A stretch of 64,000 nt of DNA from positions 248,001 through 312,000 of the forward strand of contig LSRY02000034.1 of NCBI GenBank assembly GCA_001643675.2, given 5' to 3'. The notes under the pieces were generated by a model. That model was given only the letters and a program-made list of their open reading frames with translations. It made no database searches and was not told where the DNA came from. Shown here one piece after another: positions 1 to 64,000 of the stretch (position 1 is the stretch's first letter; each line of letters begins with the position of its first letter). A program made the translations under genes and the position numbers. The DNA is from Monocercomonoides exilis PA203 (lineage: Eukaryota; Protista; Preaxostyla).

Positions 1-380
1 CAACAGACTCCATGTGCCACCATCGAGTATGCCCTCACTGGCTTCATTTCCCTCCTCCAAGACTCCACACTCCCTCTCCTTACCTCAATATTTGTTCCCA
101 TTCAAACACTCACTTACAGCGCAGCTGATACAAAAATCACAGGAAATGATGAACTTAATCTGTTTTCATCGAAATTTCTTCCATTTTCCATGTCAGAAAA
201 ATTCATGAACTTTCACAGCTTTTTCAACTGAAGCGTATATCATCATTTATTTTTCTGAACACTTGACTTCCACTCAAAAACTAATATTTCTTTAATTATT
301 CCCTTTCTGATTTTATTTCTTCATTTTATGATCAAAATTCTCTTTTCTCAAAGAAATCATCTGTTTCTTCTCTTCAATTA

Positions 381-1377
381 GTGTGGTTTTTTTATCCGGA
401 CATTTTTTTTATCCGAACATTTTTTTTCATTGGCGTTTCTCATTAAATAAAAACTGAAAATAGAAAAAGCATATTGAACCAGGTTTGAATACATATTAAA
501 TGTCCATACAAAAAATTTTTCTTGTTAATTGTTGTTTTTGATGAAGATCTTGGGAATTTTTAATTTATTTTTGATCATTTGTTTTGTCAATTTCACACTT
601 TCTTTCTTTCTTTGTTTATTTTTAACTATAAGGCGATGAAACACACACAATGAAGTTTTATTATTGCAAATGTTATTTGTCTTTAACTATTTTTTCGATT
701 GTTTTTCGCATTTCATCATTTTTATGAAAATTTTTGAAAACAGAAAATAAAGAGAGACACAATGTTTATTTTATGTTTCATGTGATGTGCATGAAAAGAA
801 GACAACTTGTATTGTGTATTAACCATGCTAAAAATTTGTGAAATGTTGTTAATTTCACAACATAAAAAAATTATTGATAAAAACAAATATGCTCATTTCG
901 TTTTTTGCTTCATTTAACATGACATATAAATTTGTATATTTAAACATTTTTATCTAATTTTCATGATGCTTTGGTTAACAAAAAATAATATGAAATATAT
1001 TTTTTGGAAATTACAGTTTTTCAAAAATTTTCATATAAATGATGAAATGCGAAAAACAATCGAAAAAATAGTTAAAGACAAATAACATTTGCAATAATAA
1101 AACTTCATTGTGTGTGTTTCATCGCCTTATAGTTAAAAATAAACAAAGAAAGAAAGAAAGTGTGAAATTGACAAAACAAATGATCAAAAATAAATTAAAA
1201 ATTCCCAAGATCTTCATCAAAAACAACAATTAACAAGAAAAATTTTTTGTATGGACATTTAATATGTATTCAAACCTGGTTCAATATGCTTTTTCTATTT
1301 TCAGTTTTTATTTAATGAGAAACGCCAATGAAAAAAAATGTTCGGATAAAAAAAATGTCCGGATAAAAAAACCACCC
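381..1377. mobile_element. Non-autonomous foldback/MITE-type DNA transposon with ~360-bp terminal inverted repeats and TA target duplication
   Basis: 381-~741 is the near-perfect reverse complement of ~1016-1377 (gtgtggtttttttatccggaca... / ...tgtccggataaaaaaaccaccc). It is flanked by TA at 379-380 and 1378-1379. There is no ORF. A TA duplication is typical of Tc1/mariner/pogo. Confidence 0.85.
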
Positions 1378-4300
1378 TATATCAGAAATTTCTTCAAAAA
1401 CATTTATTTTTTCACTTTCCGATTTTAACATGATTGCATCCAATTCGTGCTTGCATCTCAAATGACTTCCCTTCAAATATGGCTTTTCCCAAAAATCGCT
1501 TTATCAAATTGTTTCATTTTCCGCGACTAGTCGAAGGTTTGTGGAATTGTTAAATCTGAAAATGTCCATTCTGATCCTAACTAAGTATCTCTTTATGCCT
1601 TTTTGTTTATAATTTCTGTGAATTCCTTCAGATTCCAAAAAAAAGGCAAAATCATCCTCTTTTTTTGATTTCGCACAGATTGATCGGCTTTCTACGACTC
1701 AAAATCACCCCATTGTAATTTTATTTAGGCTGTTTTTTTATGAAAGAATGAATATTCATTTTGAATCTCTTAATTGATGCTGAAGGCAAAATCTACTGTT
1801 GGATCTGAGGGATGTTGAATGAAATAAATAATCAACATCATTTCTGTGATTCATTGAGGAAGCCGAAGAAGAATGCGATTTGAATCAGATGAAATGAATA
1901 TGTCTTGATGGCATTATTTTCATCATCAGAATAATTAATGTAAAATGAAATGAATGTGTGTTTGGTGAATAGATGTTGAGAGGAAGATATGTGAATAAAA
2001 TAATTTTCGGTTCAATTTGGTGGAGTTGCTAATTGAAATGCACAAATACGTGGGAAGGTCAATTGTCTGATCAGAAGGAAGTGAAAGGATTGCAATAAAT
2101 ATGAAGAAGAAGTTGAGAGGAAGATTTTAACGATATTAAAGATGGCACAGTTAGTGCGAAAGAACAAGACACTGAAGCTGAGAGGAAGGAAAAGAAGAAG
2201 GTGAATAGGAAAGCCAAAAGGAATAGGATGAAAATGAAGATTGTTGAGATGAAATTAAAGAAAATTCGAAATAGAATAGAGAAGTTGATGTTGAAAATGA
2301 AGAAATAACATTGACTAAATCTTTTTCCACCCGTATGTGCTTTTATTATCATCTTCCACAGTTTTTTCCCATTTTTTCTTCTACCTTCTTTTTTCTTTTC
2401 TCCCTCTTCTTCTCCTTCATTCTCAACCAATACCCTCATCATCACCATAATCCATTTTAACTATTCCACTCAACTGACCTTTCTGATCATCTCTTTTTCT
2501 TCCATCGCGATGGCTGCATCAACACAAGGCAGACATTTCATGCAGTGTGTTTCGACAATGATAATCTTCCCTTTTCAGCAGCTGGTTGATGAACTTTGCA
2601 ACAAGTGCTTGTGTAACATTGCTCATTTAGCACTCGCCAAAATATCATCCAGCACAAACACCCTCTTCCTCATCCAACAAAATGGATTGAGTTTCTTCAA
2701 AGTTGTCCTCATTCTTCACCATTTCCTGATTGGTTATTTCTTCATTCACTTCACTTCTGCTTCTTCTTCGTCTTCATCTTCATCTTTTTCTTTGTTTTCA
2801 TCCATGTTGGGAAGAATAGTAAAAATCTTGTTCCAGGCAACATGATTGAAAGAAGATGGAGTGTGGAAGAGGATGCTGGATTTGATGGTATTGTTGAAGA
2901 TAAAGAGAATCTGGAATGGGAAGGAGGGAATAATGGATTTGTGATGAATTGAAGAAGAAGGAAAAAAATAAATCAGAAAAAGAAAAGATGGATTAAATGT
3001 TTATCAGTAACAGAGAAAAAAATGAAAGAATAGAAAACAATAAACATTTCCATATTTTTTTACTTGCACTCCTAAGACGTATTAGCCACATTTCCTCTCA
3101 ACTGACCTTACCATTCCAAACAGATTTCATCTCTTTGAATTAATGCTAGCAGTGCTGACTTTCAAAGAAAACAAGGATGAAAAGGAGAGTGCGCGAATCC
3201 ACTGGTGGAGAGGGAGGAGAGGAAAGGAGAGAGAGAGATGTTGCAGAGGATGTGAAGAGGAAAAGAAATGATGAAGGATGAGTCATCGAGACCATTCAAC
3301 ATGATGAAGGCGAAGCGGAGAATAAGAGGAAGGAGGAAAGACGAGTGTGACAAGAAGAGGCTGATGATACAGCAGCTTCAAAAATTGTCAGCGATGATCT
3401 TAATTTATCTTTCTCTTGTTTTCCCTCACTTTCACTCTTGAAAACTTCTGGACTTTCGAATTCTGTTTTGTTGCTTTTTTCGTATTCTCTTTCCTTTTTG
3501 TTGGTAACATCAAAGCGACTCTATGCAAATGGTGCATTCATCAGGCTTTTCATAATATCAATGCTATTATAATTTTTAATATTGTTTTCTTCTTCATCTT
3601 TCCCTCCTTTTCTACCTCTTCTCCCTCTTCTCCCCTTTTGAATATGCAGATAGTCTCGTTTGCCCGCAGAAGTGTCTCCATTCCATTCATGTCTGCTTTC
3701 TTCAACGAGTGACCGTTGAGAGATGCTCTGAGTGATTCAACGATTCTGATTGAAGGAAACAAGACAAACACTTTCAAAAGGAAGACACTGCCAGAAGCTC
3801 AATAAAATAAACAAGATGAATGTGAGTGCCTTCAAAAGTGATTGCAGGTTGCTTTTGAAACCATCAAAACAACACAAAATGATGATTTTCCAAAAAACGA
3901 AACAAGTGTCCTTGCAGACAAATACACGTCAAGTGGCATCGCTATAAAATGATTAATGTATTGAAATGAATTCATAATACAACATGAGCTTGGTTCTGCA
4001 TGTTGCATTAATCTTCCTTCTCCTTTTCGAATTCTTTCATCTTCGCTCAGCTTCAAAATCTTTTAGAATAGAATCTCTTTCAATGCTTGACTATCACTGT
4101 TGTCCATTGTTGCTTCGAGCAGCTTCTTTGGCATTCGGCTATCATGTTTCCAATCAAAAAAAAAATGTTCATAGTGAAGGCTTAATCCCCTCCATCAATA
4201 CTCCTTCAGCCTGACAACCCACTCAAAAAAGGAACACATTACAAAAGAATCCCAATGATCTATTATTTTTATCAATCATGAAATCTGAAACGTCTTCAAA

Positions 4301-5105
4301 AATCATCAAACACTCTGAAATTGCAGAAAAAGTCATTTCGATGAAGAAATGCTTCCAGATAACTCTTAATGTGAGTGTCGAAAAAGAAAAATAAATGTCT
4401 GAATTTTTATTTGAAGAAGCATTGAAGTGCATATACGATTTGTGAACAACTGCTCTTTTTTGTCTCTTCTTTGAAAAGTTCTTTTCATAGTCTTTTGGCT
4501 TCTTCTTGTTGCTCAGAATGCAGAAATAAAAATTATATTTTTTTTCATTCAACACCAAATATGTGGAATATTTATCATTTCGTTGAAGATTTCAATCGAA
4601 ATTTCATTCACTTCAATGATATGAATGATTGTTGGTCCGATCAGAAAGAAATAAAGTTATTTCGTATTTTGCAAAATCCTTCCAATACTTTGGCTTCTTT
4701 GTAACGCCTGTTAATCATTCATTTTCCTTTAAAAAAAGGAATTGAGTTTGGCCTTTATTTTGTTTTGTCAATTATAAACATGGAAAGTTATTTTTGATGA
4801 TATTTTTTTATTTGAAGTTTTTAAGCATATTGATCTTTTCCATAACAGAAAGAATGGAAATGCTCAAAAAAGATAAATGCAATAATGATGTTCAGGAGTC
4901 TTCCCTTTCAGAGAAATTTTCGAGTTTTCTTTTATTGTTGAATTTTTTTTGATCACATGTTTTATGATTTTTGATGATCATGGAAGAATTGTTCTCTTTG
5001 TTAGAGCATTGCCCAGAAAGCGAGCAGAAACAGAAAATCGAAGAAATGAATGAAATAGTTGATGAAATGAATATGAAAGAATTGATAGAACGCAGTGAGA
5101 CAGGA

Positions 5106-5149
5106 TTTGCTCCTCAATAATGAGTTTGATCTTAAATTATGGGTGGTTT
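5106..5149. repeat. DIRS inverted terminal repeat (3' end of element)
   Basis: tttgctcctcaataatgagtttgatcttaaattatgggtggttt is the reverse complement of 12557-12600 with one mismatch. Confidence 0.95.
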
Positions 5150-5749
5150 GAGTGAAAAACTTCGCCCTACCAAATGACGTGGAAAAAGGGCGAGATGAAA
5201 AAACAAAACAATAGCATTAAAATTTAATAATAATAAAATAAAATAATGCATTGTCCGCTTCACTTCACCACCGACTTCGCCTTTGCCATGGTCTCGAAGA
5301 CCAGAGGGCAGGGGGCATACCCCTCGGAGCTCCCTCCTGCAGGCTGTGCAGGGATCCGGTGAGGCGAAAATTAAAAACGGAGCAGAAAGAAAAACCACTC
5401 TCGCTTTCGCGAGGCGTGGAAAAGAAAACTGCGTGTATTATGCTCTGCCTCCCACTCTTCTGCTGCATCAGCAGAGCAACCCCAATCATCACACACTACA
5501 TATTAAATATTCAATTCTTCTCTGTAAAAACAATAATAGTCTTGTAAAGGAGTAGGATCATGCTTGAACTTTTTATTTGTTTCCACGTTTCTCAAAAAGG
5601 TTCTAGGTGCACATTAATATCTTCGGGCGGTTGATCTTTACCTCTATCCTTTTATATCTCGCCCTTTTTCTCGTCATATTCCTCCAAATATGTTTCTCTC
5701 TTACGCACCCAGCCGCTCTGAGTCTCTCCATCCGCGTTAGTATTATTTC

Positions 5750-5838
5750 GGAGCAAATCCTGTCTCACTGCGTTCTATCAATTCGCAATAAAGCGAATAT
5801 ACGAACGCAAGGAGCAGGTTTGCTCCTCAATAATGAGT
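5750..5838. repeat. DIRS internal complementary region (ICR) encoding the circle junction
   Basis: 5750-5779 is the exact reverse complement of 5084-5113. 5780-5784 is aattc (GAATT on the other strand). 5785-5834 is the exact reverse complement of 12585-12634. Confidence 0.95.
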
Positions 5839-5948
5839 CTTGAAATCCCTCGTTCTCCTCTCTCCTCTGATCTTAAACCCTCATGCCTAGCACCTTGCCG
5901 TGCGGCGGATGACCAGAGGGACTGCGGATGAAGGTGCGGCCTCTATCC

Positions 5949-8900
5949 CTACTCCCTCCCCCTCTTGCGCTGTTTTCGGGGGGTTCTCGATCGGGTCTTC
6001 TGTACCTGAGCGGGCATGACAATTTGTCCTATGCTTCTCTCTCCGCGTTTCCTCCGATCGGTCTCGAGTTTCTTCTGCGAGGCAGGTTGTCTGCCCTCCG
6101 CCAGCTCCATGATGCTGCGGGGAATTATGGAAGGTGTCTCATCACCCCTGGTGGGTTGTGTTATATCGTCCTCATGATGCGAACTCTTCTCTCGAGTCGA
6201 CCCTCGTCTCTTCGAATTCTTTCTCTTGCTCGTCTCCGCTTCTCCCCCAGATTGTGATGTTTCTTCCGGATACTCCTTTGTTTCAGATTCTGTATTCTCA
6301 TTTGAAATTTCTTTTCCTTTGCTGTCCTTCTCCGACTTTCCTCCCTTCTCTGCCAGGGGTACTGGGCCACCGATTGTCTCCAGGATCCATCTCGTGTCCT
6401 GAACCGGTAACACGGTGTAATACTCCTGGGCTACTCTAGAGCCTGGCGCCCATCTCGCGTACGCATTGATTGCTTTCCAATCTGCATCTTGTTGTCTTGC
6501 TAAGTGTGTTATCACAGCGTGTCTTATCGAGTACGCGGTAAATGTGTCGGGTATTCCGTTCTCTCTCAGGACAGCCACTAATTCTTCTTTAATCCTCTGC
6601 AAGTTTGCAGGTTGCCTCCCCCTGAGATCGAACCACACATGTTCGTCTCTAAAGGTTGTCTTTATATAATCCATCCAGCGTTGGAGCGCTACAACCGCAT
6701 CGATACGTGGGTTTGGATGCTTATTTATAATAACCTTAACAGTCTCTCCCCCTGATGTTTTTGTTTGTACTTGTGTCTGGGCTAAATCATCTCTAAGTAT
6801 CGTTGTCCCTCTTCTCATCCTCTCCAGCTCTGCTGGTCTTAACGCACCAAATATCATGGTTAAAAATGAGAGCCCTCCTTTGGAGGGTCTGTGGGTCTTT
6901 CATATCGTGAGTGGCTTCTGCCCATTTCGTGATGATTGTCAAGTCCCACATCGATTTGTATCGTTTGCCTCTTCTTGGTTTCTCCCCCACATAGGTCTTT
7001 AGAAATGTCTCTATGTCTTTCACGTCAACCTTAGTCTCTCTGAAGAGGTTAATAGAATCCAGCACCTTCCGTACTGTCTGATTTATCACTCCACTTGAGA
7101 GGTTTGTATTCGAAAGTGTTTCGATGAACTCTGCCATAATCCATTTAGCATCTTTCGTTGTGAGGGGGTCAGTGTCATCCATGCTCTCTCTATCTAGAAA
7201 TTGCTTGAATCTTCGCAGGGCTCTCCACGTATCTCTCTCACTCTTCTGATTTCTAAGTATTGCTGCTGCTATGTCTTTTGCTCCAACGTGTTCTCCCCAT
7301 GTTAAGAAGAGGTCTCTCCCCTGAATATTCTCTTCTCCAGTATAACGCTTATTACCTCTCCTGGGGGTAATTTCCAGCCTTCCCTTCTCATCTTCGTTCC
7401 CGGTGTCATGCACTCCTGAAAGGTCCCCAGGGTCTTTGTCAAATGCCCAGGCTGCAGTAGCGGGGTCCAGGTCTGCCCCCGCCAGGCTGGCAGAATCAGA
7501 ATCGTCAGATTCCTCTGAGCTTCGTTCATCTTCTCTTTCATCACTCGTCCAATGTTTCTCAGGAACGGGTGGACTAGCACTATGTCGTCTTCTGGTGTTC
7601 CTTCCTCTCTCTTCCTTCTCATGGAGGATAGTCTCCAAGTACTTCCGCAGGGCACCGGCGCAATCTGTTCTGAAATTGTATCTAGTGTTCTCGGTGCGAT
7701 TGACTGTAATATCTCTGCGACTTTCTCCCCCTTCAGTGCATAGTCCGGCTTCTTCGCCATCCGGCTGAGTGCATCTGCTTCCGTGTTCTGCTCTCCCGGG
7801 AGATGTTCCGTCTGTATTGTTAAGTCCAGGCTGTTCAGTTTCTTCTCCAATGCTCTCAGTGTTGGGATGAGCGATGGCGCTCCCCTTTTCTTCTGGATTG
7901 TCCATCTCGTGGACATGTTGTCTGTCTTCAGACGAATATGATCTATCTTCTGTTCTTTCAGCCATGCTCCTTTCCTTTCCAAAGTCCTCAACACTGCTCT
8001 GGACTCCTTCTCGTTTATCGCTAATGCGCTCTCCTGGAGGGTCCAACTCCCGTGGACATATATCTTCTCCTCTTTGTTCTCTGTTGGTATTGTTAATACT
8101 GCACACCATCCCAGCTCCGAAGCGTCCGTTGTTAGCTCTGCTGGTCTGTTCCTTCTCCTCAGACTCCTTGGTCTGTTCTCTCGCAGAGTTTTCCTCCAAT
8201 GTGTTAATTCTCCTAACATCATTGGGTTGGGTATCACTGTCCCGTTCCAGCCTCCGCGGGCTATTGCATGCCTCAGCACGTATTGCATGCGCTTCATCCA
8301 CAAGCTCGCTGGTGGGTGTTGTAACCTCACAAAATTCAGCCTCCCGAGGAGTGCTGCTAAGTCCCTCGTCTTTTGTCTCCTCCTCTTCCTTGCATGTGCT
8401 ATCCACTTTTGCACATCCTTCAGGAGAAGCACTCTCTTCCTTTCTTGGAGCGTCACTTCCATCTTCTCTGAGTTCCACAGCCATCCCAGAAACTCCACGC
8501 CACTTGTGGGTTCCAACTTCAGCTTCTCTTCTGAATGTCTCCAGCCCAGATTTCTCAGGAACTGGGCTATCTCCTGTGAGATCGATCTCAATGCATCCCT
8601 GTCTGGGTGCATGAGGAGGATGTCGTCCAGATATATAACCAGCTTTACCTTCCAATATTCTCTGATATATGACGCTGCCCGTCTCATTATCTTCGTGAAT
8701 ACTCTGGGCGCGTCCTTTGCTCCAAATGGCATCCCCACGTAAGTGTAGCATTGCCTTTGAAAGCTGAAGCACAGAAAGGGACTGAACTGCTCGTCCACTT
8801 TGACATGTTGATAAGCACTCGATATGTCGAGCGTAGTCATCCAATCGTTCTCCTCCAGGAGTTCCACAACTGTCTCCTGGGAATCCATCTTGAAGTGTTT

Positions 8901-11565
8901 CCCTAGCACTTCCTCGTTTAAGATTCTGCAATCCAGAATCTTCCTCCACTTCCCATTCTTCTTCCGGACCATAAATGTCGGGTTGAACCACTTTACCTCC
9001 GACTCCTGTATGGGTTTCACCACTCCTTCCTTCAATTCCTCCTCTAAAAGGGACACATAATTGTTTGTCATCTCTGTTGTTCCCCGAAACTCTTGTCTGT
9101 GCCTTCTCTCCTCGAGTGAAATTGGGGATTGGGGATCTTTCCATCGGGCTTTTATACCACGGCTCACTAGTTTGTCCCCCCCAATCTTCCTCCACTCGTT
9201 CAGCCTGTTCACTAGTCTCCCAGGGAGTGGCTCCTTCGGTGGTCCCACTGCTGCGCAACTCCTCACTTCTGGTGTCCTTTGACCAGTCTGGATCTGTGCG
9301 GTCTCTTTCCCTTCGAGAGTATCTGCAGTAGCTATCTTCCAGCTCTCCTCCAGGGCGCTCCCAATTAGGGACTCGATAACAGTCCCAGAAGCTCTCCAGA
9401 CTTTCTTCACTACCTCCCTCTCGGGTTCCTGATCGTTCACCTGTTCTGTCCCGTGGGGATATACGGAGTCTTCCTCTGTGTTCTCTCTCCCTGTTCCCAT
9501 CTCGCGATCTATCGAGCTTTCTATATCTATCCTCTTCTTTTGGTCGGATGGGCTCAGTGCCTCTTCGTTGCTCTCGCAGACTTCCAAGGGTTCCTCCCCT
9601 GTGCTTGTCTGTCGATTGATTGGGACCTCCCGTAGTACTGTCATTCCCCTGAACTCTGACAGCATCATGTCCGTCCCTGTCTCGCGGCGAAGCGCGGCTC
9701 TCTCTTCCCTCTCTGTCTCGCGGCAAAGCGCGGCTCTCTCTTCTCTCTCTGTCTCGCGGCGAAGCGCGGCTCTCTCTTCTCTCTCTGTCTCGCGGCAAAG
9801 CGCGGCTCTCTCTTCTCTCTCTGTCTCGCGGCGAAGCGCGGCTCTCTCTTCTCTCTCTGTCTCGCGGCAAAGCGCGGCTCTCTCTTCTCTCTCTGTCTCG
9901 CGGCAAAGCGCGGCTCTCTCTTCTCTCTCTGTCTCGCGGCGAAGCGCGGCTCTCTCTTCTCTCTCTGTCTCGCGGCAAAGCGCGGCTCTCTCTTCTCTCT
10001 CTGTCTCGCGGCGAAGCGCGGCTCTCTCTTCTCTCTCTGTCTCGCGGCAAAGCGCGGCTCTCTCTTCTCTCTCTGTCTCGCGGCGAAGCGCGGCTCTCTC
10101 TTCTCTCTCTGTCTCGCGGCGAAGCGCGGCTCTCTTCTCTCTCTGTCTCGCGGCGAAGCGCGGCTCTCTCTTCTCTCTCTGTCTCGCGGCAAAGCGCGGC
10201 TCTCTCTTCTCTCTCTGTCTCGCGGCAAAGCGCGGCTCTCTCTTCTCTCTCTGTCTCGCGGCGAAGCGCGGCTCTCTCTTCTCTCTCTGTCTCGCGGCAA
10301 AGCGCGGCTCTCTCTTCTCTCTCTGTCTCGCGGCAAAGCGCGGCTCTCTCTTCTCTCTCTGTCTCGCGGCGAAGCGCGGCTCTCTCTTCTCTCTCTGTCT
10401 CGCGGCGAAGCGCGGCTCTCTCTTCTCTCTCTGTCTCGCGGCAAAGCGCGGCTCTCTCTTCTCTCTCTGTCTCGCGGCGAAGCGCGGCTCTCTCTTCTCT
10501 CTCTGTCTCGCGGCAAAGCGCGGCTCTCTCTTCTCTCTCTGTCTCGCGGCAAAGCGCGGCTCTCTCTTCTCTCTCTGTCTCGCGGCGAAGCGCGGCTCTC
10601 TCTTCTCTGTCTCGCGGCAAAGCGCGGCTCTCTCTTCTCTCTCTGTCTCGCGGCAAAGCGCGGCTCTCTCTTCTCTCTCTGTCTCGCGGCGAAGCGCGGC
10701 TCTCTCTTCTCTCTCTGTCTCGCGGCAAAGCGCGGCTCTCTCTTCTCTCTCTGTCTCGCGGCGAAGCGCGGCTCTCTCTTCTCTCTCTGTCTCGCGGCAA
10801 AGCGCGGCTCTCTCTTCTCTCTCTGTCTCGCGGCGAAGCGCGGCTCTCTCTTCTCTCTCTGTCTCGCGGCAAAGCGCGGCTCTCTCTTCTCTCTCTGTCT
10901 CGCGGCAAAGCGCGGCTCTCTCTTCTCTCTCTGTCTCGCGGCGAAGCGCGGCTCTCTCTTCTCTCTCTGTCTCGCGGCAAAGCGCGGCTCTCTCTTCTCT
11001 CTCTGTCTCGCGGCAAAGCGCGGCTCTCTCTTCTCTCTCTGTCTCGCGGCGAAGCGCGGCTCTCTCTTCTCTCTCTGTCTCGCGGCAAAGCGCGGCTCTC
11101 TCTTCTCTCTCTGTCTCGCGGCGAAGCGCGGCTCTCTCTTCTCTCTCTGTCTCGCGGCAAAGCGCGGCTCTCTCTTCTCTCTCTGTCTCGCGGCGAAGCG
11201 CGGCTCTCTCTTCTCTCTCTGTCTCGCGGCGAGCTGCGACCTCCTTCCACCTCGCTTCTTCTAGGTCCATTGGCTCGTTCCAGTGGCTGTTCCTGCTGTT
11301 GATTCTCCCTGTATCCTCGGGGGAGCTGGAGGAAGGGGGACTGTGAACGAGGGAGCTCTCCCAGCTGTTGCTGGGGCCTGTTGCGGTCGAGTTTGTGTTG
11401 ACCTCCTTCTTTGTTTGAAATTTGTAAAGCTCCCATCGAAACCTTGCTTTTGGAATTGTCTGTAGACAAAGCCCTGGGTATTCCTGCCCGTTCAGTATCA
11501 TCTTGAGCGTTCACTCCTGACTGGGGCGAGGCCGAAGGTTGTGGAAGAGACGGGGGATGCTCCAA
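5949..11565 (-). CDS. DIRS tyrosine recombinase ORF, long and overlapping the RT ORF, with one frameshift at the A5 run 6862-6866
   Basis: The C-terminal part (5949-6857) has YR catalytic motifs: LRPAEL (R), TKT (K), YSIRHA (H/YxxR), ARW (W) and QEYY (Y). The upstream stop-free frame 6793-11565 ends in the DIRS-like RYKSMWDL...LQRRAL. Deleting one T gives RRALILTMIFGALRPAEL. Confidence 0.85.
7302..11501 (-). CDS. DIRS pol-like ORF: N-terminal 12-aa repeats, reverse transcriptase, RNase H, degenerate N6-adenine methylase-like tail
   Basis: RT motifs: KWRKILDCRILN, TLDISSAYQHV, GMPFG, VIYLDDILL, FLG. RNase H motifs: LTTDASELGW, INEKE, TDN, HLPGEQNTEADALSR. The tail VHPFLRNI...LILPAWRGQTWTPLL resembles the DIRS1 MT domain. 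Confidence 0.95.
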   Translation of the reverse strand: MILNGQEYPGLCLQTIPKARFRWELYKFQTKKEVNTNSTATGPSNSWESSLVHSPPSSSSPEDTGRINSRNSHWNEPMDLEEARWKEVAARRETEREERAALRRETEREERAALCRETEREERAALRRETEREERAALCRETEREERAALRRETEREERAALCRETEREERAALCRETEREERAALRRETEREERAALCRETEREERAALCRETEREERAALRRETEREERAALCRETEREERAALRRETEREERAALCRETEREERAALRRETEREERAALCRETEREERAALCRETEKREPRFAARQREKREPRFAARQREKREPRFAARQREKREPRFAARQREKREPRFAARQREKREPRFAARQREKREPRFAARQREKREPRFAARQREKREPRFAARQREKREPRFAARQREKREPRFAARQREKREPRFAARQREKREPRFAARQREKRAALRRETEREERAALRRETEREERAALCRETEREERAALRRETEREERAALCRETEREERAALRRETEREERAALCRETEREERAALCRETEREERAALRRETEREERAALCRETEREERAALRRETEREERAALCRETEREERAALRRETGTDMMLSEFRGMTVLREVPINRQTSTGEEPLEVCESNEEALSPSDQKKRIDIESSIDREMGTGRENTEEDSVYPHGTEQVNDQEPEREVVKKVWRASGTVIESLIGSALEESWKIATADTLEGKETAQIQTGQRTPEVRSCAAVGPPKEPLPGRLVNRLNEWRKIGGDKLVSRGIKARWKDPQSPISLEERRHRQEFRGTTEMTNNYVSLLEEELKEGVVKPIQESEVKWFNPTFMVRKKNGKWRKILDCRILNEEVLGKHFKMDSQETVVELLEENDWMTTLDISSAYQHVKVDEQFSPFLCFSFQRQCYTYVGMPFGAKDAPRVFTKIMRRAASYIREYWKVKLVIYLDDILLMHPDRDALRSISQEIAQFLRNLGWRHSEEKLKLEPTSGVEFLGWLWNSEKMEVTLQERKRVLLLKDVQKWIAHARKRRRQKTRDLAALLGRLNFVRLQHPPASLWMKRMQYVLRHAIARGGWNGTVIPNPMMLGELTHWRKTLRENRPRSLRRRNRPAELTTDASELGWCAVLTIPTENKEEKIYVHGSWTLQESALAINEKESRAVLRTLERKGAWLKEQKIDHIRLKTDNMSTRWTIQKKRGAPSLIPTLRALEKKLNSLDLTIQTEHLPGEQNTEADALSRMAKKPDYALKGEKVAEILQSIAPRTLDTISEQIAPVPCGSTWRLSSMRRKREEGTPEDDIVLVHPFLRNIGRVMKEKMNEAQRNLTILILPAWRGQTWTPLLQPGHLTKTLGTFQECMTPGTKMRREGWKLPPGEVISVILEKRIFRGETSS
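9677..11231. repeat. 36-bp coding minisatellite, ~43 units, two alleles
   Basis: Unit is tctctcttctctctctgtctcgcggc(a/g)aagcgcggc. Two shortened units occur near 10131 (-2 nt) and 10605 (-4 nt). Confidence 0.97.
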
Positions 11566-12514
11566 ACCCTGGAGCGTCCCCCCCTGGACGAAAAAAGCTG
11601 GTGCTATCCACCAGTCTCCTGAAACTCTCTGGGATGTCCTTGGACATTCCCCCGTCCAGAAAACACTTCACGTTCTCCCAGCTTGACTGAGGGATAACTT
11701 TCAGCAAGTTTATGCGGCTAATACAGTCTGCTATTAAAGCGTACGCGCAAAAGAGCCCCCTCAGTCGCTCTTTCTCTTCTTCCTCTAGGCGCGTCTTTTT
11801 CAATTCTCTTGTAGTGAGGGCTGCAATCGCCTTCGCGGCTTCAAACCCCGATTCCAAGGCGGGCTGAAGCAGCTCGATAACCCGAGCGGCTTCTGGAGAG
11901 TCTTTTCTTCCCTCAGCAGTTACCCCCGTCACTGCTAAGGCGTTCCAACTGATGTCAGTGTGTCTTGTAAAAAAGTTCTTCTCCGTCTCCGGGATAAAAG
12001 TGTTCAGGATATCATCATTTATTCTGATAGATCCGGCTTTGCAAAAGTCCATGAATCTCTTCAGTTCTCCTGCTCGTCTCCTAGGCGTTAACCATTCGTC
12101 TGGGAAAATTCCCAAGAAATCTTCGGATCTATCTTGCTCTTCTTCCCGCTTTTCTGTGTTTTCGGAATCGCTCTCGCTGGTTTCTACATCGTCCCATTTC
12201 TTCATCTGGTTACGTCCGCGACTGCCCCTCAATCGCTGTCTGTGTCTCTTCTTTGCGATCATCTCTGTGTCATCAGATTCGGGCTCAGATTCGCTTGATC
12301 TCGATAGAGATCTTCCTCTTGGTCGTTCCCTCTTCGTCTTTCTCATTGGTAATATTCCTACTGCTCCCGAGCGGCTCGGAACTGCTCGGCTTCTCGCCAT
12401 TTCCTCAATCAAATTTTCTTCTCTTGAAAGTCTAATTGCAAGATCAAATCCTCTGTCCTCGCTGTCACTGGATTCCACTCTAACAGGATCTTGTGTCATT
12501 ATTACTGCGGACAA
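11498..12514 (-). CDS. DIRS ORF1 (gag-like by position)
   Basis: A 338-aa ORF that starts 120 nt inside the element's 5' end. Its TGA overlaps the ATG of the RT ORF (ATGA at 11501-11498). No CCHC knuckle is visible, so the assignment is positional. Confidence 0.75.
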   Translation of the reverse strand: MSAVIMTQDPVRVESSDSEDRGFDLAIRLSREENLIEEMARSRAVPSRSGAVGILPMRKTKRERPRGRSLSRSSESEPESDDTEMIAKKRHRQRLRGSRGRNQMKKWDDVETSESDSENTEKREEEQDRSEDFLGIFPDEWLTPRRRAGELKRFMDFCKAGSIRINDDILNTFIPETEKNFFTRHTDISWNALAVTGVTAEGRKDSPEAARVIELLQPALESGFEAAKAIAALTTRELKKTRLEEEEKERLRGLFCAYALIADCISRINLLKVIPQSSWENVKCFLDGGMSKDIPESFRRLVDSTSFFRPGGDAPGFGASPVSSTTFGLAPVRSERSR

Positions 12515-12556
12515 TGGTGTGTAAGAAAGGTTTATTTGTTAGCGAAGTTTGATCTT

Positions 12557-12600
12557 AAACCACCCATAATTTAAGATCAAACTAATTATTGAGGAGCAAA
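12557..12600. repeat. DIRS inverted terminal repeat (5' end of element)
   Basis: Partner of 5106-5149. It overlaps a perfect 14-bp hairpin at 12546-12583. Confidence 0.95.
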
Positions 12601-14297
12601 CCTGCTCCTTGCGTTCGTATATTCGCTTTATTGCGAATTCGAATACATTTTTACAATAGAATTGTTCAACAAAATGCACAAAATGATTGTGGAAAAGAAG
12701 CTTTTGATGAATGACGCACTCGTGCTGTTGAAACACTTTGGATATAACAGGATATTGAAATTCTCGCAGATTTATGGAATTGAAGAATCTTCGTTTAACG
12801 AAAGATTTGAGGAGATGATCATAGATGAAGACATGAAAAAGAAAGAAAAGGATGAAAAACTGCTTATTGATCTGATTGAATGCTTTCTTTTGCTTAAAAA
12901 CCGGTTCAATTCGAAATTGTTTTCAATTTGTGTTCCCTGTCTTCTGAAAGTTGCATTGAAAAAAGAGGGAAACGAGGAAACACAAAAAGAAGTGGAAATG
13001 GCTTTATTGGCTTTGAGCCACATTTTTGGAGTTAATGCATGAGCATTCCTATTTTCTTTTAAATTAATCAATATTTTCTTATTTATAATATCAGCCAATC
13101 GAGAAAGAACTTTATTCGAATGGACTAAAAGAGATCATGAAAAATCATCAGGAACATCACAATCTGACACAACTTGCCTATCAATCAGCTTGGCAGTTTT
13201 TAATTAACAGATTTTTCAAAGACGAAGACTTGGAAATAGTTATTATGAATGAACTGCATTTGGCAAAAGAGGCTGCAAGAGAATTGGATGAACTGTCAAA
13301 ATGTGTGGTTTGGAAGAGAAAAGAAGAAGAGAATGAAAAGAGAAGAAAAGAAACGAAAGAAGAGCTTATTTTGAGAAGATGGATCCATGTTATTCAATAT
13401 TATTTTTCCTTTTCTGAGTGCAGATTGTGGAATGAAGAATTTGTTGGGCTTTTCAGCAACATTGTGAGTATTTTTCGAGTATCAAGGGATAATTTTGAAG
13501 AAATTCCCAATCAATGCATTCGTTCATTAATAGATGCAGTTAAAAGAAGAACCGTGAAGATTTGTGACTTTCTGAAAAGTGGAGCTGTTGATCCCATTTT
13601 GAAGGAGATTCAGCGGTCAACATTGAAAGATGAAATGGCAAGAAATAACTTGCATTTCTTTTTAAGTGTTTCATATCGATTGAAAGAAAAGGAGAAAGAT
13701 AAAAAGGAAGAAGCGAAAAGAAAAGAGATGAAAAGAAAAGTGTTTGAAAAGATGGAAGAAGAAGGATACGAAGATATCATCATCTGGCTGTGCCATTATA
13801 TTTGTCGCGGTGTATTTGGCGATTTTCATTTGATAAAGTATTGTTCTAATTATTTTGTGTTTTTATAATTTTTTTGCATAAACATTCACTTCATCTTTTT
13901 GCATTTCCATTTTGTTATTTTTTGTGCAGAATACTCATTCACTCAACAAAATAACAGTCATGATTTGCAAAATAGATGAAAGTGCTTTTTCAAAAAATAT
14001 CAAGAATTTACAAGAAAAATGAACATTTGAAAAAAAAGAACATCATCAAAAATAAGAAATAAGAAATGAAAAACAAAAGAATCAAGCTTGTTGAATTTTT
14101 CTATGTGCTTTGTGAAAAGAAATATTTTCAACTTCAAAAATACAATCCAATATTCGCAAAACTCATTCAATAAATAAATTTCTGGGCTTTCAAAGCTTAC
14201 AATTTCAAAACAAAATAATGGAGCATAAGGAGCACTGGTTAGTTATTTCACAGTCCATCAGATATTTGAGTTACAAAGTGAAATTCCTCTTATTTCT

Positions 14298-15607
14298 TCA
14301 GATATTCACAAAATAATCTGAAATATTCAAATATATGTCAAAATTTCCATATTTTTCTTTCAGAAAATTAAGTATTTTATGAATGCTTGCAATGATTTGT
14401 TCGTATCCTTCTTCCTCCATCCTTTCAAACACTTTCCTTTTCAGTTCTTTTCTTTTTTCTTCTTCCATTTCGTTGTCCAACGCTTCTTTCATTCGATTTG
14501 CAATTGCAATGAAAAATTTCAAGAAATCAAATGCTATATTGTTATATAATGTTGGCCGTTGAATTCCCTCTAAAATAGCATCAATTGCTCTTCCTTTCAG
14601 CAAGTGTTCAACTCTCACATCTCTATTTTCTGTTGCATTTCTTAATGAACAAATGCACCAATTGCTAATTTCTTTGTTATTTTCTCTTGCTGCTCGACAC
14701 ACATGAGCAACGCTTCCTAAAAGCTCAGCAATTTCTTCATTCCAAAACCGACAGCAATCAAAGAAATCGTACAATTTGCCGAACCATCTCTTGATTAAAA
14801 AGCACTTCTTTCGCTTCCTTTCCTCCATTTTCCTCTTTTTTTCTCTCCTTATTCACGCACTTTGTCAGCTTTTCCAGTTCTCTTGCAGCCTCTCTCAAAA
14901 AATGCAGCTCATCCACAATAACTTCCTCCAAGCTTTTATCATTGTTCAATCTGTCTATCAAAAATCTCCAAGCTGATTGATATGCGAGTCGCGTCAAATT
15001 GTGATGCTCCTGATGATATTTCAAAATCTCTTTGATCTCATTCAAATATTGTTCTTAATTGATGTCCTTGTTTGAAAAAATTAGAAAAAAAATCAATTGT
15101 TAAAAAAAAGGAAATAGATATGCACAAACTTGAATGATATCGATACACCTCAAAGCCAGCAAGGCCAATTCAGTTTCTTTTCTCTTCTCTTCACTTTCCT
15201 CCTTGTTCATTGCAGCTTTCAAAAAGTGATGCAAACAAATCACCAGCAGATCGTTGCTGATTAAAACATATCTTGGGTACCAAAATAAAAAGTGTTCATA
15301 AAGATTAATCAATTGTTTCTCATCCTTTCCCTCTTTTTTCTTTCCCATTCTCGTTTCCAACATGCTTCAGCAACATGAGGGATTTTTCAAAAGGATAATT
15401 GTTCAATTCAATCAATTTGTTATTATCATCAAATTCTTCTTTCGAGAAAAAATGTTTCAATTCTTCTTTATCCATATTCTTCGGCATTCCGTTCATCTCC
15501 TCCTTCAGCAGAATTTTCTCTTCTTCTGCAAAATCTATTCCAGGAAACATTTCTTTTGCAAAAAAATCAGAAATCAATTGCAATTTCCCCTCCTTTGATA
15601 GAATCAA
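14298..15607 (-). pseudogene. Orphan expanded-family gene, copy 2, frameshifted
   Basis: The same motifs (KAAMNKEESEEKRKETELALLAL, HQEHHNLTRLAYQSAWRFL, FERMEEEGYE) are split over four ORFs with frame changes near 15340 and 14825. These lie close to homopolymers, so sequencing error is possible. Confidence 0.75.
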
Positions 15608-17516
15608 ATGAACACACCAAAATACTCCTCTGTGCCTTCCATCTCCAGTATCTTTTCACAAAGATAATGCAACCAGCAGGAATCAATACTTTGCCGTTTT
15701 CAATAAAACAAAGGAATAAAAAACAGAAAAAATGGATGAAGCATAAGTATTGATAACGGAAGTGAAAAAAATCATAGTTCAAACTACTCCTTTCTATTTA
15801 AAAATTAAGACGAGAAAATTTGGAGAAAAGAAAAGATTAATCTAATAAGAAGAATACTTATGGTTGTCAAGTTCAAAAAAACATTTTTGAAAATTGAAAT
15901 TATTCATCTGTAAAATGTGCAATTAACACACGTTGCTTATCGTCGAGTTTCAGAAATTGTATTCATCCCGAGTCGTATTGAACCGATAGACAAGAAATAT
16001 TTTTTGCATTTGAAAGGGAAATCAAAAGTTATTGCAGAGTCTATGACCATGCAAGAAAAAAAGTTGAAAGACCATTAAAGGAGGCTCGAAGATTCGTTGT
16101 TCTGCTTTATAATGAAGATGTTTCTGTCAACCACTTCCTTTTGCCATTATAACCTTTCAAATAACTGAAATGATCAATTCTTGCTTCACAGAGTCCAATA
16201 TTGTGGACTGGAGTTGAACATTGTGGAGAAACAAGTTAATATGAGAAATTGAACAAGCTTTATCCACTTCTCATAACATTATGTTTGAATGGAAGATGGA
16301 AGAATGGAAAATGAAGTATTTGTTGATGAACTCCAGAGTTATAGAATCCCATGAAAAAGGATAGTTTCCTTATATTGAAGAGTATGTCACATTTTCCTGA
16401 ACTCAAAAACGATGGAAATTTCCCTCTTTTGTTCTTTCTTCCTGAAAATAGAGAATTCGAGAAAACATGCAAACTCAATTCCAAAGCTGCGGATGAAATG
16501 CATGCATTTTTCACGACACAACCTGCATTTCAATTCAATATCGTTTGCATCCTTTCAATCTTCCTATTTTTTCATTTCTTTTTGTCCATATTCATCATGT
16601 TTTTACTTATTTCTTCCTCTTTTCTGTTTGCCAACTGTGTTCCTAGCACTCTTTGTTTTCATTCTCTTATCAATAATCATTACACACATTGAGAGTTTTC
16701 GCTAGACTGATTGGGTGAATGTTTTGCATTGTTTTCGTTTCAGCTGCCATTCCAATGAACATCTGTTATCTATTCAGTGAAACAAGAATAACCGGAGGAA
16801 GACTGGATAAAATCAGTGAATTTTTTGTGAAATGGATTTTTGAAGGTGTCAGAAGAGCATCGAAAATAATCGAATGAAGAATGATAACAAATGGTTAGGT
16901 CAGCACTTGAAGACGTAATGGCCCAAGCATAGGCATCCGGGGGGAAATATTAAAATATACAGTCCTTTCTTCTAGTGAATACGATGTGTCTTTGATTTTT
17001 TGTTTGCGGTTTATTTTGCATATTTTATTTTTTGTTAATAAAAAAATAATAAATTTTGAATTTGTCTATCAAAGCCATATCTCCTGTCTGTTGTTGAGAT
17101 TTTCTTCACCAACTTCTTCACGCACATATCTTCAATCCTAATCTCATTCTTATTTTATTATCTACATTTAGCTCATTGAAGTCGATGTTCGATGGAAAAT
17201 AATGAAAGAATCTGAATGGATATCGGTCATCTTGCAAGAATGGGGAATAGGATGATGAAAAATAATGCCAGAATACCAAATATACTCAAATCCATTAGTC
17301 AGCTGTGAGAAAGAGGCGAAATAGTCAATTCATTTGGAGACGGCTTTTGATGAAGAAAAGAAAACAACACAAATTCTGAATATTTCTTTTTTCATTGCCA
17401 TGTTGCGTTTCGAAGAAATAAAAAGAAGTGCTGCTTTTATCCAAAACCATAAAAGATTACAAAATTCCAATAAAAGAATCAATTTTTGAATTTCAAAACT
17501 CGTGGTTTTTTTTCCC

Positions 17517-19462
17517 TTAAACATTGACATAATAATCAGAAACATACAATGATAACATATTATAAGAATATTTTCCAATCAGTAGATTAAACGTTACACG
17601 AAGACTTATAACACAATCTTCATATCCCTCTTCTTCCATTTTTTCGAGCATCTCAATTTTCGTTGTCTTTCGTTTTGCTTCTTCAATATCTCTATCCATC
17701 TTTTCTTTCAATCTTTTCGAAATATCTGAAAAGAACATTAGACTTTTCCACAATTTTTCATCCTCCAATGTTGGTTGCTGAAGATTCTCCAAAAAGAAAT
17801 CGAAAACACCTCCTTTCAATAAATAACCAACGCATTCAGTTGCACAAAGTGCCATTCCATTAAAAAAGGAAAAGCATCTTTCATATAATTTTTGCTCATT
17901 CTCTCTTGCAACTCTGAACAACGTGACAAGATAACGAATCAGTCCAATTTGTTCTTCATTCCACAAACCGTATATAAAAAAGATATCTGAAAATACATAG
18001 AACCACCGTTTAATAATACAGTCATCTTTCATTTCTGTTCTTCTCTTTTGAGTCTTTTCTTCTTTCCCAATCCATTCAACACATCCTGCCAGCCCATCCA
18101 ATTCTCTTTTAACCTCTCTTGCAAAATACAATTCGTTCACAATAACTTTTTCCAAAGATCGATTGTTGTGCAATCTTGCAACCAAAAATTGCCAAGCGGA
18201 CTGATATGCAAGGGGAGAAAGATTTCGATTCTCCTGGTGATATTTGATTATTTCATTGATCTCATTCAAATACAATTTTTCTTGCATTCTCTTTTTGTTT
18301 GAAAAAATGAGAAGGAAATCATTTACGTTCAAAATGAAATTGAAATCATCAAACTTCACTTCCCCCAATTTGGCTCAATGCGAGCAAAGCCATTTCCACT
18401 TCATTTTGTGTTTCCTTGCTTTCTTCTTTGTTTAATGCAACTTTCAGAAGACAAGACACGCATATTGAAAGCAATTCCGATGAGACCCGGTTGCTTTGCA
18501 AAATATAGCATTCACAAAGATCAACAAGAAGGTTTTCATCTCTTTCCTCTTTTTTCTTCTTTTCTTCAAAAATCATCCTTCCAAATCTTTTATTCAAAAA
18601 AGAATTTTCGAACCCATCAACCCATGGATTCTTCAATATTTTCCAATATCCAACATGCCGTATTAACAAACATGCTTTTTCAATGGAAAATTTTTTTCTT
18701 TTAATCATTTTCCCCATTCTGTTGAATATTTCTTTTGAAAAAATAGAAGATAATTCATCTTTATTCATTTTGTTAATTAGTTCATTCATTTCAAGAATAT
18801 TCTGTTTCTGTTCATCCTTTTTGCAATGTTCAAGTTCAGAAAACAATTCTTTTATAATTTTTATTTTCAAAAAAAGAAAGAGCCATTCAAAACAGAAGAG
18901 ATGAAAATAAACCCAAAATCTTGGTAAAAGGAGATTATAGGGGAACACGAAATTTTCAAATTTTTTATTATAAACGGACATAAAATAGTATAAGAATCAT
19001 TTATTAATTAATTGAAATTTGAGATCATCAATCACAAAAATTTCTTATTTTCAATCAAAACATTTTGATCTGACCCAGTATTTTTTTAATAATTTGGGTT
19101 AAAATCATAAAAAATCTCCACATTAAGAGATTAGTTTAGGTTCTAGGGTTAGCAAAACAAATATTGGGTTTAGGGTTTGTTCCCGTTCTTCTTTATAGGG
19201 TTAGCACTCAAAAAATAACATGATAATTTATTGATCTATCCCATAAATATTAAGAAACCTTGATTATTATTAATCAAACAATTTGATGATCTCAAATTTT
19301 TATTAATTAAAAAATGATTTATATACTATAAAGAATTCGTTAATAAAAAAAAAAAATATGAAAAATTCGTGTTCCCCTATAATATACATTTACCAAAATC
19401 TTATGCGCAGTGGGAGATTCTTGGATTCCATCCCCACCCACATCATCAGAGCCTGCTTTCAT
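17517..19462 (-). pseudogene. Orphan expanded-family gene, copy 3, with exon 1 interrupted by a MITE
   Basis: ATG at 19462 reads MKAGSDDVGGDGIQESPTAHKIL, then the insertion and an intron, then ELFSELEHC..., collinear with copy 1 (DVQESSLSEKFSKLFSLLEHC). Family motifs are in ORFs 18349-18981 and 17517-18368. Confidence 0.8.
18923..19394. mobile_element. MITE with ~110-bp imperfect TIRs and 8-bp TSD (Merlin-like signature)
   Basis: Starts ggtaaa...tataggggaacacgaa...aaatttgagatcatcaa and ends ttgatgatctcaaattt...ttcgtgttcccctata...tttacc. AAAATCTT is duplicated at 18915-18922 and 19395-19402. Confidence 0.85.
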
Positions 19463-22400
19463 TCAAATCGTAAAAATAGCATGATCAGTTTGCAATGAAA
19501 AGTGCTACAAAAAAATGAGAACTAAATGAAATCAAACGATGCGTTTGTATCGGAAAGCAAAGTGTTATCAGTGCTAACCTCATGTGCTTTTTGGGATGAA
19601 CTGGAAAAAAACTGTCCCATTGATCTATTTGCCTTAATTTTTATTATGTTTTTCTTTTTTTAAAAAAAAAAACCTGATTCCAGAACATCACAAAGTTTTT
19701 TAAAGAATAAATATGTTGTTAACGAAAAGAAACATCAAAAGTAATTTTGGGCGATGAAAATGAGGGATTAGTGTTCTAATTTATTCGAAGTTGAAAAATG
19801 AATTTTGAGACAGATTTGCATGTCAAAAAAATATAATAGATGAATTGTGAAATAAAAACAATTTCAAAATTATTGGGTTATTTCAAAATTACTCCAATAA
19901 TTTTGATATTGTCTATGGAAATTTCGAAATTTTTGGGGAATTTTGCATTAACTCAGGTAGTTATATTTTTTCTGTGAAAAAATATATAACGCATTCATAC
20001 GAAGTTTTTCAAAGCATTCTATCGAAAAATGCTCTATTGTTTTTTTATTAAAATTAGTTGAAAATACTAATAAAAGATATTTTTTTGTGATTTTTAAAGA
20101 TTATTCAAATAAAACCTTTTTCACAATTGTTTTTTGATAAACAATTGGGAAAAAATCACAATTAACGATATTCATTATTATTTCAGATATTTTTTTGAGA
20201 GATTTCTTCAGAAAAAGAGATTAAAAGAATGCAAATTAAAAAAAAGGTCTCATTGATGTATTTCAACAGCACAACATCTTTTCTTCAATTCCTCTAAGTT
20301 CTTGCTTCAATAAAAGAGCAATTTAATTTATGTTTGTCTTCAAACTTTTTGTTCAGCCTTTTCCCCTCGTTTTTCTTCATTTTTTTTTCTCATAATTTAT
20401 TTCTTTCAAAATATTCATCTCATTTTATTCTTCAAACAGAGTTATTCATCATCATCATAAGTTAAAGAAAAATCTCTTATATCCACAAGTCTTCCACATT
20501 CAGAGGCTCTTTGTTCTCGAAAAATTCATTTTCGTCGTATTTCTATCCATTGCGCATGTTGATTCCAAAATAAGTGATATAAATATTTGAAAAAAACACA
20601 TTCAGGCTCTAATATATTTGTCAGAAAATATTTGTCAAGCTTCCTCGCTGTTCTCCTCTGCATGGAATAAATTGTCCATTTTTTATAAATCGTCTGAATC
20701 ACGACTTTGGAAAGGATACAGATGATAACATCTTCACAACAAATAGAACAATAAAAAAATACATACATTGAAAATTCTTCATTTCCATCGAAAATATTGT
20801 TGCTCCACAGCATTCCAGCAATCAATATGAACAACCTCATCTTCCATCAAACAGATATTCTTTTGCAATACTCAACCCTTTCATTGTAATTAATTCACTT
20901 AGTCAATCTGTTTTTGTTTTAGCTTCAGAGTCTGACCCCGTTGACAGTTTCTGAGCGTTTGACATTGCTTGATCATTTTCCATAACGAATTGGTGCCACA
21001 ACAGAAAAGGGGCACAACTCGATGCACTGTGGCTGAATGGGCATATGAAGACAATGCGGTTGTAAAAGGATGGATTTTTGGAATGGGGTGATATAGTTGA
21101 GTTCTTGGAGAAGACAAGGTTTTGGAGTGGGAAAGAAACGATTAAAGGAAGATTTATTTTTGGAGGAGAGAGAAAGAGGTGTTTTTATGAGATTTAAGAT
21201 GCAAAATGGATATGTGGGAGATGGATTGGGACGAGATTGGAAGGGGTTATTTTTGAGATTTTTGTCATTGGGAAAGTGTGGAGGTCGTGTTTATTGTTGG
21301 AGAAAAGGAATTTGATGTTGAGGAGGTAGGGCGAGGAGGGGCAGAGGGGAAGACGATGGGTGGAGCGAATGGAATATATTACCTTTGGAGGAGAGGATAT
21401 AAGTGCGAAAGAAGGAGGGCAAGGGAAGAGATGGAAAATGGATTATTTTTTTTTCCAAAATCAGAAAGAGGGAGGAGGTGAATGAGGTGGAGCGAGAGGG
21501 AGAGTATTTGTGAATGCATGTGCAGTTTAAGAGGGAAGTGGGGTTGAAGAAGAAGAAAAATGAAAGAAAATTTCTCATTTTCTTTAATAATTTATTTTGT
21601 GATCCGTTTGGACGCGCCAGGCATTTGCAGGACAAGGATCGGAAATGGAGGTGGATGAAGACAGGAAGAAGGAGAATCAGGAGCAGAACTTTGCATTGGG
21701 GGTGTGGAGATAGAGGGGCCGCAGGGATGGAGCAAGGTGAGGGGATAACTGTGAGAGGGTGCGTTCCAAAGGCGACAAAAAAGAATGGAGATGTGTATTT
21801 TTTGGATGGGAGAATGGATGGATTGGGATGTGTGTGTGGTGATATAATGTTGTTGCTGAGAGGAATAGAGAGGAAGAAGAATACAATTTGCGAAAAGGGA
21901 TGGGAAGGGGTCTTTGGATGGAATCTTCTTCATTGCTAGTTTTTTCAGAATGGAGTTTGTGAAGTTATTTGAGAAGAAGCAGAAAAAGAAGTTATGCTTT
22001 GGCCGTTATTTTTTGAGGAAGCGGAAGGGAAGCGAAGATGAGACAGATGGAATTTATAGGCAGAAAGGAAATATTTTGGGGAGGAGAATGAAGTCGGTGA
22101 AGAATGATCATTATAACGGTGTGTATTTATATTTTTTTTAATTATGATTTTTTATATATTTTTTATTTATGAAATTAGGTTTTTTCACAGGACTGCTCAA
22201 TGGCAATGAATGAACAAGGAATATGTCAAGAGGGGATATTGGATGCATTAATAGAAATCAGGATATAATAAATGAAGGGAAGTAATGAGAAATGAGCTGG
22301 AAGAAATAATAAGGAAAAGAGAAGATGATATTTTTGTGAAGGTTTTGGAAGGCTCATAAGGCGAATCTTGTCAAAAGCCAAAGGAAAGAGATGAAAATGA

Positions 22401-23852
22401 TGATGAGGCCAAAGAAGATATGCAACAACGAAGAAGGAGGAGGAGTAACGAGATTTGCATAAATCTTTGGAAAGATTTTGTCAATCCCATCAGCTGAACA
22501 TTGCAGATATATAACCAAATTGAAACTGTATTTTTTCTTTCCTTTTTTGACATGTTTTCTACCAGGTGTCAAAATTTTTTCTCCATGAAGCATTCATGTC
22601 AATGCAAAACATCAATATTTGAAATGTTTTGACTATTGGCAATCATTTGTTTCAAAAAACATTTCTATAATCATGGAACACGCTGAATAATATTTTCATT
22701 TCTTGACGATTTAAACAAAATTACGAAAAATGATATATTTAATAAAATTTGTTGATGAATGTTTTGAAAATTTTTCACTATATGGGGCAATATATTTCAA
22801 TTCAGGCATTTTCATTGAAAAATTATGCATTTCCGATTAACTTTTTTATATCAAAAAGCACAATAAAAATGGGTCATTTTTTTGGCATTCGTGAAATGTT
22901 GGAAAACTTTGTGTTATGATATCAATAAAACCTGTTTGTAGATTTGAAAACCAAATTTATTTTTAAATATGACAATGCTAAATAATATTTTAAGTGAAAC
23001 GATTTTTTCATGCTTTGTACATAAAAAGCTTGAAAGTGCGAATTTTCCCCCATATGAAAAGCATGTTTGAGTTCAGACAAGTCGAATTTTTATAATCAAT
23101 CTGTTAATTGAGAAAGCTGTTGGAAATATCAATTTTGAAAAATATTATTTAGCACTGGATAATGTGGGAAATTTTTTTATAATTTGTCCAATAAAAAAGT
23201 TTTCGCACAAAAGAAAGACAGAAAAACATAATGAAACAGTTTACAACTATGCTATCATCATTCACACAGATTTTTATTATCGGTCGTATATTGTGCAATA
23301 ACCTATTTATGTCTCAGAATGATTTCATTGGAGTGAAATTTATCGAAACTTGCAATAATCATCTCTTTATCCAATCGAACCAATTTTCATTTTCATGAAT
23401 TTCAAGGGTTTCATCATTTACGATAAGAATTTTTTGCATTTTGATTGTAGAAACAAAAAAGACTAATTTTATTAAAAAATCAGAAAAACCTGATCCAAGA
23501 ATTCTTTTTTGAAATAAAAAATAATTGCATGTGGAAATGATAATTTCTCAAATTTCTGAAAAAATCGAATTCAGAAAACTTCTTTAATATTATATCATAT
23601 TCCAAATATTTCTTGTTACACGATTATTCTTTTTTAAATATAATTAATTTCTTGCAAAAAAAATCAGTTTTTCATATGAATAATCATTCATATTTGTCAT
23701 TTTAATATTTTGGCTTTCAATCAATCAATTAAGTATTACAAATTGATAAATTCTCAAAATAACACAATTTTCGAATGATTCAAAAAATATAAAAAAACAC
23801 AGAAAAAATTGATAACAAACATTAAACAATTATAAAAAAAAATAAAATAAAT

Positions 23853-24209
23853 TTAAGATATATATGGCATCATCCAACTTTTCGAATATGAAGAAGGAGG
23901 AGAAGTGAATGTTTGATCTCCTTCACATGTGGAGCACGTAGTTTGAGGAGCTATTGTCAAATTTCGAACAGAATCAGCTGTTTCTTCAATATTCGAAAAT
24001 ACTAATTCTTGAACGGAATTCATTTTTGATAGAGGTGATTCACAACGATCATTTGCTAATTTTGAAAATTCTTTTAATGGAAAAGCCGAAGGTTTGATTG
24101 TCAATGTAGAAATTTTTGTTGATAAATCTTCAATTATCTGAGTAGAGTTTCCACAATCACAACGAACAAAGTTATTGTGCTGCATAAAAATAAATACGAG
24201 AGTGTTCAC
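23853..24209 (-). CDS. Hypothetical small protein or terminal exon
   Basis: A 118-aa ORF with protein-like composition in a very AT-rich context. No family is recognised. Confidence 0.3.
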   Translation of the reverse strand: MNTLVFIFMQHNNFVRCDCGNSTQIIEDLSTKISTLTIKPSAFPLKEFSKLANDRCESPLSKMNSVQELVFSNIEETADSVRNLTIAPQTTCSTCEGDQTFTSPPSSYSKSWMMPYIS

Positions 24210-24736
24210 AATGTAGCAAATTTATCTCCAATCGATAAAATATCAAAAGCAGGAAAAAATCAACAGAACACAATTTCTTGTAAAAGATATTATGGGTCTC
24301 GAAAAATTTAATGAGGTTTCCGGAAAGTTCATTATTAGGAAATTATTGAAAACAATCGCTTTGCATTTGTTTCATGATCACACATATGAATATTAACTGT
24401 TTTTCTATATCATCAGCTTTTGAGCGAAAAAATCAAAAATCATTTTCTGAGAATTAGTGGGAAAAAGTTCATTTTGATGAATATTGCTCACGAGATTTGG
24501 TATATAAAAAAGCTTATGAATATTCCAAATATGTTTTTATATTATTAAAATTTTTCGAAATTTTATTTTTCTTTGTTAAAATGTTTTTGTGATTGTGCAT
24601 CATAAAAAAACCGACTTTCTCAATTTTTGTTCTGTTAAATATTTTGCTTTCTCAAATGTCGTTGGGTTTTCATGATCATTTCATTTTCTTTCGATTTTTT
24701 TATTTGAAAATATCCCATAAATTAAAAAATTTCTCA

Positions 24737-27700
24737 ATGCAAGAAGTTGAACCTTCAGAAACGAAGCACAAATATTATTTTACTCCTTTCACCGAAGAAC
24801 AGGAAAAAGTTCGCCAAGAAAATTACAGGAAGGCTATTCGTATTGAGAAAGAACGAAGAGCTCAATTTCAAATTGAAAAAGAAAAACGTAAACTTGAAAC
24901 AAAAGAGAAAGTTCAAAAACAAACTGAATTTTCTGAGGAAGTCAAGAGAAGGAGAGAAGAGGAACTTATAAGAAAGCAAATTACACAATTAGAAACGCTT
25001 ATTAAACAAGAGGAGCATGAATTGAAGGAAGAAGAAGAAGATTTAAAAATATTGGCAAAGCGCTTGCAAAAACAAAAAGAAAGCGAAAAGGAGAAAGAAG
25101 GTTCACAGAAAAATCAAAAGGGAGGTAAAAAGAAAAAAGAAAAAGTTGAATTAGATTCTGATCTTCAGAATTCTGAAAATCAGTTGCCTGAACAAATTGG
25201 TTCAGAAACAAAAACAAGCGATCAAATTGAAGAAAAGAAAGAATTCGAAAACTTCCCCTCGTTCTTTTCTATTCCAATGTTTTATTCGGGAACTGCGCCC
25301 GCGACATGGCAAAAAAGAATTAGAGACCGTCTGCGTTTTGATAATCTTTACCCAGAAGCAATGTGCTTTGAATACAAAGGAGAAGATTATGAGGAAGTGC
25401 GACGTAAGCGCATACAGGAAAAAATAGATCGAAAGATTGCAAAAGAAGAAAGAGCAAAACAAAAAGCAGCTGAGCGCGAACAACGGAAATTGGAGAGAGA
25501 GGCGAAAAGGGAAGAAAGAAAGAGGCAGAGAGAAGAGAAGAGAAAGGAAGAGGAAGAAAGAAGAATTCGGGAATTGAAAGAAAAAGAGGAGGAAGAGCGA
25601 AGGATTCAGGAAGAGCTCAGATTAAAAGCTGAAGAAGAAGAGAGAATTAGATTGGAGAATGAAAAAGGGAAGAAGAAAAAGAAGAAGAAGAAGAAGAAGC
25701 AGAGTGAAGAGGAGCAGCAGCCTGATGAAGAGAACGTCCGCAAAGAGGAAGGAGGAGAAGGTGCTGCAGCATCGAACGAGCAGCCACCAGAGCTATTGAA
25801 GAAAGAAGGGGAAGACGGAAAAGAGGAAGGAAAAGAAGGAGGAAAAGAAGGAGAAGCACTTGCTCAGAATGGAGAAAGCGGAAAACAAGAAGACAAAAGT
25901 GCAGCTGAAGGCGAGCGCGAAGCAGACGGTGTGGCAAAAGAAGGAGAAGGAAGCAGCAAAGAGGAAATGAAGGAAGAAGACGGAAAGCCAAGGGAAGAGA
26001 AAGGTTTGGATGCTGATTCAGAAGAAGAGGAAGAGGAAGAAGAGGAAGAAGAGGAGAAAGAGGAGAAAGAAGAGGAAGAGGAAGAGGAAGAATCAGAAGA
26101 AGACGAGCAGCTGAGAGACTTGCCGTCACAGCCTGTTGTGTTTGATCTGATAAAGGAGTTCTATTTGGAGTCAGCGGAGCTAAAGGCGCTGAGGAAGAGG
26201 CAGAGGAACAAGGAATGGAAGAAAGTGATGAAGCAGCACAGCAAAAAGAAGATGTCGATTGCAGAGAGGATGCTCAGCGACGACGAGGAGGAGACGGGCG
26301 AGACGGAAGAGGACGAAGATTCAGACAGCCTGGAAGGAGAAGGAGAAGGGGAAGATGAAGATGAAGATGAAGAGGAGGAAGAGGAGGAAGAAGGAGAAGA
26401 AGGAGAAGGAAAAGAGGTTGAAGAGGAAGATTATGACGATGAAGATGCTTATGGAACACACATGCGATCTGATGGTTATTCAGTGCGTTCAACAAGAATG
26501 ACAAGCTCAAAGGCTTCAAAAACACCAAAAACGCTAAAGACTCCCAAAAGCAATAGAAGCAAGTCAAAAGCCCCCGAAAAGCCACGCCCATTCAATCCGA
26601 ACGAGGCGCTGATCCATCTCAACCGCTCGCTTTCTCTGCCGTCGCTACCTCCACTCGTCAAAGCACGTGTGCCGCCACATCCACACGGATTATTCGCTCA
26701 GCAATCACAGCAACTTCAACAGCAACAACAGATTTCTTTGGAAGCGACCGGAGATTTGTCTCTTTCAGGCACTCTTCCTGCTGCTTCCCTTTCTGACACA
26801 TTGACATCATCATCGCAAGCCACAGGCACAGGTACAGGCACTGGCAGTGCTATTTCTCCGAGCGGAGCAGGAGCAGGAGCAGGAGCAGCTTTTCCACAGC
26901 CAAATCTGACAGCAACAGTTCTCTCTTCTTTGTCGTTCCCTCAGCCGTTCCCTGAAGACCCCTTCCTCGCAGCACAGCGCCTGGCTGCTCAATCATCACA
27001 AGCTTCTTCCTCTTCTTCCTCTTCTTCCTCTTCTTCTGCTTCCTCATCTCAGCATCAATTCCGCTCTCATGGGCAATCACCTTCTTTCTCATCATCATCA
27101 TCGTCTTCTTCTTCTCATCGCTCTGCGCCATCTTCTGGCAAGTCCACCCCCACCGCCAACAGAATGCGTCCTCTTCCGCTTTCTTCGCGGGACTCGCCTT
27201 CAACATCTGCATCTTCTTCATCGCCTTCTTCTACGTCTGCCTTTGGCGTTAATTCCTTGATTGGCAGTGAATCGAACTCTTCTTCGCTTCCAAGCTGGCT
27301 GCCGCTGATCCAAACACTTGTTCCTTCTCACATTCCAATCTCTTCTTCTTCCACATCTTCTCCTTCCACCTCTTTTCTCTCTCTTTCATCCTCCTCTTCC
27401 TCTTCCTCCTCATCTTCTTCCTCCTCCTCTTCCTCCTCTTCCTCTCCTCAAAGCTCCACCCGCAGTCTTGTTTCGAAGCTGTCTTTCTGTTCGTCTGTAG
27501 CACTTTGCTCTCATCACGCGCTGCTTCTCAATGAACTCTGCCGTTTTGGCTCTTCTTCTGCTCCTCATTCAGCAGCCCCGCTGCCAATCAGAGTGAACTG
27601 CTTCTGCTCTGATGAGGGTTCTTCTTTATCTTCTTCTTCTTCTTCTTCTTCAACTTCAGGTTCTTCCTCTTTGTCTACCATCAAGACTCAATCATCTTCC

Positions 27701-29968
27701 AACAATCACAGCACAATGGAAGATCCAGTGCTTACACCAACAGGCAACGATGACATGCAGTTTTCGGAGAAACCTTTCAGCTCTTTCAAAACAGACGATG
27801 CTGGAATTTCTCCGGGAGGAGACGAAGATTACAAAGAAGAAGAAATAAAAGAAGAAGAAAATGATTATGATGATGATGAAAGAAGAACAAGACAAGGGAA
27901 AGATAGTGGATCTGATATGATGATGCCTCAAATAACAACTCGCACCACACAGACGAATCAAACAGCGAATACTGACACAACTGAATTTTCATCGTCTTCT
28001 TATTCTTCTTATTCGTCTGCTTCTTCTTCTTCCGTTTCTTCTTCTTCTTCTTCTGATTCTGCTTCGGCTTCTGCTTCTTCTTCTGATTATTTATCATCAT
28101 CATCATCATCATCACCTTCATCTTCAGCTGCATCTCCTTCACAAAGTCAGAATTTGTCCACGTTAAATGGCACATCGGTTGCACCTTCAGAAGGAGAAGG
28201 AAGCGAAGGCAGCTATTTTACTGAGGCAACAGCAGAAAATGAAAGATCGTCACAAGATGCTACAGCAAATTCACAACAGAAGGAAGAAGAAAGAGGAGAA
28301 GGAGAAGAAGAATTTGACGAAAGAGAAGGAGAAGGAGAAGGAGAAGGAGAAGAGGAAGATGAAGCAGCCAAAGCAGCCGCAGAAGAAGAAGAGAAAAGGA
28401 GACTTCAGATGCAAAAAGCAAAGCACGCACAGAGGATTATCAAAGAGATGCTGAAGAGGCGGAAGAGAGGGAACGTGGTGTGCTCGCCAATGATCAGGTG
28501 TCTGGTTTCATTGACAGAGAAGCAAAGAATGATTGCGCAGGCAGCAATAGCAGAGAGAGAAGAAGAGGAGAAGAAGAGAAGAGAAGAAGAGAAGAGAGAA
28601 AGAGAGAAGGAGACGAAGCGGATTTTGTATTCGAACATGAGAAACGCCAAATTGGAGGAGAGGAACGGAACAAAACGCGATGCCAAGCCGAAAAACCAGG
28701 GGAACATGGTGTTTGGGAAAGGAAGCGCAGGAAAAAGAGTTGTGTCGCCGCATTTGATGAAGCCGCCGCAGTTTGCATCGGCTCAGACAAAAAGGAGCGG
28801 GAAGCAGGAGAACAACAGACTGAATGCGACAGCAGGAAGTGGGATGGGAGGTACAGGAGGAGCAGGAGGAACAGGAGGAGGAGTAAGTGGATCAGTTGGA
28901 TTTGGGGCAAAGGAAACGAGAGAGAACAGAAGGAATATGCAGATGAAGGAGAAAACAGCGGGGGAGAATGGAAGACAGGGGCAAGACAGAGAAAGAGAAA
29001 GAGAAAGTGAGTTTACGAAGTGGATGTTTGGGAAAGGGGCAGATTCGAATGAGTTTGACGAGGTTGACATGAGGATGAGAGGAAGCGATGGAGCAGCTGC
29101 AAGGAGCAATGCAATGAATGAAAGAGAAACAGGAATGAAAGAGGCAGAGAAGAACTATGCGGAAGAGCAGAATCATTTGACACATGATGGACAAGGCAAA
29201 GAAGGTGGGAATGGAGAAGATGAGGAATATGAGTGGGAATCAGAAGAAGAATATGAGGAAGAGGAGGAAGAAGTTGAAGAAGCAGAAGATGCTGATGCAC
29301 CACCGCAAGCGCTGATTGATGAAACGACAATGCAAAATAACAAAGCAGGAAGCAATAATTATCAAGAAAACGATAACTCCTCTTCTTCATTTGCTTCTTC
29401 TCCTTCTAATTCTGATGAAAATTCCAAGCAAAATGCAGAAACTCTTCCAAAAATACGAGAAACGAGCTTTCAGAGTGTGAGTGCAGATGCACAAGCTGAT
29501 TACAGGAATCCAGACACTTTGGATTTTGCCTCGAATTCTGACTCGAATTCAGCTTTTGAGCGGAATGAGACAAAGAATGAGAAGACTGCTTTGGATAAAA
29601 CGCAAAGAGATGAAAGAGAAGAAGTGACTGACAGCAACAAAGCGATGGGAGGGAATGAAGAAGTAGAGTTGGATGTGGATATAGAAGAGGAAGATGAAGA
29701 TGAAGAAGAAGAGGAGGAGGAAGAAGAGGAAGAAGAAGAGGAAGAGGAAGAAGAAGAGAAAGCGAAAGATAAAAGTGGATCGCCCTCGAAAAATGATAAT
29801 TCAAAAAACAAGCCAAATTCTGAGAACTTAAATGTCACTGCAAAATCTCAATTAGATGGAACGAATCACAAACACAGTGAGGAGGAGGAGGAGGAAGAGG
29901 AAGAAGAGGAAGAGGAAGAGGAAGAGGAAGAAGAAGAAGAGGAAGAAGAAGAACAGAATGCTGAGTAA
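24737..29968 (+). CDS. Large low-complexity protein (coiled-coil/ER-K, poly-E, poly-S tracts), unknown function
   Basis: Stop-free ORF of more than 5.2 kb. The likely start is MQEVEP at 24737, because the upstream extension has AT-rich intergenic composition. Confidence 0.85.
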   Translation: MQEVEPSETKHKYYFTPFTEEQEKVRQENYRKAIRIEKERRAQFQIEKEKRKLETKEKVQKQTEFSEEVKRRREEELIRKQITQLETLIKQEEHELKEEEEDLKILAKRLQKQKESEKEKEGSQKNQKGGKKKKEKVELDSDLQNSENQLPEQIGSETKTSDQIEEKKEFENFPSFFSIPMFYSGTAPATWQKRIRDRLRFDNLYPEAMCFEYKGEDYEEVRRKRIQEKIDRKIAKEERAKQKAAEREQRKLEREAKREERKRQREEKRKEEEERRIRELKEKEEEERRIQEELRLKAEEEERIRLENEKGKKKKKKKKKKQSEEEQQPDEENVRKEEGGEGAAASNEQPPELLKKEGEDGKEEGKEGGKEGEALAQNGESGKQEDKSAAEGEREADGVAKEGEGSSKEEMKEEDGKPREEKGLDADSEEEEEEEEEEEEKEEKEEEEEEEESEEDEQLRDLPSQPVVFDLIKEFYLESAELKALRKRQRNKEWKKVMKQHSKKKMSIAERMLSDDEEETGETEEDEDSDSLEGEGEGEDEDEDEEEEEEEEGEEGEGKEVEEEDYDDEDAYGTHMRSDGYSVRSTRMTSSKASKTPKTLKTPKSNRSKSKAPEKPRPFNPNEALIHLNRSLSLPSLPPLVKARVPPHPHGLFAQQSQQLQQQQQISLEATGDLSLSGTLPAASLSDTLTSSSQATGTGTGTGSAISPSGAGAGAGAAFPQPNLTATVLSSLSFPQPFPEDPFLAAQRLAAQSSQASSSSSSSSSSSASSSQHQFRSHGQSPSFSSSSSSSSSHRSAPSSGKSTPTANRMRPLPLSSRDSPSTSASSSSPSSTSAFGVNSLIGSESNSSSLPSWLPLIQTLVPSHIPISSSSTSSPSTSFLSLSSSSSSSSSSSSSSSSSSSSPQSSTRSLVSKLSFCSSVALCSHHALLLNELCRFGSSSAPHSAAPLPIRVNCFCSDEGSSLSSSSSSSSTSGSSSLSTIKTQSSSNNHSTMEDPVLTPTGNDDMQFSEKPFSSFKTDDAGISPGGDEDYKEEEIKEEENDYDDDERRTRQGKDSGSDMMMPQITTRTTQTNQTANTDTTEFSSSSYSSYSSASSSSVSSSSSSDSASASASSSDYLSSSSSSSPSSSAASPSQSQNLSTLNGTSVAPSEGEGSEGSYFTEATAENERSSQDATANSQQKEEERGEGEEEFDEREGEGEGEGEEEDEAAKAAAEEEEKRRLQMQKAKHAQRIIKEMLKRRKRGNVVCSPMIRCLVSLTEKQRMIAQAAIAEREEEEKKRREEEKREREKETKRILYSNMRNAKLEERNGTKRDAKPKNQGNMVFGKGSAGKRVVSPHLMKPPQFASAQTKRSGKQENNRLNATAGSGMGGTGGAGGTGGGVSGSVGFGAKETRENRRNMQMKEKTAGENGRQGQDRERERESEFTKWMFGKGADSNEFDEVDMRMRGSDGAAARSNAMNERETGMKEAEKNYAEEQNHLTHDGQGKEGGNGEDEEYEWESEEEYEEEEEEVEEAEDADAPPQALIDETTMQNNKAGSNNYQENDNSSSSFASSPSNSDENSKQNAETLPKIRETSFQSVSADAQADYRNPDTLDFASNSDSNSAFERNETKNEKTALDKTQRDEREEVTDSNKAMGGNEEVELDVDIEEEDEDEEEEEEEEEEEEEEEEEEEKAKDKSGSPSKNDNSKNKPNSENLNVTAKSQLDGTNHKHSEEEEEEEEEEEEEEEEEEEEEEEEEQNAE

Positions 29969-30974
29969 GCATCTTTTAAATAACAAAACAACAAACATAT
30001 AAAGATAATGCACAAGATAAAAAATGGCGTGCTTTCTTTTTTCGAATTATGAAGGAATTTTTTTTTTAATTTTTATTTTGAAATATTATTTCACATCAAA
30101 GAACAGGAATGAACAATCATAAAATAAGAAAACTTGTATTTTTATTGGTTCTTGAACAATACAATGAAGACAAGTGTGCTAAATTCTTCTGAACATTTTT
30201 TCAACCAATGAAGAATAAAAAGAATGAATTCAGGTCAGAATTTTTTAATTGAAAATTTCGTCACATCCACAATTAATTTATTTATTCGGATTAAAAAGAG
30301 CTTTTTTCAGCAAAAGTGAAGAGAGATATTTTGAAAGCGACAATAAATAATATGTCTTTTTTGTTTTATAAATCTATTTCTCAAATGATTATAAATACAT
30401 TAACAAAAACATTTTTGCTGAATTTTTGTATTTCTTTTTGAAAGTGAAATGATTAGTCAGAAAAGAGAAATACAGAAACACAGTGAAATTGAGAAATTAT
30501 GAGTTGTTGTGACAAGCCATTGAATGAAATCATTTCGAAGAAGAAAGAGAGAAACACGAACAAATGAATAAATATTTCCTTCGATTTTCATAATTATTTC
30601 ATTTTTCTTAAAAAATATTAAAAAAAACCCAGAAAAATTTTTGATTAAAACAGATAAAGATTAAAAAGAAAATTAGAAAAAAGGTTTTAAATTTTCATGA
30701 GCGAATCTTCTTTAAATAGAAAAGAAGCTTTTCCAAAACGTAAAAAATAAAAACATTGAAAGAAAGCCAGCTGCTTAAAGTTCAATCAACTTCAAACAAC
30801 TTCAATAAATCATTAATTTTCAAATAAGAAAAGTTAAATTCTTGCTTTAATCAAAAAATAATGATTGATTTATTTGAAATTTTTAAATAGCGCAAATTCT
30901 CAAATTAACATGAAAAGGGGGTAACAAACATAAAAAAAAGTGTAAAATATAAATATTTAATTCTTTCAACTCAA

Positions 30975-33179
30975 TCAAAGAAGGTTTTGCTTCATTTGTT
31001 CAAGTTGCTTAAAGAATGTTTTCTTTATATTTTCTCTACGAATCTTATGTGTTGGTGTGAGCATCCCGTTTTCAATCGAAAACTCTTCAGGTGTTAGAAG
31101 AATGTACCTTGGAATTTCATATCCTTTCCTTTTCGCTTCTCGAAGAACTGTGTTGATGTGCGACAGAACATATTGATTTGCAGGCTGGAAGGCCTCGCAC
31201 ATAAATATAAACTCTTCATCCTGCTCGCTCGAGGAAGGAGCAGTTGAAGAAGAGGAAGAGGATGAAGATGCACCTTCACTCTTTTTCGCTGCTCTTTCTT
31301 TGCTCCACGACGCCCAGCACTTTTTCCATTCATCTTTGTCTTTCATTCCTTCCTTTTCTGCCCATTGGGCGAGTGCTTTCGCTTGTGGCACAACAATTCC
31401 TATCAGCCCATTCATACACGACTCACCATAAAGCATCACTTGTCCAATGACTGGCGATGAAACCAGCGCTTGCTCAATCTCTTCAATGTAAATGTACTCA
31501 CCCTGCTGAAGCTTGAACACATTTTTCAGTCTGTCAATGATTCGCAACTGGCCTCCAGGCAACCATTCGCCCACATCTCCTGTGTGAAGCCAGCCGTCTC
31601 TCAAAGCGATTGCCGTCTGCTTTTCGTCTTCAAAGTACCCAATAAACACAGAATCTCCTCTGATGCACACTTCGCCCTTTTGCCGCTCACGTGCTGCCTC
31701 TTTACGCGCATCGTGCAACCGATACACTCCGTCTGCTCCGACAAAGCCTTCCTCATCTTCACTCCCTGGAGCACTCTCTTTGTTCATTTCCTTTCTTTTG
31801 TGAAGAACCTTATCAAGCGCAAAATACCCCATTTCTGGAACAGAGCAAAGGCAGCACTCGACTCCTGGCAAAGGAACACCAACAGCACCATACTCCCAAT
31901 CGATCTCTGACTGAGACAGCGATGCGCCACAAGCCTCCGTTTGGCCGTATCCTTGCAGCACCCGACAGCCCATGATCACATCCAAAAACTTTCCCACAGC
32001 CGGAGAAAGCGGAGCTGACCCGCTGAAAGTGATTCGCAGCCGTCCACCGAACTTGGCTTTAATGTTCCGCAAAATCACTTCGGAAAGCGGTCGTGTCCAC
32101 CATCCGTTGTATATTTCTTTCTCCCTCAAAAAGCACGCTCCTTTGAAAAACCATCTCACCACTTTTGGCATCTTCGCGATTTGATCTTGAATTCCTCCAA
32201 GTATTTTCGCCAAAACACGAGGAACAACAGGGAATAACGTTGGTTTTAAATAGAACAAATCTTCTGTCAGTTTTGGGATTGAACCACTGAAGTATCCAAT
32301 CCCAATTCCATCAGTAAGCGAATAGATTTCGATTCCTCTCTCAAAGATATGAGCCAATGGTAGATAGCTCACAACAATGTCCTGCTCTGGAAAGTTAGTG
32401 CAACGTCCAAGAAGTGCCCATCCCCCCTTCAACAAACTGTTATCTCTAAGAATAGCACCCTTTGGTATACCTGCAGTACCAGACGTGAAAACAATTGTTG
32501 AAACATCATCACCCTTGAATTCAGGATTTGCAATATTTTGAAATGGATCTTTGTCAAATATCGATGATCCCATTTGCAGAAGTTCAGTATAAAGATGAGA
32601 AAATCCAACAGCTTTTATATCGTGTGGAGACTCACAAGAACCATTGAGCATATTTCGCACAATTTCATTATCTGGAGGATTTCCATCAAACACAACAATT
32701 CTTTGGACAGTTGGGCACCTTTCAACTGCTTGCTTAACAAAAGAAACATTTTCAGTCGCAGTGAAAACCAATACTTGCTTTGTAACGCTGATAATTTTTT
32801 CACAAATTTCTGGTCCATAAGAATCATAAATAGGCACAGTGACATAACCTTGACTTGAGCATGCAATATCAACAATTGTCCATTCCGGTCTGTTTCTCGA
32901 CATTATTCCAACTGTATCTCCCTTTTTCAATCCAAAACTTTTCAGTGCAAGTGCGATAAAATTCACTTTTTTTAATACTGTATTACCATCTTCCCATTCA
33001 TATTCACCGCGCTTTCCATTGCTGAGATATGCTCTTCTCCCTTGACAAGGAAGATGTCCATTTTTTGCCATGGCTTTCACAAGTGCTTCATATCTCGTGA
33101 GCCCATTGAGCCAATCTGGCAAGAGCTGAGTTGTTCCATGGACTTCACCATATTCTTTAGCTTTATTATCAATTTCCAT
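30975..33179 (-). CDS. ACSL: Long-chain fatty-acyl-CoA synthetase (AMP-binding family)
   Basis: AMP-binding motif TIVFTSGTAGIPKG, plus SYLPLAHIFER, QGYGQTE, GWLHTGDVG, IIDRLKNVFKLQQGEYI and NGMLTPTHKIRR. Likely start is MEIDNK at 33179. Confidence 0.95.
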   Translation of the reverse strand: MEIDNKAKEYGEVHGTTQLLPDWLNGLTRYEALVKAMAKNGHLPCQGRRAYLSNGKRGEYEWEDGNTVLKKVNFIALALKSFGLKKGDTVGIMSRNRPEWTIVDIACSSQGYVTVPIYDSYGPEICEKIISVTKQVLVFTATENVSFVKQAVERCPTVQRIVVFDGNPPDNEIVRNMLNGSCESPHDIKAVGFSHLYTELLQMGSSIFDKDPFQNIANPEFKGDDVSTIVFTSGTAGIPKGAILRDNSLLKGGWALLGRCTNFPEQDIVVSYLPLAHIFERGIEIYSLTDGIGIGYFSGSIPKLTEDLFYLKPTLFPVVPRVLAKILGGIQDQIAKMPKVVRWFFKGACFLREKEIYNGWWTRPLSEVILRNIKAKFGGRLRITFSGSAPLSPAVGKFLDVIMGCRVLQGYGQTEACGASLSQSEIDWEYGAVGVPLPGVECCLCSVPEMGYFALDKVLHKRKEMNKESAPGSEDEEGFVGADGVYRLHDARKEAARERQKGEVCIRGDSVFIGYFEDEKQTAIALRDGWLHTGDVGEWLPGGQLRIIDRLKNVFKLQQGEYIYIEEIEQALVSSPVIGQVMLYGESCMNGLIGIVVPQAKALAQWAEKEGMKDKDEWKKCWASWSKERAAKKSEGASSSSSSSSTAPSSSEQDEEFIFMCEAFQPANQYVLSHINTVLREAKRKGYEIPRYILLTPEEFSIENGMLTPTHKIRRENIKKTFFKQLEQMKQNLL

Positions 33180-33470
33180 CGAAAAATCAAAAGAAAAAGA
33201 AACTGAATTCCGTTTCGATAGAAACAAAGGGTGCTCAATATTTAAATTTTTTCAAATGATTACAAATTCGTTAGTTATAAAAGCTTGAATCAAAATGAAC
33301 AAAAATCACAAATTGCGATTTCCACTGCTTGCTTTAATGCTTGTGAAAAACTTTTGAAATGTTATTTTTTCTTTTGCGATAAATTTTAAAAAATGAAAAA
33401 AAAAATAAAATGAATAAAAATAAATAAATTTATATCTGTGTATTAGTAAACTGTAATTTTCAATTATAAT

Positions 33471-35958
33471 ATGCATGAGTACGAATTTGAGTCTTGCATC
33501 ATTGAGCTTGAAGAAGCAGCAAGGGCAATTGATTCAGATTTTTCGACAATAAAAACACCCGAAGAGAATTACACACCCTCGGAGATGGAAAAGCGGAGCT
33601 TGCGTTTTTGCGCGAATAAAGAACTGCAACTGTCAGCACAGATCCCTGCCTATCAGCCATTGCATCACGTTTCAAACGGTGTGTTGGATATGGAAAACGT
33701 GGAACCATTTGTCACAGAAGGCACAGGGATTAGAAGCAGGTACGGAGGCATGAGGAACGGATTGATTGATGTAAATGGAAGCAGCAGAGGTGCAGAATCC
33801 TATATTCAGCAGCCTATATTCCCTCGTGGGCCAAGATCGACTGCTGGATACTACGAACCAGAGCGTTATTCATCTTCTGTTGCACAAGGAAGTTCAACTT
33901 CGTTTCAACCATATGGCACTGACCGCTATTCTCAACAGCCATATGCTTCAGGGCAAGCATCAAGCCAAATGCTCAATTCAGCTGCGTTTCGACCAAATCA
34001 TCCACTTCCTCTTCTTCCTCCACCACCTCCTCCACCTCCTCCTTCTTTGCCGCCTCCACCGCCTCAACACATATATTCTGACAATCAGAGGCTCATCTAT
34101 CCAGGCATTGCTCAAAGACCTGCGAGCGGGCCATTCAGCAGGGTTGGAATACTTCAGAAGAGAATGGCGCTGGAACAGCCGCAGGACAGAGGATCCGGAA
34201 TTCGAGCAGCTGGAGACTGGGAGCAAGAGAAGCAGATGAGGGAGATGGGATACAATGTCGCTGCTCAAAGTGGAAGGACAGTGCTGCCTCAGCCACAGCC
34301 TCCACCACAACAGCAACAAAGGGCATATTTTGAGGATGATCTGGCAGATCTGGCACGTGAGTACAATGAGAGAGTGGAGAGGATTCAACAGCAGCCCCAT
34401 CCTCAGATACTGCCTCAGATGCAGCCTCAGACACAACCTCAGATTCAGCCCCAGCCTCAGCCTCGTCTCCAGTGGAGGCAGCCTGTTCAGTATTCACAGC
34501 GTGCTCAATCTTCGATGAATACACAATATCAGCAGCCTAATCAGCAGCAACTGTTTCGTCCGCAGCAGCAAATGCAAATGCAGATGCAAATGAAGCCACA
34601 GTCGCATTCATTGTCAGCATTGCGCAGGCAGAAAATAGCGGGATCTCCAGCTGTTCCACAAGCAGATGAGGGAAAAGCCCCGATGCAGACAACACAAGAA
34701 ACGAACACAGAAGCAGCATCAAACACTTTGCCAATCAATCAGCAAGAGACAGAAAAGAGAGTTGAAGGTGCTGAATGTACAGGAGGAGAAGATGGAAAAA
34801 CTGAAACATCTGTCACAACACCGTCTTCTGCTTCTGCTTTGAGTGACCAGATTCCACAGCAACAACCTCAACAGCAGAAGCCGCAACAACAACAACAACT
34901 CCATTCAAAAGTGAAGATGGCCAGTTCAGTTGGAGGAGGAGGAGGAAGCAGTTCTGGAGTTGGATCGATGGGGATGTGGTGCCCGAAAGGAGCATCGTGC
35001 GAGAGGACAGGATGTGAGCTCCAGCATCCACCTGCACCGTGCCGGTTCTGGCCGAACTGCACTCGGTGGGACTGCCCGTTCAGCCATGGGCATCCATGCA
35101 GAGAGGATATGCACTGCACAAAGCCAATGTGCGCTTTCTCGCACTATCCATCGTTTGCAGCACGGCCGCTGTGCATGTTTGGGATGTGGTGCACGAACCC
35201 TATTTGCGCATACCGCCATCCACCACAACGCAAACGTTTGCATCTGATTATTATTGAAAAAAAGCTTCATATTTGATTCATCTTTAAATATTTTTTTCCT
35301 CATTGTTATTTCTTTTCACAATTCAATTTCCTGATGTATTTATTGTCAATCTTAAATGTTATTTTTATGGATTAATTTTCTTTCCTTTCAAGTTGGAGTT
35401 GGTCTTCAGCCATTGGCCAAAACACAGCCTCAACAATTGCAGCAGCAGATTCAGCCGCAGCCAAAAAGTCTTCAAGAAAAGGCAACTTTTTCTTCCAGTT
35501 CTGATGCACCAACACAGAATGAGACAGTCACAGAAAAGAAAGAGAATACACCAGAGGAAGAAATAAAGCAGAGTGCCTCAGAAATTGAAACAGAGAATGA
35601 TTCAAAGAATACAGCTGGAGAAGTAGCGAAAACAGCAGATACTCAAGGAGGAAGCGAAGAAGATTCGAAAAAGGAGGAAAAGGAGGAAGAGAACGTTCTG
35701 AAAGAAGAGCAGAAAGACATAGAGGTGCAGTCTTTTGACATGAGCGAAACAACAAAGGAAATAACAACTGAGTCAGAAGAATCAAAGAAGGATCCAGAAG
35801 AAGCAGCAGAAGAGAAGAAGGAAACCATTACAGAAGAACACGAAGCGAAAGATGAGCAAACTGTGACTCAAGAAGTGGGAGATGCTTCCACGAATGATTC
35901 AGAAAATTGGGAAAAAGAGAAAAAAGAAGAAACGAGTGAGAAGGATTCAGGAGAGTGA
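33471..35958 (+). CDS. P/Q-rich protein with four tandem CX5CX4CX3H zinc fingers (Nab2/ZC3H14-type poly(A) RNA-binding fingers)
   Basis: Fingers: CPKGASCERTGCELQH, CRFWPNCTRWDCPFSH, CREDMHCTKPMCAFSH, CMFGMWCTNPICAYRH. A phase-compatible GT-AG intron at 35236-35392 joins an acidic C-terminal exon. Confidence 0.8.
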
Positions 35959-36835
35959 AAGATGACTTTCCAACAAAAAATCACTAAATAATAACTTTGC
36001 ATTTGCTTTTCGGCAAAGCACTTTTTGATTCTGTTTTTTAAAGAGTTTCGAAGAAGCAGGCCATGAAAAATGTCTCCAACAATAACTGCTTGTTATTTGC
36101 TCCTGAACAGTTTTGTTGTTTGATGCTTTCCAAAGGCAGCAGATTGTTCTGATTGCTTGACTTCGTTTGGAGGCTTCGCCTTTTTTATTCACTTTTCATT
36201 TGGTCTTCTGCTTTTCAGCAGAAGAGTGTTTTTCTTCTGGGAATGGAGAAGGAACCATTTTTGTATTTTTGAAGATTCTCTTTGATTCTATTGGATTTGC
36301 GTCATGAATTACTTTTTTATTTTCGTTTCACACAAAATTGTTCAAAAAGATTATTTATTCAGATTTATCAAAAAACAAGAATTCTCAAACTTTTGCAAGA
36401 TTTTGATTGAATTTGTTTTAATCATGACAAAAATACCTTCTGTACAGTTGTCATTTCTTTTCAAAGAATTGAATGTTTTCATTTTGAACATACACGGGAG
36501 TTCATGGAAGGACCAATTACATAAATTGATGAAGAGTTTAGAAGGAGTTTTTTCATTCCTGATTACCCATTATATATTTTCTGTTATATTCAAGTTTTCA
36601 TTAAAACTGTTTTTTCTCTAAAGTAAAGGTTTGGTTTGATGAGTGTCGATAAAATTATTTTTAAAACACAAATGGGAAATGAAATAAAGGATGAAATTAA
36701 ACCAACATGTCACATTGAATTTTTATTTTGAGATATTTTTTATTTCTTTTTTTAGTTTTTCATGACGAATTTTCCTCCGTTTTTTCTTTCTCTATTATTT
36801 TAATGCAACTGCGTTGTTTTGTTCGCGATGCAGGA

Positions 36836-39800
36836 ATGTCAAGTCGCATCCACCGATTGGATCAGACTACATACAACAAGATAGCTGCTGGGGAAATTAT
36901 CCACCGCCCAGCAAACGCACTGAAGGAGATGATCGAAAACTCGCTGGATGCAGGGGCCACGGCTGTGAAGGTGACGCTGAAGGATGGGGGCGTGAAGATG
37001 CTTCAGATCGAAGACAATGGCAGCGGAATCCATCCAGATGACTTCGAGCTGGTGTGCGAGCGGTTTGCCACAAGCAAGATAGCGCGATTTGAGGACCTAG
37101 CAGGGCTCCAGACCTTTGGATTCCGAGGTGAAGCGCTGGCGTCAATTTCGTATGTGGCGAAGCTGACAATCTCATCGCTGGCAAAGGGCGAGCGAGTGTG
37201 CTACCGGGCATCGTATGTGGACGGGAAGATTGCAGACAACCCAGCAAGGCCACGGCCATGCCCTGGGGTGCAAGGGACGACGATACAAGTGGAGGATCTG
37301 TTCTACAACTTTGTGTCTCGGCGACGCTCGCTGGGGACAGCCGCCGAAGAGCTGGCGCGGTGCACAGAGGTTGTGTCGCATTACGCCATCCACTATCCGT
37401 CGGTGTCATTCACACTGAGGAAGCAAGGCGAGGCGATTCCGATTGTGGCCACGCAAGCACGACACGTGCAGGCTCCGCTTCAGCATGCAGAGCCGAGCGA
37501 GCAAAACGAACAGAGCGATCAGAAGGAGCAGAATGAGCAGAGGGAGAGGCAGCAGAAGTCCGATCTGAGCATCTTCCCCATCCGGTCTGTGTATGGAATG
37601 GGTGTTGCGCGGGAGCTGGTGGCGGTGCATGGGGGGCTGGATGTGCCTGTGCGGGTGTGCATCGACGGGTATGTGTCGCAGCCGTCGTATCGCGGGCGCC
37701 GGCCGCTGTTTGTGTTTTTTGTGAACCACCGGCTGGTGGAGTGTGTGCCGCTGAAGAAGGCGCTGGACGAGCTGTACCGGCACGTGTTTCTGGTGCCGAA
37801 GAACAGCCACCCGTTTGTGTATCTTTCGCTGCTGTTCTGCGAGGCAGGGGCAGTCGACCACAACGTGCACCCGGCAAAGAGCGAGGTGCGATTTCTGGGA
37901 GAGGCAGAGGTGGTGCAGGAGACGCGACGCGCGGTGTCTGTGGCGCTGCGGCAGACAGAGAAGGGGAAGACGTTCTTTGGGCGGGTGAAGGCGGATGGTG
38001 CTGAAAGAGAGGGCGCAGCTGAGGCAGAGAACGAGGCAGAGGCAAGGCGCGGTGAAGGAGGAGACGAGGAACTGAATGGGAGAAGGAGCGAAAGCAAAGA
38101 CAGTTTTGTGGAAAGACGGAGGGAGGCAGAAGTCAGAGAGACACAATACACTTTGGATTCGTCTTGGCGGCTGCAGAAGGAAGGAGAAGGAGAAGGAGAA
38201 GGTGGAAGAGTGGAAACGGAAGCGGAAGAAGGAAAAATCGAATTTTTATCGCAAAATGCAGGGAAAAGAAGGCTGACACTTCCATCTTCAGGATCATATG
38301 CAGTGTCGTCTTCTTCGTTTGCTCCGAAAACTCCGCCTGTTTCGCCCACATCTCCTGCTCCACCGACTTTGTCGCCTTCGATGCTTTCTCCTGCTTCGCA
38401 CAGAACGCATCTTCTGCCTTCAGCCACATCAACGCCAACAGCCATCCATTCGACACAGCTGACAGAAACGGCGACTCCGCAGATTGGCTCGCCACACAGC
38501 AGATCGCTCTCTCCATCGTCTGCATATTCGCCCTATCGTCCCTTCGCATCTCCAGCAGCAGCTTCTCGTTCTTCTTCCACACAAAAGCTGGCGCCTTCGA
38601 TGACAGTGCGGGAAGATCCGTCGCAGCATCACATGTCGCTCACCTCATTCTTCCCTCCGCTAGCAACACACACCCCGCCGCTGCCTTCATCTGCAGCTGG
38701 GCCAGTTCTGTCTCCGCCTCGTCAGTCTGCAAAGAGCGAAGAAGACTCTCAGCGAGAGAGAAAAGCATTTGGAAGTGCACAACAAGGAAGGTCTCCTTCA
38801 GCACCAACAGCAGCAGAATCATACACAGCAGGTGTGACTGAATGTGCGTCAGGAGATGCTGAGTCTGCAATAGCCACATCGTCATATGGTCACATGTCTG
38901 CACTCGAGGCAGACGCGTTTCTTTTGGCCTCGCAGACATTTGGCGGGTCTTCAGACGCGTCTCTGGGCGAAGAAGGCAACTCGTCGCTGTCTCTTCTGTG
39001 GTGCCTGCGGCGCGGAGTGTTTGTGGGGTTTGTGGACTGTGTGTTTGGGCTGATGCAGAGCGGAACAGGGCTGTATCTTGTGAACCTGCGTGTGCTGGGG
39101 CAGGAGATGCTGTTCCAGTCGCTCATTCAGAATCCTTTGGTGTGGATGGAGGAGCGAAAGCGGAGAGAGCAAGGCAAAATGGCAGATGGAGGAGAAGGCA
39201 CTTTGGAGAAGGAGAAAATAGACGAGAAAGAAAGAGAGCGCTCGAACAGCGGCGGGTTTCGCCTGTCTCTGCTCCAGCTGTCACCTGCGGTGGATGTGAA
39301 GGCTGTTCTGGAAATGGGATTTGAGGTGCTGGAGACAAGCGCTGCTGGGCGGATGCTGCTGCAGATGGACGAAGAGGAAGACAGAGGCAATGCGAGCACA
39401 AATGAAAGCGAAAGGAAAGAAGAAGAGAAGAACGAAGAGGTTGCAGAAGGAGAATTACCTGGCTCCGAAGGCAGACGGAAGGAAGAAGGGAAAGGCAGAG
39501 TGATGGAAGAGGAAGAAGTGAGGATGATCTGCGAGGCAGCAGCGGATTTGCTGTGGAAGCACCGGAGGTTTCTGGAGCGGTGCTTTGGGATGAGGATAAG
39601 AAGACAGAGTGCAACTGCTGACAGAAGAACGAAGAAAGAAATGGACAGAGCAGACAAAGGCGAAGAATGCTCATCCAGTTGCGAGTCTTCTTTGCATTCC
39701 TCTTCGTCGACTCAACCACGCTCGAATCGGATTCTTCTGCACACACTTCCTCAGATGGCTCCTCGGTTTGTGCCAGACCTGTCTCTGCTCCCTCTTATTC

Positions 39801-40441
39801 TGCTTCGTCTTGCCACAGAAATTGATTGGGATGCGGTTGACAGGCTCGGCACAGACAGAAGCGAACACTCGCAGAAGGTCAAATGCAAAGGAGAGGGAGG
39901 CAGCTGTGAAGGCAACGAGAAGGAGATGGAGGAACAAGGAAATGATAAACAGAAAGAATACAAAGACGAAATTGAAGAAGAAGAAGAAGAGGAAGATGAT
40001 GATGATGATGAAGAAGAAGAAGAAAAGGAGAAGAGAATTTCAAATGAGATAAATTCGAATGACCAGACAAGTGGCAAAGATAAGAAGGAGGAGGATTATG
40101 GAGAAAAGGTGGAATTGCTTGGGACAGTTGTGCAGACGATCGCAGGCCATCTTTCAGGGCTGTTCTTCATTCCGTGCGATACACAGGCAGCACAAGCTGC
40201 AATCCAAACAGCTTCTCCGACTGAAGTGAAAGATGAAGCAATGAATGGGAATAAGAACAGAGGTGCTGAAGAAGTGCGCGAGTCGCGGGTTCCGCCACAC
40301 TGGTTCCGTCGGCAGATGTCCGAGTCGTTTGTGCCATATCTCTTTCGACATCTTATTCCTCCAATGCGTTTTGAGACAGACGGCACAGTTGTGAAACTAG
40401 CTGATCTGAACACTTTCTACAAGGTGTTTGAAAGGTGCTGA
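36836..40441 (+). CDS. MLH1: DNA mismatch repair protein MLH1 (MutL family)
   Basis: IAAGEIIHRPANALKEMIENSLDAGAT, DNGSGI, ERFATSK, TFGFRGEALASIS, NVHPAKSEV and the diagnostic C-terminal FYKVFERC. Confidence 0.97.
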   Translation: MSSRIHRLDQTTYNKIAAGEIIHRPANALKEMIENSLDAGATAVKVTLKDGGVKMLQIEDNGSGIHPDDFELVCERFATSKIARFEDLAGLQTFGFRGEALASISYVAKLTISSLAKGERVCYRASYVDGKIADNPARPRPCPGVQGTTIQVEDLFYNFVSRRRSLGTAAEELARCTEVVSHYAIHYPSVSFTLRKQGEAIPIVATQARHVQAPLQHAEPSEQNEQSDQKEQNEQRERQQKSDLSIFPIRSVYGMGVARELVAVHGGLDVPVRVCIDGYVSQPSYRGRRPLFVFFVNHRLVECVPLKKALDELYRHVFLVPKNSHPFVYLSLLFCEAGAVDHNVHPAKSEVRFLGEAEVVQETRRAVSVALRQTEKGKTFFGRVKADGAEREGAAEAENEAEARRGEGGDEELNGRRSESKDSFVERRREAEVRETQYTLDSSWRLQKEGEGEGEGGRVETEAEEGKIEFLSQNAGKRRLTLPSSGSYAVSSSSFAPKTPPVSPTSPAPPTLSPSMLSPASHRTHLLPSATSTPTAIHSTQLTETATPQIGSPHSRSLSPSSAYSPYRPFASPAAASRSSSTQKLAPSMTVREDPSQHHMSLTSFFPPLATHTPPLPSSAAGPVLSPPRQSAKSEEDSQRERKAFGSAQQGRSPSAPTAAESYTAGVTECASGDAESAIATSSYGHMSALEADAFLLASQTFGGSSDASLGEEGNSSLSLLWCLRRGVFVGFVDCVFGLMQSGTGLYLVNLRVLGQEMLFQSLIQNPLVWMEERKRREQGKMADGGEGTLEKEKIDEKERERSNSGGFRLSLLQLSPAVDVKAVLEMGFEVLETSAAGRMLLQMDEEEDRGNASTNESERKEEEKNEEVAEGELPGSEGRRKEEGKGRVMEEEEVRMICEAAADLLWKHRRFLERCFGMRIRRQSATADRRTKKEMDRADKGEECSSSCESSLHSSSSTQPRSNRILLHTLPQMAPRFVPDLSLLPLILLRLATEIDWDAVDRLGTDRSEHSQKVKCKGEGGSCEGNEKEMEEQGNDKQKEYKDEIEEEEEEEDDDDDEEEEEKEKRISNEINSNDQTSGKDKKEEDYGEKVELLGTVVQTIAGHLSGLFFIPCDTQAAQAAIQTASPTEVKDEAMNGNKNRGAEEVRESRVPPHWFRRQMSESFVPYLFRHLIPPMRFETDGTVVKLADLNTFYKVFERC

Positions 40442-41267
40442 AAAGCTGAATGCGAATCCTTTTATTGCAACTCCAAATACATATTTCTGTTCCAATTTTT
40501 GATTCGGTTGTTGATCTCGAAGGCTCATGATATTGTCAGTCTCACAGAAATACTATGCAATTGGTTTATATTATATGAAGGGTTATTCTGTTGAGCAGGT
40601 TAATTCGATGGATCCTGGATGCTATTCAACAGACATTCGTGCCTTATCTTATTTATATTTTCATTTTGCGATGCGATGGTTGTATATGCAACAATTTGGA
40701 AAAGTGAACCACTTTCGATGCATATTCTGCACATGAAACATCAATTTCTGTATGATTTATTGAGGATGAGCAAAGAAGGATAAATGCTCCAAAAGAAATG
40801 CGATTTGAAACAATTTCTGGATCATATTTTTGGAAAGCAAATGAATTGAATAGGTTAACGATATTGAAGCACAATTAATATGAAAGCATGCGAATTTAGA
40901 TGAATGAAAAAAGAAATTTGTTGCAGTGTCATGAGAATTTCAAGAGGTTTATTTTTGATTTCTTTTGAATATTAAAGCATTTCTGTCTTTATTCACTTTG
41001 TCGGTTTTGAATTTTTATTCTCGCCCTTCCAGGAGGTGCGGTATATCATACAAAAATACGAAAAATATTCAGAAACGAAACAAGCAAACTCAAACACGTA
41101 GGTAATCTCAAAATCAAATGACCAACAGAAATCAAGGAAAATGAAATAATAAGAATGAAATAATCATTAAATAACCAAATGAAAGGCTTCAAATTACTTG
41201 GCGAAAATCTGCTCAATTGGTTTTTTGTGAAAGCAGCACGAACAATGATCACTGCTCCAAGAACAAA

Positions 41268-42520
41268 TCAGCCCCACTGAGTGTCTGCGATGAGCGACGC
41301 ACAGACAATTTTTGTGTCTTCAGCGTAATCGATTGCATCTGACACAGTTACCATCGTGGCACCAGATGGGAAGTGCTGGAAAAACTCGCGCTTCATCCCA
41401 AACAGCGACGGGCGGTCGTCTTTGTTCTGCGCCACTGCCGATCTCACCAGGCGGCTGTATGTTGTCCCTTCAATTTCAGACAGATCTGGCCTCTCTCCAT
41501 TCACAATCTTCTGCCCCGCCACCTCTGCCTCATACTCCCCAAACGGGATTTGAAGGGTCAGGCACTCCCACAACATCATCCCAATCGAGAACGAGACTGA
41601 CTCCTTCGTCGCATGTTTCTTTGTTCCATTCATCAGTTCAGGCGCCTTCCATCTCAGGCACTCCTTCCTGTTGTCTTCCTCATCCTCAAATGCCGATGAG
41701 GGCAGAGAGTCTCTGCCATCATCATCATCACTTGTTGATGTGACAACAGTTGACGAAGAGATGGAGGATGAATCAGAATCTGAAGAAGAGCAGTCAGAGT
41801 GGAGGGCAACGCAAATCACCATATGCTCTGAGAACAACACAATATGCGGACTCAGACGAACCAGTGATTGGAGTGGGTTGTCCATTTCATCAAATGAATG
41901 AAATGCAAGATTGGCCACCCAGAACAGGATCTGAGCAGCCGTCACCTCCCTCTCCTGGAGAGTTCCGATTGCCATCTCTTTCTTCTCATTCTTTCCATGA
42001 AGAAGCATGAATAAAGAATCCCTTAAATCGACAATCAGTTTTTCATGTGGCGAAGAACATGCCATGACATCTACCAGATTTGACATAGAAGAAGTAGTTG
42101 GACACAAATCTTCCATTCGAACAAAGGTAGTTTCTGTGTCCGAAGAGTCAGTGCTTTGAGAAGATGGAGAGGAAGATCGTTTTTGTAATTCAATATCATC
42201 TTCTTCCTTTTCATCTTCCTTTTCAAGTACCCATTCAGGGATTTTGTCTGAATCATGACCCAATATGTATTCTGTTGATCCACTCTCCGCCAGCAAATAT
42301 TCAGATGATTCGGAATGCCACAAGCTTTTCTCATACACCCTCTTCTTGATTCTCTCATCGTTCTTATTCTCTGCCTCTCTCTCAGCTCTCCTCCACTGCT
42401 CCTCTGGTGACATTTCCATTGTCACCATCTCAAACGCCTTTGGATCCTTCTTCACTGTGTCTTCCACAATCACTTCCAATTCTTCCGTTATTCTCTTTTG
42501 CTTTCTCCATCTGACAATAG
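41268..42520 (-). CDS. Kinase-like (TKL C-lobe) protein fragment of an expanded family, probably 5'-truncated and catalytically dead
   Basis: LRWKAPELM...SFSIGMMLWECLTLQIPF...GERPDL...RPS. There is no G-loop, HRD or DFG. It begins at a basic juxtamembrane-like stretch (IVRWRKQKR) with no visible ectodomain upstream. Confidence 0.65.
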
Positions 42521-43203
42521 AAGTTACTGCTTCATTAACTTATGAAGAATTTTCTATTTTTTTCTTTTTCAGCTTATTGATGGCAATATTTGGTTGAAGA
42601 TAAAATATAACTTATTTCAGTTTGAAAGTGATCCATGCACAAAGATTCATGAAAAATGCAAAACAAAACAAAAGAAAGTCTATTCTAATCTTTAAAAATG
42701 ATGTGAAAATAATAGTGTGTATGACTCCACAAAAAAGATAATGAACAAAAATTTCTTCTTCTTCCACTTTTTTTAACAAAAGAAGATTAATCACGAAAAA
42801 CTGAATATGAATCGATTTCTTTAAAAAATCTCAAATGAATAAAAGAGTTATATAACAAATCTCACCAAATCTTTGTAAAAATAATCATTCAGCAGATAAA
42901 GAGACATACAAAGAGAAGAGAAAGATTATCTTACGCATTTCTAAAATGTTTGCAAAAAGCTAAATAATTCAGCTTTTGCAATACTTGAAATAAAAAAAAA
43001 AATATATCATGAAAAGAAAAGAAGAAGAAAATACTTACGATTTGTCTTTGAGTAAATTAAGAACAAAAAGCCATCCAACATAATTTAAATAGCTTTCATA
43101 CTAAACAAATAAAAATTACATACGATAAATGTACACACATATACTAAATAAGTGATTATTCGAATATTTCTTTTTTTCTTTCTTTTTCATTATAAAAAAT
43201 AAA

Positions 43204-46200
43204 CTAAGAAGAATTTCGAGTTTTTGGTGAAAGTTTATTCGGAGATTCTAATGGATCAACATGAAGACGAACAACTGCACCTGAAAATATCTCTTTTCCA
43301 GCAGCTGAGGTGCGTTTTGAAGGAATTTTGTTCGGAGATTTAGAGGCAGCGATCGGAGAAATAGCAGATTCAGATATGTCAGTTGATTTATTTGGAGAAG
43401 GTGAATACGAAGATGAATGCGAAGATGAAAACGAGGATTGCTTTGAAATTTGCTTAGAAGAAGCAGAAGCTGAAACGGAATGTTCAGTGATTTGAGGTGA
43501 AGAGCCAGGTGAATTAGACTTTGGAGAAGTGAAAAGCGAATGAAATGGAGAAAACAAGCGTTTGACAACAGAAGGAAATGCGTGTGAATTGTTTGGTGTT
43601 TTGTTTGGAGAATTACAATCAGAAGAAGCTGAAGATGATAAATTTGAAGAGGAAGAGGATGAAGAAGATGAATTGGTTGAAACAACTTTCGAAGAAGAAG
43701 AAGAAGAAGAAGCAGGAGAAGAAGCCAAATTTGCAGAATTAGTGTGATTTGTCTGTATTAATGCTGTTTGCTGGTGATGTTGTGTGTGTTTTGAAGGAGA
43801 GGAAAGTGGATAAACAGAAGTATTATCGCGAGAACTGCTTATCTGCTGGAAAAGCTTATGAGACGAGCGAATGTGAGAAAAAGCGCCAGATTTTGAAGGA
43901 GAAAGCAAAGACGAATGATGAGACGTGTGTTTGTCTGAGGAAGAGGAAGAAATTTGTTTGAATTCTGAGTTTGGTTCATTGGTTAATTGAGCTAATGGAA
44001 GTGCATTGGAAGAATTTAAATGATTGCTTGAGTCTTGAGATGAGGAAAAAGGAGAAAATGGATAAGAAGAGGAAGAAGAAGAAGCGGAAGAAGAAGAATA
44101 TGAACCAGCTGGCAAGAAAGGCTCAGCAGAATCTGAATGAGAAGAAATGTTCGTGAGAGAAATGGTATGTTCAATGTGATTGTCTTTGATGCATTCAGAA
44201 GAAGAAGAGGAAGGAAGAGAAGAAGGGTTCGGAGTGAGGGCGGTGGAGACAGAGGAAGAAATGGAAGAGGAAAAATGAGAAGAAGCAGAAGGAGAAGAAA
44301 AATGATCGGGAGAAGAAGAGACGCAAGAAGAAGAAGAAGAATGGATGGGGACGAAGTCTGGGTGAACGGGGTTGGGTGAGTGAGGAGAATCTGAAGAAGG
44401 AAAAGAAGAGGAGGAAGGAATAATGTGGAGGACTTCGAGCGAAGGAGGAGGAGAGGAAGAAGAAGAGGATGAATCAGAAGAGGAAGGCAAGAGAATCGAG
44501 GGAGAAGAAGAAGAAGAGGTTGAAGAAGAGGCAGAGGAAGAAGATGATGATGAACAGGAATTCGAAGAAGGATTAGCAGAAGAAGAATTAGTTGGAACGA
44601 GCAAAGCAGAAGAAGACAATTCTTCTTCATCAATTTCTTCTTCTTCCTTTGCAGACTCATTCACAACGAATCCAGAAGAATGCTGATCTTCTTCGTTTTT
44701 GATTGCTTTGCTTACTTCATTTGGATGAAAAGAATCATTTTCATTGACTTTGCTGTGAAAACCATTTCCTTTCATCGCTCTGCTTCCTCTTCCATTGCCA
44801 GAAATAATTTCTTCTTCTTCTTCTTCTTCTTCTTCCGCTTCCGCTTCTGCTTCTTCATCCCCTTCCTCTTTCTCTTCTTCCTCTTCCTCTCCAACTTCTA
44901 TTTCTTTCGTCTCTTTTCTTCTCTCTTTCTCTCTCATCATCTTCCTCTCTTCTCTTCTCTTCCTCCTCTTCTCCTCTTCATCTTGCTTCTTCTTCTCTCT
45001 CTCCTTCATCCTGTTCATCAGTTCTTCGTGTGTTTCTCCTCTCTTCCATTTCGCACCCAGAATCGTCCACACATCAAACGGGCTGTTTTTTCTCTTTTCT
45101 TTTTTATCTTCGTTTATTTCTTCATTAAACCTTTGTTCATATTGAGAATTTTGAGCAAAACGAGAATTTTGCTTGTATTCGCTATATCTTTCTCTTCCTC
45201 CTTCTCTTTCTCTTTCGTTTTCTCCTTCGAATTCAGGCGGAGGCAGCCAATCTGCTGGAAGAGGCACATTTCTGATGAATGGATGTGCCAAAGCTTGTTT
45301 TGGAGTGAGTCTTTTGTTTGGCGAAGGAGAAAGAAGAAGAGAAACAAAATGGATGAAAGAGAGGAGAGAAGGAGGAAGAGAAGAAGGAGAAGGAGAAGAA
45401 GACGAGGAGGAAGAGGAGAAGGAAGAAGAAGATAAATTTGTTGAAGAATCCGAAGAAGAAGAAGAAGAAAAATAGAATTGCGAAGAATGCGAAGACAATA
45501 CAGAAGCCATATGCAGCTGGGAGAGAGAGATCTGCTGGAGAGAGGTGTGAAGAGAGGGAAGCGACTGAAAGGAATGCAAAAGATCTTCTTCTGAATGTTT
45601 GATCAGAGTAAAGGCAGAGTCCGGGGATGGGATGAGTAAGTCGTCATAAAAGGAAGAGGAAGAGGAAGAGGAAGAGGAGGAGGAAGAAGAGGAAGAAGAG
45701 GAAGAAGAGGAAGAAGAGGAAGAAGAGGAAGAAGAGGAAGAAGAGGAAGAAGAGGAAGAAGAGGAAGAAGAGGAAGAAGAGGAAGAAGAGGAAGACGACG
45801 ACGACGATGATGAAGGATAACCAGAGGAATGATAACAATGTGAATTTTCTGAAGCAGAAGGAAAAGATTCAGTTCTTTCGTTTTGTTCTGTCTCATTTGC
45901 ATTTTCCAAAGAATTGCTTCTTTCGTTGGGAGCAGGCGAAACACAGGAAATATCAGAAGAAGAAGAAGAAGAGAAGCCACTGCTGATTACGGGTTCAGAG
46001 GAAGACAATGAAGAGAAAGGATCATCCAATTCTTGTTTTGTATTTGAAGAAGAACATGAAGAAGAAGAAGAAGAAGCAGAAGCAGCAGCAGCAGAAGTTG
46101 AATGAATAGAATGTGCTTCTAAAGACAAAGGCAAAGAAAACATTCTGCGATGAGACGGAAAAGGAGGAGAGGAAGAAACAGAAGGAGAGATTGAAACATT

Positions 46201-49200
46201 CGAAGAAGAAGAAGAAGAAGAAGAAGAAGAAGAAGAAGAAGAAGAAGAAGAAGAAGAAGGCTTTTCTGTTGAAAGCTGGGTTCGATGCTGAGTTGATGAA
46301 GAACTGTTGTCAATTGATTTTGTGTTTGAAGAATGAAAAAATGAGCGGAAAGAATGAGAATGGCTGAGACGCTTCGGTCTGATAAATATGTCTTCTTCTT
46401 CTTTTTCTCTAAGTTTTGAATCAAGAAAAACTTCATTTTCTGATTTTTCTGCTTCTGCCGTGATTTCTTTTGGATTATTGCTATTTTCTGGAATATGTCT
46501 CATTTTTTCATTGCTTTCAACAATAATATTGATATTCTTTCTGTTTCCACAGTAACCTTCTCTTCTTTCCTTTTCTTTCGCCTCTTCTTCTTCTTTCCTC
46601 TTCTCCTCCTTCCTCCTGCACTCCTCCAAGTACACATTCAATGGATCATTCACATGAACCAGCTGGTTTGACTTATTTGCTGTGAAAAAGGGGTGTTTGA
46701 TAAGCGGCAGCGGGTGAATGGAAATGAAAGGGTTAGGCGGATGAGCAGGAAAGGGAATATAAACACGTCTTTTGGGGAGAGGAAAAGAAACAGAGGCAGC
46801 AGCCGTCTTTGCAACCACTGCAGACAAAGAAGGAGGGGAAGAAAGGTACATTTCGTTTTCTTTGCTGATAATGTGCAGTTTTTTGGTATGAGAAAGAATC
46901 ATTTGATAAACTCGCTTGAATACAGTTTGTGGGACGTTTTTGAAGAGATTTTGAGTTTTGCTGTTATTTTCATTGTTCATTTTGTTAACTTTGTTTGCAT
47001 TGTTTATTTGGTTGTTTTTTGGCTTCATTCCATTCTTGCTGAATATAATGTTACTGGAGAAAGATGAAGAATTTGTGTGTTTTTGCTCTCTTCCCATTGA
47101 AATTCCATTGTCATTCATATTGTTATTAACATTATAATGACATTCACCTTCTCTTTCTCTTTCTCCTTCTCCTTCTCCTTCGTGTTCATCTTCTTCATCT
47201 TCTTCATCAAAACACATTTTGCCGTTTAAATACACATAATTTGAAGTTTGCTTGCCCATTTCTGAAAATTCGTGAAGAAGAGAAGGAGAATAAGAAGGGG
47301 CTGAAAGAGAAGATGTGTTGGGATTTTGTGAATGTTGAGAGTTTGATGTGAGAGAAAGTTGATTTGAAGTGAAAGAAGAAGAAGAAGAAGAAACAAAAGA
47401 AGAAGAGGAAGAAGAAGAAGAAGATGATGAAGAGGAAGAAGAAGAAGAAGAAGAAGAAATAGAATTCAAATAAGAGAAAAACTCGTCCCAGGTTTTGAGG
47501 CGAAACTGAGGTGATTTACAATTTGGATGAGAAGAAGTGAATGAATTGTCTGAAATGAGTGTGAAATGCTGGTGAAGAACAGGTGACTGGAGGAGAAGGG
47601 AAGAAGGAAAAGGGCTGAAAGAGAAAGACATGGAAAGAGAATTATGAAATCAGAATATGAAAAGAAAAGAAATCGAAAAATAAAAATTTTCAGAAATAAA
47701 TAAGAATTATTCAAGTCATAATTATCATAATTCATCAACCTAACTCTAAAATAAGAACAAGGGGAAAAAAAAAATGCAAAATCCCATCAATAACAAACCC
47801 CAATGTATACCAAATGAGAGAGAGAAGATGATGTGTCTGGATTAAACTAAGAGCAGACATTGAACAATGAAAAGAAGGATTCCAAAGACCCCTTTGAGAA
47901 GAAGAAGGAATTGAAATGGGCGAAGAGCGGATTATTTGGCCGGTAAATGAAGAAGAAGAAGAAGATGAAGATGATGATGATAAAGTGGAGTAAAAGGAAG
48001 AAGAGGAAGAGGAAGAAGAAGAAGAAACAGAAGAAGCAGAAACAGAAGTATTAACAAAAGAAGAAGTTAACCCACCTTCATCAGAAGCAAATGCCATAAC
48101 ATTCACACCAAACTCTTTCTTCTTCAAAAAATCACCAGAAACACTCAAAAATTTGCTATTTTCTTGTTTTTCTTCTGAAAATTTGCAATTTTTTTCACAA
48201 AAAGAACAATTAATTCCATTTTCCATGATCGGAAATGCCGAGAAAAGCGGAACAATTTCCTGTTGATTCGCTGTTTTGTGATGATGATGATGTTTGTGCT
48301 TGAAGAAAGGCAGTTGTTTGACTTCAGAATTTGACTGCGAAAAATTTTGTTTCGTTTTTTTGACCCGAGTAAAACGTTGTTGTGTTGGGCGGCTGGTGAA
48401 AGTGGCGAGGGAGGAGGTGATACAATAAGGTTCATTCAGACGCTTTGAGGAAGAGGAAGAGGAGGAAGAGGAAGAGGAGGAAGAGGAAGAGGAGGAAGAG
48501 GATGATGAAAGAGGAAGGGGAGGAGCTATTGATGTGTGAGGTGATGATGACGACGACGATGATGATGAATTTGGTTCAATTGGATTCGATGGAGTGGTTG
48601 AAGATGAAGGAAGAGAAAGAGCAGAGGAAGGATGAATTGTTTGTGTTGGAGTGGAAATAGGAAGAGAAAGACAAGGAGAAAGAGAAGGGAAAGAGGTTGA
48701 AGCAGCAGTGGTATCAGAGGGAAGAGAGGAAGAAGGAGATGATGATGATGATGAGGAGGAGGAGGAGGAGGAAGAAGAAGAAGAAGAAGAAGTTTTGCCA
48801 GAAGAATAGCATCGTTGCGACCAGCCAGGAAAGCATTGCACAGAAAGAGGGGAGAAAGTGGTGGAAGGAGAGAGAGAGAATTCGAGTGCTTCAGAAGAAG
48901 CAAACGAAGGCTGTTCCGAAGAATCAGAAGGAAAAGTGAAAGAAGAAGAAGAAGAAGAAGAAGAAGAGAAGGAAGAAGAAGATGATGATGATGACGAAGA
49001 AGAAGAGAAAAACTGTGATTTTGAAGGAGATTGAGATGAAAACGGGTGAGTATTTGAAGTGAATGAAGCAGAGGTTGGCTGAAGAGAAGGGTAAAAGGTG
49101 GAGAAAAGAGGGGTTCCTGTGAAGAGCTCGAATGCAACACACCCCAAATGCCACATATCGCTCTCATAGGAAGGACTATGAAAGAAAATGTGAAAAAAAA

Positions 49201-50304
49201 AATGGAAAAAGAAAAAGGAAAAGAATAAGAAAGAAAGAAAGAAGAAAAGAAAGAAGAAGAAAAAAAAGAAGAAAATGAGTGAAATATGAATTTTCAAATG
49301 TAAAAAATATTCAAATTATAACAGCTCATACAAAAAATGCAAAAGAGTCTCTGGAGACGGGGCAAGTGTGATTGGGAGAGAAGAAATCCATTCAGAAGAA
49401 AGACAGCAGTCGAAACTGCTCAGACGAAGTTTGGGAAGTATTCTAATAACATTTCAATTTTATCAAACATTCAGAACTGAGAATAGAAAAGCAAAAAAAA
49501 AGAAAGAAATAAAAATTTTTACCGATCAACTAATATGTTTCGTGTATTTATTTGCCCATGAACAAATTTTCGATTTTTTAAAACTTCTAGCGTTTCGAGA
49601 AGCGAAATAAGTATCTTCAGTAATATTAAATAAAGATCAAATATATATTCTCTTTTTAATAATGCGCCAATTTAGAATCGATGCTGTGCAAACCAATCGA
49701 ATTGTACAAAGCGAAAAACCATATGGAGATTTATCCCTCATGAAAGAAAAGAGATCAGTTCCACAGGGATTCATAACAACAACAAGGTGATTGCAAAAAG
49801 CAAAGCTGTCACGAAGATGAATAAAATGAAAATCATCTCTGGGATCGATTCTCTTCAACTAAGAAAAAAAATTAAAATACAAAATATGTTTTGCAAAATT
49901 GTTTCTATGAAAGATTATTTTTGAAATTGTCAAACGTGTTGCAGAATTTTGCTTTCAATTGCTGAATTTTTAACACCACTTTCTGAACTTGGAAAAACTT
50001 TGAGAGTATAGCGTTTGTGTGTTCTTAGCGTTCTGCACCGTAGCACTTGTCCAGAATGGCCAAGAGCAATTGATCCTTCAACAACATATTGAACACGTCT
50101 TTTTCTATAATCTGCTTCAATAACATCACCAACCTTCAAAACAAGTTGATAGCACTCGTTGTCCAAATGCATGTTTTCTATTGCATTGTTTGGTCTTGTA
50201 ATAATCCTTCCAAAATTTTTTAATGGAGAAAGGCAATTCATGTCTTCAGAAAGAAGTCTTGCCAGTTCTGGATAACCAACCGTTGCACTTCTTAAAAAAG
50301 ACAT
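43204..50304 (-). CDS. Yak1/DYRK/HIPK-like pseudokinase, multi-exon, with very large Ser-rich inserts
   Basis: Exons give ITRPNN..N..LDN...LVLKVGDVI, ALGHSGQVLRC, YTLK, E(SKIL), LRDSFAFCNHLVVV, FVHGQINTRNIL (49524-49614), LRLSSFD...SPE, DMWHLGCVAFELFTGTPLF and FVSLLLSPSPNKRLTPKQALAHPFI. Confidence 0.8.
45652..45795. repeat. (GAGGAAGAA)n coding microsatellite (poly-Ser on minus strand)
   Basis: Direct 9-bp/6-bp periodic purine run. A pure (GAA)n run also occurs at 46202-46258. Confidence 0.9.
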
Positions 50305-50739
50305 CTTGCCGCAAATTATTTTATAGTAAATTCAACGTATCCACAAGAGCGATAATATCGAATTAAATTAAAAACTGTTAATTTTTCACAAAGAATTCAG
50401 CCCATAATTCGATAATTCAATTGACAGAAAATTTTTCATTTTGAAATTTTAAATGTTTGTTGAATAATTTTGATATGATCAAATGTTCATCTTTGATGAG
50501 AACTGTAGAATTAATTTCCAGTTTTTTTGTTGTGTTATTATTGAATAATTGGTTTATTTTCGAAAAAATAAAGAAGATTTAAACATTCAATGGAAACATT
50601 TGTCGTCATTCATGAAGAATTTAAATAAATTGGAAAATTGAAAAAAGATAATAATGATTTAACCGATTTTTGAAAAACAAGTTTATTTTCATCTTTAGAA
50701 TTGCATTTGTAAATTACTTTTGGTACGATCAACAAATGA

Positions 50740-51644
50740 ATGCTTCCTCAAATTCCTTCTGCTGAAGCATTAATTCCTCCTGGAGCGTATGTTGTGGAAG
50801 GAACTGATCAAATAAGAATTGGTATGAACACAGAACTGTAAGTTTTTTATTGATAATAAGTATTTTTTTTGAAACTTTATTCTATATTAAAATTCATCGA
50901 AACAACAATTACTTTAAATTGATGCTGTTATAAACATGCAATTAGACAATCCTTGCAGCTTAACCATTGATAATCTTCCTCAAAAGATTCATTTATATGA
51001 CTTTAAAAAGATATTCTCTGGATTTGGACGAATTGTTTCTTGCGAAATAAAAAACAACACTAAATGCATGATGCATATTTTATATAATCGATGCTTTATA
51101 GATCTATTGACTAAATTCGAATTTTTATTCATTTTCAATGCTTTTTTTCTTGTTATTGTTAGTTGACGATTCCAAAAGAGGTTATGTTGAGTTTTCGCTT
51201 CCTACTGAAGCAAGTTTAGCGATGAAAAAAGTAGATGGACAGTATTTATATTCGAAGAAGATAAAAATTAGATATTCTCACAATGATATCGAATGCGCTC
51301 AAAAAAGAAAATTAATTTTTTGTGGATTTGGAGATGTGCTGAGAGAGCAACAAATTCGAAGGTTATTCGAAGAATTTGGTGAATTAGAAGATATTTCATT
51401 ACGAAAAGATGATGAAGGATTTCTTTTAGGCGATGGATTTGTAATTTTTGAAAACATGAAAAGTGCAATAAATGCAGCTTTCAGTTTAAATGGAAAAAAA
51501 GTTCAAGGAATCATCATCAGTGTTAAGGTTTGCTTCCTATAAAGTCTTTTATTTTTATTTTTTGCGCATGTATATTGTTTCTTTTCTTATTTACTTTCAA
51601 AGCTTGCTTTTTGCGATAGACATCAAAAATTTAGCCAACTGTAG
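50740..51644 (+). CDS. Two-RRM RNA-binding protein, 3 introns
   Basis: RNP2/RNP1-like motifs LTIDNLP...FSGFGRIVSC...RGYVEF and LIFCGFG...LFEEFGEL...GDGFVIF...A..LNGK, with AT-rich introns between them. Confidence 0.8.
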
Positions 51645-51976
51645 AAAACTCAGAAAAAGACTTAAAAATTTTGAACTGGTTTTCAGGATGTTTAAAATAG
51701 ATATAATATCAAAAGATGATAACTGTTCAGAAAATATTTTTACATGGCTCATTTAGATATATCCATCAAATTTCATCAAGCTTTAATTCAATTTGATTGT
51801 TTTACATCGGGTTATCTTTTTATTGGAACATTTTTTATTTACAACAAAATTTTTTGAAATGAAAAAAATAAAAAAATTTATTAAAAAATACAAAACTCGA
51901 ATCAATTACTCTTCTTTCTTTTCTTTTTCCATTTTCACGTTCAAAGGGGTCAAATTCATCACTTGTTTCATCGTCA

Positions 51977-53483
51977 TCATTCTTTTTTTTTTCTGAATTT
52001 TCTTTTTCCTTTTTTCTTCAAAGGCAATTCTAATTCTTCAATTTCCTTTTCTTTTTCTTCAATTTCTTCAATTTTCATCTTGTGCTTCTCATTATATTCA
52101 TCCCATTCATCAAGAAGCTTTTCTTTTGTTATTTCTTTTCCGAAAAAGTCGAAACAATGTAAATGAGTAGGAATGGAGTATTGAGAAGACTGAGGAAGTT
52201 TCATTAGCACAGAACCAGATCCATTGTTGAGGACTCCGCTGTTTGTAAAGGTTTTTTTGATCACCGATGGGATGAATGCTGTGTGAAGGACTTGTGGCAA
52301 CACATCTGCAACAGTTGTTCTTTTTGAAGATGAGGAGGTGGATGATGGAGAGCTGTAATTGTTTGATAGCTCTGACTTCAATACTGCAAATACGCCTCTG
52401 TCTAGCGGTTGAGATATGTGTGTAGTATGTGGAACGAAGATGACGAAGTCTATTTCGGCTTCCTTGAACTGTCTCCATATAGTTGGATCTGCACGCGATG
52501 AGTGCGAGTCCAGGAGAAAAAGGCAACGATGAGTTTCTATAAGAATTCGCTTTCTTCTGTCAATGATAACTGGTGAAAGAACTGTTTTGGAATTTTTTTT
52601 GAATGCTGTTTTGTCCATCCAGCCGTTTGTGTTTGGACAAATGTCAAGCGACGGCGTCAACAGTGTTGTCAGTTCTTTCGGAAAATTTGCGCTCGGCCAC
52701 AGCACGACAGACGGAAGCGAGAAACCATCAGCAGCAATTCCAGCAACGAGAGTAGCATTCGGCATCCTTTCGGCAGTCTTTTTGAACCCAGCTTGTTCAT
52801 CCTGCAGGATGAACAACAACTCCACGTGTAGAAGTTGGAATTCGAAGCGAAGATTCATCGATATTGAAAATTAATTCCTCTGGATATTTATTTTCATCGT
52901 GTAATGTTTGTAATTCGGTGTACCACGGCTTAAGGACTTTCTGACAAGATGCTGCTAGTCAGTTGATATCAACTTGCCTTGGAAGCGATGACTTCAATTC
53001 CGGATGGCGCTTAATGAATGTGTGAACCGTCTTTAGAGTTGCTGTCTTTTTTATTTTTTCTTCATTTTCTCCTTCTTCTTCACTATCATTAATTATATTT
53101 TCCATCTTAATACCAATTAATATACAATTCAAATATCAATTACAAACCAGATCGCGCGCTTTTCGAAATGTGAGGTTTGTCCCAAATCGAGATTCAATTG
53201 CAACTTCTTCAAAGAATTGCTTTTCTTTTTCACAGCTAATAATTGGTGTGTGCCCTCCTTTTGCAATAGACCCGTCGTTTTTTATAGCTTTAACAGCGTG
53301 CTCCAATGACTTCTTGCTTGTTCCACCGTATTTAACCCCGTAGACCAGCCTGAAAACATTGTCATTTACAATGTGTGCTATCCTTTCTAATCTTGAACTA
53401 TATTTTCTGTAATGCAATGTAGACATTGCTTCCTTCAGCCGCTTCTGCGCCGCTTCAGCTTTCTTTTTTACTAGCAATTTCAT
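51977..53483 (-). pseudogene. pogo/Tc1-type (DDE_1) transposase, decayed
   Basis: NGWM, CLFLLDSHSSR and FVPHTTHISQPLDRGVFAVLK. The N-terminal HTH-like exon is 53136-53483. The middle part is broken by stops or frameshifts. Confidence 0.85.
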
Positions 53484-54180
53484 ATATATATTATGGGTAA
53501 TGATCGTTAATAAATTTTTTTATTTATTAATTCTCATTGAAAAATTTTTAATTAATATTTAAATTTTTGAATGAATTAGAAATATTTACAAACCTTTGTG
53601 TAGTCCTATTTCTCATGAAAGCTCAATGGAAGGACTTGAACCTCCCCCATTTCCCCCCATGTTAACTCGGGTTTTTTTCAAAATCTAAATATAAGAATAT
53701 ATCACATTTGCATATATACCAAAAATATATTTAAAAATATCATTTGTGGGTCAGATTAATTTTTTTTTAAAAAAAAGTGCCAATAAAGAAAAAAGTGCCA
53801 ATAAAAAATAATTTGATCAACAATAAAAACATTAAATCAAAAAAGATATATTCTTGATGTGTAAGATAAAAATTGGTTTATTTTAATTATTGTTTTCATT
53901 TATGTGATTTTTTATTTTTTTTTTTAATTTTTTCTTTTTTGTTGTTGAAGTAATTCAAAGGCTTTTCCACCTCTTGATTTAACTTTGGTTCTTATTTCAA
54001 AAAACACAATAATGGGCATAAACATACAAAACGCGCACCAAAAAATTTCACTAAATAATAACAAAGGAAGTTCCGTTTTATGATTCTGTTAATATTCACT
54101 TCATAACATCTTGCGAAAAGTGATGTGCGTGAAAAAAGATCAAAAAATATTTTCGCAAAAATTTTTTAAAAAAATTTTAT

Positions 54181-55331
54181 TTATGGTTCAAATTTTGAGG
54201 AATCTTCTCCTGGTCCAGCTCCAAAAGGATCTGAATCCTCGCTTTCTGATTTTAAAAGTTCTTCTTCAGTATCCTCTTTATCTTTAATTCCTAAAATCTC
54301 ATTTATATCAGGAATTTCTTCGTTTTCATCAACTTCATCATCATCAATTTCCAATTCAAATTCATCTTCAGATTGAAAATTGATAACTTTTTCAATGAAT
54401 CCTCCGTAGCAAAGAAAACATGATCTTTTAACAATGAACGTTGCAAGCACTCCAGGAATAAACCGCTCTCTCACTCCATATAATGGAAAAAAAGATCGCA
54501 AATGTACACACATTCCTTCGATAGTGTTCGTATTGGCTTTTGTGACGGGATCAACGTAATGACGTTTGTGGCAGACGGTTTGGTGGGTGTAACCAATTTC
54601 TCCTAAGCAAGAGTGAGCTTTCCACTCATCGCTGATTATTGTTGAACCTTCTTTGATTCTGTTTTTAATAATAGGGATTGGTGTCTCTTTTTTCCGATTA
54701 GGCACAATGATCACAAATTTTTTTCCTAATTCTTCTTCACCTTATCGTTCGACAGCTCCAAATATCCACATCAATTTTTTCTGCTTTCCTAATTCAAAAA
54801 ATAGTTATATTCACAACAAAAAAATTAGTATTCATGAAAACAAAATATATATTCTATGTTAAAACCTTTTTTGTATTTCCGTCTTCTCCACGCTGCTTCA
54901 TCAATTTCTACTATTTTGTCTGCTTTTCCAATTTTCTCATTTCTGTAATTTAAGGAATATAACGCTGTCGACCTTGCAACACTTGTCCAGTACCCAATCG
55001 TCATTTGAGACACATTTAACATCATGCCAATTTGCCAATCTTTGATTTCAAGCCAAAACATCAAAAGAATCATCATCACAGTGGAAACAGGCAATTTTGA
55101 AGACTCCAAAGTTGTATTTTAAAAGCAGGAAGCACTTTTCTTGCACTTTGCGCACTTCAGGAATCTTGAATGTCCCCTTCTTTTACAGATATATTTGACT
55201 TTTTTGCAGTGTTGGCAAACTGCAAAAACCTTAGGTGAATATTGTTGTATCCATTTCCAAGATGATTATTCAGATAAAAATGTTTCATACAGCGTATGGC
55301 ATTCCTTTTTGAATGGTTTTTTCCAAGACAT
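54181..55331 (-). pseudogene. Merlin/ISXO2 (IS1595-like) transposase, decayed
   Basis: N-terminal CQHC...CAKC zinc ribbon, IVEIDE, and IKEGSTIISDEWKAH..L...HQTVCH...YVDPVTKANTNTIEG. In-frame stop and frameshifts are present. Confidence 0.85.
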
Positions 55332-55743
55332 CTAATTTTTGATCGACAAAAATTTTGTGATCAAACCCATTTTTTTATGTGATTTTGAGAAAAAATTATA
55401 TTTTTTATTTTGTCAAGTGGATGCAAAGCGCAGACGAAGAACATAATATTCATAAACCTAGTCAGCTATTTATTGCAAAAATGATCGAAAGAATCAAAAA
55501 TATTTGGTATGCTTATTCTATGCTTATGCCCAATAATGAAATTTTCTGTTGAAAGAAGATCATTTCTGTAAAAAAAATTTTGGTTGGTTTAATCATTTAT
55601 TATAGCCAATCGAATCTCCTTTTTTCACCATCACACTATTATTGTTGTTATAAAAAATTTCACTTATATTTTTCTTTAACAGAGGAAATGATTTTTCCTG
55701 CAAATGAATTTGTTGATTTCGTTTTATCAAAGATTTATAAATT

Positions 55744-56003
55744 ATATGGGTTCTTCTTTTTGAAAAGTCGCAAATGTCTAATATCAGTGAAAAATATTAC
55801 AAAACCTTATTCGATAATTTTTTGCAATAAATCCGTCAAACTTCTCCGCTTTAGACTTTGTTCTCACATCAAATACGTTTTCATATTCAAATTCGCAAAG
55901 TGATAAAGTTCGATGTATTAACTGCAAAAAATGAACAAATTAGAAACATTTTTATTAAACCTTGATATTAAACATAAGTGACTTTTCTAAAAAAAAACCT
56001 ATA
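55744..56003. repeat. ~260-bp palindromic element, degenerate copy
   Basis: atatgggttcttctttttgaaaagtcgcaaatg ... cataagtgacttttctaaaaaaaaacctatat. The ends match those of 58428-58681. Confidence 0.6.
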
Positions 56004-57532
56004 TCATGAACATCACTTAAAAATAATTTTGCAGCAAATAGTCCATTCTCTCAAAATGCAATCTAGCCCAAAATTTTGTGAAAATAACTTTTTCTCTTTT
56101 AAATTGAAAATTGTTATGTGCATTAATTATTGTCCAATGTGAAAGTTACATTTTTGAACCTTTATATTTTTTTCTGAAAATTTATAAAATTTAAATAAAT
56201 TTCTTTACCCATGAAAATAAAAGATATTTTCATTTTGAATGCAAAAATTCTTATTTTAAATAGTTATTGGCATTGTTAACAAAAGTTTATTCGAAAATTG
56301 AAACGAAAAATTTATTATAGCAAACAATTTAAGTGCAATATTTATTATTTTTGTTATCAAACAATAGGTGCAATACTAATAGGCGAAATTACCCACTATT
56401 GAAAATGTGAAAAAAGTGAAAAGAAATATTTTCAATAAATTATATCATGTCTTTTTATTGAAGAAATGCGATAAATGAAAAGCTTGAGTGATTGTCGAAT
56501 TTTTTGAATCGAAAAAAGACTTCAACACTTGTCAAATGTTTTATCAATATAAACTAATTATGGATTTCTTTGAATTGTTTTTAAAAACGAGCAAATCGAA
56601 AACAACAACTTAGTATGTTCTGTGCTTTAACTTGTCGCATTCTGTTTCATCGATATTTTTTATTTCATCTGAAAAAAGAAAAAAAAGTTAATTGAAAAAA
56701 AAATTAAAAATTCAAACTTCCATTTGTTCATAAATATTATTGACAGCCAAGGTATCCAAAAACATGTTGCAAGAACTGTTTTCTTGTCTTTTGCTTCCCA
56801 AAGAATCCATTCTCAGTCAAATTTCGGAATATCAAACTGCATGCGGAGGAAAACTTTTGCAAAACAAGGACAAGAGACATTCCATGCGGTTTGTGTGAGT
56901 GTTTGTGTCTTTTTTTTTATAGATGTCTTTTTGTAGTTGTCAATTCAATGTCTGAAACCTCGATTTCACATTCCGTTGTTGGCCCGCCAGCTGTCGCTGT
57001 GGATGATTGAGCCTGGTGCAATGTTTCTTCTCACTGATGGATGAAAAGAATCCTTTTTAATGTTAGAAACCATTTCCATAAACATTTTTCTTTTTCTTTT
57101 TCCAGTTTCAAACAAATCTGTTCCATTAAAAACACATTGCTGAAATTAATTCTTTCTTTTTTTATATTATCTTCGATACAATAACGATTCATCTATTTGA
57201 ACTATTCTATTAACTACTTCAATTCATCTATTTATGATTTGCATTTTCCGAAAGACTACGCTCCTGAAAGTTGGAATAAATATTGCAAACAGTGTTTTTG
57301 TTAATATTTGTGAGCATAGTCGTTTGTTTTGCAGTTCAGCGTATCCAGAATAATAGTGATTGTTTCACAGATTGATGGGATTTAATACAAATGTTACTTA
57401 AACTGAACTTTTCCTGCAACAAACAAAATGGTGCTGGCAGCTGTGGCGAAATCTATTATCTGCATCTTTTTGGAATTCAAGCATCCTTTTGCATTTGCTT
57501 CAGAAAATCCTCTTCTTGACTCTTTTTCTTTC

Positions 57533-57533
<1 letters not shown>

Positions 57534-57566
<33 letters not shown>

Positions 57567-57592
57567 AAAAAAAAAAAAAAAAAAAAAAAAAA
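57534..57592. repeat. (CA)n microsatellite fused to poly(A)
   Basis: Directly visible. Confidence 0.9.
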
Positions 57593-58427
57593 GGAAAAGA
57601 AAAGATAAAGATAAACACAATTGTTTATCTTCATTGGAATGTCTTTGACTCAATGTGAATAATCATTTTTCATGATTATTAATATCCGTTATACATAATG
57701 AGTCATGTCTTCTCGTATGGATTGTACATATATAATGGTCATTTGAATTGAATTTTGGATTTGTTTCAACAACATTTATTTCCTTTCAAGACTCAACTAA
57801 AAAAAAAACACAAAATAATTTTGTCCAAGAATTATAAATTCAAACAGTTCATGGAATTGTATTTAAACGAAATGTTTGAACATCTGATGATTTTTTAAGA
57901 ATAAAATTTTTCATTGAAGATTTAAAAGCGTAAAATCCTTCTTTTGAATTTCGATTAGAAATTTTGCTAATAAAGGTGATAACATTTATCATATTAGTTA
58001 AAAAAACAAAAAAGAAAATTTTTGTCAACAGCGAGAATATTGAAGAAGATATATTAATTGATAATTGATTTCTTGAATATAGAAGATAATTATTGAAATC
58101 ATATTTTTTCTAACAAACGTTCATGTTTGACAATTTTGTTATGAATTCTAATTATTGAATACAAAAAGGTTAAATATCAATTCAATGACACCATTTCAAT
58201 TTTTTCATTTGAAACAAAACCTTATATAATTGTTAAGCATTTATTATTTTTAAAGAATAATTATTTTTTGAAGTCACAAAAGAAAACATTTCAAATAGAA
58301 AAAAAGTTTTTAATTTTGATCATTTTTTTGTTCACATTCACGAAACATCACTTCAATGGAAATCATTATTTGATGATGCTGTTGTACATATTCTTGCATA
58401 TGAAAATTAGTAATAACAGAAATATAA

Positions 58428-58681
58428 TCAAGATGGGTAATTCTTTTTGAAAAGTCGCAAATGTTTTATTTTCGAATACATTAAAAATTTCATATTTTGC
58501 TCATATTTCTGTTTACCCAAACGAATCTATTTCAGAATGAATGAAACAGCATTATCCAGAAATAGCTTCCATATTGGTGAAGTTTGATGTTCTCTTTCTA
58601 ATAATTTTAAAAAATATGAAATTTTTGATTTATATGAAAATTAAACATTTGCGACTTTTCAAAAAGAATTACCCATATTGA
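58428..58681. repeat. ~255-bp palindromic MITE-like element
   Basis: atgggtaattctttttgaaaagtcgcaaatgttt and aaacatttgcgacttttcaaaaagaattacccat are perfect inverted repeats. Pairing extends imperfectly to ~70 bp. Confidence 0.8.
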
Positions 58682-59409
58682 AAATTTTATCTTAAAAACT
58701 TCCTTTTATTTTGGTTTCAAATCCAGTCAAAATAGGATATGGGCGATTTTTTTTGATATCATAAAAAAAGATCAAAAATCGAAAAAATAAAATTTATAAC
58801 GGTATTTATTGATCATAGGGAAAAATTGATTTTTTGCAAGTATTTAACTTTTATTTCTGTTATAAATATTTGTTATATTTTCATATGCAAAAACCACACC
58901 TCTTTTATGTTTAGAGAGAAAATGGGAAATTTCAGATCAAGTTTTTTTTAAAATTTTAAAAAACGAATAAATAAAACTTCAAAATGAAAAAGTTAAGTTT
59001 CTCAACTTTCCAAACAGTACTAATAATTGGAAAATAAAAATGAAAAGATATTGGAAAAGTCAAAAATATGTATAAATTTTTTCTTTTTTATTTTTTATTA
59101 TTTTTTTTGATATTCAAAAAAAGAGAACAGTTCGTTATCTATTATTAATTATGTTTCAACATAACAAATTATCCGTTCCAGTCTAGTGATTCAGTAACTG
59201 GATGGAATTGTGGAAAAGTAAATATTGCTAAGAACAACAGTTGATTCAAATTCTTCTATTTCTCTCTCTTCTCCTGATCTTATCACTTATTGACTTCTCT
59301 CTCCATCCTCTTTGTTCTTCGTCCAAAATTTTCCATTATTGTTTCTTTGAAATTCTCATTCAACATACGCCCTCTATCGCTCCTTTATATACAATGGAAT
59401 TCATTCCAT

Positions 59410-59887
59410 TCATCCTTCGTTTCTTCTTCTCTCTTCTTTCATTTCTTCATTAATTGCCAACTCCCCTGCCCCCTCCCTCTCCCTCACCAACTGCACAATC
59501 GCCAACATCGACTCAGCTCCACAACGCCAACAGATTCCCACCAATGGCGGGTGCATCTCATTCGCCTCATCTGTCTCTGCCAACACATTTTCTGTGAGTG
59601 ACACCACCTTCTCCACCTGCTCTGTGAGCGAAGATACAAGTTCTGGAGGAAGAGGAGGTGCTCTCATGATCGAGTTCAAGGATGATTCAGAAGTGTCATC
59701 CACAACCTTTTCCATCACCAATATCGTGTTTTCAGCCAACAAACCCAGCGTCGGAAGAGATATGTATTTTGTGTGTGAATCCCTTGTCGCTTCTGTGAAG
59801 GAACCCTTGTTCGCCTTCATGGGAAACATCACTCAGAAAGACAACTCTGTTGTTGGACATGATAGAAGCAATTGGAACTTCGATTAA
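59410..59887 (+). pseudogene. Fragment of a beta-helix-like surface/adhesin protein family
   Basis: One frame reads SLSLTNCTIANI...NGGCISF...VSDTTFSTCSVS...GGRGGAL...FSANKPSVGRDMYFVC, a GG(A/C)/FxxC/FxxN repeat pattern. It has no start and ends abruptly. Confidence 0.55.
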
Positions 59888-60849
59888 TAAATCTTTATCA
59901 ACGGGTATGCAGCTAACAATGAATATGTGAATGGTCATCTTTGCATCAAAGCAATGTATTGCGAGTTGGAAAAGACTCCCTACAAGAGTGCGCACAATGC
60001 GATGGGTTTTCTGAAGAAGGTGCAATAGAATGTTGCGCAGATAAAGACAAAGAAGACAAGGAAGCTGAAGGTGAAGAGGAAGATGCAGTTGAAGCAACAG
60101 AATAGTTTTTGTGTGTATAATACGAAAAGATATTATGAAAGTTGATTCATGCTATTTCTTATCTTTGAAACTCTTTCTTTCTCTCTCAATTTCTCCTCCT
60201 TCATCTTCTTCTTCTCTTTTGGAGAGCTCTTTATCCAGCAAAAGAAGAAATTTGCAGAAAGCGTTGAAAGTGGAAGGAGGTCGAGAAGGAGGAAAGAGAA
60301 GAAGAAGGATTAGAATAAGAGAATGAGGAGGAAGAGATGAGAATGATGCTACTTCCAATACCCACCTGATGCTAACAGCATCATCATCAGAGTACGATAC
60401 AATTAAGGGGGACTGGGAAATGAACGACGCAAAAGAAAAGGAAGAAGAAGAAGAAGGTATTGATGATGAAGAGAAGATATCTAAAGTGGACTCTGAAAAG
60501 AGAAAGCCAGCGTGTGTGGAAAGGAGGCAGTCATCGGCATCACCGAAATATCTGTTGAAGCAAATGGTGCGGTGGAGATGGCACATTGTTCAGTCTTTTT
60601 TTTCTGTTCTGTTTCCAATGGCAGCAGAAACTCTGAGAAGCTATCCTGGAAGAGATCCGCAGTCCATGCTTCGCGATCGAAACTGATAAAAAAAAGTGAT
60701 TAAATGAGAGATGATTCATATGAAAGAATATTATTAGATTGAATTAATTGAAATAAAATATTGAAAAAAATTAATTTGCAAACAAGAAATGGAATAAAAG
60801 CAAAAAATAACAAATGATAGAATAATACAGAAAACCTTATAAAATGAGG

Positions 60850-62176
60850 AATTGTGCCTTCATTGTTTCTCACACAGAGTTTTATGGAGATTGTTTGTGT
60901 AGGTCACAACAGAGTGGAAAGATTTGGCGTCTCTATGATTATTATGCAGAGGCAGTTCAGACAGGCATTTCGATGCAGGTTGTCAATGCATACACTCACA
61001 AAATGACCAATGCGATCAACTAACAAATCCCTGTCAAGAATGTCTGTTCACAAGAAAAAGAGAAAAATAAAAGCAAATAGTTCAAAATTTTCAAAAGAAT
61101 ATGAAATTAAAAATAAAAATAAGCAATTTATTATAAATTGATAATATTTCTTTGTTAAATAAAAAGAAAATAAACACAAACATTTATTCCAATCTTCTCC
61201 ATCACCAACATTGATCCGTTTGAAATTCTGTTTTTTCTCTCGTCGAGCTCAGAACATCCGCAGCCTTTGGCTCTCATCTCTTTCCTAAAATCTTTCTTCT
61301 TTGAAAATCTAGTCAATCTTGTATGTTAATAGCTAATTTCCCCCAAAGATAGACATTTTCATTTACAAGTCTCATAAAGCTTGCTGCACTGGGCGCGTCC
61401 AACTTCGCCTCTTCGACTGTTTCCTTGTTCTGTGACGTGAACTAAGTCTGCTTTTCATTCGCAATCCTCTTTGGCTATATGATAAACTTCTACGCCTGTG
61501 TTTCTACCCTGCTCGAATCAGACAACAAAAAATCCAACTCAGACTGGTAGATTCCACTGAAGCTTCCATTTCCCCTCTTCTCTGCTGCTTCCACCACATT
61601 CTTCTCTATCTGGTCCGTGTTATCGCAAAATTCCAACCACACGAAGCTTCCATACTCTCTTCCATTGCGCCTGTCCATGCAGCGCAGAAAGCGGCACTTT
61701 CAAGAGATCTTTGCAATGGTGCCTGTGAATAAGATGAGCGGGTCATTCGCCTCAAATTTCTCATCCGTTACCGACGACCGGCCATTCCAAATCGAGTTCT
61801 CATTCTGTTCATAGAACAGATTCATTTTCACATCCTACACCACACACGAAACAAACAGTGAGCATTCGATGTTAACCTGAGGAATCTCAGGAGCCCACTC
61901 CTTCTACTGCTTCTTCCGAAATAAATCTATCGCGAACTGAGGGTCAGACGAAGGCCTCGGTGATGGAGCGCACAGAAAGCTGTCGCGAAAAGCACACAAA
62001 GTATTCTGTACATGTTGCGAGTATTGGATGACGTTAATCTCCTCCATTTCTGAGTCTGCTCCGTCACTCCCATCAAACCTCCTTTGCGCCACAAGCACTG
62101 TCAGCGCACCTTCCTCTCCTTCTCTTCCCGGATTATCGACCCTTTGCCTCTCTTTCTTCTTCTTCTTCAGCAGCAA
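60850..62176 (-). pseudogene. Decayed coding sequence of unknown family
   Basis: Higher-GC, protein-like frame (ORFs 61904-62176 and 61490-61678 are in the same frame) interrupted by multiple stops. Confidence 0.3.
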
Positions 62177-63809
62177 TTGTAATTAGCAGATATTGTCAAT
62201 TTCGGATTTTTTGTTCTCAAAAATTGAACCAACTTCAGCTAAATATGTTTTGTGACTGGACCAGGAGGAAGATCCATATGTTTCATCTGCATTTGCTGCT
62301 TTTTTTTACAACTTCCATCGCTAACAAGCTTGGTCCCATTCTGCTCGTGCTGTCCTATGAAGATAACAATCCACCAGAAATCAAAGCATTTTATATTCCT
62401 TCACCTCCTTCGTCTCTCTCTCTTCTGCTTGAAAGAAAGCCATCATCCATTTTTCCTAAATCTCCCGCTTCGCCTCCACAGTCAGCTCATTCTCTGGGAA
62501 TCTTTTCATTCATCTTCCGCTTGTCTTTCTCCTTAGTGGATGTCTTCTCAAACATTCGAGTTAGTTCGTTGTGAAAATTCTCCGGAGCTGCAACATGCTT
62601 TGCATTCTCTTCTTCTTCTTCTTTTCTTCTTCTTCTTCCTTCCTTTCTGTTATTACCTTTTCCATCATTTTCTTTTCGTGAAGGCATTGGAGGAAGGTTT
62701 GTTTTCATCAAAAAACCAGAAATTTGGAAGAGGAAGAAGAAGAAGAAGACAGAAGAAGAAGAAGAATGGAAGACGAAGACGAAGAGGAAGAAGAAGAAGT
62801 GAAAGAAGACTTTTTATCATTTTCTTTAAGAAGTTTGTTGGTAATTTTGATTATATCGAAAAGAAGAAGAAAGAAAAGGAGAAGATAAAGATTGCGGAAA
62901 ACAGCGGACGAACGGAATGATGTGAAAAGGTTGCTTAATCGTTGTGCTGAGAAAGCAAGCATATAAGGTGATTGTTTTTGAAGATGAGAGACGAAGAATA
63001 GGAAGGCAAAGAGGATGAGGAAGACGATGAAACATATTAACAAAATGAACACATTCTGAATTTTGTGGAGAAAAAGAAGACTGAAAGGAAGAGAAGACGA
63101 CTACGATAAAGACGAAGGAAACGAATATGAAAGAAGAGGAAGAAGAAGAATTATACGAGCAAAAAATGGATTTGAAGACATTTTCAGCAGGAGTAGAATG
63201 CATTGTTGTGGTGCAATCGGAATAAGTCATATTTGAAAATCTCAGCAAACAGGAAAAAGTGAAATCCTCGTGATGCAAAAGAAGAATATTATATCGCATC
63301 AGCGTTGTGGATGAATGAAATGTTGAAGCTTCAAACTGGTGCATGATTGAAATAGTTATATTTCAAATGACTAAGAAGAATAAGAGCATGAAGACTCAAA
63401 TTCTATTTGATATTTGATGTCTGTTATAAGCATCAAATGTTCTATATATTGAAATGCGAACAAAATTGTTGTTCTGTCACTGAACACAATGAATCTCCAT
63501 ATAAAAATTCGATGAAAAAAATGCAGTTTCAGATGCATTTCTGAAAGATGAATTATTATTCTTTCATTTTCACTGATATTCTATCTCGGGCTGACAAATT
63601 ATTTATGAAAAAAATCGTATTGGTTGCTATTATTGCAGCTTTTTTAATAGAAATAAAATGAGAATATGGTTCAAACACATTAATTGCTTTGTGCTTTGCT
63701 CACAAAAATATCCACATGAAAATTAATGCATATTTATTTTTGACACAATAAAATACAAAAAATTATAAATACGTTCGATTTTCCTGAAAATATGTGAAAT
63801 TAAAAATCT

Positions 63810-63928
63810 CGATCACAAAAGTGGTCACTAATTTTTCTTCGGATTTTGCAACAAACAAACATTAAAAGATGTGGGGAAGCTGTCTGCGTGGAAATCTGAG
63901 AAAAAATTAGTGACCACTTTTGTGATCG
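63810..63928. repeat. 119-bp element bounded by perfect 27-bp inverted repeats
   Basis: cgatcacaaaagtggtcactaattttt / aaaaattagtgaccacttttgtgatcg. Confidence 0.85.
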
Positions 63929-64000
63929 CCAGTCATTTGGTAAAACACTTTTATTAAGGTTCTCATCAGATTTGATCCGTTGAATGATCGAAACTATAAT

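Follow-up and report, generated by a model that had tools for sequence, protein, structure and literature searches.

A full-length DIRS1-type retrotransposon and its junction with the host genome in Monocercomonoides exilis

Structure and coding content of the element

The window, meaning the whole 64,000-nucleotide stretch of DNA that was analyzed, carries a full-length DIRS1-type retrotransposon, with a reverse transcriptase (RT) and a tyrosine recombinase (YR), in the oxymonad Monocercomonoides exilis. The element spans positions 5084–12637 on the minus strand and interrupts a small host ORF; the features of the locus are collected in Table 1. Three ORFs were recognized: a gag-like ORF, pol, and a recombinase frame that overlaps pol. 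A preliminary description of this DNA had called the element complete, and its ORFs, ITRs, and internal complementary region (ICR) are indeed all present, but the recombinase frame is split in the assembled copy.

Table 1. Features of the element and its insertion site, in window coordinates
Feature	Position	Strand	Remarks
Interrupted small host ORF, first 34 codons	4980–5081	+	continues at 12640–13042
TT common to target and circle junction	5082–5083	-	element's 3' side on the coding strand
Outer "divergent ITR" part, 3' terminus	5084–5105	-	exact copy in ICR
Conserved ITR, 3' arm	5106–5152	-	47 nt, 96% complementary to 12554–12600
Spacer, ICR to 3' ITR	5153–5741	-	589 nt, conserved across copies (matches over 1–867 in 40 copies)
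ICR	5742–5838	-	spells right end, GAATT, left end
ICR sub-part	5742–5779	-	complement of 3' terminus
ICR sub-part	5780–5784	-	junction AATTC/GAATT
ICR sub-part	5785–5838	-	complement of 5' terminus
YR catalytic part, downstream of frame break	5949–6899	-	Pfam Phage_integrase at ~6411–6845
Long open frame	6796–11667	-	runs into the recombinase in other copies; overlaps whole pol ORF
Homopolymer frame break	6862–6866	-	five T (coding strand) vs four in eight other copies
pol ORF	7302–11501	-	1399 aa
Degenerate methyltransferase (MT)-like region	~7455–7745	-	aligns with Dam-positive part of P0006
RNase H	~7869–8162	-	RT_RNaseH E 1.1e-7; acidic residues seen in alignment
RT	~8481–8969	-	RVT_1 E 4.2e-26; YLDD present
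36-bp minisatellite	9677–11230	-	43.3 units, 97% match, within both overlapping ORFs
Gag-like first ORF	11498–12514	-	stop overlaps pol start as ATGA
Conserved ITR, 5' arm	12554–12600	-	pairs with 5106–5152
Outer part, 5' terminus	12601–12637	-	divergent ITR part plus ~15-nt extension ending GAA; copied in ICR
TT, 5' side	12638–12639	-	first T in 23/24 copies, second in 17/24

The RT and RNase H are of the Ty3/gypsy-related type, and a Pfam search of the element gave no rve/integrase match. The Phage_integrase domain (PF00589) was detected at E 2.4e-6 in the window copy and at E 2.8e-8 in another copy whose frame is open; the recombinase alignment demonstrated conservation of R, R, W, and the catalytic Y, with the HxxR of relatives reading YxxR. 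The MT-like region keeps P.W..Q.W, has lost DLFA, reads HPF for PPF, has no NPPF-type motif, and is silent in Pfam at E up to 5. Pfam likewise returned no match for the gag-like ORF, the interrupted host ORF, or the neighbouring ORFs. Across the pol/recombinase overlap, each of two frames is free of stops over 790 non-repeat codons while the third contains 74, and the probability of such an absence by chance is 7e-19.

Classification as DIRS1-like was based on structure together with best matches. The nearest non-self proteins are DIRS-type (RT with Phage_integrase, Dam, or LAP2alpha domains), with E values of 1e-49 to 1e-30, and Gypsy-type proteins reach no better than 1e-16; a metagenomic relative, P0002, is 40% identical.

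The minisatellite encodes Arg/Glu-rich 12-residue repeats and comprises 1.9 to 24 or more units elsewhere in the family, a more than 20-fold spread when the window copy is included. Family copies range from 6.0 to 8.2 kb, and the window copy measures 7.55 kb, compared with ~6.0–6.5 kb for most others, because its minisatellite grew to 43 units. The term "compact", applied to it initially, was an overstatement, as it is longer than any of the 28 elements of Piednoël et al. 2011 (BMC Genomics 12:621; PMC3266345). The extra T at 6862–6866 shifts and thereby splits the recombinase frame. Given this frame break and the greatly expanded minisatellite, the window copy, if mobile at all, probably depends on the proteins of other copies.

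Termini, internal complementary region, and empty site

A repeat finder returned three inverted-repeat pairs over the element. Besides the pairing of the two conserved ITR arms, the left end (5079–5121) pairs with 5742–5784 (43 nt, 95%), and the right end (12581–12639) pairs with 5780–5838 (59 nt, 98%). Common to both halves of the ICR is AATTC (5780–5784), or GAATT on the minus strand, and these pairs confirm the earlier reading of the ICR as right end, GAATT, and left end in succession. In the window copy, the ICR and the termini are identical over 30/30 and ~55/55 nt. The divergent ITR part measures ~22 nt beside the 47-nt conserved part, giving ITRs of ~70 bp overall; the complementarity of the outer 3' terminus to the other terminus is only partial. 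A terminal extension is present solely at the gag-proximal (left) end, and the left ICR (~55–59 nt) is longer than the right ICR (~30–38 nt). To call these termini "minimal", as was done at first, says too much, since Piednoël et al. 2011 already reported conserved ITR parts as short as 31 bp and ITRs totalling 66 bp.

Across copies, the element starts with GATAGAAC... and ends with ...TATTGCGAA, with T/TT common to the target. Of the boundaries initially placed at 5084 and 12634, the left one stands, but conserved element sequence at the right reaches 12637/12638 (GAA-T). Variants that distinguish the termini of subfamilies recur in the ICR of the same copy, a co-variation which indicates a transfer of sequence information between ICR and ends; one exception, copy L017/L041, pairs the ICR of one subfamily with the termini of another.

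The spacer between the ICR and the 3' ITR is closed by a 21-nt stem (5182–5202/5650–5670), and its single-strand fold has a z of -7.65. An Rfam scan of 4800–12900 at E up to 1 produced no match, which leaves unsupported the idea that the GC-rich portion of the spacer contains a ribozyme or another known RNA.

GAATT stands at both edges of the insertion (5079–5083 and 12635–12639), and when one GAATT is removed together with the element, the host frame runs continuously from the ATG at 4980 to the stop at 13042. The host ORF belongs to a repeat family of ~800 bp. Queries from the left and right flanks matched identical paralogous places with a 5-base overlap, for example C30:122101–122469 and 122465–122848 (91% identity), with further places on C35, C39, and C62. 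The rebuilt 26-mer was found at four places with 2–3 mismatches, all of them uninterrupted (...AAGAATT(C/T)...), compared with none for the control. Because the paralogous empty sites carry a single GAATT, they provide independent support for the in-frame empty site predicted previously. Apart from the junction bases that element and target have in common, nothing was duplicated on insertion. Short Logan contigs from public runs showed no visible bridging of the window copy's junctions and no empty allele.

Copies of the family and the junction with the target

The family comprises at least 40 copies in M. exilis; 258–285 candidates were obtained at a first look, and copy comparisons rest on 60 loci. 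At least 24 other copies end as the window copy does. A stretch of 2360 nt is 100% identical between two copies whose flanks are unrelated on either side, and the recent activity proposed in the preliminary description is therefore borne out for the family. Contigs from RNA libraries covered only 5025–5430, at low depth, and one of them represents the junction of another copy; they yielded no evidence that the family is transcribed.

In the left flanks of 25 independent copies, T occupies position -2 in 25/25 and position -1 in 23/25, and G, A, and A at positions -5, -4, and -3 are at background level (3/25, 6/25, and 7/25). The full GAA precedes the left-flank TT in the window copy alone (1/25); as the chance of this is ~0.02 per copy and ~0.37 for at least one in 25, its occurrence there is as expected by chance. 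At the right end, GAA follows TATTGC almost invariably (G 23/24, A 24/24, A 24/24, with one AAA), and because it is kept even where the next bases differ, it is element sequence rather than target. Insertion sites, judged from the 25 flanks examined, are A/T-rich and varied. Taken together, the logos show that the core shared with the target is T/TT only and that integration prefers A/T-rich runs. Such a core fits the junction already known for the DIRS1-like class, a 3-bp NTT "circular junction" having been described in 23/28 DIRS1-like elements (Piednoël et al. 2011).

From the single copy in the window, it had been proposed that the recombinase recognizes a 5-bp GAATT in both circle and target and crosses over within it, so that the element would be sequence-specific. 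The target of the window copy did hold GAATT, nearly all copies have GAATT as their ICR core, and G follows the right-flank TT in weak excess (10/24 against a background of 0.195), G also being the next base of the junction. Against this proposal, the left-flank logo shows no enrichment of GAA, the right-end GAA is borne by the element, and the flanks of different copies share only TT; moreover, the flank family, with more than 40 members, offers an equivalent GAATT site at which no other copy of the element was found. We consider a GAATT-specific crossover very unlikely.

An origin of the copy, or of its oddities (the 7.55-kb length and the frame break), in ONT assembly artefacts of a repeated element was judged highly improbable. 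The assembly is ONT-based, Nanopolish and Pilon were used to polish it, and homopolymer errors are noted by the authors of the genome paper; the frame break falls within a T4/T5 run, short Logan contigs of public runs left T4 versus T5 at ~6866 undecided, so that the window allele is unconfirmed in these data, and the extra T itself could be an assembly error. The copy as a whole is another matter: its unique flanks give a continuous frame when joined and correspond to paralogous empty sites, identical element ends recur in other copies, and minisatellite length differs among many of them. Assignment to PAT-like, Ngaro-like, or other YR retroelements would agree with the degenerate state of the MT-like region, Ngaro and VIPER being without MT, and RT/RH phylogenies separate DIRS-like from PAT-like elements poorly. 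Such an assignment is nevertheless extremely improbable: the termini are inverted, an ICR is present, the long pol/YR overlap is usually absent in Ngaro and VIPER, and a search of 4900–12800 for direct repeats returned only the minisatellite and short chance pairs, with no terminal repeats of the split type (A1-B1 ... B2-A2). The best explanation, which we hold with high confidence, is that the window contains a copy of a DIRS1-like family of M. exilis inserted in one member of a repeated small-ORF family.

Proposed integration scheme and comparison with known systems

The scheme that we propose follows the model developed by Cappello and by Poulter and Goodwin. In this scheme, the transcript would lack the outermost ends of the element; the cDNA would then fold, with the ICR templating and joining the missing ends. 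The recombinase would exchange strands between the resulting junction (...GAA-TT-GAT...) and a target T/TT after an A/T-rich run. A crossover within the shared T/TT would leave no true target duplication, and widths of 0, 1, or 2 bp are all compatible with the scheme. To our knowledge, neither the DIRS circle intermediate nor the specificity of the recombinase has ever been directly demonstrated. For Dictyostelium DIRS-1, Malicki et al. 2020 (PMC7192593) established experimentally that the ICR is essential, found the cDNA to be mostly linear and single-stranded, and could not amplify the circle junction; circular cDNA, introduced in the preliminary description as established, is only a model. 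An exact-match pattern search of the M. exilis assembly for the right terminus joined to the left in true ITR context gave 0 matches.

Among the orders of retrotransposons, DIRS is the one least well understood. In M. exilis, a culturable protist with a small genome whose repeats are mostly unclassified, the family is represented by many young copies whose ends can be read, and this copy population gives a clean natural record of the T/TT junction, of the information flow between ICR and termini, and of the A/T-rich preference. Within the literature searched, no structurally complete DIRS1-like family had previously been described from a metamonad: literature searches found no joint paper on Monocercomonoides and DIRS or transposable elements, the M. 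exilis genome paper leaves 35% of the assembly "unclassified" with DIRS and tyrosine recombinases unmentioned, and in Excavata Piednoël et al. 2011 confirmed no DIRS1-like element, only degenerate similarity matches in Naegleria. We put forward more tentatively that it may be the first family documented in Metamonada ("Excavata") to be both structurally complete and recently active. If so, the confirmed range of the superfamily would extend beyond unikonts. The family has several unusual traits: its extension is left-only, its 589-nt spacer is structured, its recombinase has YxxR, its MT domain is decayed, and its minisatellite is translated in two overlapping frames. Because identical copies lie at different loci and the host is culturable, the family would also provide a second experimental system, besides Dictyostelium, for the ICR/circle model.

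PAT-like and Ngaro-like elements share RT/RNase H and a tyrosine recombinase with the M. exilis element, and PAT-like elements also an MT domain; they have split direct repeats and no ICR, whereas the M. exilis element has inverted termini and an ICR. In DIRS-1 of Dictyostelium discoideum (Cappello 1985; Malicki et al. 2020), as here, the ICR exactly complements both ends (33 + 55 nt in DIRS-1, ~30 + 55 nt in M. exilis), and there are three ORFs with an overlap, together with a tyrosine recombinase. The DIRS-1 ITRs, however, are ~300 bp long rather than ~70 bp, and DIRS-1 inserts mainly into other DIRS-1 copies at centromeres, in contrast to the varied A/T-rich sites of the M. exilis family.

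The closest counterparts are among the DIRS1-like elements of Piednoël et al. 2011, especially those with a left extension, such as MciDIRS1 of Mucor, and LgDIRS1 and AcaDIRS1, two mollusc elements with short ITRs. Features common to that set and the M. exilis family are the GAG, pol (RT-RH-MT, with only a degenerate MT-like region in M. exilis), and YR ORFs, a long pol/YR overlap beyond which, at the 3' end, lies the catalytic YR part, ITRs composed of a conserved part, a divergent part, and an extension (short ITRs being already known), two abutting ICRs near the 3' end, and a junction and termini of the NTT type with no target-site duplication, the element-encoded ATT of M. exilis being their commonest type. 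The M. exilis family differs in its metamonad host, its left-only extension, its conserved 589-nt spacer from ICR to 3' ITR, its degenerate MT motifs, the replacement of HxxR by YxxR, a coding 36-bp minisatellite of 2 to more than 43 units, and a length of 6.0–8.2 kb compared with 3.97–6.28 kb.

Organisation of the element and state of this copy

The coordinates of the element, its frames, its repeats and its insertion site are collected in the table below. The gag stop codon shares the four bases ATGA at 11498-11501 with the pol start, and the recombinase frame is open already from 11667, within the 3' end of gag (11552-11667); one annotated M. exilis protein, P0024 (1017 aa), corresponds to this frame. 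The two overlapping frames contain no stop in 790 non-repeat codons each, against 74 in the remaining frame, and the chance of finding none is 7e-19. The best protein matches of the element are M. exilis proteins at 85–96% identity, and the gag-like ORF gave no Pfam match.

Features of the DIRS1-like element, its insertion site and a paralogous empty site
Feature	Coordinates	Strand	Remarks
Retroelement	~12639 to 5079	minus	7.55 kb
gag-like ORF	12514..11498	minus	
pol ORF	11501..7302	minus	1399 aa; RVT_1 (E 4.2e-26) and RT-type RNase H
Third frame (recombinase)	11667 to 6796, one-base shift, then 6899..5949	minus	Phage_integrase (tyrosine recombinase) domain in 6899..5949
Inverted terminal repeat (ITR) pair	5106-5152 / 12554-12600		47 nt, 96%; repeat search
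Left end	5079-5121		complement of 5742-5784 in the internal complementary region (ICR)
Right end	12581-12639		complement of 5780-5838 (ICR)
36-bp minisatellite	9677-11230		43.3 units; inside element
Interrupted repeat unit	4730-5083 and 12640-13085		~800 bp; carries small ORF of ~168 aa
Paralogous empty site	C30:122101-122469 / 122465-122848		91% identity

The two internal complements overlap in AATTC. On the minus strand the ICR reads right end, GAATT, left end, exactly as the preliminary description gave it. When 5079-5850 was folded as a single strand, the ICR half paired with the terminus (z = -7.65).

This copy carries five T at ~6862-6866 on the coding strand, compared with four in eight other copies; in this ONT-based assembly the extra T may be a homopolymer error. 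As assembled, it splits the recombinase frame, whereas most young copies have that frame unbroken over at least 499 aa. The length of the window copy is due to its minisatellite, which comprises 1.9 to 24+ units in other copies (loci L031-L053). No stop interrupts the array in any of the three sense frames, and in each of the two overlapping ORFs it codes for Arg/Glu-rich 12-mers. Contig C7 holds a copy 8.2 kb long.

Junctions and target bases across the family

The ONT assembly of strain PA203 (82.3 Mb, 101 contigs; Treitli et al. 2021, PMC8767320) was searched with either element end, and at least 40 copies were scored among 258–285 candidates, most paired copies being 6.0–6.5 kb long. Junctions were taken from 60 loci, and bases were counted over 24 right-side and 25 left-side copies. 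On the right side, ...TATTGC was followed by G (23/24), A (24/24), A (24/24), T (23/24) and T (17/24) at positions +1 to +5. On the left flank, only T at -1 (23/25) and T at -2 (25/25) were fixed, with A at -3 (7/25), A at -4 (6/25) and G at -5 (3/25) at background level; positions -8 to -4 were ~90% A/T, against 62% for the window. Because of these counts, GAA(T) is assigned to the element, which has T or TT in common with its target.

A crossover within a 5-bp, possibly sequence-specific GAATT core shared by circle and target had been proposed from this copy, and this core is lost on comparison of copies: left flanks share TT alone, with GAA at background, and apart from TT the flanks of other copies are unrelated. 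We read the left-flank GAATT of the window copy as a property of that single target. Given the required TT, an extra GAA has a probability of ~0.02 per copy and of ~0.37 in at least one of 25 copies. No other copy was found at the equivalent GAATT site of the flank family, of which more than 40 members offer the same GAATT. On the right side, G follows TT somewhat more often than background (10/24), which may represent slight added homology with the junction (TT-G). The ICR core is still GAATT even where a copy's right junction is GAATA, GAATC or GAAAT; a constant core beside variable right junctions fits a very short overlap that would tolerate a mismatch at the second T.

The interrupted repeat unit, whose small ORF has no Pfam domain, belongs to a family of which at least 40 copies were scored among 464–1076 candidates (71–91% identity). 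Left- and right-flank queries match the same paralogues, where each pair of matches has exactly five bases in common, and further empty sites lie on contigs C35, C39 and C62. The rebuilt 26-mer occurs at four places with 2–3 mismatches, and each of the four carries an uninterrupted ...AAGAATT(C/T)... sequence. The flank paralogues and the 26-mer matches thus bear out the proposed empty site, aaaGAATTcgaa, in frame. Since the shared bases are repeated, the crossover position within them is unreadable from empty sites. Several members of the flank family are close neighbours of other DIRS copies, at distances of no more than a few kb (C19, C20, C33, C39), and flank-family paralogues are present in an RNA library.

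Covariation of the ICR with the termini and age of the family

Subfamily variants in each copy's termini are mirrored in its own ICR, both near the left end (GTGAGACAGGTTTT vs GTGAGCAGGATTT) and near the right end (TTCGGATATT vs TTCGTATATT); a change in either of them must have been transferred to its counterpart. This covariation offers natural-history support for templating between ICR and ends. One copy (L017/L041, G000:C47:1733526-1739735) is discordant at both ends, with termini of one subfamily and the ICR of another, and is probably a recombinant. Such a copy would be unexpected if a copy's own ICR always templated its ends, and may have arisen by recombination or by templating in trans. 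In published work the ICR is essential, cDNA is mostly linear and single-stranded, and the circle junction could not be amplified (Malicki et al. 2020, PMC7192593). The circular cDNA earlier called established is a model.

Perfect ICR-to-end identity had been taken as a sign of recent activity. The identity is indeed perfect over ~85 nt, but it says little about youth: at the ~1.3% by which the nearest copies diverge, only about one difference is expected. The copies L003/L036 and L004/L037 (G000:C1:2443874-2450156 and 2399189-2405256) are stronger evidence: 45 kb separates them, neither flank of one is related to that of the other, their last (3') 2360 nt are 100% identical, and their minisatellites differ in length (8.7 vs 2.7 units). 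This pair argues for very recent transposition and a fast-changing array. A second identical pair, L011/L039 and L014/L038 (G000:C1:236722-242865 and 258943-265087), lies in opposite orientation with both flanks identical; these shared flanks led us to reject two insertions in favour of an inverted segmental duplication including the element. A 262-nt contig from X5, a public gut-metagenome run, is 98.5% identical to the recombinase region (window 6478-6739); an animal gut sample therefore contained M. exilis or a close relative with the element family.

Comparison with known DIRS1-like elements

In the genome paper, repeats are divided into LTR, DNA and an unclassified group that makes up 35% of the assembly, and DIRS and tyrosine recombinases are absent from its text (PMC8767320). 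DIRS1-like elements were not confirmable in Excavata (Piednoël et al. 2011, PMC3266345), and no later report of such an element was found in the literature searched, whose coverage was incomplete.

The recombinase keeps the R, R, W and Y of canonical relatives, with YxxR in place of HxxR. The methyltransferase (MT) region gave no Pfam match; it can be aligned to a relative's Dam-positive region, keeping P.W..Q.W, with DLFA lost and HPF for PPF. The nearest pol relative outside M. exilis, P0002 (921 aa; metagenome contig Ga0466696_163515, L061, JGI 3300042596), has 40% identity across the entire RT-RH-MT-like region, shows the same degenerate MT motifs and may come from another oxymonad. A conserved 589-nt spacer between ICR and 3' ITR, closed by a 21-nt stem, has no Rfam match.

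In the DIRS1-like superfamily, two ICRs overlap on a 3-bp circular junction, NTT starts and ends 23 of 28 elements (ATT being commonest), and integration occurs through recombination with a short stretch of the same sequence and leaves no target duplication. ITRs combine a conserved and a divergent part with an extension on the left or right (66–316 bp in total, conserved parts 31–304 bp). A long pol/YR overlap occurs in half of the elements, the catalytic part of the tyrosine recombinase (YR) lying in the 3' end outside the overlap (Piednoël et al. 2011, PMC3266345). The M. exilis element matches this architecture on all points: its junction is (A)TT, and its gag-proximal terminus has a ~15-nt extension, like MciDIRS1. 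Its termini, described as minimal, are shorter than those of Dictyostelium DIRS-1, yet an ITR of ~47 + 22 nt lies inside the published range. We rank the element as a known kind: it is a well-preserved member of the DIRS1-like elements, not a new integration system.
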